Of a DNA stretch of 64,000 nucleotides, positions 1 to 64,000 are shown in pieces (position 1 is the first letter of the stretch; every line of letters begins with the position of its first letter). The translations under genes and the position numbers were made by a program. The notes under the pieces are model-generated. The model worked only from the letters and a program-made list of their open reading frames with translations. It did no database searches and was not told the DNA's origin. This DNA comes from Pseudovirgaria hyperparasitica (taxonomy: Eukaryota). The stretch lies in NCBI GenBank assembly GCA_010093815.1, contig ML996567.1; one strand, given 5' to 3'.

Positions 1-1
1 C

Positions 2-760
2 GGGCCACGCGCTCCGCAGACAGTCTCCTTCTCGGACTTCACATTATCCATGACCACCGAACATGAACCCGTGACCTTCACCAGCGGTCCCTCCACAGAT
101 CTCAACAAACCGCTTCCGCTTCCACCTGTTCCAGCCGCATCCACCAGAACCTCCTCCTCTCGCGAAACCACCGATTCCTTGGACCAAAGTCCGCAAACAA
201 GCACCTCCGCCTTACCTACAATAACCACAGAACCCACATCGCAGAAGAAGGCTCCTCCTGCCCCTCCAATAACCCGTCGTCATTCCCAGCTCCGCACCGC
301 GTCCAAGCAACCAGAAACCCGCTCCCGCTCCAACTCAAACCTCACAATCTCCTCTCAACACTCCGACACACCCTCCACATCCATGACACACAAGACAGCT
401 CCACCTCCGCCTCCACCCACGCGCCGTCCCGGCGCAGGCGCAAGCACATCTTCAGACATCCCCCGCTCGTCGCGCTCGTCCATACATTCGATACAGGCCT
501 CTGGGTCTCTTCCACCCGCTCCCCCACCGCGGCGCGGCTCCAGTAGAAGCAGCATGGACGTGGTGCGTCCGAGCGTCGAGGCCTTGGCAGATGCAAGGCG
601 TGTGAGCAGCGACAGCAAGCGGTTCAGTCGAAGCTCGATTGACGAGGATGCAGCTGTAGATGGGAGGTCTGAGAGCGTGGACATCTTGGCTGAGATGGCG
701 CGGTTGCAGGCGGAGGTAGATGCGTTACGACAGGGGATTGGGCGCGAGCATAATAAGTAA
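2..760 (+). CDS. 3' part of a Pro/Ser-rich hypothetical protein (5' end outside the window)
   Basis: Frame is open from position 2 to TAA at 758-760. It has repeated PPPPPxRR motifs and a C-terminal coiled-coil-like DILAEMARLQAEVDALR. Confidence 0.7.
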   Translation, partial: GPRAPQTVSFSDFTLSMTTEHEPVTFTSGPSTDLNKPLPLPPVPAASTRTSSSRETTDSLDQSPQTSTSALPTITTEPTSQKKAPPAPPITRRHSQLRTASKQPETRSRSNSNLTISSQHSDTPSTSMTHKTAPPPPPPTRRPGAGASTSSDIPRSSRSSIHSIQASGSLPPAPPPRRGSSRSSMDVVRPSVEALADARRVSSDSKRFSRSSIDEDAAVDGRSESVDILAEMARLQAEVDALRQGIGREHNK

Positions 761-1423
761 GCGCCTGAGATATTGGCGCTGCATTCCAACGTGGAGCAAT
801 TACGATTTGGCGGAGGGATCTAGTGGGCTTGTACGAGGAATCCTTTAAGCCTTGATCATTGCGATGTGAATATGGAGCATGGTGTTTTTTTGTTCCTCGC
901 GTGGATTTTCGGTATATAAGCGTCGGAATCTGTGGTTAGTTACATAGATCGCTATATTAAGGAGAACCGAGACTTTCTCGATATGGTGAACACATCACAG
1001 ACACAGTGGGATGGGCTTTACTGTAGGTACCGATCGCAGGCGAGACATGCTTGGGCACCCATTGAAACAGGTTCTATTCACATATTCAACCACCTATCAT
1101 AGGCCTACCATTTGTGTGTATGAAAGTCTATAGATGCATAGATACTGAGCCGCCTGGTACCTTCTATCCAGATTAACAGTGTCTACGGAGATCTCTAGTC
1201 TCGGTGTGTGCTGATTGCTCAAGATGACTTTATTGAAAGAGTGGTTTTAACAGGTTGTGCAGCTGGACAGTCTTATGGAGCATAAGACTGTCGATCACGT
1301 TAGGGGCAACACATATGTTTTGCTCTCACAATCAGGTGCGGACAACACGGTCAATGAGTTTGGAGTGCCACTACCTACTAGAGTAATCCATCTAGGACGG
1401 ATGATAGGGATTGTATGAATTGT

Positions 1424-2491
1424 TCAGGCCAGCAGCGTCTCGACTTGCTGCTGACTCAACCGGCCACTTGACCCTCCTGAAAATTGCGGCCTGGCTGGTG
1501 GTCTCTTTGGGCGTTCGGCCTGCTTCGGTGCTGTGCTGAGTTCCTGCTCGATGACCGGCACTGTGCGTCGCCTTGCTCCGGTCACGGGTCTTTTCGTTGG
1601 ATCCTGCTCCACTGCCGCATCTGCTTCAATGTTCTTCACGAATTTCGCGATTGACATGCTGTATCCTCCAATCCACTCGCCCCAGCTCTTGTTCTCAGTG
1701 TGTTCTGAGGTCCAATTAGATGACAGGACGTGTGACATGGCACAGATCGACATACCATTCATGCCTCCTGATGACTCCGTGTTTTGGTTTGATCGGGACC
1801 GCTGCTCTCTCCTCGAATCAACGATGCCCCTGGCAATCTTGTTCGCCGAGTTGATGCCGCTCTGAATTGTCCGCACATCGTCCAAGCTAATATTGGCTGG
1901 TAATGGGATTCGATAGTTGCCTGTCAGCGTCACAGCCTTACCTGGGCCGGCGATAAGCTCTTCTACTACTGGTTCACTCGCACAAGGCACGTCTTCTGCG
2001 TCATCTATACCAGCAGCCGATGACTTGCCAGGGTCTTCATCTGCTCTATGCTTTAGCTCAACCAGTTCTGTCCGAACAGCCTCCAATTCTGCCTCGAGCT
2101 TCTTTACTGCTTCTTCTGAGCCTGGTATTGGCCGGCCGCGACCACGTCGACGCGGGAGTTTGGCAGGAATACTGGACTCAGACGGGCGAGAGTACAGGGC
2201 TTCGACTTGAGCTTCCAGCTCACGCACGCGTGCCTTCAGAGTCAAGATCTCGTCGTTAAGGACATTGGACAGATCGTTTGGGGTTGCTTTTGTGGCCGCG
2301 TCACGATTCAATTTGCGCGGCTTCCGTCGTGGTTTTGTGGCAGTCTGAGACAGATTTTGAGCTGGTACAGATGGCGAGGATGCCGTATCAGAAAGCTTGA
2401 CCCCGGAGTCTGGTACTTTGACCGTGTTACGTTGAGTAGTTCCGGCGTTAAGAGGCCCATTAGCTGCTGGTTGAGGTTGCCTCATAGGCAT
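1424..2491 (-). CDS. Hypothetical coiled-coil protein with a probable in-frame 51-nt intron (1705-1755)
   Basis: 355-codon ORF with heptad segments (LKARVRELEAQVEAL, KKLEAELEAVRTEL). Intron signals GTATGT...CTAAT...CAG. Confidence 0.7.
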   Translation of the reverse strand: MPMRQPQPAANGPLNAGTTQRNTVKVPDSGVKLSDTASSPSVPAQNLSQTATKPRRKPRKLNRDAATKATPNDLSNVLNDEILTLKARVRELEAQVEALYSRPSESSIPAKLPRRRGRGRPIPGSEEAVKKLEAELEAVRTELVELKHRADEDPGKSSAAGIDDAEDVPCASEPVVEELIAGPGKAVTLTGNYRIPLPANISLDDVRTIQSGINSANKIARGIVDSRREQRSRSNQNTESSGGMNGMSICAMSHVLSSNWTSEHTENKSWGEWIGGYSMSIAKFVKNIEADAAVEQDPTKRPVTGARRRTVPVIEQELSTAPKQAERPKRPPARPQFSGGSSGRLSQQQVETLLA

Positions 2492-2952
2492 CGTGTTCGT
2501 TTGCTAGTCCGCACGGCCATGTACTGTGAGTGTCGTGTGCAAAGACAGGGTAGTCTACGACTAGACAGGATGTTGAGCATGCCATGATGCGTGCAGAGCC
2601 AGTTGGAGTGATATACCAAGTTGTCCGGGATATGTGCCTGATTGTAGCCTTGTAAGATGTTGCATGCTTGCAATGACGCAGGAAGGAGCTACCCGCATCC
2701 CATGTGGGGAAAGAACGGCGCTCGGTAAGCTTTCGACGCGTCAAACCAGATCCGGCAACCGTGTTCAGTACCATCAAGTTCACTTTATGCAGACGAGTCT
2801 TGAATGCATCTGAGCTCGGCATCACAACCTGTCGCTATCCTTTTCACTTATACCATTCCATTCAGGTGCAGCTGAGGGACATCCCATTCTCTATTCCAAT
2901 GTCCTGAACCTCCTGAGAATCAATCTCTCACGGCTTTCGATCTAGCTTCAAG

Positions 2953-5652
2953 ATGACGAAGTTCCAAGTATACATTCTGGTAAGACTGTTGTCAAAGATC
3001 TGTTCAGTGTGTATCTAATGCGCCTGTTTAGACCTCTATTGCAGCCGCGATCGGCGTCATCGGTCGAGCCTTTATAGCAAGGCCAAATTTCTGGTCAGCA
3101 ACCATATTGCTGGCATCAAGCAATGGCTCCCTTATCGTCCTTACCAATGTCGCTCTCATTCTGACCGGCGGCATCGTCTATACGCTCCAGAGACTCCTGT
3201 ACGGACCTTTACGACCGATCGAGGTGGAGCAGCTATGGGAAAGAGGATGGATGGCTGTTACGGAGACGCTGCTTTCCTTGACCATATTCCGAGAAGACAT
3301 AGGATCCCAATTCTTCGCAATGTTCCTGGCTCTGATGGCGGGAAAGATCTGGTGTTGGATCGGAGAGGGTCGAGTCGAGTTTCTGGAACAGCAACCTCCG
3401 GCAAACCCTCTCCTGTTCCACGCGAGACTGACTGGCTCCCTGGTCCTTTCGGTGTTCTTCGATTGCTTTATGCTAGGCTGGTGTCTGCAGGTCGTTCTGC
3501 GACAAGCACGTCCGGGAATGATGGTTATGTACGGCTTTGAATTCACCCTTCTGAGCATACAGTCCCTCTCGCTTCTTCTGAGGTATGCTCTGAATGTAGC
3601 GCAGATAGTTATTACCAAGAGGCAGACAGCTGTGGCTATTGAGGTGGCACGAGCTGAAGCAGAGGCAGCTCGTGCGGAATCTCGGGCAGCACACATTGCG
3701 CGTGGCGGAACAGTGCAAGTGGGAGGATCAGCAGATGACCCGGTTGAGATTGATGAGCACGATATCGATGTGCCTGGTTGGGAAGAGAAAGGGCGATGGG
3801 TATTCTATCTTGATTTGGTGACTGGTAAGATGCCTGACGATCTGTGGATGACTGCGCAGGTGCTGATGATTGACTAGATTTTATCAAATCGCTCGTATAC
3901 TGCAGCTTCTTTGTCATTCTCCTCGTCTTCCATGGTCTTCCCATCCATATCATGAGAGACCTATACATCACCGTGCGGTCGTTTTGCAAACGTATAATGG
4001 ATTTCGTGCAATACCGACAAGCAACCAAGAACATGAATGAGCAATACGCAGACGCAACTGTCGCGGATCTCCAGAGCGACAACACCTGCATTATCTGCAG
4101 GGAAGAGATGTCGGCTTGGGCTCCACAGCAAGGTGATGGACGAGGCGCTCGTGCCATGGATGAGAGGCAGAGAGCTAAGAAGCTGCCATGCGGTCATATA
4201 CTCCATTTCAATTGCCTCCGGAGTTGGTTGGAGCGGCAGCGCGTGTGCCCTACCTGTAGGCGTCCAGTTCTAGCAGACAGCCGTACTGCCAACCGTGGTG
4301 GACCTCAAGGCGGACGAGATCAACAAGGACGATTTCAACAAAACAACAATCGACAGCCCGGTGCGGGAGGAGCCAATGCTCCACCACGTAACAGGAATGG
4401 TGTGCCGCCGCCCGCTCAACCGGCTGGAAATCGGGGTATGGGCCAGCAGAACGCAAACCAAGATCGGAACCAGAACCAAATCCCGCAAAGACCAGCAAAC
4501 ATGAGAGTCTTTAACTTTGGACCATTCCGGCTTGCTATAGGGGCAGGCCCGTTGAACCAAGCCAACGAGCTACTAAACAACATGGCCCGGGCTGAACCGG
4601 ACAACCAGCAGCAACCAGCCCAGGAACCTGCCGAAGCTGACAACATTGAAGGGCTGATACAACAGTCACAGGCGCTTCGTGCCCAGCTACTTGAAACGAT
4701 TAGGCGTATGCAAGCTCAACACAGCGAACTGAATATAATGCAGCATATGGCGAGGGAGTTGAGAAGGATTGATGATCGGCCCAGGGGGCCTCAGGTACCA
4801 CCATTAGAACAGTACGGACCTCAGCCAGGCAATCCCCCTATGGCAGGACAGCATCCGAATCTACCGGCTGGCATGGTGCTTCCGCCAGGCTATACAGCGC
4901 AAAGATTGTTTCCGGTCCAACAGCCGCCCCAGGTTCCGAGCTTGCAGATCCCATCTACCAGTATCCGGACTGACGGACAGGTTCTACCGTCTCCCAGCAT
5001 CCAGAACCAGGAGAGCGCCAGGGCATTTCCGGCGCCTGCACAAGCATCCAGCCCATCAGGATCACAGCCGCCAACGTCGATGCAGCAAATGCAACCAGCG
5101 TCATGGCAGCAGCAGCAGCAGCAGCAACAGCAGCAACAGCAGCAAATGGCACCGACTTGGATGCAGCAAACGCCCACGACGACTATGCAGCAGCAACAGC
5201 AGATGCCACCAGCGGCTATGCAGCAAATGGCACCGACCTGGATGCAGCAAATGCCCCCAACGGCCATGCAGCACATGCCACCAACGGCCATGCAGCAAAT
5301 GCCTCTAACGGGTATGCAACAAATGCCACCAACGTTCATGCAGCAGCCTTTACCACCAACGCCAGTACAGCAGCATATACCACAAACGGCTATGCCGCAA
5401 GTTCCTCCAACGTCAATGCAGCAAAGGCCGCCAACATCAATGCAGCCAAGGGGGAGTGGACAAGGTGTGCTGCGGACATCACAGCCTCGAACCTGGAGCT
5501 TCAAGCACAACAGCCCCCAACCGACCAGTACGACCACGAGTCCCACGGCTCAGACACCACAGACTGGGGAGTCGTCGACGAATACAGCGCAGCAGAGGAA
5601 TCCGCACGCGGCATCGGTAGAGGATGCGGACGCAGATCCCACGGCATCGTGA
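2953..5652 (+). CDS. HRD1: ERAD E3 ubiquitin ligase Hrd1 (exons 2953-2979, 3032-3824, 3878-5652)
   Basis: Multi-TM N-terminus with LLYGPLRPIEVEQLWER and GLPIHIMRD. RING-H2 domain CIICREEM...KKLPCGHILHFNCLRSWLERQRVCPTCR. Splicing by hand restores the frame. Confidence 0.95.
5068..5450 (+). repeat. Coding tandem repeat of about 24 nt (TxMQQMPP) plus a CAG/CAA polyQ run inside HRD1
   Basis: About a dozen degenerate copies of ACG-NNN-ATG-CAG-CAA-ATG-CCN-CCA. Confidence 0.9.
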
Positions 5653-6665
5653 GGGGTGGAGTGTCTTGGCGTTGGCATGCATAGCGAGGCGTTTACGAGA
5701 GCGGTGGACGGCAAGGTTACGGCTTGGTAGAGTGCATAGACGATGAATAAAGGGCTTGTTATATCTGTCTGAGTGAACTGTGCCGATGTCATACGTGATG
5801 TCTGGGTGTCTCTTGCGTGAATCCAAGCCTGGCCACTTATTCACAACTGACGGCAGTCTCGTCGAAGGTCCGGAATGGAAGGGGGACTGGATCGAAAGGG
5901 GATGGATAGATACGGGGCGACGGTGCAGTGCAATAGGACAACGTACTGTACTGCAGTAGATAGCGTGTCGCCGTGGAACGTGGGGACTGGGAAACGTGGA
6001 AGAACTACTACTACACAGATCGTCCATCCGTCCATGCATTCATCCATCCATTCATCCGACCATTCATCTCTTTTGCAAAGTCTCCAGCACAAATCACAAA
6101 TCACAAATTTCAAAACAACAAAACAACAGAAAATCAAGGGAGAAAAAACCGCCCGAATTGTGATTATTCTATCTTCTAATCCTAATTCTAGATTTGTAAA
6201 ATAAAAATAAAAAGGGGGATTCGATTGGGAAAAAGATAAAAGATAGGAGAGGTGTGCTTTGCATTCTTTCATTTCTTTCATTTCTTTCATTTCTTTCATT
6301 TCTTTCGTCATTACGTTACGCCCGCTCCCGAGATGGTGATGCCAAAGTGATGGTAAAAAAAATGAGAGGAAATGATGCATTCTGATGAGGTGAGGAGAAT
6401 GAAGGAAGATAGGAATGGAGATGCAGATGCACATGCTTGATGGGGACAAAGGATAGACAAGACAAAGACAGGACAAGACAAGAAACGAACGGAATGACAT
6501 GAAATGAACGAAATGACATGACATGAATGCAGACGAAGAGTTGAAACCACATTCCTGTTGACAGCCGACACCAAAGACGGACAAAACACACAAAGATTGA
6601 GAAGAGAATACCCTTCCCCTATCCCCCCATCCCCCATCCCCCACCCCCTCTAAGCAAAATCAAAA

Positions 6666-9041
6666 TCAAACAACAACAGTAGCAACACTCCTCCCCGCCC
6701 TACTCCCCCCTTTACTACTCCCCGCCCTACTCCCCTTACTCCCCTTACTCCCCCCATCCCCACCATCAACCATACTCCTCGTAATCCCCCTCACAGGCAG
6801 CATCCCCGCCCCAGCATCATCCTTCACAGCAACCAACCTCCGCACCGTCCCCGTACTCCCCGCCTCACTCCCCGCCTTCGAGCCATGTTCCGCACGGCGA
6901 ATAACCGGTATCTGCTCAACCGCATCCACTATTTCCGCTATTTCTGCGTCTGCATCTGCGTCTTTGTGTTTAGATTTATGGGAGGAAGAAGAGGAGGATT
7001 TCGATTTCGAGGATTTGGACGAGCGGTGCGAGTGTGTGCTGCCATGGCTGTGGCGCGAGCGGTGGGAATGGTGTGAATGTGTACTCGCGGTTTCGGGGGG
7101 AGGATCCTGATGGTGCGAGTCGCGGCGAGGGCGCAGCGCGACGGAGTGGTGGCGCGAGAAGATTGTTTTTACGTCGTCGAGGAGGGTTTCGGCGCGGGCG
7201 TGGAGGGTTGGGTGGGAGCTTTTTGCGGTTTCGGTGGCGGTTTCGGTTTTGTGAGTGCTGTGTTTCGAGCCGTGTTTCGAGCTGGACTTTGACCGCCGGC
7301 TTGAGCGCGAATGGCGGGAGTGTCGCGAGGACGAGCCGGCCTGGGAGATGGAGTCTGAGGGGACGACGGTGGCGTCGTCGATGTCGAGGTCTGAGAGCTC
7401 GAGGTCTTGGGGGCCGATGAGGGTGGGGATGGGGGTTGTTGCTGTTATGGTCGTGTTGGCGGCCGGGGGAGGGGTGGAGGTGGATGTTGTGGATATGACG
7501 GGGTCGGTTATGACTTCGACTTCGAGGTAGGATTTTGCGGGCGTGGAGTGGTGGGAGGGGGTTTTCGAGGGTGTTTTCGAGGGTGTCTTCGAGGGGGCCT
7601 TAGATGGAGCAGCAGACGGCGCTTTACTCGCGCCCTCGCCCTCACGCCTCGACCTACTCGACCGATGCGACGACGCACGACTCCTTGCATCATCGTCTCC
7701 ATCCCCACCCCCAGGCACAGCAAGCAGCAGCGCCGAGCGAGAGGATTGCTCAGGCACAAAGCTCGATATCAGCGTCGGCGCACGACTCTCCGGCCGCTGT
7801 GACGCTGCCGTGGCCGCCGGTCTAACAGTCGACGACCCAGACGTCGACGCACCGGCAGAATGGCGAAACGAGGCGCGCGTGGGCGCAACATACATGTACG
7901 AGCTAAACTGCGCGAGCCGGGCATCTGTCGAGGTCTCATACGGAGGCGGATGAGGGCTGTGGTTATGGTAGAAGCGGCTCTGAGCGTGGGAATGCGGCGG
8001 CGGAGGAGGAGCCTCGATGGCGCGGACGTCGAGCTCGTGTCTGTGTGCGGGCGAACTGTATGCTGATTCTGTGACGCTGAAGTTGCGGCGCGCGGGCGAG
8101 GGCGAGGAGTCCGGGGCGACGAGGGAGGGCTTGCGCTGGGAGGAGGACTGGGAAGCGGCGTAGGCGAGGGCTTCGGCGCGGGCGCCGTCTTCTTCGCCTC
8201 TGCACATTGCGTATGCGACTGCGGCTCCGGCGGCGGCGCCGAGGAGGGTGCCGATGAGGGTCTTGGAGGCGCTGCTGTCGGTGCTTGTGGTGCGGATGAG
8301 CAGGGCTGGGGGAGGAGTAGTTGTAAGGGCGGTTTCTACTGGGGGTGATGCTGGTGGTGGTGGTGAGGGTGAGGGTGTAGATGTCGTCGCTTTGCTCGCC
8401 GCGGAGCCAGCAGACGCGGAGACGACGGTGAGGGCCTTCTTGGCCACAGACGTCATGGACGATATCGACGATGCGGTCGAGGTGCGTCTCTCGATACTCT
8501 CCGCCTCGGTCAGCGTGTCGGCCACGTCGTCGCGCCAGTCGAGCACGCGGCTCCGGCCAGCAGACTGGTCAGAGGCAGACTCCTCGTCGGGGCGGTACAC
8601 GGCCTCGATGCTGTTGCCGTCAAAGTCGAGGACGGCGGCGTTGAAGTAGCCCGTGTCGGCGTTGCGGCAGGCAGGAGGACCATGGGGACGACCACCGGCG
8701 GTCAGGGCAGCGGTATAAAACTCTCTGACGGCGGTGCGACTGGGCGCGGAAAAGGCAATGTGGGCGGCGCCGGCCTTGACACTGACGTAGGTAGGACGGA
8801 TCAGCAACGTGCATGGCATGAAGTATGGGCTTGGGTTACGCCGGACACATAAAACAAGGACTTTTTTGACTTACCCCGGAGTTTCCTGGCACAGGAAGAA
8901 GTCGGCGTCGTCGATGCCAAAGCCCACCTGGTTGCCCTGCTGGCCGATGTAGCGGTAGCCCAGCGACTGCAGCGCCGACAGGAAGAACGAGCTCGAGGTT
9001 GGCAGATGAGAGACAGTGAGACCGATGTGGGAAACGGGCAT
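6666..9041 (-). CDS. Glyoxalase/bleomycin-resistance (VOC) domain protein with a long Ser/His-rich disordered tail (intron 8782-8874)
   Basis: Exon 1 MPVSHIGLTVSHL...DFFL joins HIAFSAPSRTAVREFYTAALTAGG...YFNAAVLDFDGNSIEAVY. Intron GTAAGT...GCTGAT...CAG. Confidence 0.85.
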
Positions 9042-11170
9042 AGCGGGTGCAACAACACACGGGCAGGTAGGTGTGGACACAGATCGAGGGGGGTGAAGAA
9101 GAGAAGCGGTGTGTACAGGAGAATAAACGACGACGACGAAGAAGAAGAACTAAAAACGATCCAAAGACGGAGACTTCTTTGAACCAGACAGACAAGATCG
9201 AAGAACTGTGTCGAGGAGTATGTAACTAGAGACGGAAGAATGAGAAAGGTACCTCTACCTACGATTAAATAGACGAGTCGGTCGGAGGATAGAAGAAGAG
9301 AAACGAAGCCAGGCCGCCGAAAAAACGAAGCGGAAAAGAGAGGCGACAAATAAAGTGTTCTTCTCTCCCTCTCTCACACACACCCCCAGATATACAACCA
9401 TCGTGGAGTCTTCTCCTGCATGTACGTACGTCTCTCTCTCTCTCTCTCTGAGGCTTTCCCAACGAGGTAATAGGACGAGCCCGGCGGGGCGGGCGGCTCA
9501 CACACACACAGACACACACACACATACATACATACACACAGTTCAGTAGAGAGCGCCAGCGCCTCCCAGTCGGTCGAGGGGTGGAGCCCCTCGTTTGACT
9601 CGCTCGCCAGCCAGAGAAGGAAGGGGGAGCGTTCCTCTGTTTCGCCAACTTTAGACGCATCTTTCAGAAAAGGAGCCGACGTGCATGCATGCAGGCAGGC
9701 AGGCAGATGTAGGCTCCCTCTCTCTCCCTCCCTCACATCGGTAGGCGAGAGAGAACGTTGCAAGCGGGTGTTGGGGGAGGACGGAAGACAAGTGGGGACT
9801 CAAGAGGACCCAAGGGGGACCCAAGAGGGGGCAGGGTGAGAAAGTCTCACGAGTCCCAGGTTGCCAACGCAGCAAGACACTCAGACGCGGATGGATGATG
9901 AATGAATGGACGATAAACAACAGCCTCTAGATAAACACAATACTACTCGTTGCGGCCCGTTGCGCGAATAGCCGACTGGCCACTAACGGACCGTCCAAGC
10001 CGACCGGGGGGGCAATTGGGGGGCACGTGAGAGAAGAGGGAAATGATTACCGCCTCACTTCCATCGAACATCCCCGACGACCGCGTGTTTGTAGCTGGCA
10101 CTAGGGCAGTGGGCAGTGTGTATTACTGTAGTAGTGTCTCGCTGTGGGGTCCTTGTACTAACTTACGGGGGGTTTGAGGCTTTGAGTTGAGGGTTTGTGC
10201 GAGCGGTGGGGATCACTACATGGATGAAAGAGGATCACCGGCACAGTGTGTTGATCAGCGGCTGTGGACTCGACTTTACTTTGACCGCCAAGTACTAATT
10301 ACCTAGAACCCGACTACCTACACTGCTGACTCAGAGGTTCTCCAGCACAGGACAGGACAGGACAGGAGAGGCCCGAGTATGGTATGTTAATCATGGAGAG
10401 TACGGTATACGGTCACGGTATAGGAGTCAGTGATCATGATATGCGAGATTATCATGGGCCCCGCCGTAATAGCCACGGCTAGAACTCCCTCACAGTCACT
10501 GTCGATGCACTCGCCTGTTGTTGTTGTTATTGACTCTACTACTTCTTACCACTCACTCTGTGTGACGTGGAGGATCCCAGTTGGGGGTTGCTGCAAGGTG
10601 CCACGGACACGGATTCTTGGGGATGCATGCTCACGTGCGGCTGATTCATGCACGTCTCTGCGTTTCAATAGTACACACACACTATCATCAGTACGCTATG
10701 TGTGTGTGTGTTCCAGATGTCCATTTCTTACTCGTATCTCGTCAGACCTTTGGCTTTTGTTTAGTGTGATCCACAGTCGTGTGTGGCTCACACACACACA
10801 TACACACATACACACATACACATGTGAATATGCCTCCTGCGCCTTATGCTATCTGCGATCCACACGATTCCACGCATACATGAACGGAGACTTTATACAT
10901 CTCCTCCTGATTGACAACAGCAACAACAACAACAACGACTACCACCGCCTCCAGACTCCAACCAACACAGTCAATGGCACGCACGCTGATATGAAAAGCT
11001 ACGGGAGCAAGTTGAAGTGCCCCGTAGAATGAACGCTACGTGTTGAGGCTGTCGGGGGGAGCCAAGGCCTTGGTTGTAAAGACAGCGGACCTCGCGACAA
11101 GACCCTCAACACGAGCGAAATGACACACCAGAACCTTTGATGTTGAGATCGCAGCTCCAATGGCCTCCCG

Positions 11171-11229
11171 CACTATGACACGATGACACGATGACACGAT
11201 GACACGATGACACGATGACACTATGACAC
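11171..11229. repeat. 8-bp microsatellite (GATGACAC)n downstream of EMG1
   Basis: About 7 tandem units seen directly. Confidence 0.9.
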
Positions 11230-11335
11230 AAACGAAAATCCAGATTCCAAGCGGTCCGGGACATTTTAGGTTGTGATTGTGCAGCGCGCGCGCGCGCAAG
11301 GACGGGCGGGGCGATTGGGCTACGTGCCAACGGAC

Positions 11336-12388
11336 TTATATAATGCCCCAGACGTCTTCTGCAGCGTGGCAAAACTTGCTGCACGCTACACTGGCGCTGA
11401 GATTGAAGTTGCTGATGGCAATCGAGTCGTCCTTGAACGCGTCGGCAAAGTCGTCGTTGCCCTTGGCCATGGCGCCGATGAAGACGCAGATACTCTCCTT
11501 TGGCCCTAGCGCAGAGATGTAGTCGCGGCACCGCACCACCGTCGAGTCGAAACTCAGCGTCACCTTCCGGCAATTGGGCGGCAGGTGATCGGTGATGGGA
11601 TTCTTGATCACGCTGATCAGCTTCTCCTGCGAGTTCGTCGAGCGAATGGAGAGCCGATGGAGTAGCTGCACCATCAGGCCGGCAAATCGCTTAAACGTAC
11701 GCGGGATGCGCACGGTGGGATTCACCTCGATCAGCACGTTCTTGTTCGTGTGGATGTAGATTTGGAGCTTCCCGGCCTTGTTGATGGGCGAATCGAGCAG
11801 AGTCAGCAGACACTGCGCTACAAGTGTCAGCAGACAATCCAGCTGGACATGGACAACAAGAGCGTCCTGCTTGCCTGATGTGTAATGTCGGGACGCGCCT
11901 CGCTGATGTCCCGACCCATCTTCCTCATCACGCCGATATGGTCGTCGCTGTTGAGCAGCGTAAACTTGTCTGGCTGGACAGGCCCGCCATGTCGGCTCGC
12001 AGAGTGGGCAGCCCGGTATGTCTCGAGGGTGGCGTTGCAGAGGACGACAACGAGGCGCTGGCTGTCCTTGTCGCTGGACGGAATGGGATGGTGTTGCTCA
12101 GCGACCAGCCTGGGCAACTCTGGAGGAGGGAGAGATTGGGTTCCTTGCGTTGAAGCAAAGTTAGTCATGTTGACAATATTTGTTGGAAATATATATCGAT
12201 GTAGTGGTGTTGGCGCAAGTGTTTTTGATGGAGAGCATTAGGGGAGGGGTGGAAAGAAGCAGAGAAAGAGGACAAGGACGGAGGAGGAGGAGGAGGAGGA
12301 GGAGGAAGGTACAGCAGTACTGACTTGCTCTCTTACGTTGAGGAGACTCTCTGCTGCTTTTACGAAGAAGTTCCGGGGCGACAGCCAT
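11336..12388 (-). CDS. EMG1: 18S rRNA pseudouridine N1-methyltransferase Nep1/Emg1 (exons 12388-12337, 12143-11875, 11812-11336)
   Basis: [52 protein letters not shown] and [11 protein letters not shown]. The second intron is GC-AG. Confidence 0.95.
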
Positions 12389-13319
12389 GTTGCGGAGATG
12401 GGACTGGGGGCGGATTGGCGAGTAATAGAGAGAGACAGTAGACTCTGCGGGCAATCAGTGCAAGGTGTGCGTCTTGACTTACGGAAACCGATGGATGGGA
12501 ATTCTGGAGAGACGACGATGATGGGGGCGTAATAGAGAGAAAATAGATTGTAAAAGGCGGAGAAGACGGAGGGTTTTTAATATACGGAGGATCCGAGTCG
12601 GAGAAGGGAGAGAGAGAGAGAGAGTGAATGAATTGTGTGTGTGGTTGTGGTGATTGTGGTGGTGATAGTGTGAAAAGTGGGTTTTGACGATTTCTGACTC
12701 TTGCTGACCGGACCGAGAGGGAATGTCACGACTCGGCACCACGCAGCCAATCACAATCTCCAGCGAGACATGTCCTCGGCGTCTAAAGGATTCAAGGGTC
12801 GTGACGGTTTCAAACTTTCTTATATCTTTTTATTTGCTCCGTGTCTGGGACAAAGAAAACATATCATTCTGTCGGTGTCCGAGACGGTAAGACATAGAGA
12901 GACGAGAGACGAGTCCCTATACTCCCACACGCGCCTCTATCCAACAAACCCCATATTGTGTGTCCTGACCGCCTCTTCTCGCACAGCAGGTCTGCCAGCG
13001 TCCAAAATCACGACATGGCAAACACCCCTGCCCACTGGACAATATTAATATCACGCAACTACACTTATCATGTACCTAGATACCCACTTGGTGAGTGGTA
13101 CGATGTACTAATGTATGTGTTGTATGTACGTACTGTACTGTGTATGCAGTGACTGACGCATCATCACGAATTACGAGACGCGGGGTGCAGGCGGCAGTCG
13201 GCAGTCGGCAGTCGGCAGTCGGCAGTGAGGGGTATTTTGGCCTGGCTTCCGACTTCGGCCACGGTACTATATGGCATGGGATGCGTATATGTGGGCATGA
13301 GATTTATGCTCTCCGACTA

Positions 13320-13514
13320 CTTAGGCCCAAGGCGATAAGATGCTAAGGCAGTAATATGCCAGGCACTAAGGCACTAAGGCAGCAATACCCAGGCAGCAAG
13401 GCAGCAAGACAGCAAGGTCACTCAGGTACCTACTAATTAATTACCACCAAGGCAATACGACGTTGAGGTGGTCACATAACAAGGCAGTAAGGCATTAAGG
13501 CATTAAGGCATTAA
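13320..13514. repeat. Degenerate 8-bp (AAGGCANT-type) repeat tract; a (GGCAGTC)n tract lies nearby at about 13191-13226
   Basis: taaggcac, caaggcag and taaggcat units recur between the EMG1 promoter and the dioxygenase stop codon. Confidence 0.75.
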
Positions 13515-13525
13515 CGCTCCAACAG

Positions 13526-14608
13526 TCAGTATCGCCCCGGCAATCTCTCCTCTCCATCTTCATGCCCCTGAAACTCGACCCACGAGCTCATCTTCGCCCG
13601 CACGTGATGTCCATACAGTACGCCCTCATCATCGCCGTCCACGCTCTTGATCACGCAATTCTCACCTGGCTCAAAGAAGAAAGGCACGCTGAACCTGCCC
13701 ATGCGACCGACACCCTGTCCCCTAATTGAAGCCTTCACTCGATGCATCGTCGCAACAAACCGTCCCCCTGAAACCCGAGCCATGAGGTCTCCAATGTTGA
13801 CCACAATCGAGTCAGCAACATACGGAGCCTGGATCCACGCTCCTGCCGCATTGAGAACCTCTAGCCCCCCTGTTGCGTCCTGGTGCAGCAAGGTCAGTAT
13901 ACCGGAGTCTGTGTGAGGCGTACAGCACAATCGCGCTTCTTGCTCATCCCGTGCAGTATTCGCTGTCTTGATCTCTTGTGGCGGATAGTGAAGCAGTCGG
14001 AGTGTACTGATTGAGTGCTGTAGGTAGTGCGCAAAGTGCTCCGCTGGTTTTCCGAGTGATACTGCGAGGAGCGAGAGGAGTTGGTAGGACAATGCTTGCA
14101 GCTCGCCATGAAGCTTTTCGAGCTTGTGCCGTGACTTGTACGCTGATTCTGCCGGCCACACGTTTGCTTCATTCAGATTGATGTCGCGGTGAAGTACAGC
14201 CGCCGGGTCGGACGGTGGCTCGGAAGGGCCAATCTCAAACCCTTCTTTGAGGTTGTCGGGGCTGCCCGGCTGAGGTGGGAAGTACCTGGCCGTGTCAATC
14301 GACATGTCAATGTCTGATCCTCTTTGCTGGTGGCCTGATTACCCATGGTATGTATTCGTGTTGTCTTTCTTGAAAGCATGCTTGGCCACCTCCATCTTGG
14401 TCGCCATTGGCAGAGAGAAGAACTCCCGTGCAAGGTCCAGGACTTCGCCATGGCTAAAGCTCAACGGAGTGTTTACAAGATACGCAAAGCCAGTGGTCGA
14501 GAAGACATCATACAATTGCTTGCCGAGTTTGTGGTTTTCCTCAGGATTGGTTGACGAAGAAAGTGCGGAGAGATCGACGAAAGGAAGTGACGAGAATGAA
14601 GTTGACAT
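13526..14608 (-). CDS. 2-oxoglutarate/Fe(II) dioxygenase, isopenicillin-N-synthase-like (intron 14286-14342)
   Basis: DIOX_N-like start (LPFVDL...GFAYLVN), LRLLHYPP, the HxD motif HTDSG, a distal His in MHRV and the RxS motif in RFSVPFF. Confidence 0.9.
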
Positions 14609-15144
14609 GATGAGAGGAGTGCAGTACAAGTATTCAGTTCCTTCAGTATAGAATGATATTCGAACATGCAGTGCTTTGTATTGGTCACGAGTTTCGACTG
14701 GAAGTGACGTGTGCACGCGACCATTTACCGAACATGGACGGCCGAATCGGGTGCGAAGGCAGAGAGAGGGGTACAAGCTACCTAAGAAGGCTCTGGGTTC
14801 GACCATGTCTTATTCGGACATGGAAGTTGTATTGTAACATACATCGCTGGTAGATATACGTTGCGTTGGAGGTTGAGAGCTGTGGAGAGATTGTCAAGAC
14901 TTAAGATATGGATCCATGTATGTTATGTAGACAGAGTCCGGCGCAAGTCTAGTCATCTACATCGCATGATATAGACACCTGACAGAGCATCACTGGCAGT
15001 CCTTGTCTCTGCTGCAGACAATCTGAAGGATTGTTGAGTGTCAAGAGACAAGAGGGCACCTGGACTCCTGAGCAGGCTGAGTATTGCTGTGAATGCCTTA
15101 TATATGAGGTTAGCAATGCACGCCGTGCCCAGGCCGCTAGTGGA

Positions 15145-15185
15145 TCGCGTCCACCGCAACACGTTCGACGCGATCAGGAACGCGT
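15145..15185. promoter_or_regulatory. Three MCB-like boxes upstream of SMC6
   Basis: TCGCGT at 15145, ACGCGA at 15168 and ACGCGT at 15180. Confidence 0.55.
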
Positions 15186-15290
15186 GTGTCCCTAGCAGAA
15201 TGTAACATTTCTAGATCACCATGTCAACATGCCCTCACGTCGATGAGCAGCGCACCATCTGAATGAGATTCGCCTGCTACAAAGCCTGCA

Positions 15291-18200
15291 ATGGCATCAA
15301 TTCCCCACAAACGTCCGAGGCAGCTTGCTGACGATGAAGAGTCCGTCGTCTCTTTCACGACCGCCTCCCAGAGGATACAGAGCAAACGGCCGCGCATGTC
15401 CACCGATGAAGTCAGGCCAACAGAGAGTCCGCAACCCGAACCATTGCGCAATGATGGTGATAATCTCATCCACATCGATATCGACGCGCTAGACGATGTC
15501 GAAACCATTCAGAAGATTCATGAGGTTCAGGAACAGGACGATAGCAGAGCCGAAAAGATACGTCAAGCACGCCCGGAACCATCAATCGAACGTCCTGCAG
15601 CCGACAACGCCATCATCGAGCAAGTCATAGTGGAGAATTTCATGAACCACGCCCGACTCAAGATCACACTCGGTCCTTTCATCAACTTCATCGTTGGGCG
15701 CAATGGCAGTGGGAAGAGCGCAGTGTTGGCCGCCATAAGTCTATGCCTGGGTGGCAAGTCAAAAGAGCGCGCCTCAAGTATACGGGGTTACATCAAGCAG
15801 GGCGAAGAGTAAGTTCGTTCTCAGTCGCGCTCCGACCATGGACTGACAAATGTGCAAGATCTGGCATGGTCAGCGTCAAGCTCAAGAACCAAGGGTCATC
15901 TGCATACCAGCCTGAGCAATACGGCGACTCCATAATCGTCGAGCGACACATTTCCAAGTCGAGTGGCAGTAGCTACAAGATCAAAAACGCCATGGGGAAA
16001 ATCGTTACTACCAGGGCGTCGGATTTGGCGGATATCATGGACTCCTTTGCTATGCAGATTGACAACCCCATTACCATCTTGTCCCAAGACGCGGCGAAGT
16101 CGTTCCTCGTCACCTCTACGCCCTTCGAGAAATACCAATTCTTCCTCAAAGGAACTCAGCTGGAGCAATTGGCCAAGGACTACAGACTGCTGGAAGACAC
16201 TCTGGACGCGCTCGAAGCTCAGAAGACGAAGAGCGAAGCTAGTCTTCGTGCCGCGGAATCGCGGAAGACTGCCGCTAAGAAGAGATTGGATGCTTCTGCC
16301 TCACAGGAGGTTCTCAGGGAACAGATCGAAAAGGTTCGGAAACAAACAGCATGGAGACTGGTCACCGATGAAGAAGAAGTATGCCATAGTAATTGCTCAT
16401 CCCCGGTCCGCTGCTTACGTGACGTAGAGCCGAGATAGACTGGTACAGGAGTTAACCCTGGCCGAGAGCATGGTCCAGCAACAACAGGCTACCCTAGCTG
16501 ACGTCGAGACAAGGTATTCAGAGTTACAAGTCCAACTCGAAAAGGCATGCGAACATGCCAATGAAGCAGAGGCAGCAGTTGGGCCGATCAAAGCCGACCT
16601 TGACACGAAGAAGAGTGAAATCGACTCCCTTGCCGCCGACATGCAAAGTGCCTTGGTACGAAATGTCCACAACGCCTAAGAGTACTGCTAATCGCTTCGT
16701 AGGAAGATGAGCGCAACATGCAGGGAGAGATTCAGTCGAAGAGGAATGAAATCTCCCAGAACCAGAATAAGAAGGATGAGGCATTGAAACGGCAGTCAGC
16801 CGCCGATGATGGTTCATTGGCTCGAATACACGACGAAATTAGCGAAGCCAAGAGTAGGCTCGAAGAAGCCACCCAGAGACTAGATGTGCACACCGCGAGA
16901 TTTCCAGTAGTCGAGCGAGAACAAAAAGAAGCACAACATCAACTTGATGACTCAAAGTCTAAGCTGGACGCTAGCAGGGCGGACATGCAGCGAGCGCAAC
17001 AAATGCTGGACGAGCACACTAACAAACAAAGCAACTGGATGGGCGGGTATCGCAGAGAATTATCCAGTGTACTCCGTGCCATCGAAGCCGAACGTCGCTT
17101 CAAGACTGCTCCCATTGGGCCCATGGGAAGACATATACAACTGCTGAAACCTGAATGGTCTTCCGTGCTTGAGTCGTCCTTTGGGATGCTCCTGAATGCG
17201 TTCGTAGTGTCAGACAAGAATGATCAAAGCCTCCTACACCAGATATTCAAGAAAGCACGCTAGTAAGTCGCCCCCTGGACTTGGATGTGATGAGGGAATT
17301 TGACCAAGCTGTGTAGTCATGCTCCAATTTACATAAACAATGGTGAACGGATAAACGTTGACCAAGAGCCCGATCCGCAACAGCTCACCTGGCTCCGCGC
17401 TCTAAAAGTATCTCAAGTCTTGTTTGATCTTTGCTTGCTAGGCTAACGATTTTCAGATTACTAACGAAAAAGTCCGCAACGTTTGCATTATCGTGCAGTC
17501 TATAGACCAGATAGCGCTCATCCCAAGCCGTGCCGTGGCCTCTGACTTTGTGAATTCCCATCCTAGAAACGTCAAGGCATGTCTCGCAATGCATGAGACA
17601 AAAAAGGGCTCCGGACACAGGCTCATCGCATCCGCGACCGGAGGCCGGGCCATGAATAACATTCAAGCATACCCAGGTCACCCACGAATGCAATCGGATG
17701 CCGGCACTCAACTCACGTGGGTTCTAGACGTGTGTTCAAATTTCTTCACTAACAAACTTGTTAGCATCTACCGTGACAACCTTGAGCACACCAAACATGA
17801 ATATCAAGTCATGCAACGGAAAGTGAAAGAATTAGAGGCAGTGTTGCGCCAGAGAAGAGACGTCCTGGTCAGTTTCAACAAAGAGACCCGAAACCTTCGT
17901 GTTGCCAAGGAAAAGGCTGCAGACGACATTGAGATATTGAAGGAACAGCTTGAAGATGCCACCCCTCAGGCCGCTGGCGAACTTGCAGTTTTCGACAGGC
18001 AGATCAGCCTGGCTCAGACAGCTTTGTCTGTTGCTGAAGACTCACTCAGGGCGTCCAGACAGGAGAGAACGAATAGTCATCAGGCTCAGACTGCATTGAA
18101 GACAGCATGGGAGGAGATCAAACAAAGACTCAAAAAGTACGAGCGCCAGGCGGCAAGGGCAAAATCCACACGGGATGAAATAGAAAAGGCTCGGCAGACG

Positions 18201-19080
18201 ATGCTGTATGAGAAGAGCCAGGCCGTTGCCGCCGTCCAGAATGCCGTAGCTGAGCAAGGTAGAGCCGAACGAGACGTCAAGTCCCAGGAAGCCAGAATCG
18301 CCGAAGCTGAGGAGTTGGCTACGGATGCAGCTGGTCCCCGTGTACAGGTCGACTTGAACGATACATCAAAGCAACTCGAAAGCCGTTATTTGCGACTCCA
18401 GCGCGAGCTCCAAACGAATATAGCTTCGTATGTACCTCTCTATCAATGCTTTCAAGTCCTCTACTAACAGACATAGAACGGGTGCTACTCACCAGGAACT
18501 TTGCCAGCTTGCGGCTGAGGCTACGGCAGATCGCAATGAAATTGCCCGTAATGTGAATGTTATTAAGAAACAGGCCGACGCCCTGAAACACTCCATGGCC
18601 GATAGACTGGCCCGTTGGCAGAAGTTCCGAAGATACATATCATCAAGGGCTCGCATCATGTTCACATACCTGCTCCAACAGCGCCGTTTTAGGGGTCACC
18701 TGAAGATCGACCCGCACAAAAAACAACTCGACATCTCCGTCGAGCCCGATGCAACCAAAGAGGGCGAAACAGGGAGACAGTCGAAGACATTGTCCGGTGG
18801 GGAGAAGTCATTCTCGACCATCTGCCTGTTGTTGGCTCTCTGGGATGCCATGGGCTCCCCTCTTCGATGTCTAGATGAGTATGACGTGTTCATGGACAAC
18901 AAGATACGATCCGAAAGCACGAAGATGATGATCCAAGCCGCGCGGCAGTCTGTCAGTCGCCAGTTCATTCTGATCACGCCGCATGGTGTGAGTGATGGGC
19001 ATACGGAGAAGGATATTAATGTGTTTAGGATGCCAGATCCAGAGCGTGGACAGCAGACCTTGCCTTTCAGCGTATCGTGA
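15291..19080 (+). CDS. SMC6: Structural maintenance of chromosomes protein 6 (multi-exon)
   Basis: Walker A GRNGSGKS, Q-loop LSQDAAKSFL, coiled coils, hinge PIGPMG, signature LSGGEKSF and Walker B CLDEYDVFMD. Confidence 0.93.
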
Positions 19081-19707
19081 CGCAAGGACTCTCAAGATAG
19101 AGTTAGTTATGCATAGCGATAGGGCGGAGGCCCGATTTTTTTGTGATACCCCCCCAATAGCTCAATGCAACGAGATCTGAAGCAGGTTAGCCGTTTATGA
19201 ATGAACATGTGCTTTCATTTCGTCATACCGGTTGTGTTGTTCTCTGTTGGGGTTTATAACATTCACAAATCTACGAAACCAGTGAAAAGACTCTCGGAAT
19301 AGTAACCAACAATAAAAATAAACACGTAGAAAACACCCCGCAAGGTTTGTCCCACTTCTTTGTTGGACACTAGCTGTCTCTCCGGTGTGCTACTAGGCAT
19401 TAATTACTATCGTGGGTACCTGTCCATGGTTGCTGGGCGGATCTCTTGGCGAATGAGGAGCCTAAAGAAGTGTCCGGCCGTGCTGCTAACTATTAATATA
19501 AGGTCCATCCATAGTTCACCCAGCCACCTTTCCATATATCCATCGCTGACACATTCGCACACCTCTCTGCACTCGACTTGAATAGCTGTGAATCTGACAT
19601 CTACCATAAGGCTCTCAGGTCGCGTGCTATACTGGATACACAAACCTTATCGTTCCCCATGACGGTCGCCAGATCGTCTTCCGACCGCAAGGCGTAGCTC
19701 TCACAGC

Positions 19708-22614
19708 ATGGAATATACGACCAGCCTCTCTACCCCCACAAGCGGATCCAGTACGCCTGTCGCGTTCGATGATGACGACATCGTCTACAGTGATGTCGAA
19801 CGTTCCCTGAGCAAGCAGCCCGCATCTCTACCATCCAGCCCGCGTCCCCCAGTCCAGTATGATTCGAAAGGCATGCCGCCCTCCGAAGACCAGAGACCGA
19901 AAGGATCCATCTCGCGACTTCTGAAAGGCAAGGAGAAAGAGTGGAATGAGGTTGCTGAGAAGCGTGGGCCCTTGACTCTCCTTGATCTACCCGTCGACAT
20001 CCTGAAAGAGATCGTGCACCAGGTAAGAATGCCCTGCTCAGCTGCGTCATGAGCACAAGAACCGTCTTGCTGATATACCATGGCAACAGCTTCCACATAC
20101 GAACGACCTCACATCACTCGCACTCTGTCACTCCGCTCTCCATAGCCTCGCGATTCCCTACATCTACTCCCGGTTCGACATTGTTTGGCCGGACGCAAGC
20201 ACTAGCAATGAGCCACGGGTTGGTGTTGATGCCCTCACCTACGGCCTGTCTACGTTGGTCATGGCCAAACCAATGTTTCGCGAAGATTCACGGCCATCAA
20301 AACCCAAGACGGCGCTGCCCAAGGGTTACCAGCAATATGCCCTGCCCCCTATCCGGCGGGGTAACTACTACGCCAAATACACGAAGAAGTTCTCGCTTGG
20401 CAATGGGCCAACAGACTGGGTGCAAGAATACCTGATCACGAAAGAGCCCGGAAAGATGCTCGGGACTCAGGTCGCGCTAGCTGTAGCAAGAATGGAAAAT
20501 CTGGAAACCTTCGTCTGGGACATGCCCACAGGTGTGCTGAGAGATGTCTGGCTGTCACTATCATCCTTGGCGGACAGGAATGATCCAGAAAGTTGTCGAC
20601 TAGAGCGAATATGGATTCGGTGGCACAACAACTCGGACATCGATTCGCACACTTCGGCTCCATCACCTCCTATACCACTAGCACACGTTATGCCCGCACC
20701 ACATGCGCCTCATACCAGTGGTGCTAACGTCACTTCTGCCCCAGTAGCAGTATCCGCACACGCTATACAAACGAATTCAGCCATCGATCGAGTCGAGCGG
20801 CCGACCTTTTCTGTGCTCCCAGCTCTTAAGAGTTTGAGTGTTCTTGACATCGATGAGCTACCTTACTTGGATGAGATGAGCATCTTGATAGCACGGTCGC
20901 AACACAAACTCAGGGAGCTGAGAGTTGGAATAGCGAGACACTCGCAACAGCGAGATTGGGTCAACGCTTGGGAGGGTGACGGGCTGCAACAGGTTGATTA
21001 CAACTGGAAATGGACCTCCACTACCCCCCGGATCCAAGACAAGCGCCTCGGGGGCGTGCTCGGTATCTTGGTAGGCCGGGTTTATAACATGCGGCGGAAT
21101 GCATACGATGCAAAGCCTCCGATCTCAGTCGAAGCCGCCGGAGATCTGTTTCCAGCTTCTACCAAGACGGAGACCCCTACCATGGATTCGACAACACCCG
21201 TCACATCACCAGTCGAACACTCGCCGACTGCACAAAGTGATGAAAGCCTCGACGAACCGAGCGACACTCCTGAGGACCCCGTCACATCAGCACTTGGTCT
21301 CAAGCACGATACTCCGACAGGAGAGCAAAACGTGCATTCCCGGTCTTCTTCTGCGAGTGCCTTCAAAGGTACGGAGGCATTGGAGATGCTTTGCGATGTG
21401 GCTCAACTGAACCGGGCTGAAATAAGAGACCAGGCTTATGGACCTGCGTTGAAGGATAGGCTCCAACTGCACACGCTAGAGCTTGAAAGGGTCCCCATAT
21501 CCGTCCCGATTCTACTCAAAGCTTTCGACTGGTCGATGCTAACCACGCTCACGCTGCTTAATTGTCATGGCCATGACGCACTTTGGAAGTTCTTGAGACG
21601 CAGCTTTTCGCCCAGATATAGTGGACACAGCGCATCCAAGGCAGTCTCTAACCCTCCAAGACCGACGAGCTACGACTATAGGCTCAATCTCAGGAAGATT
21701 CACACAAACACAGTTTCGGCACCGCTCATCTCGTTCCTCAAAGAGACTTTGGCACCCAATAGTCTGGAGGTCCTCTTCCTGCAAGAACATCGGTCTTACA
21801 ACTCAAACGTCACAGTGGATGCTATATATAAAGGTCCTATAAAGCGCCACCGGGAGAGTCTCAAGAAAGTCATGATCGATAGCAGCGACAAGTGTGTGGA
21901 TGGACACGCCACCGGTCCCGCACGATGGAGGAGGTGGATGGTCAACCGCGAATTCCTCGGTTTCATCACCAGCGGGCGGATGCGTAATCTACGGGAGCTT
22001 GCCATTACAATGGACTTCCGAGATTGGGTATGATTTGCAGATCTCGATCCAGGTATAATGAAGCTAACTGTTCACAGCATTATTTCCTTCAACGGCTTCC
22101 TCAAATTCCCCATCTGCGATCGCTCTATATTCCTGTCTTGGCTGAGCATGGCCACGGCCATAATATTGACCCCAAGGTGTTCGCAATGCAGGTCATCGAC
22201 ATAGTACATTTGAAGCCTGAGGTTGAGCTATGTTATATGGGTATCATGAACAAGTGTTTCGAAATCTTGGAGAACAAGCCGTCGGGCAACGATTCACATA
22301 GCGACGCCAACCCTCAGCATAGCAGCTCCAACGCTACTGGAATTGGTTACAATGCAGTTGGTCAGGCTCCTATGAACTCGGACGACGAGGGAGATGATAC
22401 TGAGGACGACGACGATGATGACGATGACGATGGCATGAATGGTGAGCTGGACGAGACCGAGTCAGAGCCTTCAGACGATGGCCGGACGGACACCGACGGC
22501 GAGGACTCTTACATGCACGACGACGATCGCAGAGGGCCGAAGGTGCGACTTCGCGAGATCTTGTTCTACGACGACAAGGTGGCCATTTTCAAGGCTAGGC
22601 ATGGGAAGCTCTAG
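19708..22614 (+). CDS. F-box domain protein (introns 20023-20089 and 22028-22077)
   Basis: LLDLPVDILKEIVHQ|LPHTNDL F-box, LRR-like segments, an acidic tail, and the end LREILFYDDKVAIFKARHGKL. Confidence 0.85.
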
Positions 22615-24238
22615 AGATATAATTCGACTTTACTACTGCAATGTGGCGTTATCGGGGGGAATACAGGGAGGAGCAAATATTGCATGGGGGGGGGGCGGGT
22701 CTCAGAGGCCATGGGCGTCTTTTGAGCTCTCTGGGGGCGATGAAACCCAAATTTCTTCGTTACAATGATGAGATACGTCCTGGACTGGAATCAGAGCGAC
22801 CGACTGGTCATTTTTCTCGGAGTTCCCTGAAGCGTTCTGTGCCGCGAGATTTCCTCGGCGAGCACACACTATATATATCCCTTGGCTCGGGCTCCTATCA
22901 CGATTTATGCTATGTAGTACGTCGCTGTGCGGCCATTATTTTAGTTAGTTGTGCCCTTTTTTCTCTCCCATGATAGGGCTGTGATTGGCTGTCTCTTTGT
23001 GGACGATACATGGAGTCATTGAGATGTCGTTCCTTTTCATGTGTATATCGCCTTATGTTGAGCGAGTCTGCGGTCATTGCTATTCTTCGGGTCATGCTGT
23101 CATATCTAGAGAGAGCTTCATGGGCCAGTCCACCAGAGTACGTACAGGCAAGCTTTGCATAAACTGGACAGTCTACAGAATACGTGTTCCAGACACTATC
23201 TGGGCATTTGAAGACATAAACCCACTCTTTCGTGTCAAGCATGTTTGGAAACGTTCCTTTGGTGGCGCAGAATGAATACAAGCAATGGCAGCCGAACTAT
23301 TGCTTTATCAACGGGTAGAGCGGCCAAGTCGTCGTGGCTATAGCGACCTGGTTTAACAATATATGTAACCAGGCAGCGTATCAAGTCAGCGGATACAAGT
23401 GCTTGTTTTGGTGTTTGATGGCCGGCGGTATGTGTAGGTATGTATGCCTGAGGCAACAACCAACCCAACCAAGACCCTGAAACGTGCTGAGACGGCTTGA
23501 TACGCGCCTCAAACGTGCTGACTCTAAGCGCCCACATCATCTTCAACCACTCACATCGCTCTTCTGTTGCTTCTTATACACTATCCGCCTAGACTCGGTC
23601 TCCTAGTCAATCACTTACAGTTTCAATGGCTCGTCCACTGTCGTCTTCGCTGCCCGCAAAACCCCGCTGTGGCGTCTCTCTGATTCGTCGGCTTGCCCTT
23701 TCATAGACGTCCATAGCATCAACAAAGACACTCGCCCTTCATCTTGATTCGCTCCCCTGGTACTCGAGATCCTTCGCGTTACAAAGTCCCATTGTCTCTC
23801 ATTCTCAACAGCAGCGTGCCGCCGCCGACGAGAATCGTATGATCCAGTACTCATCACCCCGGTTTGCGGTTTGCGGCTTGCGTCTTCCCTGGACCTTAAG
23901 CCTTGTTCCCGACCCTTGGTAACAGCTTGTTCATGTCTGTCTTCTGAATACCTTCTTTCTGCCCTTCTCTCATAGGTCTCGTTCGGCGGCCGGCTTGCTG
24001 GATCTGCAGCCTCCTCGCTTTCCCTTCTTTCTAGATTCTCTTCGTACAGTGCTGGCACTTTTGGTATGTCGAGACTTGTCGATGGATGAAGGAGTTGGCT
24101 GACATTGGGCGCAGATCATAATACGTTATCCTTACCTTCCAGCAGGCGATCGGCTCTCCATTACACTGCGCATTCCTTCCGAAGCTTGCCTGCCCAAGTT
24201 CAGGTTTTAATAGCTAGATCAGCGCACGCACATCTACC

Positions 24239-26102
24239 ATGTCGCAAGGAGAATCATACAGACTGCCGGGGCGAGAAAGATCGAGATGGCCACCGTTGAC
24301 ACGGATGTTGATGTCGGGAGAGATGAGCGATCAGGCTCCTAGAGAGTTGAACTGGCGGGAAATGCTTGACAGATGGATGGTGAACGAGGGCTACCGGAGG
24401 CTGTTCGTTGGTGTTTTTATGCTGGTGCACCTACTGGTGTTCACATTTGGATGTCTGCATTACGGTCTGAAAGTAGGACTACATACTCCGTGGAGGTATT
24501 ATGACTGACACCTGTAGGATAACCTCAACAACTCGCGGCAGCGATTTGGCTTTACATTTATTATAGCGCGTGCGTCTGCGTTGGTCCTACATCTAGATGT
24601 AGCGTTTATCCTTCTTCGTAAGGCTTCCGAGACTATCGTCGGATTATGGCTAACAAGGTCTCCCAGCCGTGTGCCGCAATCTAATCTCACTTCTTCGTCG
24701 AACTCCCCTGAACGGCATCATCCAGTTTGATAAGAACATCACCTTCCACAAACTCACCGCCTGGTCCATCGTCTTCTTCACCTGGGTACACACCATCTGC
24801 CACTGGGTCAACCTCGCGCGCTTCTCTGCCCAAAACAAGCTTGGATTTGTGGGCTTTCTCCTCGCCAACTTTGCCACCGGTCCGGGTTGGTCGGGCTACG
24901 TGATGCTCGTCGCCCTGATGGCGATGGTCTGGACAGCCATGGAGAAGCAGCGCCGCGCCAATTTTGAACGCTTCTGGTACACGCACCACTTGTTCATCAT
25001 TTTCTTCGTCTTCTGGTCCGTACATGGCGCCTTCTGTCTGATCCCGCAGGACTTTGCGCCCGTGTGCTCCGGTACCGGCGTCTTCTGGCAGTACTGGATG
25101 TACGGCGGCTTCATCTACCTCGCGGAGCGCATTGCGCGCGAGGTACGGGGGAAACACAAGACGTACGTGAGCAAGGTCATCCAGCATCCCAGCAACGTGT
25201 GCGAGATCCAGATCAAGAAGGAGAATACGAAAACGCGTGCGGGCCAGTACATCTTCCTGTGCTGTCCGGAAATCAGTATCTGGCAGTACCATCCTTTCAC
25301 GCTGACCAGCGCCCCGGAGGAGGATTATATCAGCGTGCACGTGCGTGCCGCCGGCGACTTTACACGTAGACTACACGCCGTGCTGGGTTGTGAGCCCGAG
25401 AGACGCGGTGGTGCGGGCGCAGACATACCGAAGGTCAAGGCTGCTGCCGCGGATGACAGGCACGCGGATCCGACACTACGGCGCATCTTGCCACGGGTGT
25501 ACATTGACGGGCCCTTTGGATCAGCCTCCGAAGACGTATTCAAGTTTGAAGTCGCAGTCCTCGTCGGCGCGGGCATAGGTGTGACGCCGTTTGCAAGTAT
25601 ACTGAAGAGTATCTGGTACCGCATGAACTACCCCCAAGGGCGCACGCGGCTACGCAAGGTGTATTTCTTCTGGATATGTCGGGATTTTGGCAGTCTGGAG
25701 TGGTTCCGAAGTTTGCTGCTGGCGATTGAACAGCAGGATCTGGAGGATCGGATTGAGATTCATACTGTATGTTGTCGCCTGCCCCCCTTTTTCCTCTGGA
25801 TGCATACTGACTTGATAAAAACTTAGTATCTCACGGCCAAGATCAAGATTGACGACGCCACGAATATCATGATCAACGACGCCAACGCCGAGCAAGACGC
25901 CATCACCGGCCTTCGCTCGCCCACATCCTTCGGCAGACCGAACTGGGACATTATCTTCCGCAGCATCCGCAGGATCCATGCCCCGGCGGAGGCTGGCGTG
26001 TTCTTCTGTGGGCCGAAGCCATTGGGGAGCTTGTTGCACGTGAAGTGTAATATGTACAGTGATGATGCGTTTCAGTTTGTGTATGGAAAGGAGAACTTTT
26101 AG
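24239..26102 (+). CDS. noxB: NADPH oxidase B (Nox2-type, gp91phox homolog; multi-exon)
   Basis: NoxB N-terminal extension ERSRWPPLTRMLMSGEM...DRWMVNEG, heme histidines (TFHKL, HTICH, YTHHL), FAD motif HPFTLTSAP, NADPH motifs GAGIGVTPF and FFCGP, and terminal KENF. Confidence 0.93.
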
Positions 26103-26527
26103 AGCGCGGAAGAAGCGCGCGCAGTTCTGGTTTTGGGGTTGGGGGAGCGGACGTTTGGAGCTGAAGATATCTTTTTGCCTGCCTGAATTTTTCGGTATGT
26201 CACTTGATAGATGGATAGCATACTATCTTGCCCGCGGACCTGTATATATATACATATATAAAATATCCATATGCTTTTTCGTCGTGGCGATTGAGCTTAG
26301 AAGATTATATTACCGTTTGAGATATTCTATGTTGCTAGTTGTCTGCCCCTTCCCCCTTATCTATATTGCACAAAATATATTCCCTTCGCAGTCTCAAGAC
26401 CTGAATTGTCCCACCAGATAACGCCTGATTGAATAACTCCCGCGCCTGACCCTGCCTCTAGAAGAAGAAAGATAAACTTTATATTACACGACCCCGTCAT
26501 GAATGATATACAGGCGGACGCGCACGT

Positions 26528-28554
26528 TTACATCCGCCAGCGACCTTCCTCCCCACCACCACCACCACTACCATTACTACCATTACTCTCCCTCTCCCTC
26601 TCCCTCTCCTCCATCTCCACTACGTCCTCCTCCCCCACGCCCACGCCCGACCGCGCACTCGCCGCCATACTATCATACGCCACCACCTCCACAGGCTCCT
26701 GCTCACCATACATATACGGCGGAATGAAATTCCCCCACAAGCTCGCCCACACGCGCACCCTGCACCCGCGCCGCGCCATACTCTCGCCAAACGAGCGCGT
26801 GCCGAGACAGCGACTGGGCGAGCGCCAGAGCAAGGCCACGGCATCCTCGATGGTGTCCACATCCTTGGTGGGCCGCATGTGGATGTCTAGGGCGTAGGGC
26901 ATGGGGGTGGGCATGGCCGTATCGGAGCCGAAACGGGGCGCAGGAAGCCAGGTCGCGAGGTAGCGCTCGAGGATCTGCTCTAGGTATTCGAGGTGGTGCG
27001 TCTGGATGCCGGAGAGGGCGAGGGCGCGGAGACGGGGCGGGTGGGCTTCGGCCTGGAGGTAGCGGTGGAGGAAGGATGCGGGGCCGATGACGAGGGTGTG
27101 GAGGGACGGGAGGGCATTGCGGAAGGAGGAGGGGGTGGCGGCGGAGTCGAAGATGTGGGGGCTGCCGCCGTCGTGGGAGAGGGAGGTGAGGGCGTGGGAT
27201 TGGAGGGCGAGGGCGGCGAGGAGGGTGGAGAGGGAGCTTGCGAGGAGGGGGATCGGGGAGTCGTGGAAGTGGTGTTTGCGTTCGCCGAGGGTGAGGGTTT
27301 GGAGGGCGCGGGGGAGGCGGAGGGTGGTGAGGAGGGCTGGGGCCGAGATGTTGCATTCGTCGAAGATGAGGGTGCGGAGGGAGGTGGTGTGGTTGGGGGT
27401 TGTTGTGGTGGTTGTTGATGGGTCTGGGGTGAAGTCGAGGCAGGAGAGTTTGATGGTTTCGAGGGTGGGGTGGTGGAAGACGGAGTGGTCTGGGAAGGCG
27501 TATTTGGCGTTGCCGAGGCCGTGGGAGTGGTATGTGACTGTTGGGGGGAATGGTATGTTAGGGCTGTGGTACTTGGGATTCACTTTGCTTTTGCTTACAG
27601 GACTTGAGGAATGCGAGGCTTCGATGTGCGGGATCGCGGAGAAGAGTGGCATTGCGGAAGAGATCCGTGACGTCGATGCGGCCCTTCTCGGCCCACTCGC
27701 GCTGGCCCTCGAGATGGGGCCGCCACTGGATGTCGTTGCAGCAGGGCGTCTCGATGAAGAGATGGCGGAGATGCTTCATTTCTCGGATCCTGGGATTGAT
27801 GTCTTCGATTCCGTCCTGGTCTTCGGCCAGGTAGCGGATGGCTAGACGGCGGATGTTTCGAGTCCGGATCGGGTTGTTGGCTAGGTCTCTGTTCATGCGG
27901 CGCGCGGCCTGGCCGGTGCGGATCAGGACGTCGCGATAGATGTGTTCTTGGGCGAACTTGCGCAGGCGGGTGCACGTGTTGCTGGCATTGAGTAGAGTGT
28001 TTCTCTCGTCGATGAGATCGAAGATGTGGATCAGGATCTCCGAGGGCAGGGTCAACAGAGCCGACTGCTCGTTATTATCATTTGGCATTATGGTGGAGTT
28101 TAGGTGTTGTTGTGGAGTGGAGGAAGCATGAAGTGAAGGAGCGGTGGTCTGGAACGTATTACCCTCGTTGCGGGGTTAGCGGGGCTAAGAAAGGGGGGGG
28201 GCTAGAGTGACTGGGTAAAAGGGGGGGGAGGGGGGTTGTAAATGCAATAAATGTGTAAGTGAATGCGATGCAATAATGCACGCGAGCTGAGCGTGAAAGA
28301 TGGGGCAAATCGTCTCCCAGCGTGGTGTCTGTACTTACACCGTCTTTACCATCCCCGTCTGCCATCGGAGGCAGACTCGGAGCAGCAGTATCAGCGTTCC
28401 GACTGCAGTCGGACGTGCCTCGGACTTTTGCTTCCGCTGATAGGGCTGATGATGCAGGGGCGGCATCGGAGTCGGAGGTGCTCTGGACTTGCCGGTCAAT
28501 ATCTACGTCTGGAAAGATGGTCCTCAGTGCAGCCTGTGATAGAAAGATGGGCAT
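26528..28554 (-). CDS. F-box/LRR-like protein (exons 28554-28339, 28148-27599, 27537-26528)
   Basis: LLTLPSEILIHIF F-box followed by LxxL repeats, ending FIPPYMYGE. Both introns have a GTAAG donor and a CTAAC branch point and keep the frame. The first exon is less certain. Confidence 0.75.
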
Positions 28555-28593
28555 CTTTGGGAATGTACGTCTCACAGCACAGGTGATTTCTTT

Positions 28594-28634
<41 letters not shown>

Positions 28635-29102
28635 TTGGAGTGTGCGAGTGAGACTTTAGGTGTAGGGTAGTTAGTAATAGTAGGGAGCCACTAACCGCGC
28701 GGGCATACAGTGCGCACCATTCCCATAGTGACAACAAAAAGGCTGGGAGGCCAGTAGTTAGCCGTCCGAACTCTTCCGTGAGAACCAGAAAAAAGACAGT
28801 ATACCATGAGCTGCAGGAGGTTCATGGCGTCGGAAGACAGCTGATTCACTGACTCCCCCCCAAACCTCTATCGAGTCCAGCAATGTGGTTTCTTGCTAAT
28901 TTCATTGCTTATACTGTAACGATGGCGACTGACTTGTCCCGTGGATGGTCACTCATGATTAGGTACTTAATGTAGAAGATAAGATTATAGACTTGATTGT
29001 GTTGAATTGATCATTGTAAGACTAAGAGAGAGAGAGAGAGTCTCAAGTGAGCTATTTAATGTCTCAACCACTAGTCCTAATCTAGTAATTATGACTACTT
29101 AT

Positions 29103-29699
29103 CTAACATGGATACCATTTAGCTTCTGAAACACCATACTTTACGCGCCATTTACCAATATCGAAAGAACCGGCTTTGTCACCACATGACTCCTTGATTG
29201 CGGCGTGAATGGCTATGAGATCGCTGAGGTGTACAGTCTGCCTGTAGCCGCTATTGCATCCATAGGCCATGACAGAGCCATTATCTGATTTCATAAACCT
29301 GTCGAAGGACAGCTCACCATTTGTGGTATTTATAACCTCAGTGAAAGCCCCTGCGAGAGCCTTCTCATAGTCTTCTTGAGCTAACTTCTCGTCTGTACAT
29401 GTAGGTTTTATAGTTTCCAGATACGTCGGTAGTTTAATACGGTCAAACCCATGTATGACTTCAGCCCAAATCTGGTCCCAGACGTTGTAATATCCGGCTT
29501 GATAGTATATTTTTCTCCATTGGACTGGACTTTTGCGTTCTGGGTCTTCGAGTAGAGTTTTAATCTCCTTTATAACTGGTAGAGTGATAGTTTCTCGTAT
29601 CATGTCTGGGTCGGTTTCCGGAAACGGGCGTCTTCGATCGGCGATGACTAGGCTAGTAGTAGCTGCTACTATCGTAATGAGGGTTTTTGAGAAATGCAT
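29103..29699 (-). CDS. Small secreted protein, effector candidate (198 aa, 4 Cys, intronless)
   Basis: Signal-peptide-like MHFSKTLITIVAATTSLVIA, a TATAA about 30 nt upstream, and AT-rich codon usage. Confidence 0.75.
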   Translation of the reverse strand: MHFSKTLITIVAATTSLVIADRRRPFPETDPDMIRETITLPVIKEIKTLLEDPERKSPVQWRKIYYQAGYYNVWDQIWAEVIHGFDRIKLPTYLETIKPTCTDEKLAQEDYEKALAGAFTEVINTTNGELSFDRFMKSDNGSVMAYGCNSGYRQTVHLSDLIAIHAAIKESCGDKAGSFDIGKWRVKYGVSEAKWYPC

Positions 29700-30012
29700 A
29701 GTAGAGTGTTGTAGGTAGATGCACTTATAAATGGAGTTTACGGGAACTCGAAGATAATTTATAAATCTCACCCATGGTCGCGAAATTACTAGTTTCATTC
29801 TATCTTTCCATGATTCGCGCAGGTATTATAGGAGTAGCATAATGTCTCATTAACAAGGTCATTAATGAGGCATTTTTTAAAGAAATCCCGAAAATAGAAT
29901 TAATCTGAAACGTCCATCCATATACTGGCTTCGTGATAGCTATAAATTTTAGTGCACGCCACAGACAGTAAAATCTTATAAGTCAATCCTTGTCCAACGC
30001 CGATTAGTCCAT

Positions 30013-30101
30013 CATCCTCCACGCCTTTATCGTTATTTTACCTAATATAGTCACTCATCCTCCACGCCTTCATCGTTACTTTACCTAATATAGTCCCTCA
30101 T
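30013..30101. repeat. Tandem duplication of a 43-bp unit
   Basis: catcctccacgcctttatcgttattttacctaatatagtcact followed by catcctccacgccttcatcgttactttacctaatatagtccct. Confidence 0.95.
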
Positions 30102-30883
30102 TCTGCACCGCGATATTAAAGATGGTGTTCATTGTAGGTATCTCGTCATTGGTATCCCTTCATCGTACTCGGCGCAACTATTCTATACCGATCGTAGCAC
30201 TTTGGTCCTGCGTGGATTTACTCTGGTGTCTGCGGTCAGAATGAACCACCCGCAGTAATCCCCTCCTCATGATATGACTCTACTTGAAGGAGCCATATTC
30301 CTCTCCATAGCCTATGAAGATCATTGCAGCTGTGGCACATGACCATTCTTCGTTCGAGATTTACGACCAGACGGGAAATGATACAGATCAAGACCCACTG
30401 TGAACAGTGCAATGCATGCACCACGTCCAGGACGTGAAAGAGCCCAATTCACTTCAGGCGATGTTTTTGATATCTACACAACATTCTGTTCATGCCATTG
30501 TGAATCTGAATCACCAAAATCCTTGCAGGTAACAAGACTGGCATGACAATCGCCGTTATGCAGTCGCAACAGTCACTGAACTTGAGCCTGTGTAGTAGTT
30601 CGTGCAGACGTAGAATACTTAGTTGGCTCGTTAGAATCACGCATCCCATCAAGATGTGACTTGCCACAAATATCGGTGAATCCGAGTAGCGACCTAGTTT
30701 CTCAAATCACACGTCGATGAATCAACGTGACTATCCCAAGGTAGAGAGATCACTTCTCCCTGGAACTCGATAGGCATCTACAAGTACAAAAGAATAGAGA
30801 AGAGCAAGGATGCATGGAAGCCACTCACCACTTCTTCTACCACTTCCCGATTACCGAAAGAAAACAAGTATCAATCCCAAAAC

Positions 30884-31352
30884 ATGACACCATATCCAAG
30901 CTCAACTCTCGATCTGCAGAACATAACGGCAAGGAAGCAGGATCTCCTCGGTACAATCCCCATCTCCTGTGCCTTTTGTCAGTCGACTAACGAACGTAGA
31001 CCTTGCTTCGCACGTCTTCTACCAACCTAACCACGCAGTCATTCTCGCCCAGACCGAAGGTCCAGACGCACAGTGGATAGCATGGCTTGTGACCACAGCC
31101 GCGCCTCCCGATACCAACCTCATGCTGCCCCTGGCGCGTGGAGCAGGGGGCAATGTCTGGAGGGCGCTTGAGAGTCTGCGGACCGTGCTGCAGGAGGCGT
31201 TGAACAAGTCAATGAAGGGAGGCGCCGTTGGAGTTGCGGTGATGAAGAAAACGGCTCCTTTCTTCTGGAATGATGGTACTACGGTTCATGTGATTCCGGA
31301 CTCTTTCCCTGACATGGTTTTGGCTGTCTCGGATACTACGTCGCAAGCATGA
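30884..31352 (+). CDS. Unknown small-protein family, member A (139 aa; intron 30951-30999)
   Basis: The intron GTACAA...CTAAC...TAG joins MTPYPSSTLDLQNITARKQDLL to DLASHVFYQPNHAVIL. It aligns with members B-D. Confidence 0.8.
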
Positions 31353-32163
31353 ATGACGAATGTGATGGCTTATTTGGCGTGTTCAGTTGCATATAATCGA
31401 TTCTGGTGTTGTGAAATAATGCTTTAGTCCAAGCAGATAGCGCCCGCAGATTCGTGGTGCCAGTGAGCAAGTATCACGGGTGACCTTGAGCTTGATTCCC
31501 TAACTGTTGCCAACCCCGTGTTTATGTCAAGCCGTTTAATATTGTCATCTGCAGTTTGGGCCCCTATCAACCACCAACTGGCACCGCATCCATTGAGAGT
31601 CGCGTTGTACGAATGATGAATGCAGTAAAGCATGGCGTAGAGCGAGCATAACAGGAAACTGGCGCTTTGGTAGTGGTTACCATAGTTTGATACTAAAAGT
31701 TGTTGGATTTTCTAGTAGCTTGATGTTTTTTACTCGAATTGTCGTTTGCGACAGCCCTTGAACCTGGTTCGAACGAGATGCTTGGCATGGTGTTGAGGCG
31801 CAGGCGTCGCCCTGCGGCCTTACTTAGTAAGGCTTAACCCGGGGACAGACGCCATTTCACCCTCACGTTCAAGCCTCGAAGTAGTGACCGCGGCGCCAGC
31901 GCCCTCGATGTCAGCGTGTGATCGCTATATTCTGCATTGCCATCGGCCGCATCCAAGAACGTCTTCCACAGCGGAGTGCTCTTGAGCTGTCCTTCCACCG
32001 TAGCTAATCATGCTACAGCGGATCTGCACGGAATGTTGACAAGCTTTCCTTCACATTATACCTATCAACCACTGAACAACGAGGCAACTTGAAAGACGTG
32101 TCGTGAGACTAATGACATCGCAAGGAAGCACTGACTTCGCACGTCTTCTCTATTGTGCTCACT

Positions 32164-33693
32164 ATGAGTGTTCATACGCGAAGCCTTCTCCAATTTCCCG
32201 CAGGCGATAACTCAACCGACACATTCATTAATGGCGTGCATTACAATCGAACAACCCTTGACTTGTTCAGCTACCAGCTGTATTCGAACGATACGATCTC
32301 GAACGGTTCCAACTGCTTCCTTGTCTTCGACATTTACCACCCTTCGTTGCTGCCAAACGGCTCATGGATAAATGGAACATCATGTTACACCCCATACTAT
32401 GGCATAAGGACAAGAGGATCATTGAGCATCGCATTCGGAACTGCGTTTGGAATAACACTGGTGTTCACGTTGGTAAACCTTCGCAAACATGGACGCATGT
32501 ATCTTCGGGAAGACAAGAGATTTAAGATTATAGGAAGACGTTGGCAGTGGTATTGGATGATCTTTGTCGCGGTATGCGGACTCGTCAGCTGCTTCACAGG
32601 CATTGATGTTGAGCGCTTCTACCTTCAAAGTTTACCAATCGTGCTCCAAAGCTTCTTTTTCGCATTGATGCTTCCTGGGATGCTGGCAGCTGTATGGGAG
32701 GCAGTCAGGCACTGGGGCTCGTTCTCGGAAAGACGAGTGAGCGAGCGGGACCCATATCTCCTCATAGACGATGATAGACGAGCTAAGACTGAGTTCTACT
32801 TTCCCTTGGTGTTCTATGTCTTTGCTTGGCTAAGCTTCTTCCTGGTAATTCCACGGAGTTGGGGCAAGCTGCAGCAACAACGATCGCCTGAACAGCAAGC
32901 CGAAATAGCTGCGCCAAATGCAACAAACATCAGGCTCAAGATCGGTGGCATAATAGCAGCTGTCGCTTGGTCTGTGATTGTCTATTCGCTCTTTCATTCA
33001 GCGCGACACTACAGTACGCGTTCACAGAACCGCATCCCACTCAAGCTTGTTGCTGCCCTTGTCGTACTGGCCATCAGGATAGCATATTCGACTGCTTCGG
33101 CCTACGTATGGGACATCGGTATCTCCAAGTTCGATGGCGATCCGGCATGGCCATTCGCGCTAGGCTATGGCAGCTCTCTCTTACTGCTTGTCATCCTCGA
33201 GATAGCTGGGCTCAGAGACGAAAACGAGGACAAAGTGATCATACAATTGCGCCGAGAAATGGGACGTGCCGTAGATGCTGAGCTTGGATACAAAGCGAAA
33301 CCTTCTTGGTGGAACAAAGCTGCTGCGTCCATGCATCTGAATCACGATGATAGACTAAAAGCTATCACTCGTGAAGCACCAGTTGATAGACAGACTCATT
33401 CAGATCTGTTTGAGGATGTTGAAATGCATGCCTTTGATCCGCCTTCGGAGAATGGGTCGCAATCTGCTGACCATCCGGACCCGTTCAGAGATCCGAGCCT
33501 CACTGGTAGTGTCACACCATCGCATGAGGCGACGCATATGATGCGATCATCATCGAGACCTCGAGGTGTGGCGTCAATAGAAACGATGGATAGCGCTAGT
33601 ACCTCTATCTCGGAGACCACAGGGATGACTGGACAGACTCTTGATAACGATGCTCAACCTAAGAGGGAATATCGAAGTATGTTGGACATATGA
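32164..33693 (+). CDS. Conserved fungal multi-pass membrane protein (DUF2434-like)
   Basis: NGVHYNRTTL...NDTISNGSNC, GRRWQWYW, DVERFYLQSLPI and WEAVRHWGS, with several TM segments. Confidence 0.8.
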   Translation: MSVHTRSLLQFPAGDNSTDTFINGVHYNRTTLDLFSYQLYSNDTISNGSNCFLVFDIYHPSLLPNGSWINGTSCYTPYYGIRTRGSLSIAFGTAFGITLVFTLVNLRKHGRMYLREDKRFKIIGRRWQWYWMIFVAVCGLVSCFTGIDVERFYLQSLPIVLQSFFFALMLPGMLAAVWEAVRHWGSFSERRVSERDPYLLIDDDRRAKTEFYFPLVFYVFAWLSFFLVIPRSWGKLQQQRSPEQQAEIAAPNATNIRLKIGGIIAAVAWSVIVYSLFHSARHYSTRSQNRIPLKLVAALVVLAIRIAYSTASAYVWDIGISKFDGDPAWPFALGYGSSLLLLVILEIAGLRDENEDKVIIQLRREMGRAVDAELGYKAKPSWWNKAAASMHLNHDDRLKAITREAPVDRQTHSDLFEDVEMHAFDPPSENGSQSADHPDPFRDPSLTGSVTPSHEATHMMRSSSRPRGVASIETMDSASTSISETTGMTGQTLDNDAQPKREYRSMLDI

Positions 33694-34021
33694 ATTGTTT
33701 CACGCCCAGATCTATCGAACATTTCTGGTTCACACAAATAAAAATCGTTGTTAATCGTCTATGTACGCCGGAGCTCCTAGCTAAAAGCATTTCTATCCAA
33801 GGTATATCCACCATTTATCTATCCTTTGAAACGTCTATCCTCGTTGTTACATAGTACGACAGTGTCGAGATGCGTTTTTACCTAGACACACGCGCTCGAC
33901 ACTTCCAATTGACTGCCGCAAGACTTCGTCACGGATGTACCGGGCAGCGAATAGTGCCACTGAGCGGCTCGAACGCTTCATCTCTTGCGTTTCTATGGAT
34001 ACCACGCTCATCTTGCACTAT

Positions 34022-35043
34022 TCATCGCAACTCGACATTCTGAGACTGTGCATCGCTGTTGGCGTCACTCTCGACATCCTTCTTTCCTTTCTTGGTGCGG
34101 AACTTGAAGTCACCAGCAGCATAATTGCCCTTGAAGGCGACTCCAGGGTGCAGGCCTGTGAGACATATGACAGCGATACTGATCATTGTGCCCTCAAGCG
34201 CCATGAACAATGGTTCATTGTTCGCCAACTCGCTGTCAAAGCCCTCGAAAAGCTCGGCTACACGATACACGCTTCGGACGAAGATTGTAAGTGTAGCCAC
34301 ACCGAGACCGATCAAGAAGGCTTTCCAGATAAAACTAGACCTCAGCACAGCAAATGCCGGATCCCGTTCGCTGCGGCGCTTATGCGCAGACCACGCGAAG
34401 TCGGCACACAACAGCATGAAGACCAGGAGGGAGACGACTTGCGCAACGAGACCAGCAATCATGATGTTGATGCCCAGATCATTTGACTTCTCGTCATCAG
34501 CAGTCGAAGCAAGAGCACCGCCGAGAGCTTGCAGGACGAGAGATAGGAGGTCACAGGAGACGAAAAGAACGGTGTAGGTACGCGGCTTGAGGCGAGAGAG
34601 AGCGGGCGAATAGATGACAATGATACGGCCGAGGCAGAGGTAGATTGCAGCGGAGAGGAATGCAGGGCCAATGGTGAGGCAAATGAGGTATCTGTGGACT
34701 TGTCAGCACGAATCCGCTGTGACACAAGGGCGGATGAGGCGACTCACAGTAGAAAGTTATCGAACAAGAACGGATTGTTGTGTAGCAAGAGTCGCCCTAC
34801 GTATCCGAGCAACTCGAGTACCAGTCCGAAGACCATGGCGACCATGTAGCCCCATGTTTTATGCTTGATGCCGAAGAATAATTGCAGCAGTAGACAGACA
34901 CCGAATACGATACAGAAGAAGACATTTCCGGCTACGTTTGGGAGATAGTGGAAGCGGGCGATGTCGATTGGGCAGATGTCGAGTGTGCATTGGTCGAGGT
35001 CGGTGATGACCTGCCCGGAGGGTAGAGTGATGGAGTCTGACAT
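34022..35043 (-). CDS. RTA1-like 7-TM membrane protein (intron 34692-34747)
   Basis: YLPNVAGN, LELLGYVGR, CLTIGPAF and RSVYRVAELFEGF...NNE...LEG...HPG. Confidence 0.9.
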
Positions 35044-36664
35044 TATCGCCGGTGCTGGAGCTCAAAATTCGCAAACAAAATATCGGAATGAATACCCAAT
35101 GGCTCCTGAAGTATATATCTAGTCGAAGAGGCGAAGAGTCAATGACGTGGTGAGATGGTAAGATGAGATGCTGATTCGAATCTCGAAGTCCCACGTCCAT
35201 TCTCTTATACGAACACACATTCTCAGCCGTTAAGCTGAGGTACGGGCAAACCAGACCTCCGACCCCATAACATCCCAAAACGCGCCTAGCACTATTGTTG
35301 CAATGCGTAATATTCCAACAGAGTGAGACTGCGCCCACTAGCCATTGTCCTCTCACCGAACCGGTCAAGCCGTATCGGGTCGGACATATATACACGCTGA
35401 TTGGCTGTACACTTTCACAACTGCTCGTAAACAGCCTAGCTCCCCCATCAGAGCACATCTCCGTTCACGACGTCACGTGTAGTAAGCGAAAAATCAACGA
35501 TGCACTGCCTCACTAGTCGGACACGGGCGCGGTATACTTCTCGATCGGTATCATCACTTCTCACTTTATAACGGCCGGGGTGGGAGTTGCGCCGGCCCGG
35601 ACTCTTGTCACATACCACATACCGGGCCCTCGTCGTCTCTCCTTGCTTCAGGCAGCAAGCCACAAGGATCATCGGTGTCATTTTTAGAATCCTCTCTCGC
35701 ATATTGCGCTGCTTGAAGGCCTAGCGTGCTCACGATATGCCCTGGTGGTTGGCGGCACGATACTTCTTGGCAAGCCCTTCGATCCTTTGACGCGTGTGCA
35801 GCAATGGTTGAATGTACCCAGTGGAATGAATGGAAGCTTAATCTGCCGGACACGGAGCTTGAGATTCGGATCGTGGGCCGCCATTGATGCAAGGCTGAGT
35901 TTTGGGGCTGGTGCTGCTGCTCCTGATCCTAGGACTTCTATGGTGCTCAAGTTGGTTGTTTCGTTCATGGACACGTGATATAAGCGAGATGTCGGAGGTT
36001 TTTTTTGGAGGGTCGGGTATAATATGTACAGCCTACAGGATCATCTGAATGGGTTGAAGCCTCTGTTGGCTCGTATTGAAGTCAATTTGTTCCGCAAGCG
36101 TTGCCTCTTTTGGGCATAATTCGGGCGGAGGACTCGTGGAGTTATAGTGCCTACGTGTTCCTTGGCAACGGCCCCCGTATACCTAGACTATGGATATTTT
36201 CCCATGCTTGACTATCGTTCCATTTATCAGTTTGGCCTTGCCACTAACGCTCGTTCGCGCTGGTGATATAGTTGTTCGAGCAGCTTCGTACGGTTTGAGT
36301 GTCTGACGATAGTTCAATCTGGACGTTCCGCAATGCAGGCACTCGATCTGTAGACGTTCAACAGTACAATGCGTACATACAGGCAAGATTGCTTCCGTTT
36401 CAACCGTATTCTTCTGGCTTTGCGTGTCAGCAGCATACTACTGACTGGATTTCAAAAATACGGGGCTGGGCGTTGTCGACTAAATCTACCTTCGAAGCTG
36501 CAAAACTGTCCCAGAAGTGTATACACCGATAGTGCGTCGGTCTGGAAACTCACCAGTTCCTATGTTAATACGTCGTCGGTCCGTCCGTCGCTTTGGTTCT
36601 CGATATAACACTAGTCAACAAGCTGATGTACCAACGATTGCCAGCTATTATCAGATGAATGTTT

Positions 36665-36797
36665 TCAATCTCAATCTTAATCTTATTCTCATTCTCAAAC
36701 TCATTCTCATTCTCATTCTCATTCTCATTTCCATTCTCGTTCTCGTTCTCATTCTTAAGCTCATCTTCATTTCCAGTCTCGTCCTCATTCTCATTCT
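36665..36797. repeat. Degenerate (ATTCTC)n hexamer microsatellite
   Basis: Seen directly. It produces the spurious ILILIL, ENENEN and MRMRMR ORFs. Confidence 0.9.
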
Positions 36798-36875
36798 CGT
36801 CGCACTCATTATTTTGATACAGCTGAAACCGAAACCGCCCGCACACCTGTGTTCCCATCTCAAGGACTTTGCATC

Positions 36876-37784
36876 TCAACTACCTTGTACGCCCCTCAAA
36901 TCGATCTTCATAATCACCTGGTCCTTGACCTTCCCATCACTGGACAAGGCGCCGACATGACCGTTGATGAAGCCCTGCATATGCTCTGCCAGTACCTCCA
37001 ACGCACCCTGAAAGTGCCAGCATCCGGTCGCCCCCGTGATCACCTTGTAGCTCGTACTTTTCTCCGGCGTGTCGTCGTGGGAGATCAGGTGTGCGCAGTG
37101 CTGGCTAGGGCCATGGCACGTCAGCATCACCTCTGGATTCACCAACGTCCACACCGCATGGGCGTTCTCTAGAGAAGGAGGACACTTCGTTAGCGGCAGG
37201 CTAGCAGGGACCAGCTCGGGTGCTGAGCTAGGGATAGGGAGGGGGCCGTTCTGGAGGGGGGGCGGGGGGGCAAATAGCGTAGGTACCGATGATGTTGCGT
37301 TTGAGCGACGCTTCGTAGTCGAGGTTGCGCTGGGCGAAGAATGGCGTGCGGTCGAATGGGTAGATCAATGTGCGCGGTGGGCCATACGCGCCCGCCGGCG
37401 GAGGCGGCGAATTGGCCGTGTGTGGATCGGACATGGGCTGGGGCTCTTAATGTCAATCGGGTAGCTAGCTAGGCAGTATGTAGCAGCAAGCCTCATACTA
37501 GTCGGAAGAAGAACAAGAAGAAGAGGTGGTGGGTTCGCGATACTTACGTGGTGGGCGATGATCGTGTACGGTTGAGGGGTGGATGGGTCGGGTGTGGCCT
37601 GTGGGCTCATGCTGTCGGTGGCTTGACGGGGAGAACTGGAGATGATGTGCTGCTGTTGGAGAGTCTCTTTGTCGGCAGAGCCATTTTGAGGTTCGTGTGT
37701 TTGTGTCACGGACGGTTCGTCTGAGGTTTTGTGGGCCGGACAGGGTTGGTGATTGGCATGTGTGCTGGTCTGCTGTACAGGCAT
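36876..37784 (-). CDS. Unknown small-protein family, member B (exons 37784-37548, 37437-37287, 37168-36876; alternative start at 37434)
   Basis: The intron 37169-37286 (GTACCT...GCTAAC...TAG) gives LKRNIIENAHAVWTLVNPEVML. An upstream phase-0 intron at 37438-37547 adds a disordered N-terminus. Confidence 0.8.
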
Positions 37785-37963
37785 TATCCCGGACGCTACA
37801 AGGTGATTCCACGTGGTGATCGTAGGCTATATTACCACATCCATATTCACTTTAATCCTAATGTTCAACGAGCTATCGAGGAAGTGGTCAACCGTGAGTG
37901 AAGTGGCATTGGCTGAGTATAAAGCAGCTACCAAGTCTTCTGTAATACTTTGCGGGTTCCAGA

Positions 37964-38434
37964 TTAAGAAGACTGGTCTCCCGACTGGGATAGGGAAGTT
38001 GGGACTCTATATGACCCCCACAGCATGGCAATTGCATCAGCATGACTGTCGTTCTTGTCGCCTCTCTCGTGGTATCTGATATCCTCGCCTATCATGTTGT
38101 CGTAGATGGTGTCTACTGCATGCTGAATTTGCTCGAGCAGAGAGGCCAGAGCGGCTTCTTCACTGGCGGCCATACTGGGTGGGAGAATGAACATGTAGGT
38201 AGACTGCGATCGTGGATTGTCATGACCAGTCAGGTAAGCGCTGAACAGTGGTTCTCCCTTTTTACTACGCCCAACTACGATGGCAGGGTTAAGAATTATC
38301 AGGATGGCAGACGCCTGATCTATATGGGTCAGCACTGGATAGTCCGATCGATGGTAGTGGCTAAACAGCTTACCAAGAATCTTGTCCTTCAGAAGCTTTT
38401 GCATCTGCAGCTCCTCGAGTTCTGTCATGGTCAT
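37964..38434 (-). CDS. Unknown small-protein family, member C (138 aa; intron 38320-38373)
   Basis: Removing the in-frame intron GTAAGC...GCTGAC...TAG gives LKDKILDQASAILIILNPAIVV. Confidence 0.8.
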   Translation of the reverse strand: MTMTELEELQMQKLLKDKILGKLFSHYHRSDYPVLTHIDQASAILIILNPAIVVGRSKKGEPLFSAYLTGHDNPRSQSTYMFILPPSMAASEEAALASLLEQIQHAVDTIYDNMIGEDIRYHERGDKNDSHADAIAMLWGSYRVPTSLSQSGDQSS

Positions 38435-39419
38435 GTTACCGGACCGGGATTCCGACCTGTCGTTGATGGTCTAGATACCGGTATCAAGTCACTATTTCTT
38501 GTCATGGCTCGTAGCTCACACTCACATCGATATGATTGTCGTCTTAGTATCCTCGAGAAGTGCAAGGCGTAAAGTAGCTGAGAGATATTAGCAGAAGTAG
38601 CAGAGTTGCCCAAAACTCTTGTCTCGAGATTGTACATGAGGTGAGGTAGACATGAGGTTCAAGCAAGCGTACTAACAGAAGCAAAGAGTCACAGAACACC
38701 GAAATAGCAGGCATGATTCACTTTTGAATCAGGCCAAACCTCATCAGAAAAGCTCAGCTTGAACAAGATTGACTAACCGAGTGAACAGTTACATTATGGT
38801 AATGAGTAACAGTGTCCTAGCAAAATGCTTCCATTCATGTTAGGTGTATATCTTAAGTTGGCAAAGTACCAGAGATCGCACGCGCAGTCAATAGTGGCAG
38901 TAGGCAAATTCTCACATCTTATGACTACTTCACAACGTGATCGTCGTGGTGACTTCGCTCTTTTGGACTATTATATATCGATACAACTCATATACCTTGT
39001 TGGATCAATCAGGGCATCATCATCATCTAATTCTCTCTAGCAGCCGATGGACGTGAAGTCCAGGAAGAGACAACAGGTACACTGTAATATGCTAGGTCGG
39101 CTCTAGTTCACTGAGAGATATGAGGCCACGACCATGAATGGACAAAATAGGAGAAGAAGTAAAGTTGAAATTCTGTACCAGCTCCTGACGAACGTTGCAC
39201 CGCAGTCCTTGGGTTGGGCGCATAGATTGCTGCATTACGGATGTGTATGGATCGCATGCTAACGTCAAGACTTGGTGGAACTGGTTATGGTAGAACATAT
39301 GCCATTCTCGCGTTAAAGGATATTGCACGTGGGAAATCTCCGTATCTGTCAAGCTAGAGAACCTCCAATATTCCTCACCTCCACGTCCAGAGCCTGGTTT
39401 AATATGGTCAGAGTATACG

Positions 39420-39826
39420 CTACTTTGACTCCTGTGTCGTGGTGCGATAGTCTATCTTGCGAATTATAGTTCTATTCAGGTCCTCTTTGGATAGATCTGC
39501 CATTTTGGTATTCAGCGCGGTCTGAACGATCTTCAAGAGCTCCTGTAAAGCGCGATCGAAGTTCAAGCCATAAGCAGTGAGAAGGATCTTGTAGCTCAAC
39601 GATGATGCGGCTGGACCGTCATGCGAGATTATAGAAGCGGCACAACTAACGTGCTTATTGCGAGAAGCACTTTCGCTGACGATGATGGCAGCATGGGGAA
39701 TAGCCCATAGTGCGTAGGCGGTTTCTACATTGGTTAGTATGAGGATGAGACAAACTGCAATAGATCCTCACCTAGAATGTGACGCTTGAGACATTCAAGC
39801 TCGGAGAAAACGTGTGTGCAGCTCAT
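39420..39826 (-). CDS. Unknown small-protein family, member D (119 aa; intron 39725-39771); absent from the ORF track
   Basis: The intron GTGAGG...CTAAC...TAG gives MSCTHVFSELECLKRHILETAYALWAIPHAAIIV...ISHDGP...SYKIL...RALQELL...KIDYR. Confidence 0.82.
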
Positions 39827-41933
39827 GTTGGCGACAAAGAATACGTGCTGTGGTTGATTCGGCTAGTATAATAAGTTATGGCGGTTTCCTTTCGTACCCA
39901 TATCATGTAGGGTGTTAACTTGGTGTCGTGGAGCATGCGGTAAGGATGAGAACTCTTCTCTTCTTTGTCATGTCTACCCATCTTATGCTTCACAAAGTTG
40001 CGCGTGAATCGCACTTTTCACTGATGAAAAGTGCTGCCAACACCCTCGAGAGATTATTCAGACGTCTTTGCAAACACAAGTTGTAATAAGCCCAACAAGA
40101 GACTCAGCAAGTCTCTCTGATGCAAAGAATCTCGAACTTGCGCCACTCTGACACTTGTCCGAAATTCAAGAATTCAGTCCTGTAACATGACTACGAGACA
40201 TGTATAGAAGCATGGATGCAGACCAAGTGCCATTTTGGTAACAGCTACATGTGAATCGCTTTATGAAACAGGGGCCATATATATTGTTGCTGAGACAGCT
40301 TTCGGACCGTAGTGAGGTGAAATCTAATGCATAAGAGCAAAGAACTCAGTCCCAGGGTCCGACATTGTTTATCGGTAGTTCTTTATATATCACAACGAGC
40401 TAGTACACATACCTGATCGACTTGCAGATCGGCTTCTTCCCGGCAGATTCCTCTTATGACACGTGGTAGCATGCATGCGGGTAATCCAAAATGTTTAATT
40501 GATGGATATGTATAGTCCGAACTGTACATTTTAGCACCGAAAGGCCGTCAGTATGAGAGGCTTGCTAGAGAAATACGAGACGCCACATCTGTGTTAGATC
40601 GTCAGCTGAGAGTTGGGACAATGTTGCACTAAAATCTGATAGAGATCTGGATTCTCATGTTCAAGACGAGGTTTGGCTATGCTGTGGTGTGCTGGTCAGC
40701 AAAGCATTATGTTCTGCAGTGTAGACTAGCAACCAGGTCCTGTGTAGAAAGATGTCAAGTGAGAGGCTGAGAAAATATTAAACAAACAGCGTCAAAAGAG
40801 GTGGAACATTTACTTTGACTCTCGTTGCATATATTCCAGCATCACAGTGTATATTTGCACTGTGCTCTTTATGATGAATGGCAACATCAAATCGGTAGAA
40901 GGTGAACAGATGATGTTGAAGCTAGCCAATCTCGGCTTGAGAATAATTAATGCTGTACGATCTTGTCCCAATCAGGAAATTGGGAAGACACGTGATGTTG
41001 TCCCTCCATTTCCCCTCGATCCAAGGGTTGTCATCGGACCGAACCGCATGCAAGACGCAACTGTTCATGCGAAATAAGGACGGGGTATAGAATACGTTGA
41101 CCACGACCGAAATGTTATTCCAAAGACCGCATCGAGCTGGAACTTCCGCAGATTCTGCATCCACGAGTGGAGTCGCATCTTTCTATTCCCTGGATGATGT
41201 GCAGAAGCGAGAAAGCGGCAACCCAGCAGCATCCCCTTGAATACGCCACATTCCCGCAACAAGGAAGTCCATTACAACATCAAAGCTTGAATGCCGGACC
41301 TGCTTACGCGTAGAATGATAGCGGCCTGCCTGTACAGTGTCTTATCAACCCGGTGGTCCATACCTTCGGAATCGGCTTATTTGCCATGTGCCGTGTAGAC
41401 CAGATTCCCAGGCTGCGCAGGTGACCATCCAGGAATCACTACTCGCAAATTGCATCCCCTGCGGACTGTATCTATGGGTGTAACTACAAAACTTTGTGAC
41501 AGATTACATGTTGCCCAGACACCAAGTTCACTTGTGTGTTAGCGCAAAATGAGACGTCTACACTGGCTATGGATGCAATTTTAGCCTTTTCCCGTTCGAT
41601 ATAAGCTTCGACCTTGACTTCGCGGAATGCTAGTAGGATTTTCGCCCATTTTTGGTAAATTAATGATATGCGCCGCACGGGAGACATTCCTCAAGGCCGA
41701 TGACGGGACCGTAAACCTGGCAATTGATATACCCTGATCAACGGTCAGCTTGCCTGACTTGTTACGCAGTTTCGTACCGCGAATACGGTCTGCCAGTCAC
41801 TTGGCTAGTGACACCACCCATACTGTAGCAGCTCAAAACTAGAGACTGCCCGCATGGCTTCTAGTCTTAGCGTTGTTGACCTCTTGGATTTAGCTCAATC
41901 GACCTCATCGCACGCGCATCTATATCGCGCAAG

Positions 41934-44020
41934 ATGAAGTGGTCACCGTTCGTTCTGTTCACATCGGCTGCGATTGCCATTGCTCCGCAGTCCGAGACTA
42001 ATGGAGAATCTGATCTTGGTACTTTGGACCTGACCTGGCGACCTTGCGTAGGAGACAATGTATGTAACACATCACACACGAAATGGGCCGAATACCTGTG
42101 ATAACCCTATCAACAGCCGAATTCGGTATGTAATCAGCTACTGGACTGGGCTCCAGACAGATGGGACGATCTGCTGCACGAGGTCAAGCCAAGCAAAGAA
42201 CGTCATTACACATTCGATATCACGAGGGGATTCCTCTCGCCCGATGGAGTCAACAGCAGCGTCATCATGGTCAATGGAGGCTTTCCAGGTCCAACGATTG
42301 AGGCCAATGAGGGTGACACATTCGTGATCGAGGTTAACAACAATGCAAACGTTCCAACATCTATCCACTGGCACGGACTGTTCCAGAAGCAGACGCCCTT
42401 CATGGACGGCGTACCCTCTATTGGACAGTGTCCTATCCCTCCTGGCGCTTCCTTTACCTATCGATTCAAAGCGGATCGAGTAGGCACCAGCTGGTGGCAT
42501 TCGCATTATCAAGGACAGACTGTTGCTGGCCTTTTTGGTCCAATGATCATCCATGGGTATGTGCAAGTTATAATATCGTCACGTAATGTTTCACTAAAGA
42601 ATCAGGCCGCCGCTATTCAGATACGACATTGATGTTGGTCCTGTGATGCTAGTCAGTCCTTAACCTGTCTTTTTCATGCCTAAATGGGGTTCTAACGAGA
42701 TGTAGCACGATCGATGGCACATTGATTACGAAGACCTCAATGACGAAACTCTCAAAGCAAATCCTGTCCAGAGTGACAGTAATCTCATCAACGGCAAGAT
42801 GTAACGTTTCTATCTATTACACGTATGAGCTAATCAACATTGCTGACGCAACCAGGGACTACAACTGTTCACTGGTAACTGATGGCGCTGCGTGCTTCCC
42901 GGATGCTGGATTCTCAAAGTTTAGATTCAAGTCAGGCAAGACGCATCTACTGCGCCTTATCAATCCAGGAGCCGATGGACTTCAACACTTCACCATAGAC
43001 GACCACAAGCTCACTGTTGTATCAGTCGACTACACGCCGATCGAGCCGTTTGAAACTGATGTAGTGTCTCTTGCCCCTGGTCAAAGAACTGAAGTCCTCG
43101 TCAAAGCTGTCGGAAAACCAAGTGATAGCTACTGGCTGCGCTCCGATATCGACCCTTCTAATCCACAAAATTCGGATCCCACAGCGTCCGTATGTGGCGT
43201 AGGTTCACGTCAGCCGCACGCAAAGGCTATCGTCTACTATGAGAAAGCAGACTGCAAGAAGTATCCTACAACGCAAGCGACCAAATACACAACAACAGCG
43301 CGCTGCGGTACTTTTCCGCTCGATAAGACAGTTCCACTAATTCCTGAAGCCCCTCCCACCACGCCTGAAACCGAAGTCACTGTCGACATGACAATCATGG
43401 CCAATGCATCTGGCGTCTTCATATGGTCTCTCAATAATCACACTTTCCGAGCTAACATGAACTCCGCATCTCTCGCTCAGTCTACTGCGCCTACATTCAA
43501 ATTCTCCGACATTGACCCCTTAGCTAACATCTATAATCTCGGGTCGAATAAGACGGCGCGCATTCTGCTCTACAACATCTTCGCGGCCCCGCATCCTATG
43601 CATTTGCACGGTCACGATTTCTACGTTCTTGCGGACGGTGCTGGCGTCTGGGATGGCACCGTGACGAACGCAGCGAATCCCATTCGGAGGGACACACATC
43701 AGTTGCTCCCCAGCCCTGATGGCGGTGTAACGCCAGGGTATACCGTCATCGAGATGGTGTTGGACAATCCGGGAATCTGGCCGTTACACTGCCATGTCTC
43801 ACAGTACGTTCTGACCCATCGAAAGACACGAAACTGAAGAAGTGAAACTGTGCTAAAAATTTGATGCAGACATCTGACCGGTGGAATGATGCTCGAAGTT
43901 GCGTATGGGAAGAGTACGATCGAGACATATAAGGTCCCGGCGGCCATCACGGACGTGTGTGAGGAGTGGAACTTGTGGCGCATGACGAATGTCGTTGACC
44001 AGCCTGACTCCGGGCTATGA
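41934..44020 (+). CDS. Secreted multicopper oxidase / laccase (AA1; multi-exon)
   Basis: Signal peptide, copper motifs HWHG, WWHSH, HPMHLHGH and HCHVSQ|HLTGGM, and the C-terminal DSGL typical of ascomycete laccases. Confidence 0.93.
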
Positions 44021-44091
44021 TTCTTGTTCAAATTTTGTTGCCTGAATCTCTGATAGAGAAGAATACAATAATTAATATTTTTCTTTGAGCA

Positions 44092-44892
44092 TCAAAGATC
44101 CAGCATTCTCGCCTCTAGACTCTCCTTGCCTTCTGCTTCCGTAATCCCGTTCTCCAACCTGACAATACTCTCAACCTCCTCTCTGAAACCCCACTCTTTC
44201 TCCTCCTGATCTGGCACCCGCCTTAAAAAAGCTCTTAATGCGTCGCCAAACCACTCCTCTCTCCTCTCTCTATTCTCGATCTTCGCAACAATAGCAACTA
44301 TAAGACTATACACCCACTCCCAATCCTCACTTTCTCTAAACATCCATTGCAGCACACTCACCAAGACCCGCGCATCCTCATCAGTCGGTGCATGCGCAAG
44401 CCTGACCACATCCTCATCCTTTCCTACTCCAACACTCCCGTCGTCGACACGAGAGGCGCAAACCGGCGCACCGCCATTCAACAGCCCCAACAGCAACTGA
44501 CTAGTAGGATACGCCACGGGCCAATTTGGATCTTGGAGCCAGGCAAGGAGGCCATCTCGACTGTCTATTTCGGGTGCGCTGCTCTGAGCGGAGTAGTGTG
44601 TTGGCGGAAAGAGAATCAGGGGCGTCCATGTTGCAGCGGGGAGTGTGGTGAGGTTTTTGATAGCGGCGATGTCGTGTTTATCCTTGGGCACGAGGTGGGT
44701 ATTCTGTGGACGTGGGAGGCTAGGGGTTTTGTGTTCTTCGGGAGGTTTCATGGCTTCTATTGGGAAGGACTTCGTAGGTGCGTGGAGAATTGAGGGGCTA
44801 TGAAGGTATGTTTTTGTGGAACGGAGGGTATTCGTTGATTGGATGCTGTAATTGATATTTCTAGATCTGGAGAGTATACGAGAGGTATACAT
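44092..44892 (-). CDS. DUF5071-like protein, intronless (start at 44892 or about 44751)
   Basis: LVPKDKHD...LLAWLQDPNWPVA...DWEWVYSLI matches my recollection of the DUF5071 pattern. Confidence 0.7.
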   Translation of the reverse strand: MYTSRILSRSRNINYSIQSTNTLRSTKTYLHSPSILHAPTKSFPIEAMKPPEEHKTPSLPRPQNTHLVPKDKHDIAAIKNLTTLPAATWTPLILFPPTHYSAQSSAPEIDSRDGLLAWLQDPNWPVAYPTSQLLLGLLNGGAPVCASRVDDGSVGVGKDEDVVRLAHAPTDEDARVLVSVLQWMFRESEDWEWVYSLIVAIVAKIENRERREEWFGDALRAFLRRVPDQEEKEWGFREEVESIVRLENGITEAEGKESLEARMLDL

Positions 44893-45160
44893 GCTTGTAA
44901 TTCCATGTTGTCATGTGTGTGAGTCGACGCTGTGGCGGTGCACTTCTAGATGTACGAATCTGAGAATCCGGATCGTAGGACTGATTAGTTAATTAGACCT
45001 CGCTTAACCGAATGGATCCATCGCACATTTGGGTCTTCCCTTACCGTTGAATAACTATCATTGCCGAATTCAAGATGCCTCCTGTCTCTCCATGGTCTCA
45101 AAACTTCTTCCAAACCTAAAATCAGAAGATTATAACCTTACTGTCGGTTTTATGTCACGT

Positions 45161-45248
45161 GGCTTGATGGTCTAGTGGTATGATTCGCGCTTAGGGTAAA
45201 CCCTGGGTTGATTGCGCGAGGTCCCGGGTTCGACTCCCGGTTAAGCCC
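45161..45248 (+). tRNA. tRNA-Pro(AGG) with a 16-nt intron (45197-45212)
   Basis: Acceptor stem GGCTTGA/TTAAGCC, A-box TGGTCTAGTGG, anticodon stem CGCGC/GCGCG with AGG at 45193-45195, B-box GGTTCGACTCC and downstream T-runs. Mature length is 72 nt. Confidence 0.95.
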
Positions 45249-46224
45249 AATTCTATGCTCTTTTGCTTCTGATTGAGTGATTTCCCGTGATTGGGGGTGC
45301 TGGTGCTCTTTTTTTTGGTACGCAAATGTCTGTGTTTTCGATCTAACATGATATAAAGGTGCGAGTGGACCGTGCACGGGCTAGCGTCTCACTAGTGCCG
45401 TAGGACCGACTCCACATTCAAAGCACCGAACGATGCACGGAAGTTTTTCTATTGAAGAACTCTATATAGTAGTATGAGGCAAGTCCCCAGGATTGTGAGG
45501 GACCGTATTGTGAATCACAAGCTATACGGTTCCCAAGTTCTCAACAGAATCCGAGTCCGTGAGACATGACGAATCGTGTCATAGTAGCGATCGCCTAGCT
45601 GGCGGTCAGGTACTTTTTCGATATCGTTTATCCCATCATCATCATCGTTAAATCTTCTCTCTTTATTCGAATGCAAAGAATGAGGAGTCCAAACATCCAC
45701 TCAGATCCTCCGGCTCACTCGCGCCCCGAACGAAATCGACTCCTGTTCATGCTCTGGGCATAGACATGGTTCTCATTCTCGCCTGGGGGGCTAGTGCGGC
45801 AAAAGTTATGAATGCATGGTCGTCCGTAAGTCACGAAATCTCTATGCCTCGGAGATGCCCTTCCATGGCGGTGATACAAATGCCTCCCTATATATATATG
45901 CTCAAAAGTGTAGTCATGACTCGTGTTGTAGAAGAGATGGTAGGCAAAACGAAGATTAAAACATGATATACTCGGTCTATGAAGAATCTTGCATGATTCT
46001 GATACATCCGTGAGACGTACTAGATCCAGTCTTGTTACTAACAATGCTAGCTTTCTGTTTGGACAAAGCTATCGAGCCCGGGAATTCGCATTGTTGTCAA
46101 TCTCAACTACGCCAGTAGTTGCCCATCCTCTCACTCGTCTCTATACTTCCCATCTTGATAGACCCAAAGTCCGAGGCTCTCACCATAGGAGTTAAGATTT
46201 TCTCCTCGTCTCATATAGGATATA

Positions 46225-46746
46225 TCATGGCTTCTCCTCAATGGCCAGATCTTCCATCGATAAATAATTTAATGTATCATAATATGCCTGCACCGGAATA
46301 ACACAGCCTTCGTAAGAAGCTGCCTCCTCCATAAGCCCTAGAAGCCTACTCTGTGCTCCACGTATTTTTTCAGCGCAATGCTTATCGAATTCTTTCATCA
46401 TACTTTCGCCCTGGAGCAAAAGGATGTTAGTATCAATCTGATCGGCGATCTCCGTGGCCCTTGGGGAACAGAATTTCTCCAAGGTTGCTATGTACTTGGC
46501 GAAGTGGGCGAGGTAGGGCTTTCCTGTGGCAGCGGAGTCGTTGCGAGGAATATTGTACTGGGGAATATTTTTCGGGCTGGGAGGCCTATAGTGCGATGCA
46601 CCTGGTGGAGCAGGGTCTTTCTTATTGCTTGGTGGTGGAAGCCCTTCAAATCGGAGGCTTTGATATTGCTGGACAGACAGGTTATTAGCTTGATTGTTAC
46701 TGCCGCCATAGTTATGATCACCGGCCTGGGTGTTCTGGCTATCCAT
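46225..46746 (-). CDS. Orphan hypothetical protein (173 aa)
   Basis: N/Q/P-rich N-terminus followed by a helical-looking C-terminal half; no recognised domain. Confidence 0.5.
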   Translation of the reverse strand: MDSQNTQAGDHNYGGSNNQANNLSVQQYQSLRFEGLPPPSNKKDPAPPGASHYRPPSPKNIPQYNIPRNDSAATGKPYLAHFAKYIATLEKFCSPRATEIADQIDTNILLLQGESMMKEFDKHCAEKIRGAQSRLLGLMEEAASYEGCVIPVQAYYDTLNYLSMEDLAIEEKP

Positions 46747-46890
46747 GATGATAATCTTGGGCTGTGTTACGACTTGAACGTAAGGAAATTTGACATGGTC
46801 GCAAGCGCAAGAGTGTTCGTTGATATCGAGACAATATATAATATCTGCATCACATTCCATTACCATAACTGTTCGCCTAAACGATTAATA

Positions 46891-47343
46891 ATGTCGTTGC
46901 CACATATTTTACAATGTTTTGCCCCGGAATGTGGAACGTGTCAGCGTAGTGATGGATACCTGCTGTGGTGCTCCTCCTTGTACCATCGAGTGGGTTTCCG
47001 TGCGTGGTTTAGCCAAGAGATCTACTCGGACGTAGTTTTCCACTTGAAAAATGATGCTACTACTACATACCCAAGTCTTTTTCACACCCTCATCGTCACA
47101 CAGGAATTCAAACTGCCAAGGAAAGGGCAAAATAGCCTGTTTTTCAACATGAGCAATAGAGGAAGGGCAGTCAGGGCCAAGACCAGCATAGCTGAGGTAT
47201 TCACAGGGATACAAACGTGGCAAATATCTCTGCTGCGGGAATGCCTACATTGCAAGGGGTTCACCGGACCAGATCCAGTGGCACTTGCAAAAGCGTGCCC
47301 AACACCAACAGTACTCATCAACGCAGCAAACACATCAACCTAG
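46891..47343 (+). CDS. Orphan hypothetical protein (150 aa, Cys motifs)
   Basis: ATG at 46891 within a longer open frame. Contains CFAPECGTC and CLHC. Confidence 0.4.
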   Translation: MSLPHILQCFAPECGTCQRSDGYLLWCSSLYHRVGFRAWFSQEIYSDVVFHLKNDATTTYPSLFHTLIVTQEFKLPRKGQNSLFFNMSNRGRAVRAKTSIAEVFTGIQTWQISLLRECLHCKGFTGPDPVALAKACPTPTVLINAANTST

Positions 47344-47627
47344 TACATGCATTCCACGCTCATGGTTTGCCACAGCACTAGGCATCAATGCTTTGACGGA
47401 AGAAGCGCCATCCGCGTTAGTCCCTGGTTCCAGAACCAGGAGGATGCTCAGAAGCAGTCAGCAGCAGTCAGCAGTACCAAGCCTCACGGTTTGCTTGAGT
47501 AAGACTCGGGGGCACTACCTGTCTTTATGGTAACATGTAGGCGACGGTTTCCGAATTTCCATGTAGTGCAAAGCTGTGACTGGTACAATTCGAGAACCTG
47601 GCAGCGTTAAAGATAGGGCTATGGCCT

Positions 47628-48703
47628 CTACAAATCCGACAGCTCTAGATAAGTTCTTAGAGCCTGAGGAATGAGTTTCGAGGCATCACCTTGAAAAGAC
47701 CAATCGCCAGGTTCCGGTCGCGCTGCACCTGCCGCCGCTACCTCCATGTTGAAGAATGCTACACGTGCACCGCGCTTCCTACACTGCTGAATGTAAGCAG
47801 CCGCTGGGTAAACAACTGCTGATGTTCTAACTACCAGCATGAGGTCAACTTGGCCACCAACGGAATCTAATCCTGCTGTAGCTTGGTTGAAGGTATCGCC
47901 AGCTAACCATTTGTCGATCCCTGAGGCTTTGTCTGCTGGAATGGACTCTCCAAACCACACGACTGCGGGTCGTAAGAGCGCATCGGTGCACAATGGACAA
48001 ATAGGAAGATCGGTATGGTCGATCTTAGCAAGCGGGATGTCAGCCTTCGTAACATCGTTATCGTAGTCCTTGGTCAGACTGAGGGCTGGTGTGATAGGAT
48101 CGTTGTAATCCTCAGCATTGTAGCCACATGCTTCGTTTGAACATTTGACGCGAAACAGTGATCCATGTAAGTCAATTATCTGAGTAGGCGGATGTCCAAC
48201 TCGTCTACAGAGACCTATTTATTGTCAGACCATGATCTATGTTACAGCTGATATAGCACTAGAAAGCACACACCGTCTATATTCTGGTTTACGGCCAAAA
48301 AGCCTGGCTTTCTCTTTGCCAACTCTGCTAAAGCGTGATGCGCAGAATTGGGATCTGCCGTGAGAGCTTGGTGTCGCCTGTAATTGTAGAACTGCCACAC
48401 GAGGCTCGGGTCCTCGTCAAAGGCTGTCTTCGTGGCCAGTTGTATGTCAGAGTAGCTTCTCCAGAAACCACCTGCTCCGCGATATGTGGGGATTCCTGAT
48501 GCTGCGGAAAGACCTGCACCGATGAGCGCCAATATCCTCTTCGACCGAATCAGATGCTCTGTAAAAGACTTGATCATCTCTTCCGAAGGAGGTGGGATGT
48601 TGACATTTCGAGTTGCATGCTCCTCTCGTTCAAAATGACGCTTTAAACTCTCATTGGCCCTTGTGCGCAGTTCAGCCTTGAAGTCGGTATGGAGTTTAGA
48701 CAT
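47628..48703 (-). CDS. Sir2-family NAD-dependent deacylase, class III/SIRT5-like (intron 48215-48273)
   Basis: GAGLSAASGIPTYRGAGGFWR, NQNIDG|L, DLHGSL, Zn-binding CSNEAC and CPLC, and LRPAVVWFGE. The GTS motif reads RTS. Confidence 0.9.
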
Positions 48704-49159
48704 GGTTACAAAGGACAGAAACGAGGAGCTGCACGGCAGCGAAGTCTGGTGTGAATTACCTTGTGGTATACAGGGTCAGATTCGGGAGAAGGCACGTTGG
48801 CTTTAAAGATTCTTTGACTGATGATAGACACCTATTTTTGATCACTGGTGCCTAGTCCATTACTGAAGGATAGGTGTTATTTCAGAGTCAGGGTCACAAG
48901 GCACGTCCTTGCCCTTCCTCCGTACTCGCATCAAGCATTTGAATAGTTGTTAGGAGACAGTGAACACAGAGCGTTTATGCTGTGAAAGGAAGAAAGAGGA
49001 CTTGGGTACAGATGGATGTGATTGACGCGTGGTGGGGCCCGTGCACAAGCTCCTCCTCTCTGACGTTTGACATCCATTGCTTGCCCAAGCCTCTCTCATC
49101 TCTCTCTCTCTCTCTCTCTTTCTCTCGTCCGGACCCCAATCGATCTCCATACCGACTCA

Positions 49160-49658
49160 ATGTCTTCTCAAATAGTTAAATTCGCTGCTCGCCGGGCTTT
49201 CACGACCGTCAACGTATCCCGCACCCAGGCCCGCGGTTTCCAGTCATCACAAACACTCCGTGACGTTGCTGCTGCACCAGCGCGGAAGCCCGTTGGTGCT
49301 TTTCGGGGAGGGTATATGAACGATCTCGCTTTCAGACCCTGGAACAATCACTGATGCGCGACTTATAGACTTTTCGGATTCCTCACAGGTGCCGTTGCGT
49401 CCGGCGCTGGCATGTACTACTATGTATTCAACGAATACCGCGTTTCCAATTCGCTATTGACGGAAGATATCTACGTATGTCGATTCCAGAGATGAAATCA
49501 AGGCCCAGGCGCTTGCCGAAAGCTCCTTCTATCGCACCGGGGGGGTCTGGAACAAAGTAATGGGCTGCTAACTTTGAGATACATAGGCTCTCCAATCCGC
49601 AGTCCAGCGCCTGGAAGGATACGTCAAGAGCATTGAGGACAAGGTGCAGAAAAAATAG
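49160..49658 (+). CDS. Small conserved fungal protein, probably mitochondrial (3 exons)
   Basis: Presequence-like N-terminus, then RKPVGAFRGG|LFGFLTG...YYYVFNEYRVSNSLLTEDIY|ALQSAVQRLE. Confidence 0.8.
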
Positions 49659-50011
49659 GATACTCACTCGAAAAGTTCTCCTCGAACCTTAGTATCATAT
49701 GTGGATGGCATGAGTAACAGCCATATCTCCTGGCCAGGTCTTAAGAATCACGTCCACGAACGTGTCCCCGATTTCGCAGGCTTAACACGGACTTTTGTCA
49801 GTAATCCTGACATAATTCTACTCATACAATGTTCTAGCCTACATAGGCTCTGTATATACCCCCACGAACACGAAAGGATTTCTCCTCGATATGAACAATG
49901 CCATGCTCAAGGAGCCGAGATAGCATGATATATACAGAATTCACCCCTGACAGGCAACAGAATCGAAACCCTTCCTCAATCTGACTGATAACTTCCGTAC
50001 TCTCCAGGCGC

Positions 50012-50995
50012 TTAGGACAGATAGCTTGTATCAACCCAGCTCGTGTAACCACTTCCCAAGATCGTTGTAATCGCTACCGGAGCACTGAGTTTACTCGAGA
50101 AACTCGCTCTTGTTCCAGACGCTCCGGCGCCCGTATTACCATACTCCGCAAACGTAACATGATCCGTTCTCTCGTCGCCAGTATTCCAAATCTTCCACCC
50201 AGCGCTATTGATAACCGCACTCAGCGCTGTGTTTTGGAAGACCACCCGCGCGTAATTGCCCCACGGCCGGCCGAGATAGTACGCACCCGCCGTCACAGTG
50301 TTTCCACTCGCCGCCTGCACCGTGCTCTTATTGATGACGTAGTAGTTGGCATCCGAGGAGCTCGAACGTCCAGAGGCAGTGATGTACCCAACTGAAGCAG
50401 ACAACACACCGATCGTGACGCCGTCGAACCATGTGCTGGCGTGTTGCCCGAAGATGAAGTCCGTCGCGCCCTCGATGTAGCTCTTTGCAAAGACTTGCGC
50501 GCCCGTCTGACTCAACACCGTATCCTGGAATCCCTTGAACTGGCACGCATAGTACCCCTGTTTGTCCGCCTGTGCGGAGATAGCAAGTGCTTGGCTGCCC
50601 TTGCCCCTGGTATTGACCATGTTGATATTGTACATCTTGAAATTCGTACTCCACGCGCGGACCGTTGCCGTCAGGTCGTTGTTCGCAGAGTCATCCTGGC
50701 TCTTGCCCTGCGTGATGGTGACCTGGTTGGAGGAGTAGGCCGCCGTGTTGCTCGTGTAGCCGTAGATGGTGAGCGCCGCTTTGCGTGCCGGAATGTACAC
50801 TTGCTCCTTGTACGTGCCTGGGTTTATGAAGATGGACTGCGCCGTCGTGGAGGTTGTGCTGAGGGCATTCACTGCGTCCTGGATCTTGGAGTAGGAGCCT
50901 GAGCCGCCGACGACGAGGGCGCCGGCTGGAGGCTCGGTGCGGGACGCAGCATGGGTGAGCGTGAGCAGCGCTGAGAGGGCTGCGAGGAGTTTCAT
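50012..50995 (-). CDS. Pectin methylesterase (CE8), secreted
   Basis: Signal peptide, GTYKEQV, QALA, GFQDT, IEGATDFIFG and YLGRPW. Confidence 0.95.
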   Translation of the reverse strand: MKLLAALSALLTLTHAASRTEPPAGALVVGGSGSYSKIQDAVNALSTTSTTAQSIFINPGTYKEQVYIPARKAALTIYGYTSNTAAYSSNQVTITQGKSQDDSANNDLTATVRAWSTNFKMYNINMVNTRGKGSQALAISAQADKQGYYACQFKGFQDTVLSQTGAQVFAKSYIEGATDFIFGQHASTWFDGVTIGVLSASVGYITASGRSSSSDANYYVINKSTVQAASGNTVTAGAYYLGRPWGNYARVVFQNTALSAVINSAGWKIWNTGDERTDHVTFAEYGNTGAGASGTRASFSSKLSAPVAITTILGSGYTSWVDTSYLS

Positions 50996-51283
50996 TTTCT
51001 TTCTTGGAATGAATGGGCTGTTCTCTCGCTTCGCTTCGAGTGCCAGGCCTTGTGCTTCTATCTCTCGCGATAGTTATGGCAGTATGAAAGGGAGATGGCT
51101 GGATGTCCAAGATCGAAATATCTGGCGTAAACAAGAAATATATTTATATCCGTCGTGGGAAAAGAAGAATCCAGAATAGCGGATCCCCGGGACCGGTCAT
51201 GACATGTACAGGGTCATATACAAGGGCCGTATACTGGGTAATATGCATCAAACGAGAACTCTCCCCTGCACCCGTAAATAAGC

Positions 51284-51483
51284 CCCCGCTCAACCCCCAG
51301 TCTACAGCTTACCGTAAGACTTGGTAGCGGAGCCTTGGCGAGAACGTGGGGAAGTTCTGAAGTGGATCACAGTGGATTAAAGTGGAAGTTATGAAACTTC
51401 ATGAAGGATAAGTGCATGATCGAGCCATATGATGGCTGTAGCGGGGCGGGCGGGAAGCAGTGCCGTAGTTTTTGTTTGGTGGA
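51284..51483. promoter_or_regulatory. CreA-type SYGGRG cluster and a GARE-like TCCACCAA upstream of the pectinesterase
   Basis: SYGGRG matches at about 51284, 51295, 51346 and 51441. TTGGTGGA at 51476-51483. Confidence 0.4.
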
Positions 51484-51744
51484 ATCTGCTTTGTTTTTGT
51501 TTAGATTTTTCCGATGAACATGGACAGGCAAATCTCAGCTGTGAACGAGTGGATATTGTCGCGTGTTTCATCACGTACTTGACTCTTGAGTGTTGTGCGT
51601 AAGTGGTGTCATTAAATTTCATATAGATAGTAAGAACACGTATAGTCCCAATCACGGTCGACCATGCGGTTCCGGTGGGACTATCCAGAATCCGGGAGAG
51701 CGCTACACTACTAATTACTGTCAAATCATGCCACAATACTATGC

Positions 51745-52773
51745 CTATGTATCATCTAGAGACTCGTCATCTGCGTCTTCTTCCACGCTCTCCAGGGCTC
51801 CAGGTGGCTTTGTGAGCCTGTCAGCAATAAGCCGCACGGTCAGTGTATCTTTCGGAGTCGTCCGACAACAGCCTCCAATCAAACGTGCTCCACCGGCATA
51901 CCATTTCGGAACGACCTCACCCAACTCCTCGCGTCCGGCGCAGTTATCACACCACGTCTTCGAGCTGGCATCGTACCGCTCGCCGGAATTCGGATACGCG
52001 ACCAGGGGCTTCGTGGTGAGCCTGTGGAGCTCTACAAGGGCATCGTGCACCATCTGCTGTTCAACGCAATTAACCCCAATCGCAATGACGTTGTCTGCCT
52101 TGTTCAGCAGAGCAACGACGTCTGCTATGGGCGTCCCGTCGCTGATATGTGTGGAGTCGCGCAACGTGCACGACACCCAGGCCGGCGTGTCTGGAAACTC
52201 GTCGCGTAGCAGACTGACCAGCGCGCTGAGCTCGGCGTACGAAGGCATGGTCTCACAGGCCAACAGGTCGACGTGCTCGTCCACAAGCACGCGTATGCGC
52301 CCGCGGTGGAAATCCTTCATCGCCCGCGTAGCTAGCTTGTAGTCGCCGCGATACTCGGAGCCGTCGGCCAGGTAGGCTCCATACGGGCCGACGCTGCCAG
52401 CGATCAGAAGCGTCCTTCTGCAATCGCCATAGCTAGAGCCCGAGAAGTACTTGTCTCGCGCTTCCTGGGCCAGATGCACGCTTTGCGCGATGAGGTCGTT
52501 GGCGTGGCCGGCCGAGTAGTTGTGCTGCAGATAGTCCTTCAGGCCCGGGATGGAGGCCTGGTAGCTTGCTGTGATGGCCACGTCGGCGCCCGCCTTGAAG
52601 TAATCCAGGTGCACGTCAAAGATGGCCTTTGGGTCTTCATGGAGGATTTTTGCGGACCAGAGTGGGTGGTTGAGGTCGCAGCCTCGCGTTTCTAGTTCGG
52701 TCGCAAGCGCGCCGTCCAGGACCACAAACGCCTTGGACTGCAGTATGCGGGCAATGGGATCTTCAACAGGCAT
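51745..52773 (-). CDS. Homocysteine S-methyltransferase (Sam4/Mht1/MmuM family)
   Basis: LDGALATELE, PLWSA, GSVGPYGAYLADGSEYRG, GVNC, YPNSGE and IGGCCRT. Confidence 0.95.
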   Translation of the reverse strand: MPVEDPIARILQSKAFVVLDGALATELETRGCDLNHPLWSAKILHEDPKAIFDVHLDYFKAGADVAITASYQASIPGLKDYLQHNYSAGHANDLIAQSVHLAQEARDKYFSGSSYGDCRRTLLIAGSVGPYGAYLADGSEYRGDYKLATRAMKDFHRGRIRVLVDEHVDLLACETMPSYAELSALVSLLRDEFPDTPAWVSCTLRDSTHISDGTPIADVVALLNKADNVIAIGVNCVEQQMVHDALVELHRLTTKPLVAYPNSGERYDASSKTWCDNCAGREELGEVVPKWYAGGARLIGGCCRTTPKDTLTVRLIADRLTKPPGALESVEEDADDESLDDT

Positions 52774-53251
52774 TTCTTATTCTGTGTTGCGAGAGAGTCT
52801 CGGGAAGTACAAAGCTAATGCTAATGTTTCCAGAGGAGTGGAGGGATCAGATTTCACGACGCGAGTTGCAGCCCAGACGGCATTTTTACGGTATGTATGT
52901 TGCGCTTTTCTGTATCGCTGGCACGATGATGTATGATGTCGTTGCGCCTGTCCAAGTCAAGGGTGGTCCACTACGTGCACCCAATGGCAGGCATTCTCTC
53001 TGATTGCTGTGTTTTGCTGGCTTGTCAAACTACGATTTGCTCGAGTGTCACAGTGACCATTCTACGTTGTTCACGACGCGACGGATGAGCTTGTGGCCTG
53101 GCTCGAACTATGTACACGTAATGCAGTAATTACTCCATCAACGCCGATGCAGACTATGTCCACCATTTCATGCACCAGATCTAGAATATGTAAATGTATG
53201 TATCACTTTCCCTGCCCGTCTAGATCATCACGTATGGGTTCGGAAACGAGG

Positions 53252-54373
53252 TTACGCCTTCAACAGTGCTGGAGCTGCCTCTTTTGCCTTCTCTGCTGCG
53301 AACGCGGCGGCCTTCTTAAGTTGCTCGTCGCGGAGTTTTCGAACGTATCGGAAGAGCAGAATGAACGCAAGTTCCACCCTATATGTGTTAGCTTCATGGT
53401 ATATTCAAATCTGTGAATGGCTCGCGCATACCTCTCTTTGGTCATCATGAGAATACCCTGGACCAAGATTCCTTTGCTAATCTGCGGTACGATGCCCTTG
53501 AACAAACCCAGAACACCTTCATGCTCAATGATAAACGCCATAACTTCGAGGAAAGATTTGAAGGGTTTGCCGTTACGGGCTGGCGGTGGCTTCGACTGAA
53601 GACCGACCTTTGCTACAATGAGAGGCTGTGTTGCGATCGTTGCGAGCGATTTCGACATCGCACCGAGTAGAAATGCTTGCCATGGCTTCAGGACAACAAC
53701 ATTTGGGAAAAGTAAGGTTCGAAGTCTCTCATACGCGCCGTAAGTGATGGATGGATTGACGACCAGCACCAAGCTGGCCTTCAGACCCCTCCATAGACCG
53801 GTCCAGCCATCCTCGCTGGCTATGACTTCCCTTCCGGTGTCGAAGAATCCCTTCCGCTCTCCTTTGCTCTGGGTTTGCTGCCTTGTGGTAATCACGGCGA
53901 CGGGTAGAGTGAACAGTTGAGCCAAAGCGCCAGCCACAGCTCCCATGGAAAGCTCAGCCGCAGTTCCTGGAGGACCGGGAGTCTTCTGGTAGCTAGCATA
54001 CAGTGTGCGGACCATCGTGAACCAGTAAAAGAAGGCAAAATTAGTAGAGCCAACACCAGCCAAGGAACTGGCCATGCCCTGATAGAGACCTGCAACCCCC
54101 TCTTGCTTCATGATCTTGGCAATGGCATCGCCGGTATCCTTGTAGTGGTCCTCGTCCGAGGTTGTGTCGCCAGGCTTCCTCTTTACCTGAACTTGGAGTT
54201 TCGTTTTTACACTGCGCGCAATTTAGCATGATTCTTGGGGTAAAGTGCATGACTTTTGGCTCAGCTTACATGTCCAGAGGATAAACGAGAGCGTTTGCCC
54301 AGACGGCGCCGGCAGAGCCAGCAATCGCGTAGCCCCAAGGAGGCAGCGGAGCCACCTTTGATTGTGCAGCCAT
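53252..54373 (-). CDS. ANT1: Peroxisomal adenine nucleotide transporter (mitochondrial carrier family; 3 exons)
   Basis: AIAGSAGAVWANALVYPLD, GLYQGM, TNFAFFYW, LKASLVLVVNPSITYG and GLFKGIVPQI. Confidence 0.85.
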
Positions 54374-55297
54374 TTCGCGTCAACAGCAATTCGAAACCTG
54401 GGAAGAATTATACAGGCTGTAGACAGCCAATGCCGAGGGAGAACAGCTGCGAGTGGGGACTTGGGAGAGTAGTACTACAATGCTCAGCGCAGCATGAGGG
54501 TTAAGGTGTAGCCGGAAGATAATCGTCGAGGTCCTGGTTTAAGGAAGGATGAGGCGTTTTAGAGATAATAGAGAATTAGCAGCATGAAACGTATTGCTGC
54601 AAGTTGTACTTCTAGTCCAGATCCTCATGACGGTAGAGCCTTGAGCCGACAAGTGTATCAGTTCAGCCGAGGTTGCGAGAGTGCGGGTCGCGCCTCGCCT
54701 CCGTTTCCCTGTGAGAACAAGGCTCCTTTATATCTTATCTTATCTTATCTCGGAAGACTTTCGGAAGAACCAATACTCCCCGAAACGGTGCGCAGCTAGT
54801 TCTGCAGCTAGTTATAAGGATGTTGACTAATATTATATGCAATGGTCTGCCTCTTTTCTGCGAAGGACTTTGTAATGTCTCATCATGTTGGCATGGAGAC
54901 TGTGGCTAGATCTGCTATTATCCATAAGCAGCGTCCTCCCGCTTGGCCTGAGCTCCTGCTTGCGCTAGACGGAAGTGGATCATTCCACCTGGAGCTGTTT
55001 CACTTGACAACATCCATGAGTGCACACTTCTGACTGCAATTGCCAGTCCACCATAGATATCGTCGCTCAGTAAATCTGGTTACTGTAATTTTCGAGATTC
55101 TATCTAGGTCAATTAGTCGTCACCTCTTCCGCATCGAACTTACAACTCTTCCGTCACTAATGTGCTTATGCGGCACAATTGAACACTGTCAGCTTCGATC
55201 GCTTGATCGACTGGTTGAGTCGTATATTTGTGGCACTAGACGATAGAAAGAAAGGAATCTTCTCCACGTTAATGCGTGACCTCCTCTGATTTGCACA

Positions 55298-58169
55298 ATG
55301 GAAGCTTTAGAGGCCCAGATCGCTGTGCGTGTCTCTCCTCAGCCCAATAGCTGAGTACTGACTGTCACAGGATTTGCAGGAAAAGATCACACAAGCTCCA
55401 ACACAAAGCCAAGCTCTTAAGCTTGCGCTTAGATCTGCTGACCTTTGTATCGAAGCCATCAAAGTCGCGAAAACAGAGCCGAAAAGAGAAGAGCTGCGCG
55501 GCAAAGCGAACTCGTTGATAGGTCAAGCTGAGTCCATCAAACACGAAAAGGCCTGGAGACCTTCACCGACTGTCGCGGAAATCACCAGTGCGATCAAGAG
55601 TACGACTCTCACGCACGTGGAACCAAAGCCATCAGCTTCCACGGAAGTACCTGTAGCTAAGATTCGAAAGTTAGAAGGTCCCAAAACTACTCGTGAGCTA
55701 TCCGCGGGCGAGAAGCTCATTCTGTGGAAAGCGTCGAAGTTGAATGACTCGAACTTTCCTCCCTGGACCGATCCACCTGATGATGCTGAATTCCAAACCC
55801 CTTTCGTGTAAGTTAGCGGTAAGGTCAGAAAGTTTGTAAAGAAACTAAACTACAGCAGAGATCGTGAATTGAAGCTCTCTGAACAACAGAGGGAGCTTTT
55901 CGAAGGCTGGAAGCGGGTCAAAGATGCATTACCTCCCCCAGCATGGCGACTGGCGAATGACATACCGACAGCGTCGGCGTATGAGCTCACCTCAAGTGTA
56001 GATCTCGTACAGGATGCTGCTTCAGACTGTTCAGTCGTTGCAAGTCTCTGCAGTGCAGCAGCTCGGGCACAGCGCAATTTTCCTTGGGTTAGTGGCGATG
56101 CTCGAACTGTGTTATACTTCGGACGCTTCTAAGTACTGACTTTGCCCTCTTTCTAGATCATCTCAGACTCTATTTGGCCACGCTCGCTAGATCGATCACA
56201 TCCTATTGCATCTCCAAATGGAAAATACATTTTAAAGCTCAACTTCAATGGGTGCTGGAGAAAAGTCGTCATCGACGATCGTCTTCCGGTATCGAAGAAT
56301 ACCCGTCTTCTACATGTAGTCGATCGTAAACACCCAGCGCTAATATGGCCAGCGCTAGTAGAAAAAGCATATCTGAAAGTCCGCGGTGGTTATGATTTCC
56401 CTGGTAGTAGCTCATGTAGCGACCTCTGGGCTTTCACAGGATGGATACCTGAACAGATCTTTCTACAGGCGTGAGTGTTCTTCCGTGTTAGTGGAGCTCG
56501 GCTGATCCAAGCTAGCGATGATATCCTCCCTGACGCCCTGTGGAACCGGATCATTCGCGCGTTTCGCTTCGGTGACGTGTTTGTGACTGTTGGAACTGGA
56601 CATTTGGCTCGTAAAGAGGAAAACAACTATGGTCTAGTCAGCCGTCACAATTACGCTGTCATTGACATGAAAGGATCCGCTGGCGATCGCATGCTCCTAC
56701 TCAAAAACCCATGGTTAACAGGTACGCAATGGAACAGTAACCTCCAGAAGGGTGCCTCCAGTACCGACATGTCCTTGGATTCTAAAAAGGACGAGAACCG
56801 TCTTGGCATAGCATCTACGACCGACTCAGCACTTCCTGCTGGTTCAGACTGGTTTACCTTTGAGCAGGTCATGTCAAGATTTGAAAGCATCTTCTTAAAT
56901 TGGAACCCAGGTCTCTTCTCCTTCCGACAAGATCTCCATTTTCAGTGGAACATAAAGGTTAAGAGTCCTGCTTCACTCGGAGGTAATCCGCAATTCTCTC
57001 TCGTTACGAAAGCGGATGGCTTTGTGTTCCTCCTGCTGAACCGTCATTTTCAGAATGAGAGACTGGGGAGCGAGGGAAGCTCTGCCGTCGGAGAACTTCC
57101 AACAGGCTATATTAGTCTGACCGCTTATGACAGCAGAGGAGAGCGGGTCCATCTTGACGAAGGTTGTATTGAGAGATCACCTTTTGTCAGCACGCCACAG
57201 GCACTCCTTCGCTTGGATATGAAAGCACATATGGCCAACACTATCGTTGTTGCACAACAAGAGCTACCTCCTATCACATTCGGTTTCAGTCTCTCCGCAT
57301 TCTCGAACGTTGATGTGGAGCTGTCACACGTGAATGAAGAACAGATCTGCAAGGTCGACATCACAGGGGTATGGAAAAGTGGAAGCTCTGGTGGTAGCCA
57401 GTCTTCTTCGAGGTATTATGAGAATCCGCAGTTCGCTCTGACAGTACCAGCTCGAACGTCACTCTCTATGATTCTAGAATCGCCTGCAGATGATATCCCA
57501 ATACATGTCGCCATCGTTCATGGACGAGGTGAGAGGGTCTTCAAACTTCGCAGTCAGGATATCATCGTGCAAGCTGAGACGTATCGCCCGGGCGTCGTCC
57601 TCGCCAATGTCTCCGATCTCGACAGTGGCACTTATACAGTCATCTGCTCCACGTTCGAAGCTGGCCAGCACGCCGAGTTTACACTGACGGCCAACGCAAC
57701 GTGTCGGTGCCTGCTTAGAAAGATACCCACAGAAGGAGCTGGAAAATTCGCTTACAAATTAAACCAGCTTTGCTTCGGCACAGAGAACAGCAAGATGGCA
57801 GCAAACCTTATTCCAAAGAGACAAGTTAAATTCAACATTGTCGCAAGCTTCATCAAAGTTCGCGTTCGGCCTGGCATGGACAGCACGGACTGTGGTCGCA
57901 GTCCTCTCAGAATCACCATCGATGTTGGTCGAGGTCCTGATAAGAAGACGATACTTGCCAGCAACGAAGGTGCTTTTAGTGATGCACAGGTCGTACGGAC
58001 CGACACGGTTGATCTCTACCCTCGACTCCTGGCACACGGCGACTTATGGCTGGTCATGGAGAGGCTCGCCGGACCAGATCCTGGATTCGAAGAGCTTTAT
58101 GAAGTACAGCTATTTATGGACGTTCCCAATGGCGTCCAGCTTGGCAACTGGCGTGGATGGGATGACTGA
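55298..58169 (+). CDS. palB: Calpain-like protease PalB/Rim13 of pH signalling (multi-exon)
   Basis: Catalytic Cys in QDAASDCSVVASL, His in HNYAV and Asn in LLKNPW; also EKAYLKVRGGYDFPGS and C2-like NPQF repeats. Confidence 0.92.
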
Positions 58170-59089
58170 AAGTATACGTGCAGTTCAGAACGAACTATGT
58201 TTCCCAGGAGTGAGACATCAGATGATCTTACAAGTGTATTCCGGACAGACGACATATCTTCTCTAGCATGCTCGATTTGTCGATCGACGATGTATTCGTA
58301 TTAGCCCAAGGAAAGGCCGTTCATTTCCTGTTCGAGTCAACGAATGGTGTCGCATAATGATTAATAGTGGCTGCGAACACGGTGCATATATCTGTCTAGA
58401 GAGCACGCAGCTGTTGCCGGACAGTTGTAAGGATAAGAAGGTCAGTCTGCCAAAGCCCAGCTGCCAGGGAGATGGTGCTGTGGATCAGCGAGAGCGCATG
58501 CGCGTCTGAAAGCTCTCTGAGAACCTGACAGCTCGAGATGCGCAAGCGTGACGGGATGATTGGATGGGGGTGTTTTGAGGCTGTAGACGGAGAATATGTA
58601 TTGCCGCGGTAGTTGGAGCTGCAGAAGATCCATGGACGAGTCCTAGTCGCATTAGTTTGATGGCTATGCTTTGTATAGATGATTAGGAGTGTTTAACTAT
58701 TGATGAACAACATGTTGTAGCCCCTGTGACCAGGCTCGTCGTGGCGTGAAAGCAACACCAGGTAACTTTGTTGCTGGAACTGGTGAACTGGCTTACAGCT
58801 GATCTAATAGCTGATCCCGAATCTGGATCGGTCTATTCATTGGGCTGCGTCATAAGGGACCTCCGCCCGCCTGAACCCATCCCTCCATCCTTGGCGCTAG
58901 GATACGCTCGATAACGATAAGGCATTTCTCCAGACTCCAGCTTCTTCTTTGTTGCTTGACCGCGACTCGCCTCTTCTCAGGCTCCTCTCTCCGCGCATTA
59001 CAGTTCGCATAAGATATCTCAAGCCTCTCGGTCGCGGGCTTCTTTGTTTGTTTCTGTATTTTTCCATATTCCCTTGTTCGCCCGCCATC

Positions 59090-60916
59090 ATGTCTGAGCC
59101 CACTCCCAGCGTGGGTGCTCCAGACCACCCGACCAACAGCGCGCCAGCGTCGGCATCAAGTTCAAAGCAGCCGTCGAGAGAGACTACGCCAGTGCCTGCT
59201 GGCGGCGAGAAACCGCCAGATGAACAGGGAAAGCTCAGGCTTCTGTTGGGAATCTTGAGGAAGTAAGTAGAGTCGCGCAGAGCCCCTCTGCTACACCTCC
59301 TCAGCACTGCCAGGTGGAAATACCACACCTCTCACACCGCTTGAGCGCAGACACCATGTTAGATCATATACTAAACAGAGCACTGCAGGTTCTTGGGCGT
59401 TGCCGACATCTCAGCAGTGCGCTTTTCGCTCCCCGCTCAACTCATGGAGCCTATTCCTAATCTAGGTACATAAACCCTAGCCTCAACACCAAGACCTCGA
59501 ATACAAGAGCGACGACTGACAAGGACAACTAGAATATTGGAACTACATGGACCGACCGGAGGCTTTTGCAAGGTTATTACCGCCTTCCAGACTCAAAGAC
59601 ACATAATTAATGTAGCAACGCAGCATTGGCGATTCGGAAGATCCGCTAGGGAGAATGCTGGGATGTCTGCGGTTCTGGTTCACAAAAGACTTGGTATGAT
59701 TGTGTTCCTTGAGGGAGCGGAGTGGCTCTCTTACTGAACGGGCGCGCAGAAATACGTCAAGGGGAAGCCGTGTAAGCCGTACAACTCTACACTTGGAGAA
59801 TTCTTCAGGGTATGATCATGATAATATGCTCATGTGGCGGAATTGACTGGCCCGCAGTGCAATTGGGAGGTCGAGGACAATCTTCCAGCTCTAAAGTACA
59901 AAGACGAAGCGCCATCTGGAGGCCCCAGTGGCAAGACCGTAAAGGTTTCCTTTCTGACCGAACAAACATCGCACCATCCTCCCGTTTCCGCTTGGTGGGT
60001 TGATTGTGAAGAGAAAGGCATTATTGCTAGGGGCTATGACCAATTAAGCGCCAAGTTTACTGGAACCAGCATAAAGGTCATACCAGGAAATCACAATGAG
60101 GGAATTTTCATCAATCTTACGAAGCGGGACAATGAGCAATACAAACTCACACATCCAGCTGCTTTCCTTGGTGGACTCATTCGAGGTGAGTTTGTGTCCA
60201 ATCGCTTGTTGGGCGTGATTGACCATATCCTAGGATCACTCAGCATATCAGTCGCTGATACGTGTACCATTACGTGCGCCAAAACCAAAATAAAAACCAT
60301 ATTGACATATCTGGAAGAGGGGTGGCTGGGAAAGGCCCAAAATAAAGTTGAGGGTGTGGTTTTCAAATACGATCCTGAGAACGACAACTGCACCAAAGTA
60401 AAGGACGTGCCCGATAAAGACGTCCTTGCACGGATAGAAGGCTGCTGGCAAGACAAGGTTTACTACTCCTTGGGGAGCCAGCCCTTCGCCAAATCAAAGG
60501 TAGACCACACGACCTACGTCCCTTTTATACAGCCATCTTATGCTAATTGCGTTTCTACCCATCAGGAGAAGATTCTTCTACTCGACGTAAACCCTCTTTT
60601 CCCCGCTCCGAAACTCCTCCCTCCCCAAGAAAAACAGCTCACCAATGAATCACGTCGCTTCTGGCAAGCGGTCACCGATGCCATTGTCTCAAAGCAATTC
60701 TCCCAAGCCACAACGCTAAAGGTCGAAATCGAGGAAAAGCAACGGGAGAAAGCGGCAGAGCGCAAGACTGCAAATATCGAGTGGACACCGAGATTTTTTA
60801 CAGGGGCTGTTACACCTGCCGGGAAGCCAGAGCTCACACCGGAGGGCGAGAAAGTCATGAAGGGATTACATGAAGGCACATACGATTTGGAAGAAAGCAC
60901 GATGTTGGGCGCATAA
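59090..60916 (+). CDS. Oxysterol-binding protein family member (many introns)
   Basis: VRFSLPAQLMEP, KPYNSTLGEFF, signature EQTSHHPPVSA and ESRRFW...IEEKQR. Confidence 0.92.
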
Positions 60917-62009
60917 GTTTGGGGGACGAATGCATGCTAGACCAGCCGCCCTTTTCTTTTTGAATATAGACGCACTCGGGGGTTTGTCGAAACGACTACC
61001 CTCGGCATATTTTTTTGGCCGTGGAAATTGTGCGACGTGTAGCTGGCGTTGAGGTCTTGTATATGGGTTCTGCATGACTGATTTATATAGGCTTCCGTAT
61101 TGGTAGAACAACTCCCGAACAGGCATTCCTTGATTGCCTGCAAGACGATGACACATTTGACCTCAAGATTCTGGAAGAATAGTGAATCAGAACTCAGTGT
61201 CTTCTCGCTCGTGGTGAAAGTATCACATTCACTCAATAACCTAGCTCCCGACTCGCACAGTATAGAAAATTCTCCAGCAGCCGCCCAATTCGCAAAACAC
61301 GCACGCATTTCATACTCCAGCCATGCACGTACACAGCTCGGCACTGCAAAACTCAGCTAATCAACCAGATGCTTCCCTCCTTAGCGACCCCCGACCCCTG
61401 AATCCTTCTTCTTCTCCACCACCATCACATACCTACCGCGCAACGTCACCCTAGCAAGTACGACGAACAAATCACCAAACAGCACCAGACAAGCTCAACA
61501 AACAACCCGCTACCCGCATCAGAAAAACCCGACCATACTAAACCCACGAAACACCCTTCCGATCCCCAGCAACCTGCCCTCGCACCTCACACCGCGCGGC
61601 ATCGCCAAACCCGCTATCTCAAAGGCGTAGGTAGGGCTGTCCATACTCGCTACCGCTGCCTCTTTCCCCCCGTCCCCGACCCGCTCAGGGGTATGCATGC
61701 AGTGTAGTGTAGTGTAGTGTAGTGCAGTCGCTCACCCGCCTGTCAGTCGTACCTGGGGCGTGCGTGCGTGCGTTGTCGGAGGTATCCGAGATGGGACTAT
61801 TGGGCGTGGCTGGGGTGCGGCGTGTTTGTCGGGGTGTTGTGCGTAGTAGGGCGTGGATGATGGGGTCGTGGATCTTGGGGTTGGTATTGGGGTAGAAGAA
61901 TGTTGACATTGGGGTTACGAGGATGTGCTGTTTTTTGGTTGATTGGGGTGGGTTTTTGGGGGGCTTTGGGCTGTGAGATGGGGGGATGGGGTGGAGGGGG
62001 CTTATGGGT

Positions 62010-62135
62010 GGGTAGGGAGGTAGGGAGGTAGGGAGGTAGGGAGGTAGGGAGGTAGGGAGGTAGGTATGTATGTATGTATGTATGTATGTATGTATGTATG
62101 TATGTATGTATGTATGTATGTATGTATGTATGTAT
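62010..62135. repeat. Compound microsatellite (GGTAGGGA)n followed by (TATG)n
   Basis: Seen directly. Confidence 0.95.
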
Positions 62136-62190
62136 TTTGGTTTCATGTCTTGCATGTGAGTTCACTGGGGCGGGATTGTCTAGATATTTC

Positions 62191-62357
62191 GAGTGCTTGT
62201 TATGTCAAGTGTTGATTATTCCAACTGCTGACTATTCTGAGTACTATTGTACTAAATACTGATTATATTGAGTGCTGATTATCCTGAGTACTGATTATCT
62301 GGAGAGTTGAGTATTCCAAGTGCTGACTATCCCCAGTGCTGACTACCCAAGTGCTGA
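62191..62357. repeat. Degenerate 16-bp minisatellite, about 10 copies (consensus near RAGTGCTGAYTATYCY)
   Basis: Units include aagtgttgattattcc, gagtgctgattatcct, gagtactgattatctg and aagtgctgactatccc. Confidence 0.85.
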
Positions 62358-63611
62358 GGTAAATTTTTGGAAAGACCAAGGAATACCAAACACGGGAAGC
62401 TGCTCGGTAGTCTCTTCACATATGGGCCGTGTCATATCAAATCCGTCCCGTCTGTTCCGTTATCAGTTCAACTTTATGTTTTGTGGGCTGCTGACAGCGG
62501 CGATATCCATCATGGCTATGATAGTCAAGGTTGACTCTGGAATGCAAGGGAGGTTTCGTGACTACAGTGCGAAGCTGACGGCAATAGGCAAGCTGCGAGC
62601 CAACCATATGTGCATTGTGTGACGCAATGGCGATGAGTTCATGTGATTGAGGCCTCTATGGTTTCAGAATGTACTGTTGGTTCCCTATGATCGCCACTAT
62701 CTCCACAATGATAGGCGGAGTCTCGGTATTTGACGATCTCATTGCCAGGTTGTCTGGCTTCGAAAGTGTCCAAGCCATCCTGTTCTACATTCACTTTTCG
62801 AGTATATCAGCCAATCGCAATTATCGGAAGGTGTTGGATCGTGACGAGATTACCAATGAAGCGCTACAGTTGCACTATAAACTGTGCCCCAAATGGTTCG
62901 CTGTGTGATATTTCTCATAGTATCTCGCGACTAGATAGGTGTTGTACTGTTTGCATACTATTTGGTATTAGGGTCTATCTCTGCGGAAATCACGCCACTC
63001 ATTTATGCTTGGCAAACGGCAGGAGATACGAAGAGAAAGCGATTAGTTCGGTCGAAAAAGTCCGAGGCGATTGGACTATGATAACATCACTCGATGCGTA
63101 GCTCCTTTCGTTCGTCGGCATGTATACCGGGATTGTATGAATGAAATAGGGATGTAGTAGTCGCTATAGGTACTAACCGGCTGACGGTCTGAAGTCACGT
63201 CATCGGGCTGTTCCTATACGGACCCAACACCAGGATCCGCTGTATCGGGGCAGGGGCTGCTCTAGGATACGATCTTGCTTGCTATCCTAGCTGGAACTCT
63301 TATGCACGATCGCTTCTGTCTTGCATTTCTGGACCGCCGACACCCACAGAAGACGCGAAGAGTGGGGCAAGTCGGCCGACGTTATCGATATGCATACACA
63401 TGATTGGAAAGAAAGAGCTCGGAGAGAGCGCCGAAGAGGGTAACGGAAACATGTTGGCTGTTGGTAAATACGGGTTTGCCGACATGAGCCACGTACAGAA
63501 GGAAGAATTCAGCCCGGTGTGTTGGAGTAGGGCCGTGATAAGGCCACACGGCTTATACTTAGGTGAGATGGCGGACGCGTTGCTGATGGATGTATGGTCA
63601 GTGGTATGTGC

Positions 63612-63648
63612 GTGAGTGAGTGAGTGAGTGAGTGAGTGAGTGAGTGAG
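63612..63648. repeat. (GAGT)n microsatellite
   Basis: Seen directly. Confidence 0.9.
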
Positions 63649-64000
63649 AGTGGAGTGCTGATGAAAAAAGCAAAATACCTGGTGGTGGCATGGTAGGGCG
63701 GGAAGAATAGTCCATGCGATTTAGACCTCCATCATCTCCGTCCAAGAAAGTGATGAGCGGGATCTACTAACCGGTTATAGACTAGCTCTTCAGCCTTAAA
63801 TCCACGTCTGTCAACTCGATCTTCCCCAGTCACGAGCTCCTCTATCATCTTCACTCTATCATGACTCTCAAGTTTATGATTGCACGGAGGCGCTATTTCC
63901 GCGGTTTAGCATTATACGACACGCGATCAGGGTTCCCTTACAACGCTACGGTTTCCGTCTCCTGTCGCAATGATGAACCCATCTCTCCGAACAAAGGCAA

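Follow-up and report, generated by a model that had tools for sequence, protein, structure and literature searches.

Four small genes, A to D, in a 64,000-nucleotide stretch of Pseudovirgaria hyperparasitica DNA (the window) raise the question of whether they descend from a single ancestor and, if so, what kind of protein they encode. A lies on the + strand and B, C and D on the − strand; each contains a GT..AG phase-1 intron that splits an Asp or Glu codon, and the branch motif CTAAC or CTGAC is present in all four introns. Transcript information comes from contigs of two public runs, X1 and X2, which represent one sample, one study and one strain. The gene structures are as follows.

30884..30950, + strand: exon 1 of A, 22 codons plus one base, predicted N-terminal helix
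30951..30999, + strand: intron of A, 49 nt, phase 1, G|AC, GTACAA..CTAAC..TAG
31000..31352, + strand: exon 2 of A; spliced product 139 aa
36876..37168, − strand: last exon of B, conserved domain; 37168 connects directly to 37287 in RNA-derived contigs of both runs
37169..37286, − strand: family intron of B, 118 nt, phase 1, G|AG; RNA joint 'skips 118, CT..AC'
37287..37434, − strand: exon of B upstream of the family intron, 146-aa form from ATG 37434; covered by X1 and X2 contigs
37438..37784, − strand: possible upstream exon of B (37784-37548) and putative 110-nt intron (37547-37438), 226-aa form
37964..38319, − strand: exon 2 of C, identical to public model P0001
38320..38373, − strand: intron of C, 54 nt, phase 1, G|AT; in frame and stop-free if retained
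38374..38434, − strand: exon 1 of C, 138-aa form
39420..39724, − strand: exon 2 of D, covered by RNA-derived contigs; structure model with pLDDT 66.7
39725..39771, − strand: intron of D, 47 nt, phase 1, G|AA; RNA joint 'skips 47, CT..AC'
39772..39826, − strand: exon 1 of D; spliced product 119 aa

An earlier note on this DNA had placed the four phase-1 introns at a common aligned acidic codon. Its coordinates and junctions proved accurate apart from the 5′ extent of B, and the spliced peptides that it quoted are correct. The split codons fall into a single alignment column in all four MAFFT modes, the junctions of B and D being backed by RNA-derived contigs and those of A and C being read from the sequence, for C also from the public model. 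Blastp scores were 47.4 bits for B-D, 36.2 for C-D, 30.0 for B-C, 27.3 for A-D, 22.3 for A-C and 18.9 for A-B, and the Smith-Waterman shuffle z-scores of the same pairs were 18.4, 12.3, 10.1, 8.9, 4.6 and 3.4. The real score was reached by none of 2000 shuffles for B-D, C-D, B-C and A-D; the links of A to C and B are weak (4/2000 and 19/2000 shuffles, respectively). When each member was left out of the HMM in turn, it was always the top non-training match among the approximately 1,590 ORFs from a six-frame translation of the window, with 50.2 bits for D, 39.6 for B, 37.0 for C and 22.4 for A (E 1e-5); unrelated window ORFs had E > 1. An hhalign comparison of the B/C/D profile with A gave E 2.9e-5 and a probability of 73.7% over 69 columns. 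Significant profile scores between members, which the earlier note had expected of a true family, were thus obtained by both methods. Protein identity among the four is 25-32%, and blastn between the loci found no DNA-level similarity (best E 0.46), as the note had also remarked. The blastp, shuffle, HMM and hhalign scores and the common intron column bear out the proposed relationship. Overall, A-D are judged to be a genuine lineage-restricted paralogous family of small soluble proteins.

With high probability, then, the locus holds four paralogous protein-coding genes of an orphan family that go back to one intron-bearing ancestor and are likely to encode a non-catalytic binding module. The ancestor would already have carried the phase-1 intron when it was duplicated at the DNA level, leaving three copies in tandem and a fourth inverted, 5.5 kb off, past two unrelated genes. 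After duplication, the copies would have diverged to their present protein identity with loss of DNA similarity.

Are all four members expressed genes? Exact splice joints at the B and D introns were found in both runs, each joint in one contig per run; across the genes, the contigs show no difference from the window sequence. A spliced joint is also present in the neighbouring RTA1 gene; therefore, the contigs of X1 and X2 are cDNA-derived. B and D are transcribed, and their splicing matches the prediction to the base. RNA support for the junctions proposed earlier is accordingly partial, those of A and C being unconfirmed in these contigs. The same holds for the proposal that B extends over 36876-37784, of which the last exon and the family intron stood. 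The full span requires an extra intron (37547-37438) that the X2 contig, unspliced from 37287 to 37577, reads through, so the product of B is either 146 aa (ATG 37434) or 226 aa (ATG 37784). The possible upstream exon comprises 79 low-complexity codons with a codon score of 0.199, and the frame is continuous if the intron is spliced. The X1 contig ends at 37437, the first base past the putative acceptor, which is a hint only, and positions 37578-37784 have no cover in the contigs of either run.

For C, the public model splices the intron and adds an upstream exon, giving 164 aa; the only contig (X1, 38293-38474, depth 3.1) is unspliced. A is not covered by any contig of the two runs. It might consequently be held that certain members, A above all and perhaps C as well, are non-functional relics or chance ORFs, with B and D as the only real genes. 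A also lacks the His-Asp pair of its relatives: after strand 3, the other three carry the (S/G)-H-D motif, whereas A reads T-T-A. However, the frames of A and C are intact and their introns canonical, and C exists as a public gene model. In the leave-one-out HMM, exon 2 of A on its own scored 15.4 bits and the spliced product 22.4, which shows that exon 1 adds homology signal and that both exons contribute. In-frame codon log-odds of A-D are 0.15-0.21 bits/codon and those of other frames at most 0.01, relative to a codon-usage reference of 14 training ORFs (6 with Pfam hits) that themselves score 0.09-0.26. A (0.196 bits/codon, negative in the remaining five frames) and C (0.206) have the top in-frame scores of the four, and both exceed the 95th percentile (0.16) calculated for 118 window ORFs with lengths of 100-170 aa. 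A degenerate origin of these members is unlikely, and A is, judged by its sequence, a divergent member of the family. The genes may be kept under selection, as the earlier note had it; the features that point this way are their intact frames and gene-like codon usage.

Where else does the family occur? A profile search of 1,835,955,588 representative proteins returned five matches at E ≤ 0.001. One is gene C itself, listed in protein databases as a "hypothetical protein" of Pseudovirgaria hyperparasitica; two of the other four were examined and both are internally repetitive. Single-sequence protein searches with D, A and B gave no match, and since these three are absent from protein collections, they appear to be unannotated. 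Pfam (exon-2 proteins of all four members, E up to 10) and NCBIfam searches gave no match, and the best hit of the profile among PDB sequences was an unrelated RNA polymerase subunit (E 0.33), in line with the earlier remark that no named domain is recognised; no characterised family matched. In an Atlas feature search with C, unnamed Ascomycota clusters scored 0.92 and 0.91; these could be distant relatives. The orphan status refers to protein databases. According to a passage in the paper on 101 Dothideomycetes, gene prediction is error-prone for proteins of 100-150 aa (PMC7082219). Relatives in other fungi may likewise be unannotated, because three of the four members are missing from databases even for their own genome.

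Orphan small-gene families are common in fungi. A-D resemble such taxonomically restricted families in having no detectable homologue outside the lineage and no Pfam domain, in their short products, which fall within the error-prone size range, and in their apparent origin by local duplication. They differ in being very old or fast-evolving, as judged by 25-32% identity, and yet keeping one intron position, and in that three of the four seemingly escaped annotation although two have spliced transcript contigs.

The products are 119-146 aa long (B may reach 226 aa), contain 0 to 3 cysteines each and have a pI of 5.4 (A), 4.8 (C) and 6.3 (B). Hydropathy analysis revealed no N-terminal hydrophobic stretch in A-D, whose N-termini are polar or charged: the best 10-residue window starting in the first 20 residues reaches at most 1.7 and in no protein begins before residue 15. 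A 19-residue Kyte-Doolittle window above 1.6 occurs only in C (1.81, residues 19-37), and this segment aligns with the beta hairpin of the other members. By this measure the products look soluble and non-secreted, which agrees with the earlier statement that signal peptides and transmembrane segments are missing. Two structure models built from the four-sequence alignment (pLDDT 54.7 and 66.7) show, at low confidence, a domain of helix, beta-meander and helix. The single-domain protein would thus begin with an amphipathic helix, the contribution of exon 1, continue with a three- to four-stranded antiparallel beta-meander and a long amphipathic helix with the invariant pattern A-L..L....Q, and end in a variable tail; for C, the prediction adds a strand at the N-terminus. 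Such a domain is most likely a non-catalytic binding module. The acidic character of A and C makes protein-protein binding the favoured mode rather than RNA binding, and a functional contact may be formed by the His-Asp pair that B, C and D retain at the end of strand 3 but A has lost. Both the fold and its reading as a binding module are tentative owing to the low confidence of the models.

The models would also permit a more specific assignment, namely a very divergent alpha/beta fold of the HPF/YfiA-Rv1738 or dsRBD type that binds ribosomes or structured RNA. Rv1738 (4wsp_A) was the top VIA-align match of both models, one aligning over 63 residues (Z 5.0, rmsd 2.5) and the other over 58 (Z 6.3, rmsd 2.2, 19% identity). 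Many dsRBD and HPF chains followed at Z 4-5.7, and an Atlas structure search with C gave TM 0.45-0.52 to clusters of HPF and dsrm. However, no VIA-align Z-score attains the value of about 8 that the tool itself gives as the bar for a common arrangement, Foldseek found no match at E ≤ 0.001 for either model, and Pfam dsrm and Ribosomal_S30AE did not match even at E 10. As modelled, A-D share with HPF/Rv1738 (PF02482) the small alpha/beta sandwich in which a long C-terminal helix packs on an antiparallel sheet. They differ in that the Z-scores stay below the reliable range, no sequence match exists in Pfam or PDB sequences, Rv1738 and HPF come from bacteria, and A-D are not basic proteins. The HPF element order, beta-alpha-beta-beta-beta-alpha, also departs from the helix, three to four strands and helix predicted here. 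With the dsRBD (PF00035) the family shares a predicted topology of helix, antiparallel strands and helix. dsRBDs typically carry a basic helix-2 motif, which is absent from the A-D alignment; a Pfam match is missing as well, C has its extra predicted N-terminal strand, and the pI of A and C is acidic. Typical RNA binders do not have acidic-to-neutral pI values such as those of A, C and B. Taken together, membership in either fold class is improbable, and we favour the orphan binding module.

Translation of the genes might be subject to an additional level of control, as three of them are preceded by an upstream ORF that overlaps the start codon.

30810..30887, + strand: upstream ORF of A, 25 codons; TGA overlaps the A ATG (ATGA)
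38431..38637, − strand: upstream ORF of C, 68 codons; TGA overlaps the C ATG
39823..39981, − strand: upstream ORF of D, 52 codons; TGA overlaps the D ATG

This AUGA stop-start arrangement is common to A, C and D though no DNA similarity remains between them. The D contigs very probably contain the upstream ORF, since they run on beyond 39900; its 3′ part (39823-39900) is the portion compared directly. Start-overlapping upstream ORFs of this kind may damp translation. A far-reaching extension of these observations, in which A-D would represent a novel intracellular fold-family confined to Acrospermales, a fast-evolving, diversified and uORF-gated set acting in non-self recognition, immunity or rust-host interaction, strikes us as quite unlikely.

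The earlier note had drawn an analogy to allorecognition, immunity or poison-antidote loci. On that reading, the clustered, fast-diverging paralogs would serve to recognise non-self or to counteract a toxin encoded in linkage with them. The paralogs are indeed clustered, highly diverged, intact in frame and lineage-restricted, and the models weakly matched the fold of the HicB antitoxin N-domain (Z 4.5-4.6), but at a level under the reliable range. Moreover, Pfam searches of the four members and 38 neighbouring ORFs detected no HET, NACHT or related domain, and toxin and nuclease domains are likewise missing from the genes and their immediate surroundings. A DUF2434 gene, RTA1 and a multicopper oxidase adjoin them, with ordinary housekeeping genes across the wider window, and the contigs of X1 and X2, from a single sample, match the window across the genes. 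The analogy found no support, and a locus of this type is very unlikely. The dothideomycete P. hyperparasitica is a mycoparasite of rusts (PMC7082219; PMC3317363), and small, clustered, orphan and fast-diverging genes could encode effectors that act on the rust host and leave the cell by a route that needs no classical signal peptide; the lack of an N-terminal hydrophobic signal and the few cysteines (0 to 3) make this just as hard to credit.

In summary, three apparently unannotated genes, two of them with transcript support, are added to a public fungal genome, and they define with C a protein family without detectable relatives among 1.84 billion representative proteins in protein databases. 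Their common intron position is a clean illustration that homology can be established in this way where the sequence signal is almost lost, and the genes show how proteins of less than 150 aa slip past annotation. The immediate significance is modest because orphan families are common in fungi. Should it prove confined to this isolated lineage of mycoparasites, the family would be a candidate for lineage-specific biology.

Genes A to D were reconstructed by coordinate from the sequence of both loci, with A on the plus strand and B, C and D in tandem on the minus strand. The models comprise the following elements:

30884-30950, + strand: first exon of gene A
30951-30999, + strand: family intron of A (49 nt)
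31000-31352, + strand: second exon of A; product of 139 aa
39826-39772, - strand: first exon of gene D
39771-39725, - strand: family intron of D (47 nt)
39724-39420, - strand: second exon of D; product of 119 aa
38434-38374, - strand: first exon of gene C
38373-38320, - strand: family intron of C (54 nt)
38319-37964, - strand: second exon of C; product of 138 aa
37286-37169, - strand: family intron of gene B (118 nt)
37168-36876, - strand: last exon of B

The family intron is of the GT..AG type in all four genes, with the branch motif CTAAC in A, B and D and CTGAC in C, and it cuts an acidic codon after the first base (G/AC, G/AG, G/AT and G/AA in A, B, C and D). When the spliced proteins were aligned blind to the intron, the split residues shared one column in each of four MAFFT modes. 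The earlier note had proposed a phase-1 intron in the same acidic codon of every member, which holds at the sequence level with the codons as claimed, and the peptides it cited proved correct once the models were rebuilt. The C intron is free of stop codons and its length is a multiple of three; intron retention would thus keep a 156-codon frame open.

Similarity among the four proteins was scored by blastp and by Smith-Waterman alignment with 2000 shuffles for each pair.

Table. Pairwise similarity of the A-D proteins (blastp bits; Smith-Waterman z-score; shuffles of 2000 equalling the real score)
B-D: 47.4; 18.4; 0
C-D: 36.2; 12.3; 0
B-C: 30.0; 10.1; 0
A-D: 27.3; 8.9; 0
A-C: 22.3; 4.6; 4
A-B: 18.9; 3.4; 19

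Leave-one-out HMMs, each built from three members, were run against 1,590 six-frame ORFs of the window (at least 25 aa) and the spliced proteins. The omitted member was the top match outside the training set in all four tests, with 50.2 bits for D, 39.6 for B, 37.0 for C and 22.4 for A (E 1e-5), and unrelated ORFs began at E above 1. In hhalign, a B/C/D exon-2 profile matched exon 2 of A over 69 columns (E 2.9e-5, probability 73.7%). A is an outlier, yet tied to the family by its similarity to D, its profile match and its intron position. No fifth member was found in the window, where the next best match had an E of 1, and comparison of the loci at the DNA level revealed no similarity (best blastn E 0.46). 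Consistent with the earlier proposal of an unrecognised and diverged paralog family, the shuffles, the leave-one-out HMMs, hhalign and the shared intron column all point in one direction, and we regard the family as very probably real. At 25-32% identity, synonymous sites between the paralogs are saturated, and the claim that the genes are kept under selection is unsupported.

Coding potential was judged with a codon log-odds table trained on 14 long window ORFs, of which six have a Pfam match. In the proposed frames A, B, C and D scored 0.196, 0.174, 0.206 and 0.153 bits per codon, and none of the remaining five frames exceeded 0.01. Scores of the training genes ranged from 0.09 to 0.26, and 118 window ORFs of 100-170 aa had a mean of -0.004 (sd 0.099, 95th percentile 0.16).

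Contigs from two public runs, X1 and X2, were placed on 30800-39900. All of them derive from a single sample of one study, probably of the sequenced strain, and the kind of run is not recorded. They contain three joints in this region, all CT..AC on the plus strand and hence GT..AG on the minus strand, each seen in one contig of X1 and one of X2. The joint 37168>37287 removes exactly the family intron of B and 39724>39772 exactly the intron of D. The third, 34691>34748, lies inside a Pfam-supported gene of the RTA1 family (Pfam match 34022-34702) and corresponds to a 56-nt GT..AG intron at 34692-34747 on the minus strand. As the records carry no RNA label, we infer a cDNA origin of both runs from these GT..AG skips of intron size; B and D are thus transcribed and spliced as predicted. 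Gene A and 37578-37784 had no contig cover, and C was covered by one 182-nt contig (depth 3.1) that is unspliced across the intron 38320-38373. This missing or low cover has no bearing on expression. A single A>T difference at 35115, in one X2 contig and 31 bases from its end, is probably an assembly-end error.

Of the range 36876-37784 assigned to B in the earlier note, the last exon and the family intron stand, and the upstream exon 37784-37548 would require an extra intron at 37547-37438. An X2 contig continues unspliced through this putative intron as far as 37577. The X1 contig ends at 37437, the first base past the putative acceptor, a pattern compatible with mixed isoforms without being evidence for them. 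The putative upstream exon has a coding-like codon score of 0.199. The B product is either 146 aa, starting from the ATG at 37434, or 226 aa. A short way 3′ of the B stop codon, a (TCATTC)n hexamer microsatellite occupies 36665-36798 (about 22 copies, 76% matches) and falls within the B transcript contig; contig placement left out 36659-36764 as repeat. Read on the minus strand, it yields an Asn/Glu-rich ORF of 97 codons (36565-36858), probably non-coding.

A, C and D share the sequence AACATGA around their start codons, and in each case the TGA of an upstream ORF that begins with ATG overlaps the ATG of the gene:

30810-30887, + strand: upstream ORF of A, 25 codons
38431-38637, - strand: upstream ORF of C, 68 codons
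39823-39981, - strand: upstream ORF of D, 52 codons

B differs, its ATG being overlapped by an upstream ORF of 43 codons in another frame. An A follows 26% of the ATGs in the window, and 58 of 640 ATGA sites (9.1%) have an upstream ORF of this kind with at least 25 codons. Against this background the arrangement is unusual for three of four genes, noticed post hoc and in paralogs that are not independent. As the D contigs, placed only up to 39900, continue upstream of that position, the upstream ORF of D is very probably part of the transcript. The overlapping ORFs could serve translational control by start overlap. The X1 contig of D is 1601 nt long and covers 38946-39900 and beyond on the minus strand. 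It extends some 475 nt 3′ of the stop codon and some 690 nt farther upstream than 39900, reflecting either an unusually long leader and trailer or merged overlapping transcripts. No other ORF of at least 50 aa is present between 39981 and 40871.

A, B and C matched nothing in Pfam at E up to 10, and D gave three sub-threshold chance matches of 13-15 bits. NCBIfam contained nothing below E 0.1, and the best E of a profile search against PDB sequences was 0.33. An exhaustive HMMER profile search of 1,835,955,588 representative proteins, run without a length limit, yielded five matches at E 0.001 or better. The top match (P0001, 158.9 bits) is gene C itself with the same junction plus an extra upstream exon, listed for Pseudovirgaria hyperparasitica as a hypothetical protein and the only member of its cluster. 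The other four contain 3-9 matched stretches each. P0003 and P0005 proved internally repetitive on reading and were rejected as relatives; by analogy, P0002 (1576 aa) and P0004 (1953 aa), with nine stretches each, were taken as probable repeat artefacts. When the exon-2 proteins of D, A and B served as queries in word-indexed searches (0.55-1.75 times query length), nothing was returned, not even the queries themselves, so that A, B and D appear to be absent from public annotation. Single-protein scans of metagenome contigs gave 556 pattern matches for D and 130 for B, of which tblastn confirmed none. In an Atlas feature search, unnamed Ascomycota clusters matched C at scores of 0.92 and 0.91, which is a lead only, and D scored 0.88 or less. 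Gene C is mentioned neither by locus tag nor by accession in the literature searched, and general searches returned background only. P. hyperparasitica is a member of the Acrospermales, an order that stands isolated among the dothideomycetes. Passages of PMC7082219 describe the fungus as parasitising rusts and gene prediction as unreliable below 100-150 aa, and the latter fits the three members missed by annotation. Given such weak prediction of small genes, a family missing from protein databases may still occur in other fungal genomes.

AlphaFold2 models built on the four-sequence alignment are consequently weak. The model of C (pLDDT 54.7) runs from a helix (29-48) through five strands (51-56, 59-64, 72-79, 88-91, 95-97) to a second helix (100-126); that of D exon 2 (pLDDT 66.7, pTM 0.57) places three strands (12-19, 25-34, 44-52) ahead of a helix (55-75). 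Once the difference in numbering is taken into account, both models agree on a predicted order of helix, beta-meander and long helix, in which the exon-1 helix would come first and the conserved amphipathic helix last. In A, C and D, no other 18-residue window reaches the hydrophobic moment of this last helix. With neither model did Foldseek retrieve a PDB match at E 0.001 or better. In an exhaustive VIA-align search Rv1738 came top for both, with Z 5.0 (rmsd 2.5, 63 residues) for one and Z 6.3 (rmsd 2.2, 58 residues) for the other, followed by dsRBD, HPF and HicB N-domain chains at Z 4-5.7; all of these lie below about 8, where, by the tool's own warning, a match may mean merely a common arrangement. 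An Atlas structure search with C points in the same direction (TM about 0.5). Thus, 'small alpha/beta sandwich of dsRBD/HPF type' describes the modelled fold and is not an assignment of membership: the models resemble these folds at low Z, whereas the Pfam profiles of the families fail to match A-D. The pI values (A 5.4, C 4.8, B 6.3) make a conserved surface for binding nucleic acids less likely.

The window is ordinary chromosomal sequence, densely packed with genes. It encodes an Hrd1-type RING ligase, EMG1/Nep1, a 2OG oxygenase, an SMC fragment and a ferric reductase; DUF2434 and RTA1 genes are located between A and B, and a multicopper oxidase gene a short way past D. Farther along are Sir2, a pectinesterase, a homocysteine S-methyltransferase, a mitochondrial carrier, PalB calpain and an oxysterol-binding protein. 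Around the family, 28000-50000 has a lower G+C content (0.46-0.52 per 2-kb window, at most 0.49 in 9 of 11) than its flanks (0.50-0.60). Nearby ORFs of 200-415 aa at 26528-27775, 28159-28821 and 29103-29825 also have no Pfam match, and a 43-nt tandem repeat (30005-30108, 2.4 copies, 88% matches) lies upstream of gene A. The window shows no sign of a toxin, of an incompatibility locus, of a transposon island or of a secondary-metabolite cluster, and the analogy with allorecognition and antidote loci drawn in the earlier note, conceivable as it is, found no positive evidence.

The products of A-D would be soluble, intracellular, single-domain proteins. Their sole conserved polar feature is (S/G)-H-D at the end of strand 3, present in B, C and D and lost in A. 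Going by the weak models, non-catalytic protein binding is the most likely role, and any specific function assigned to the family would be distinctly doubtful. A-D most likely go back to a single ancestral gene with the phase-1 intron already in place that was copied at the DNA level, because retroposition would have taken the intron out. Duplication would have produced the tandem trio B, C and D and one inverted copy, A, 5.5 kb off, and the copies would then have diverged, leaving nothing in common but the protein core and the intron position. As fungal genomes commonly contain such families, the novelty of A-D is modest.
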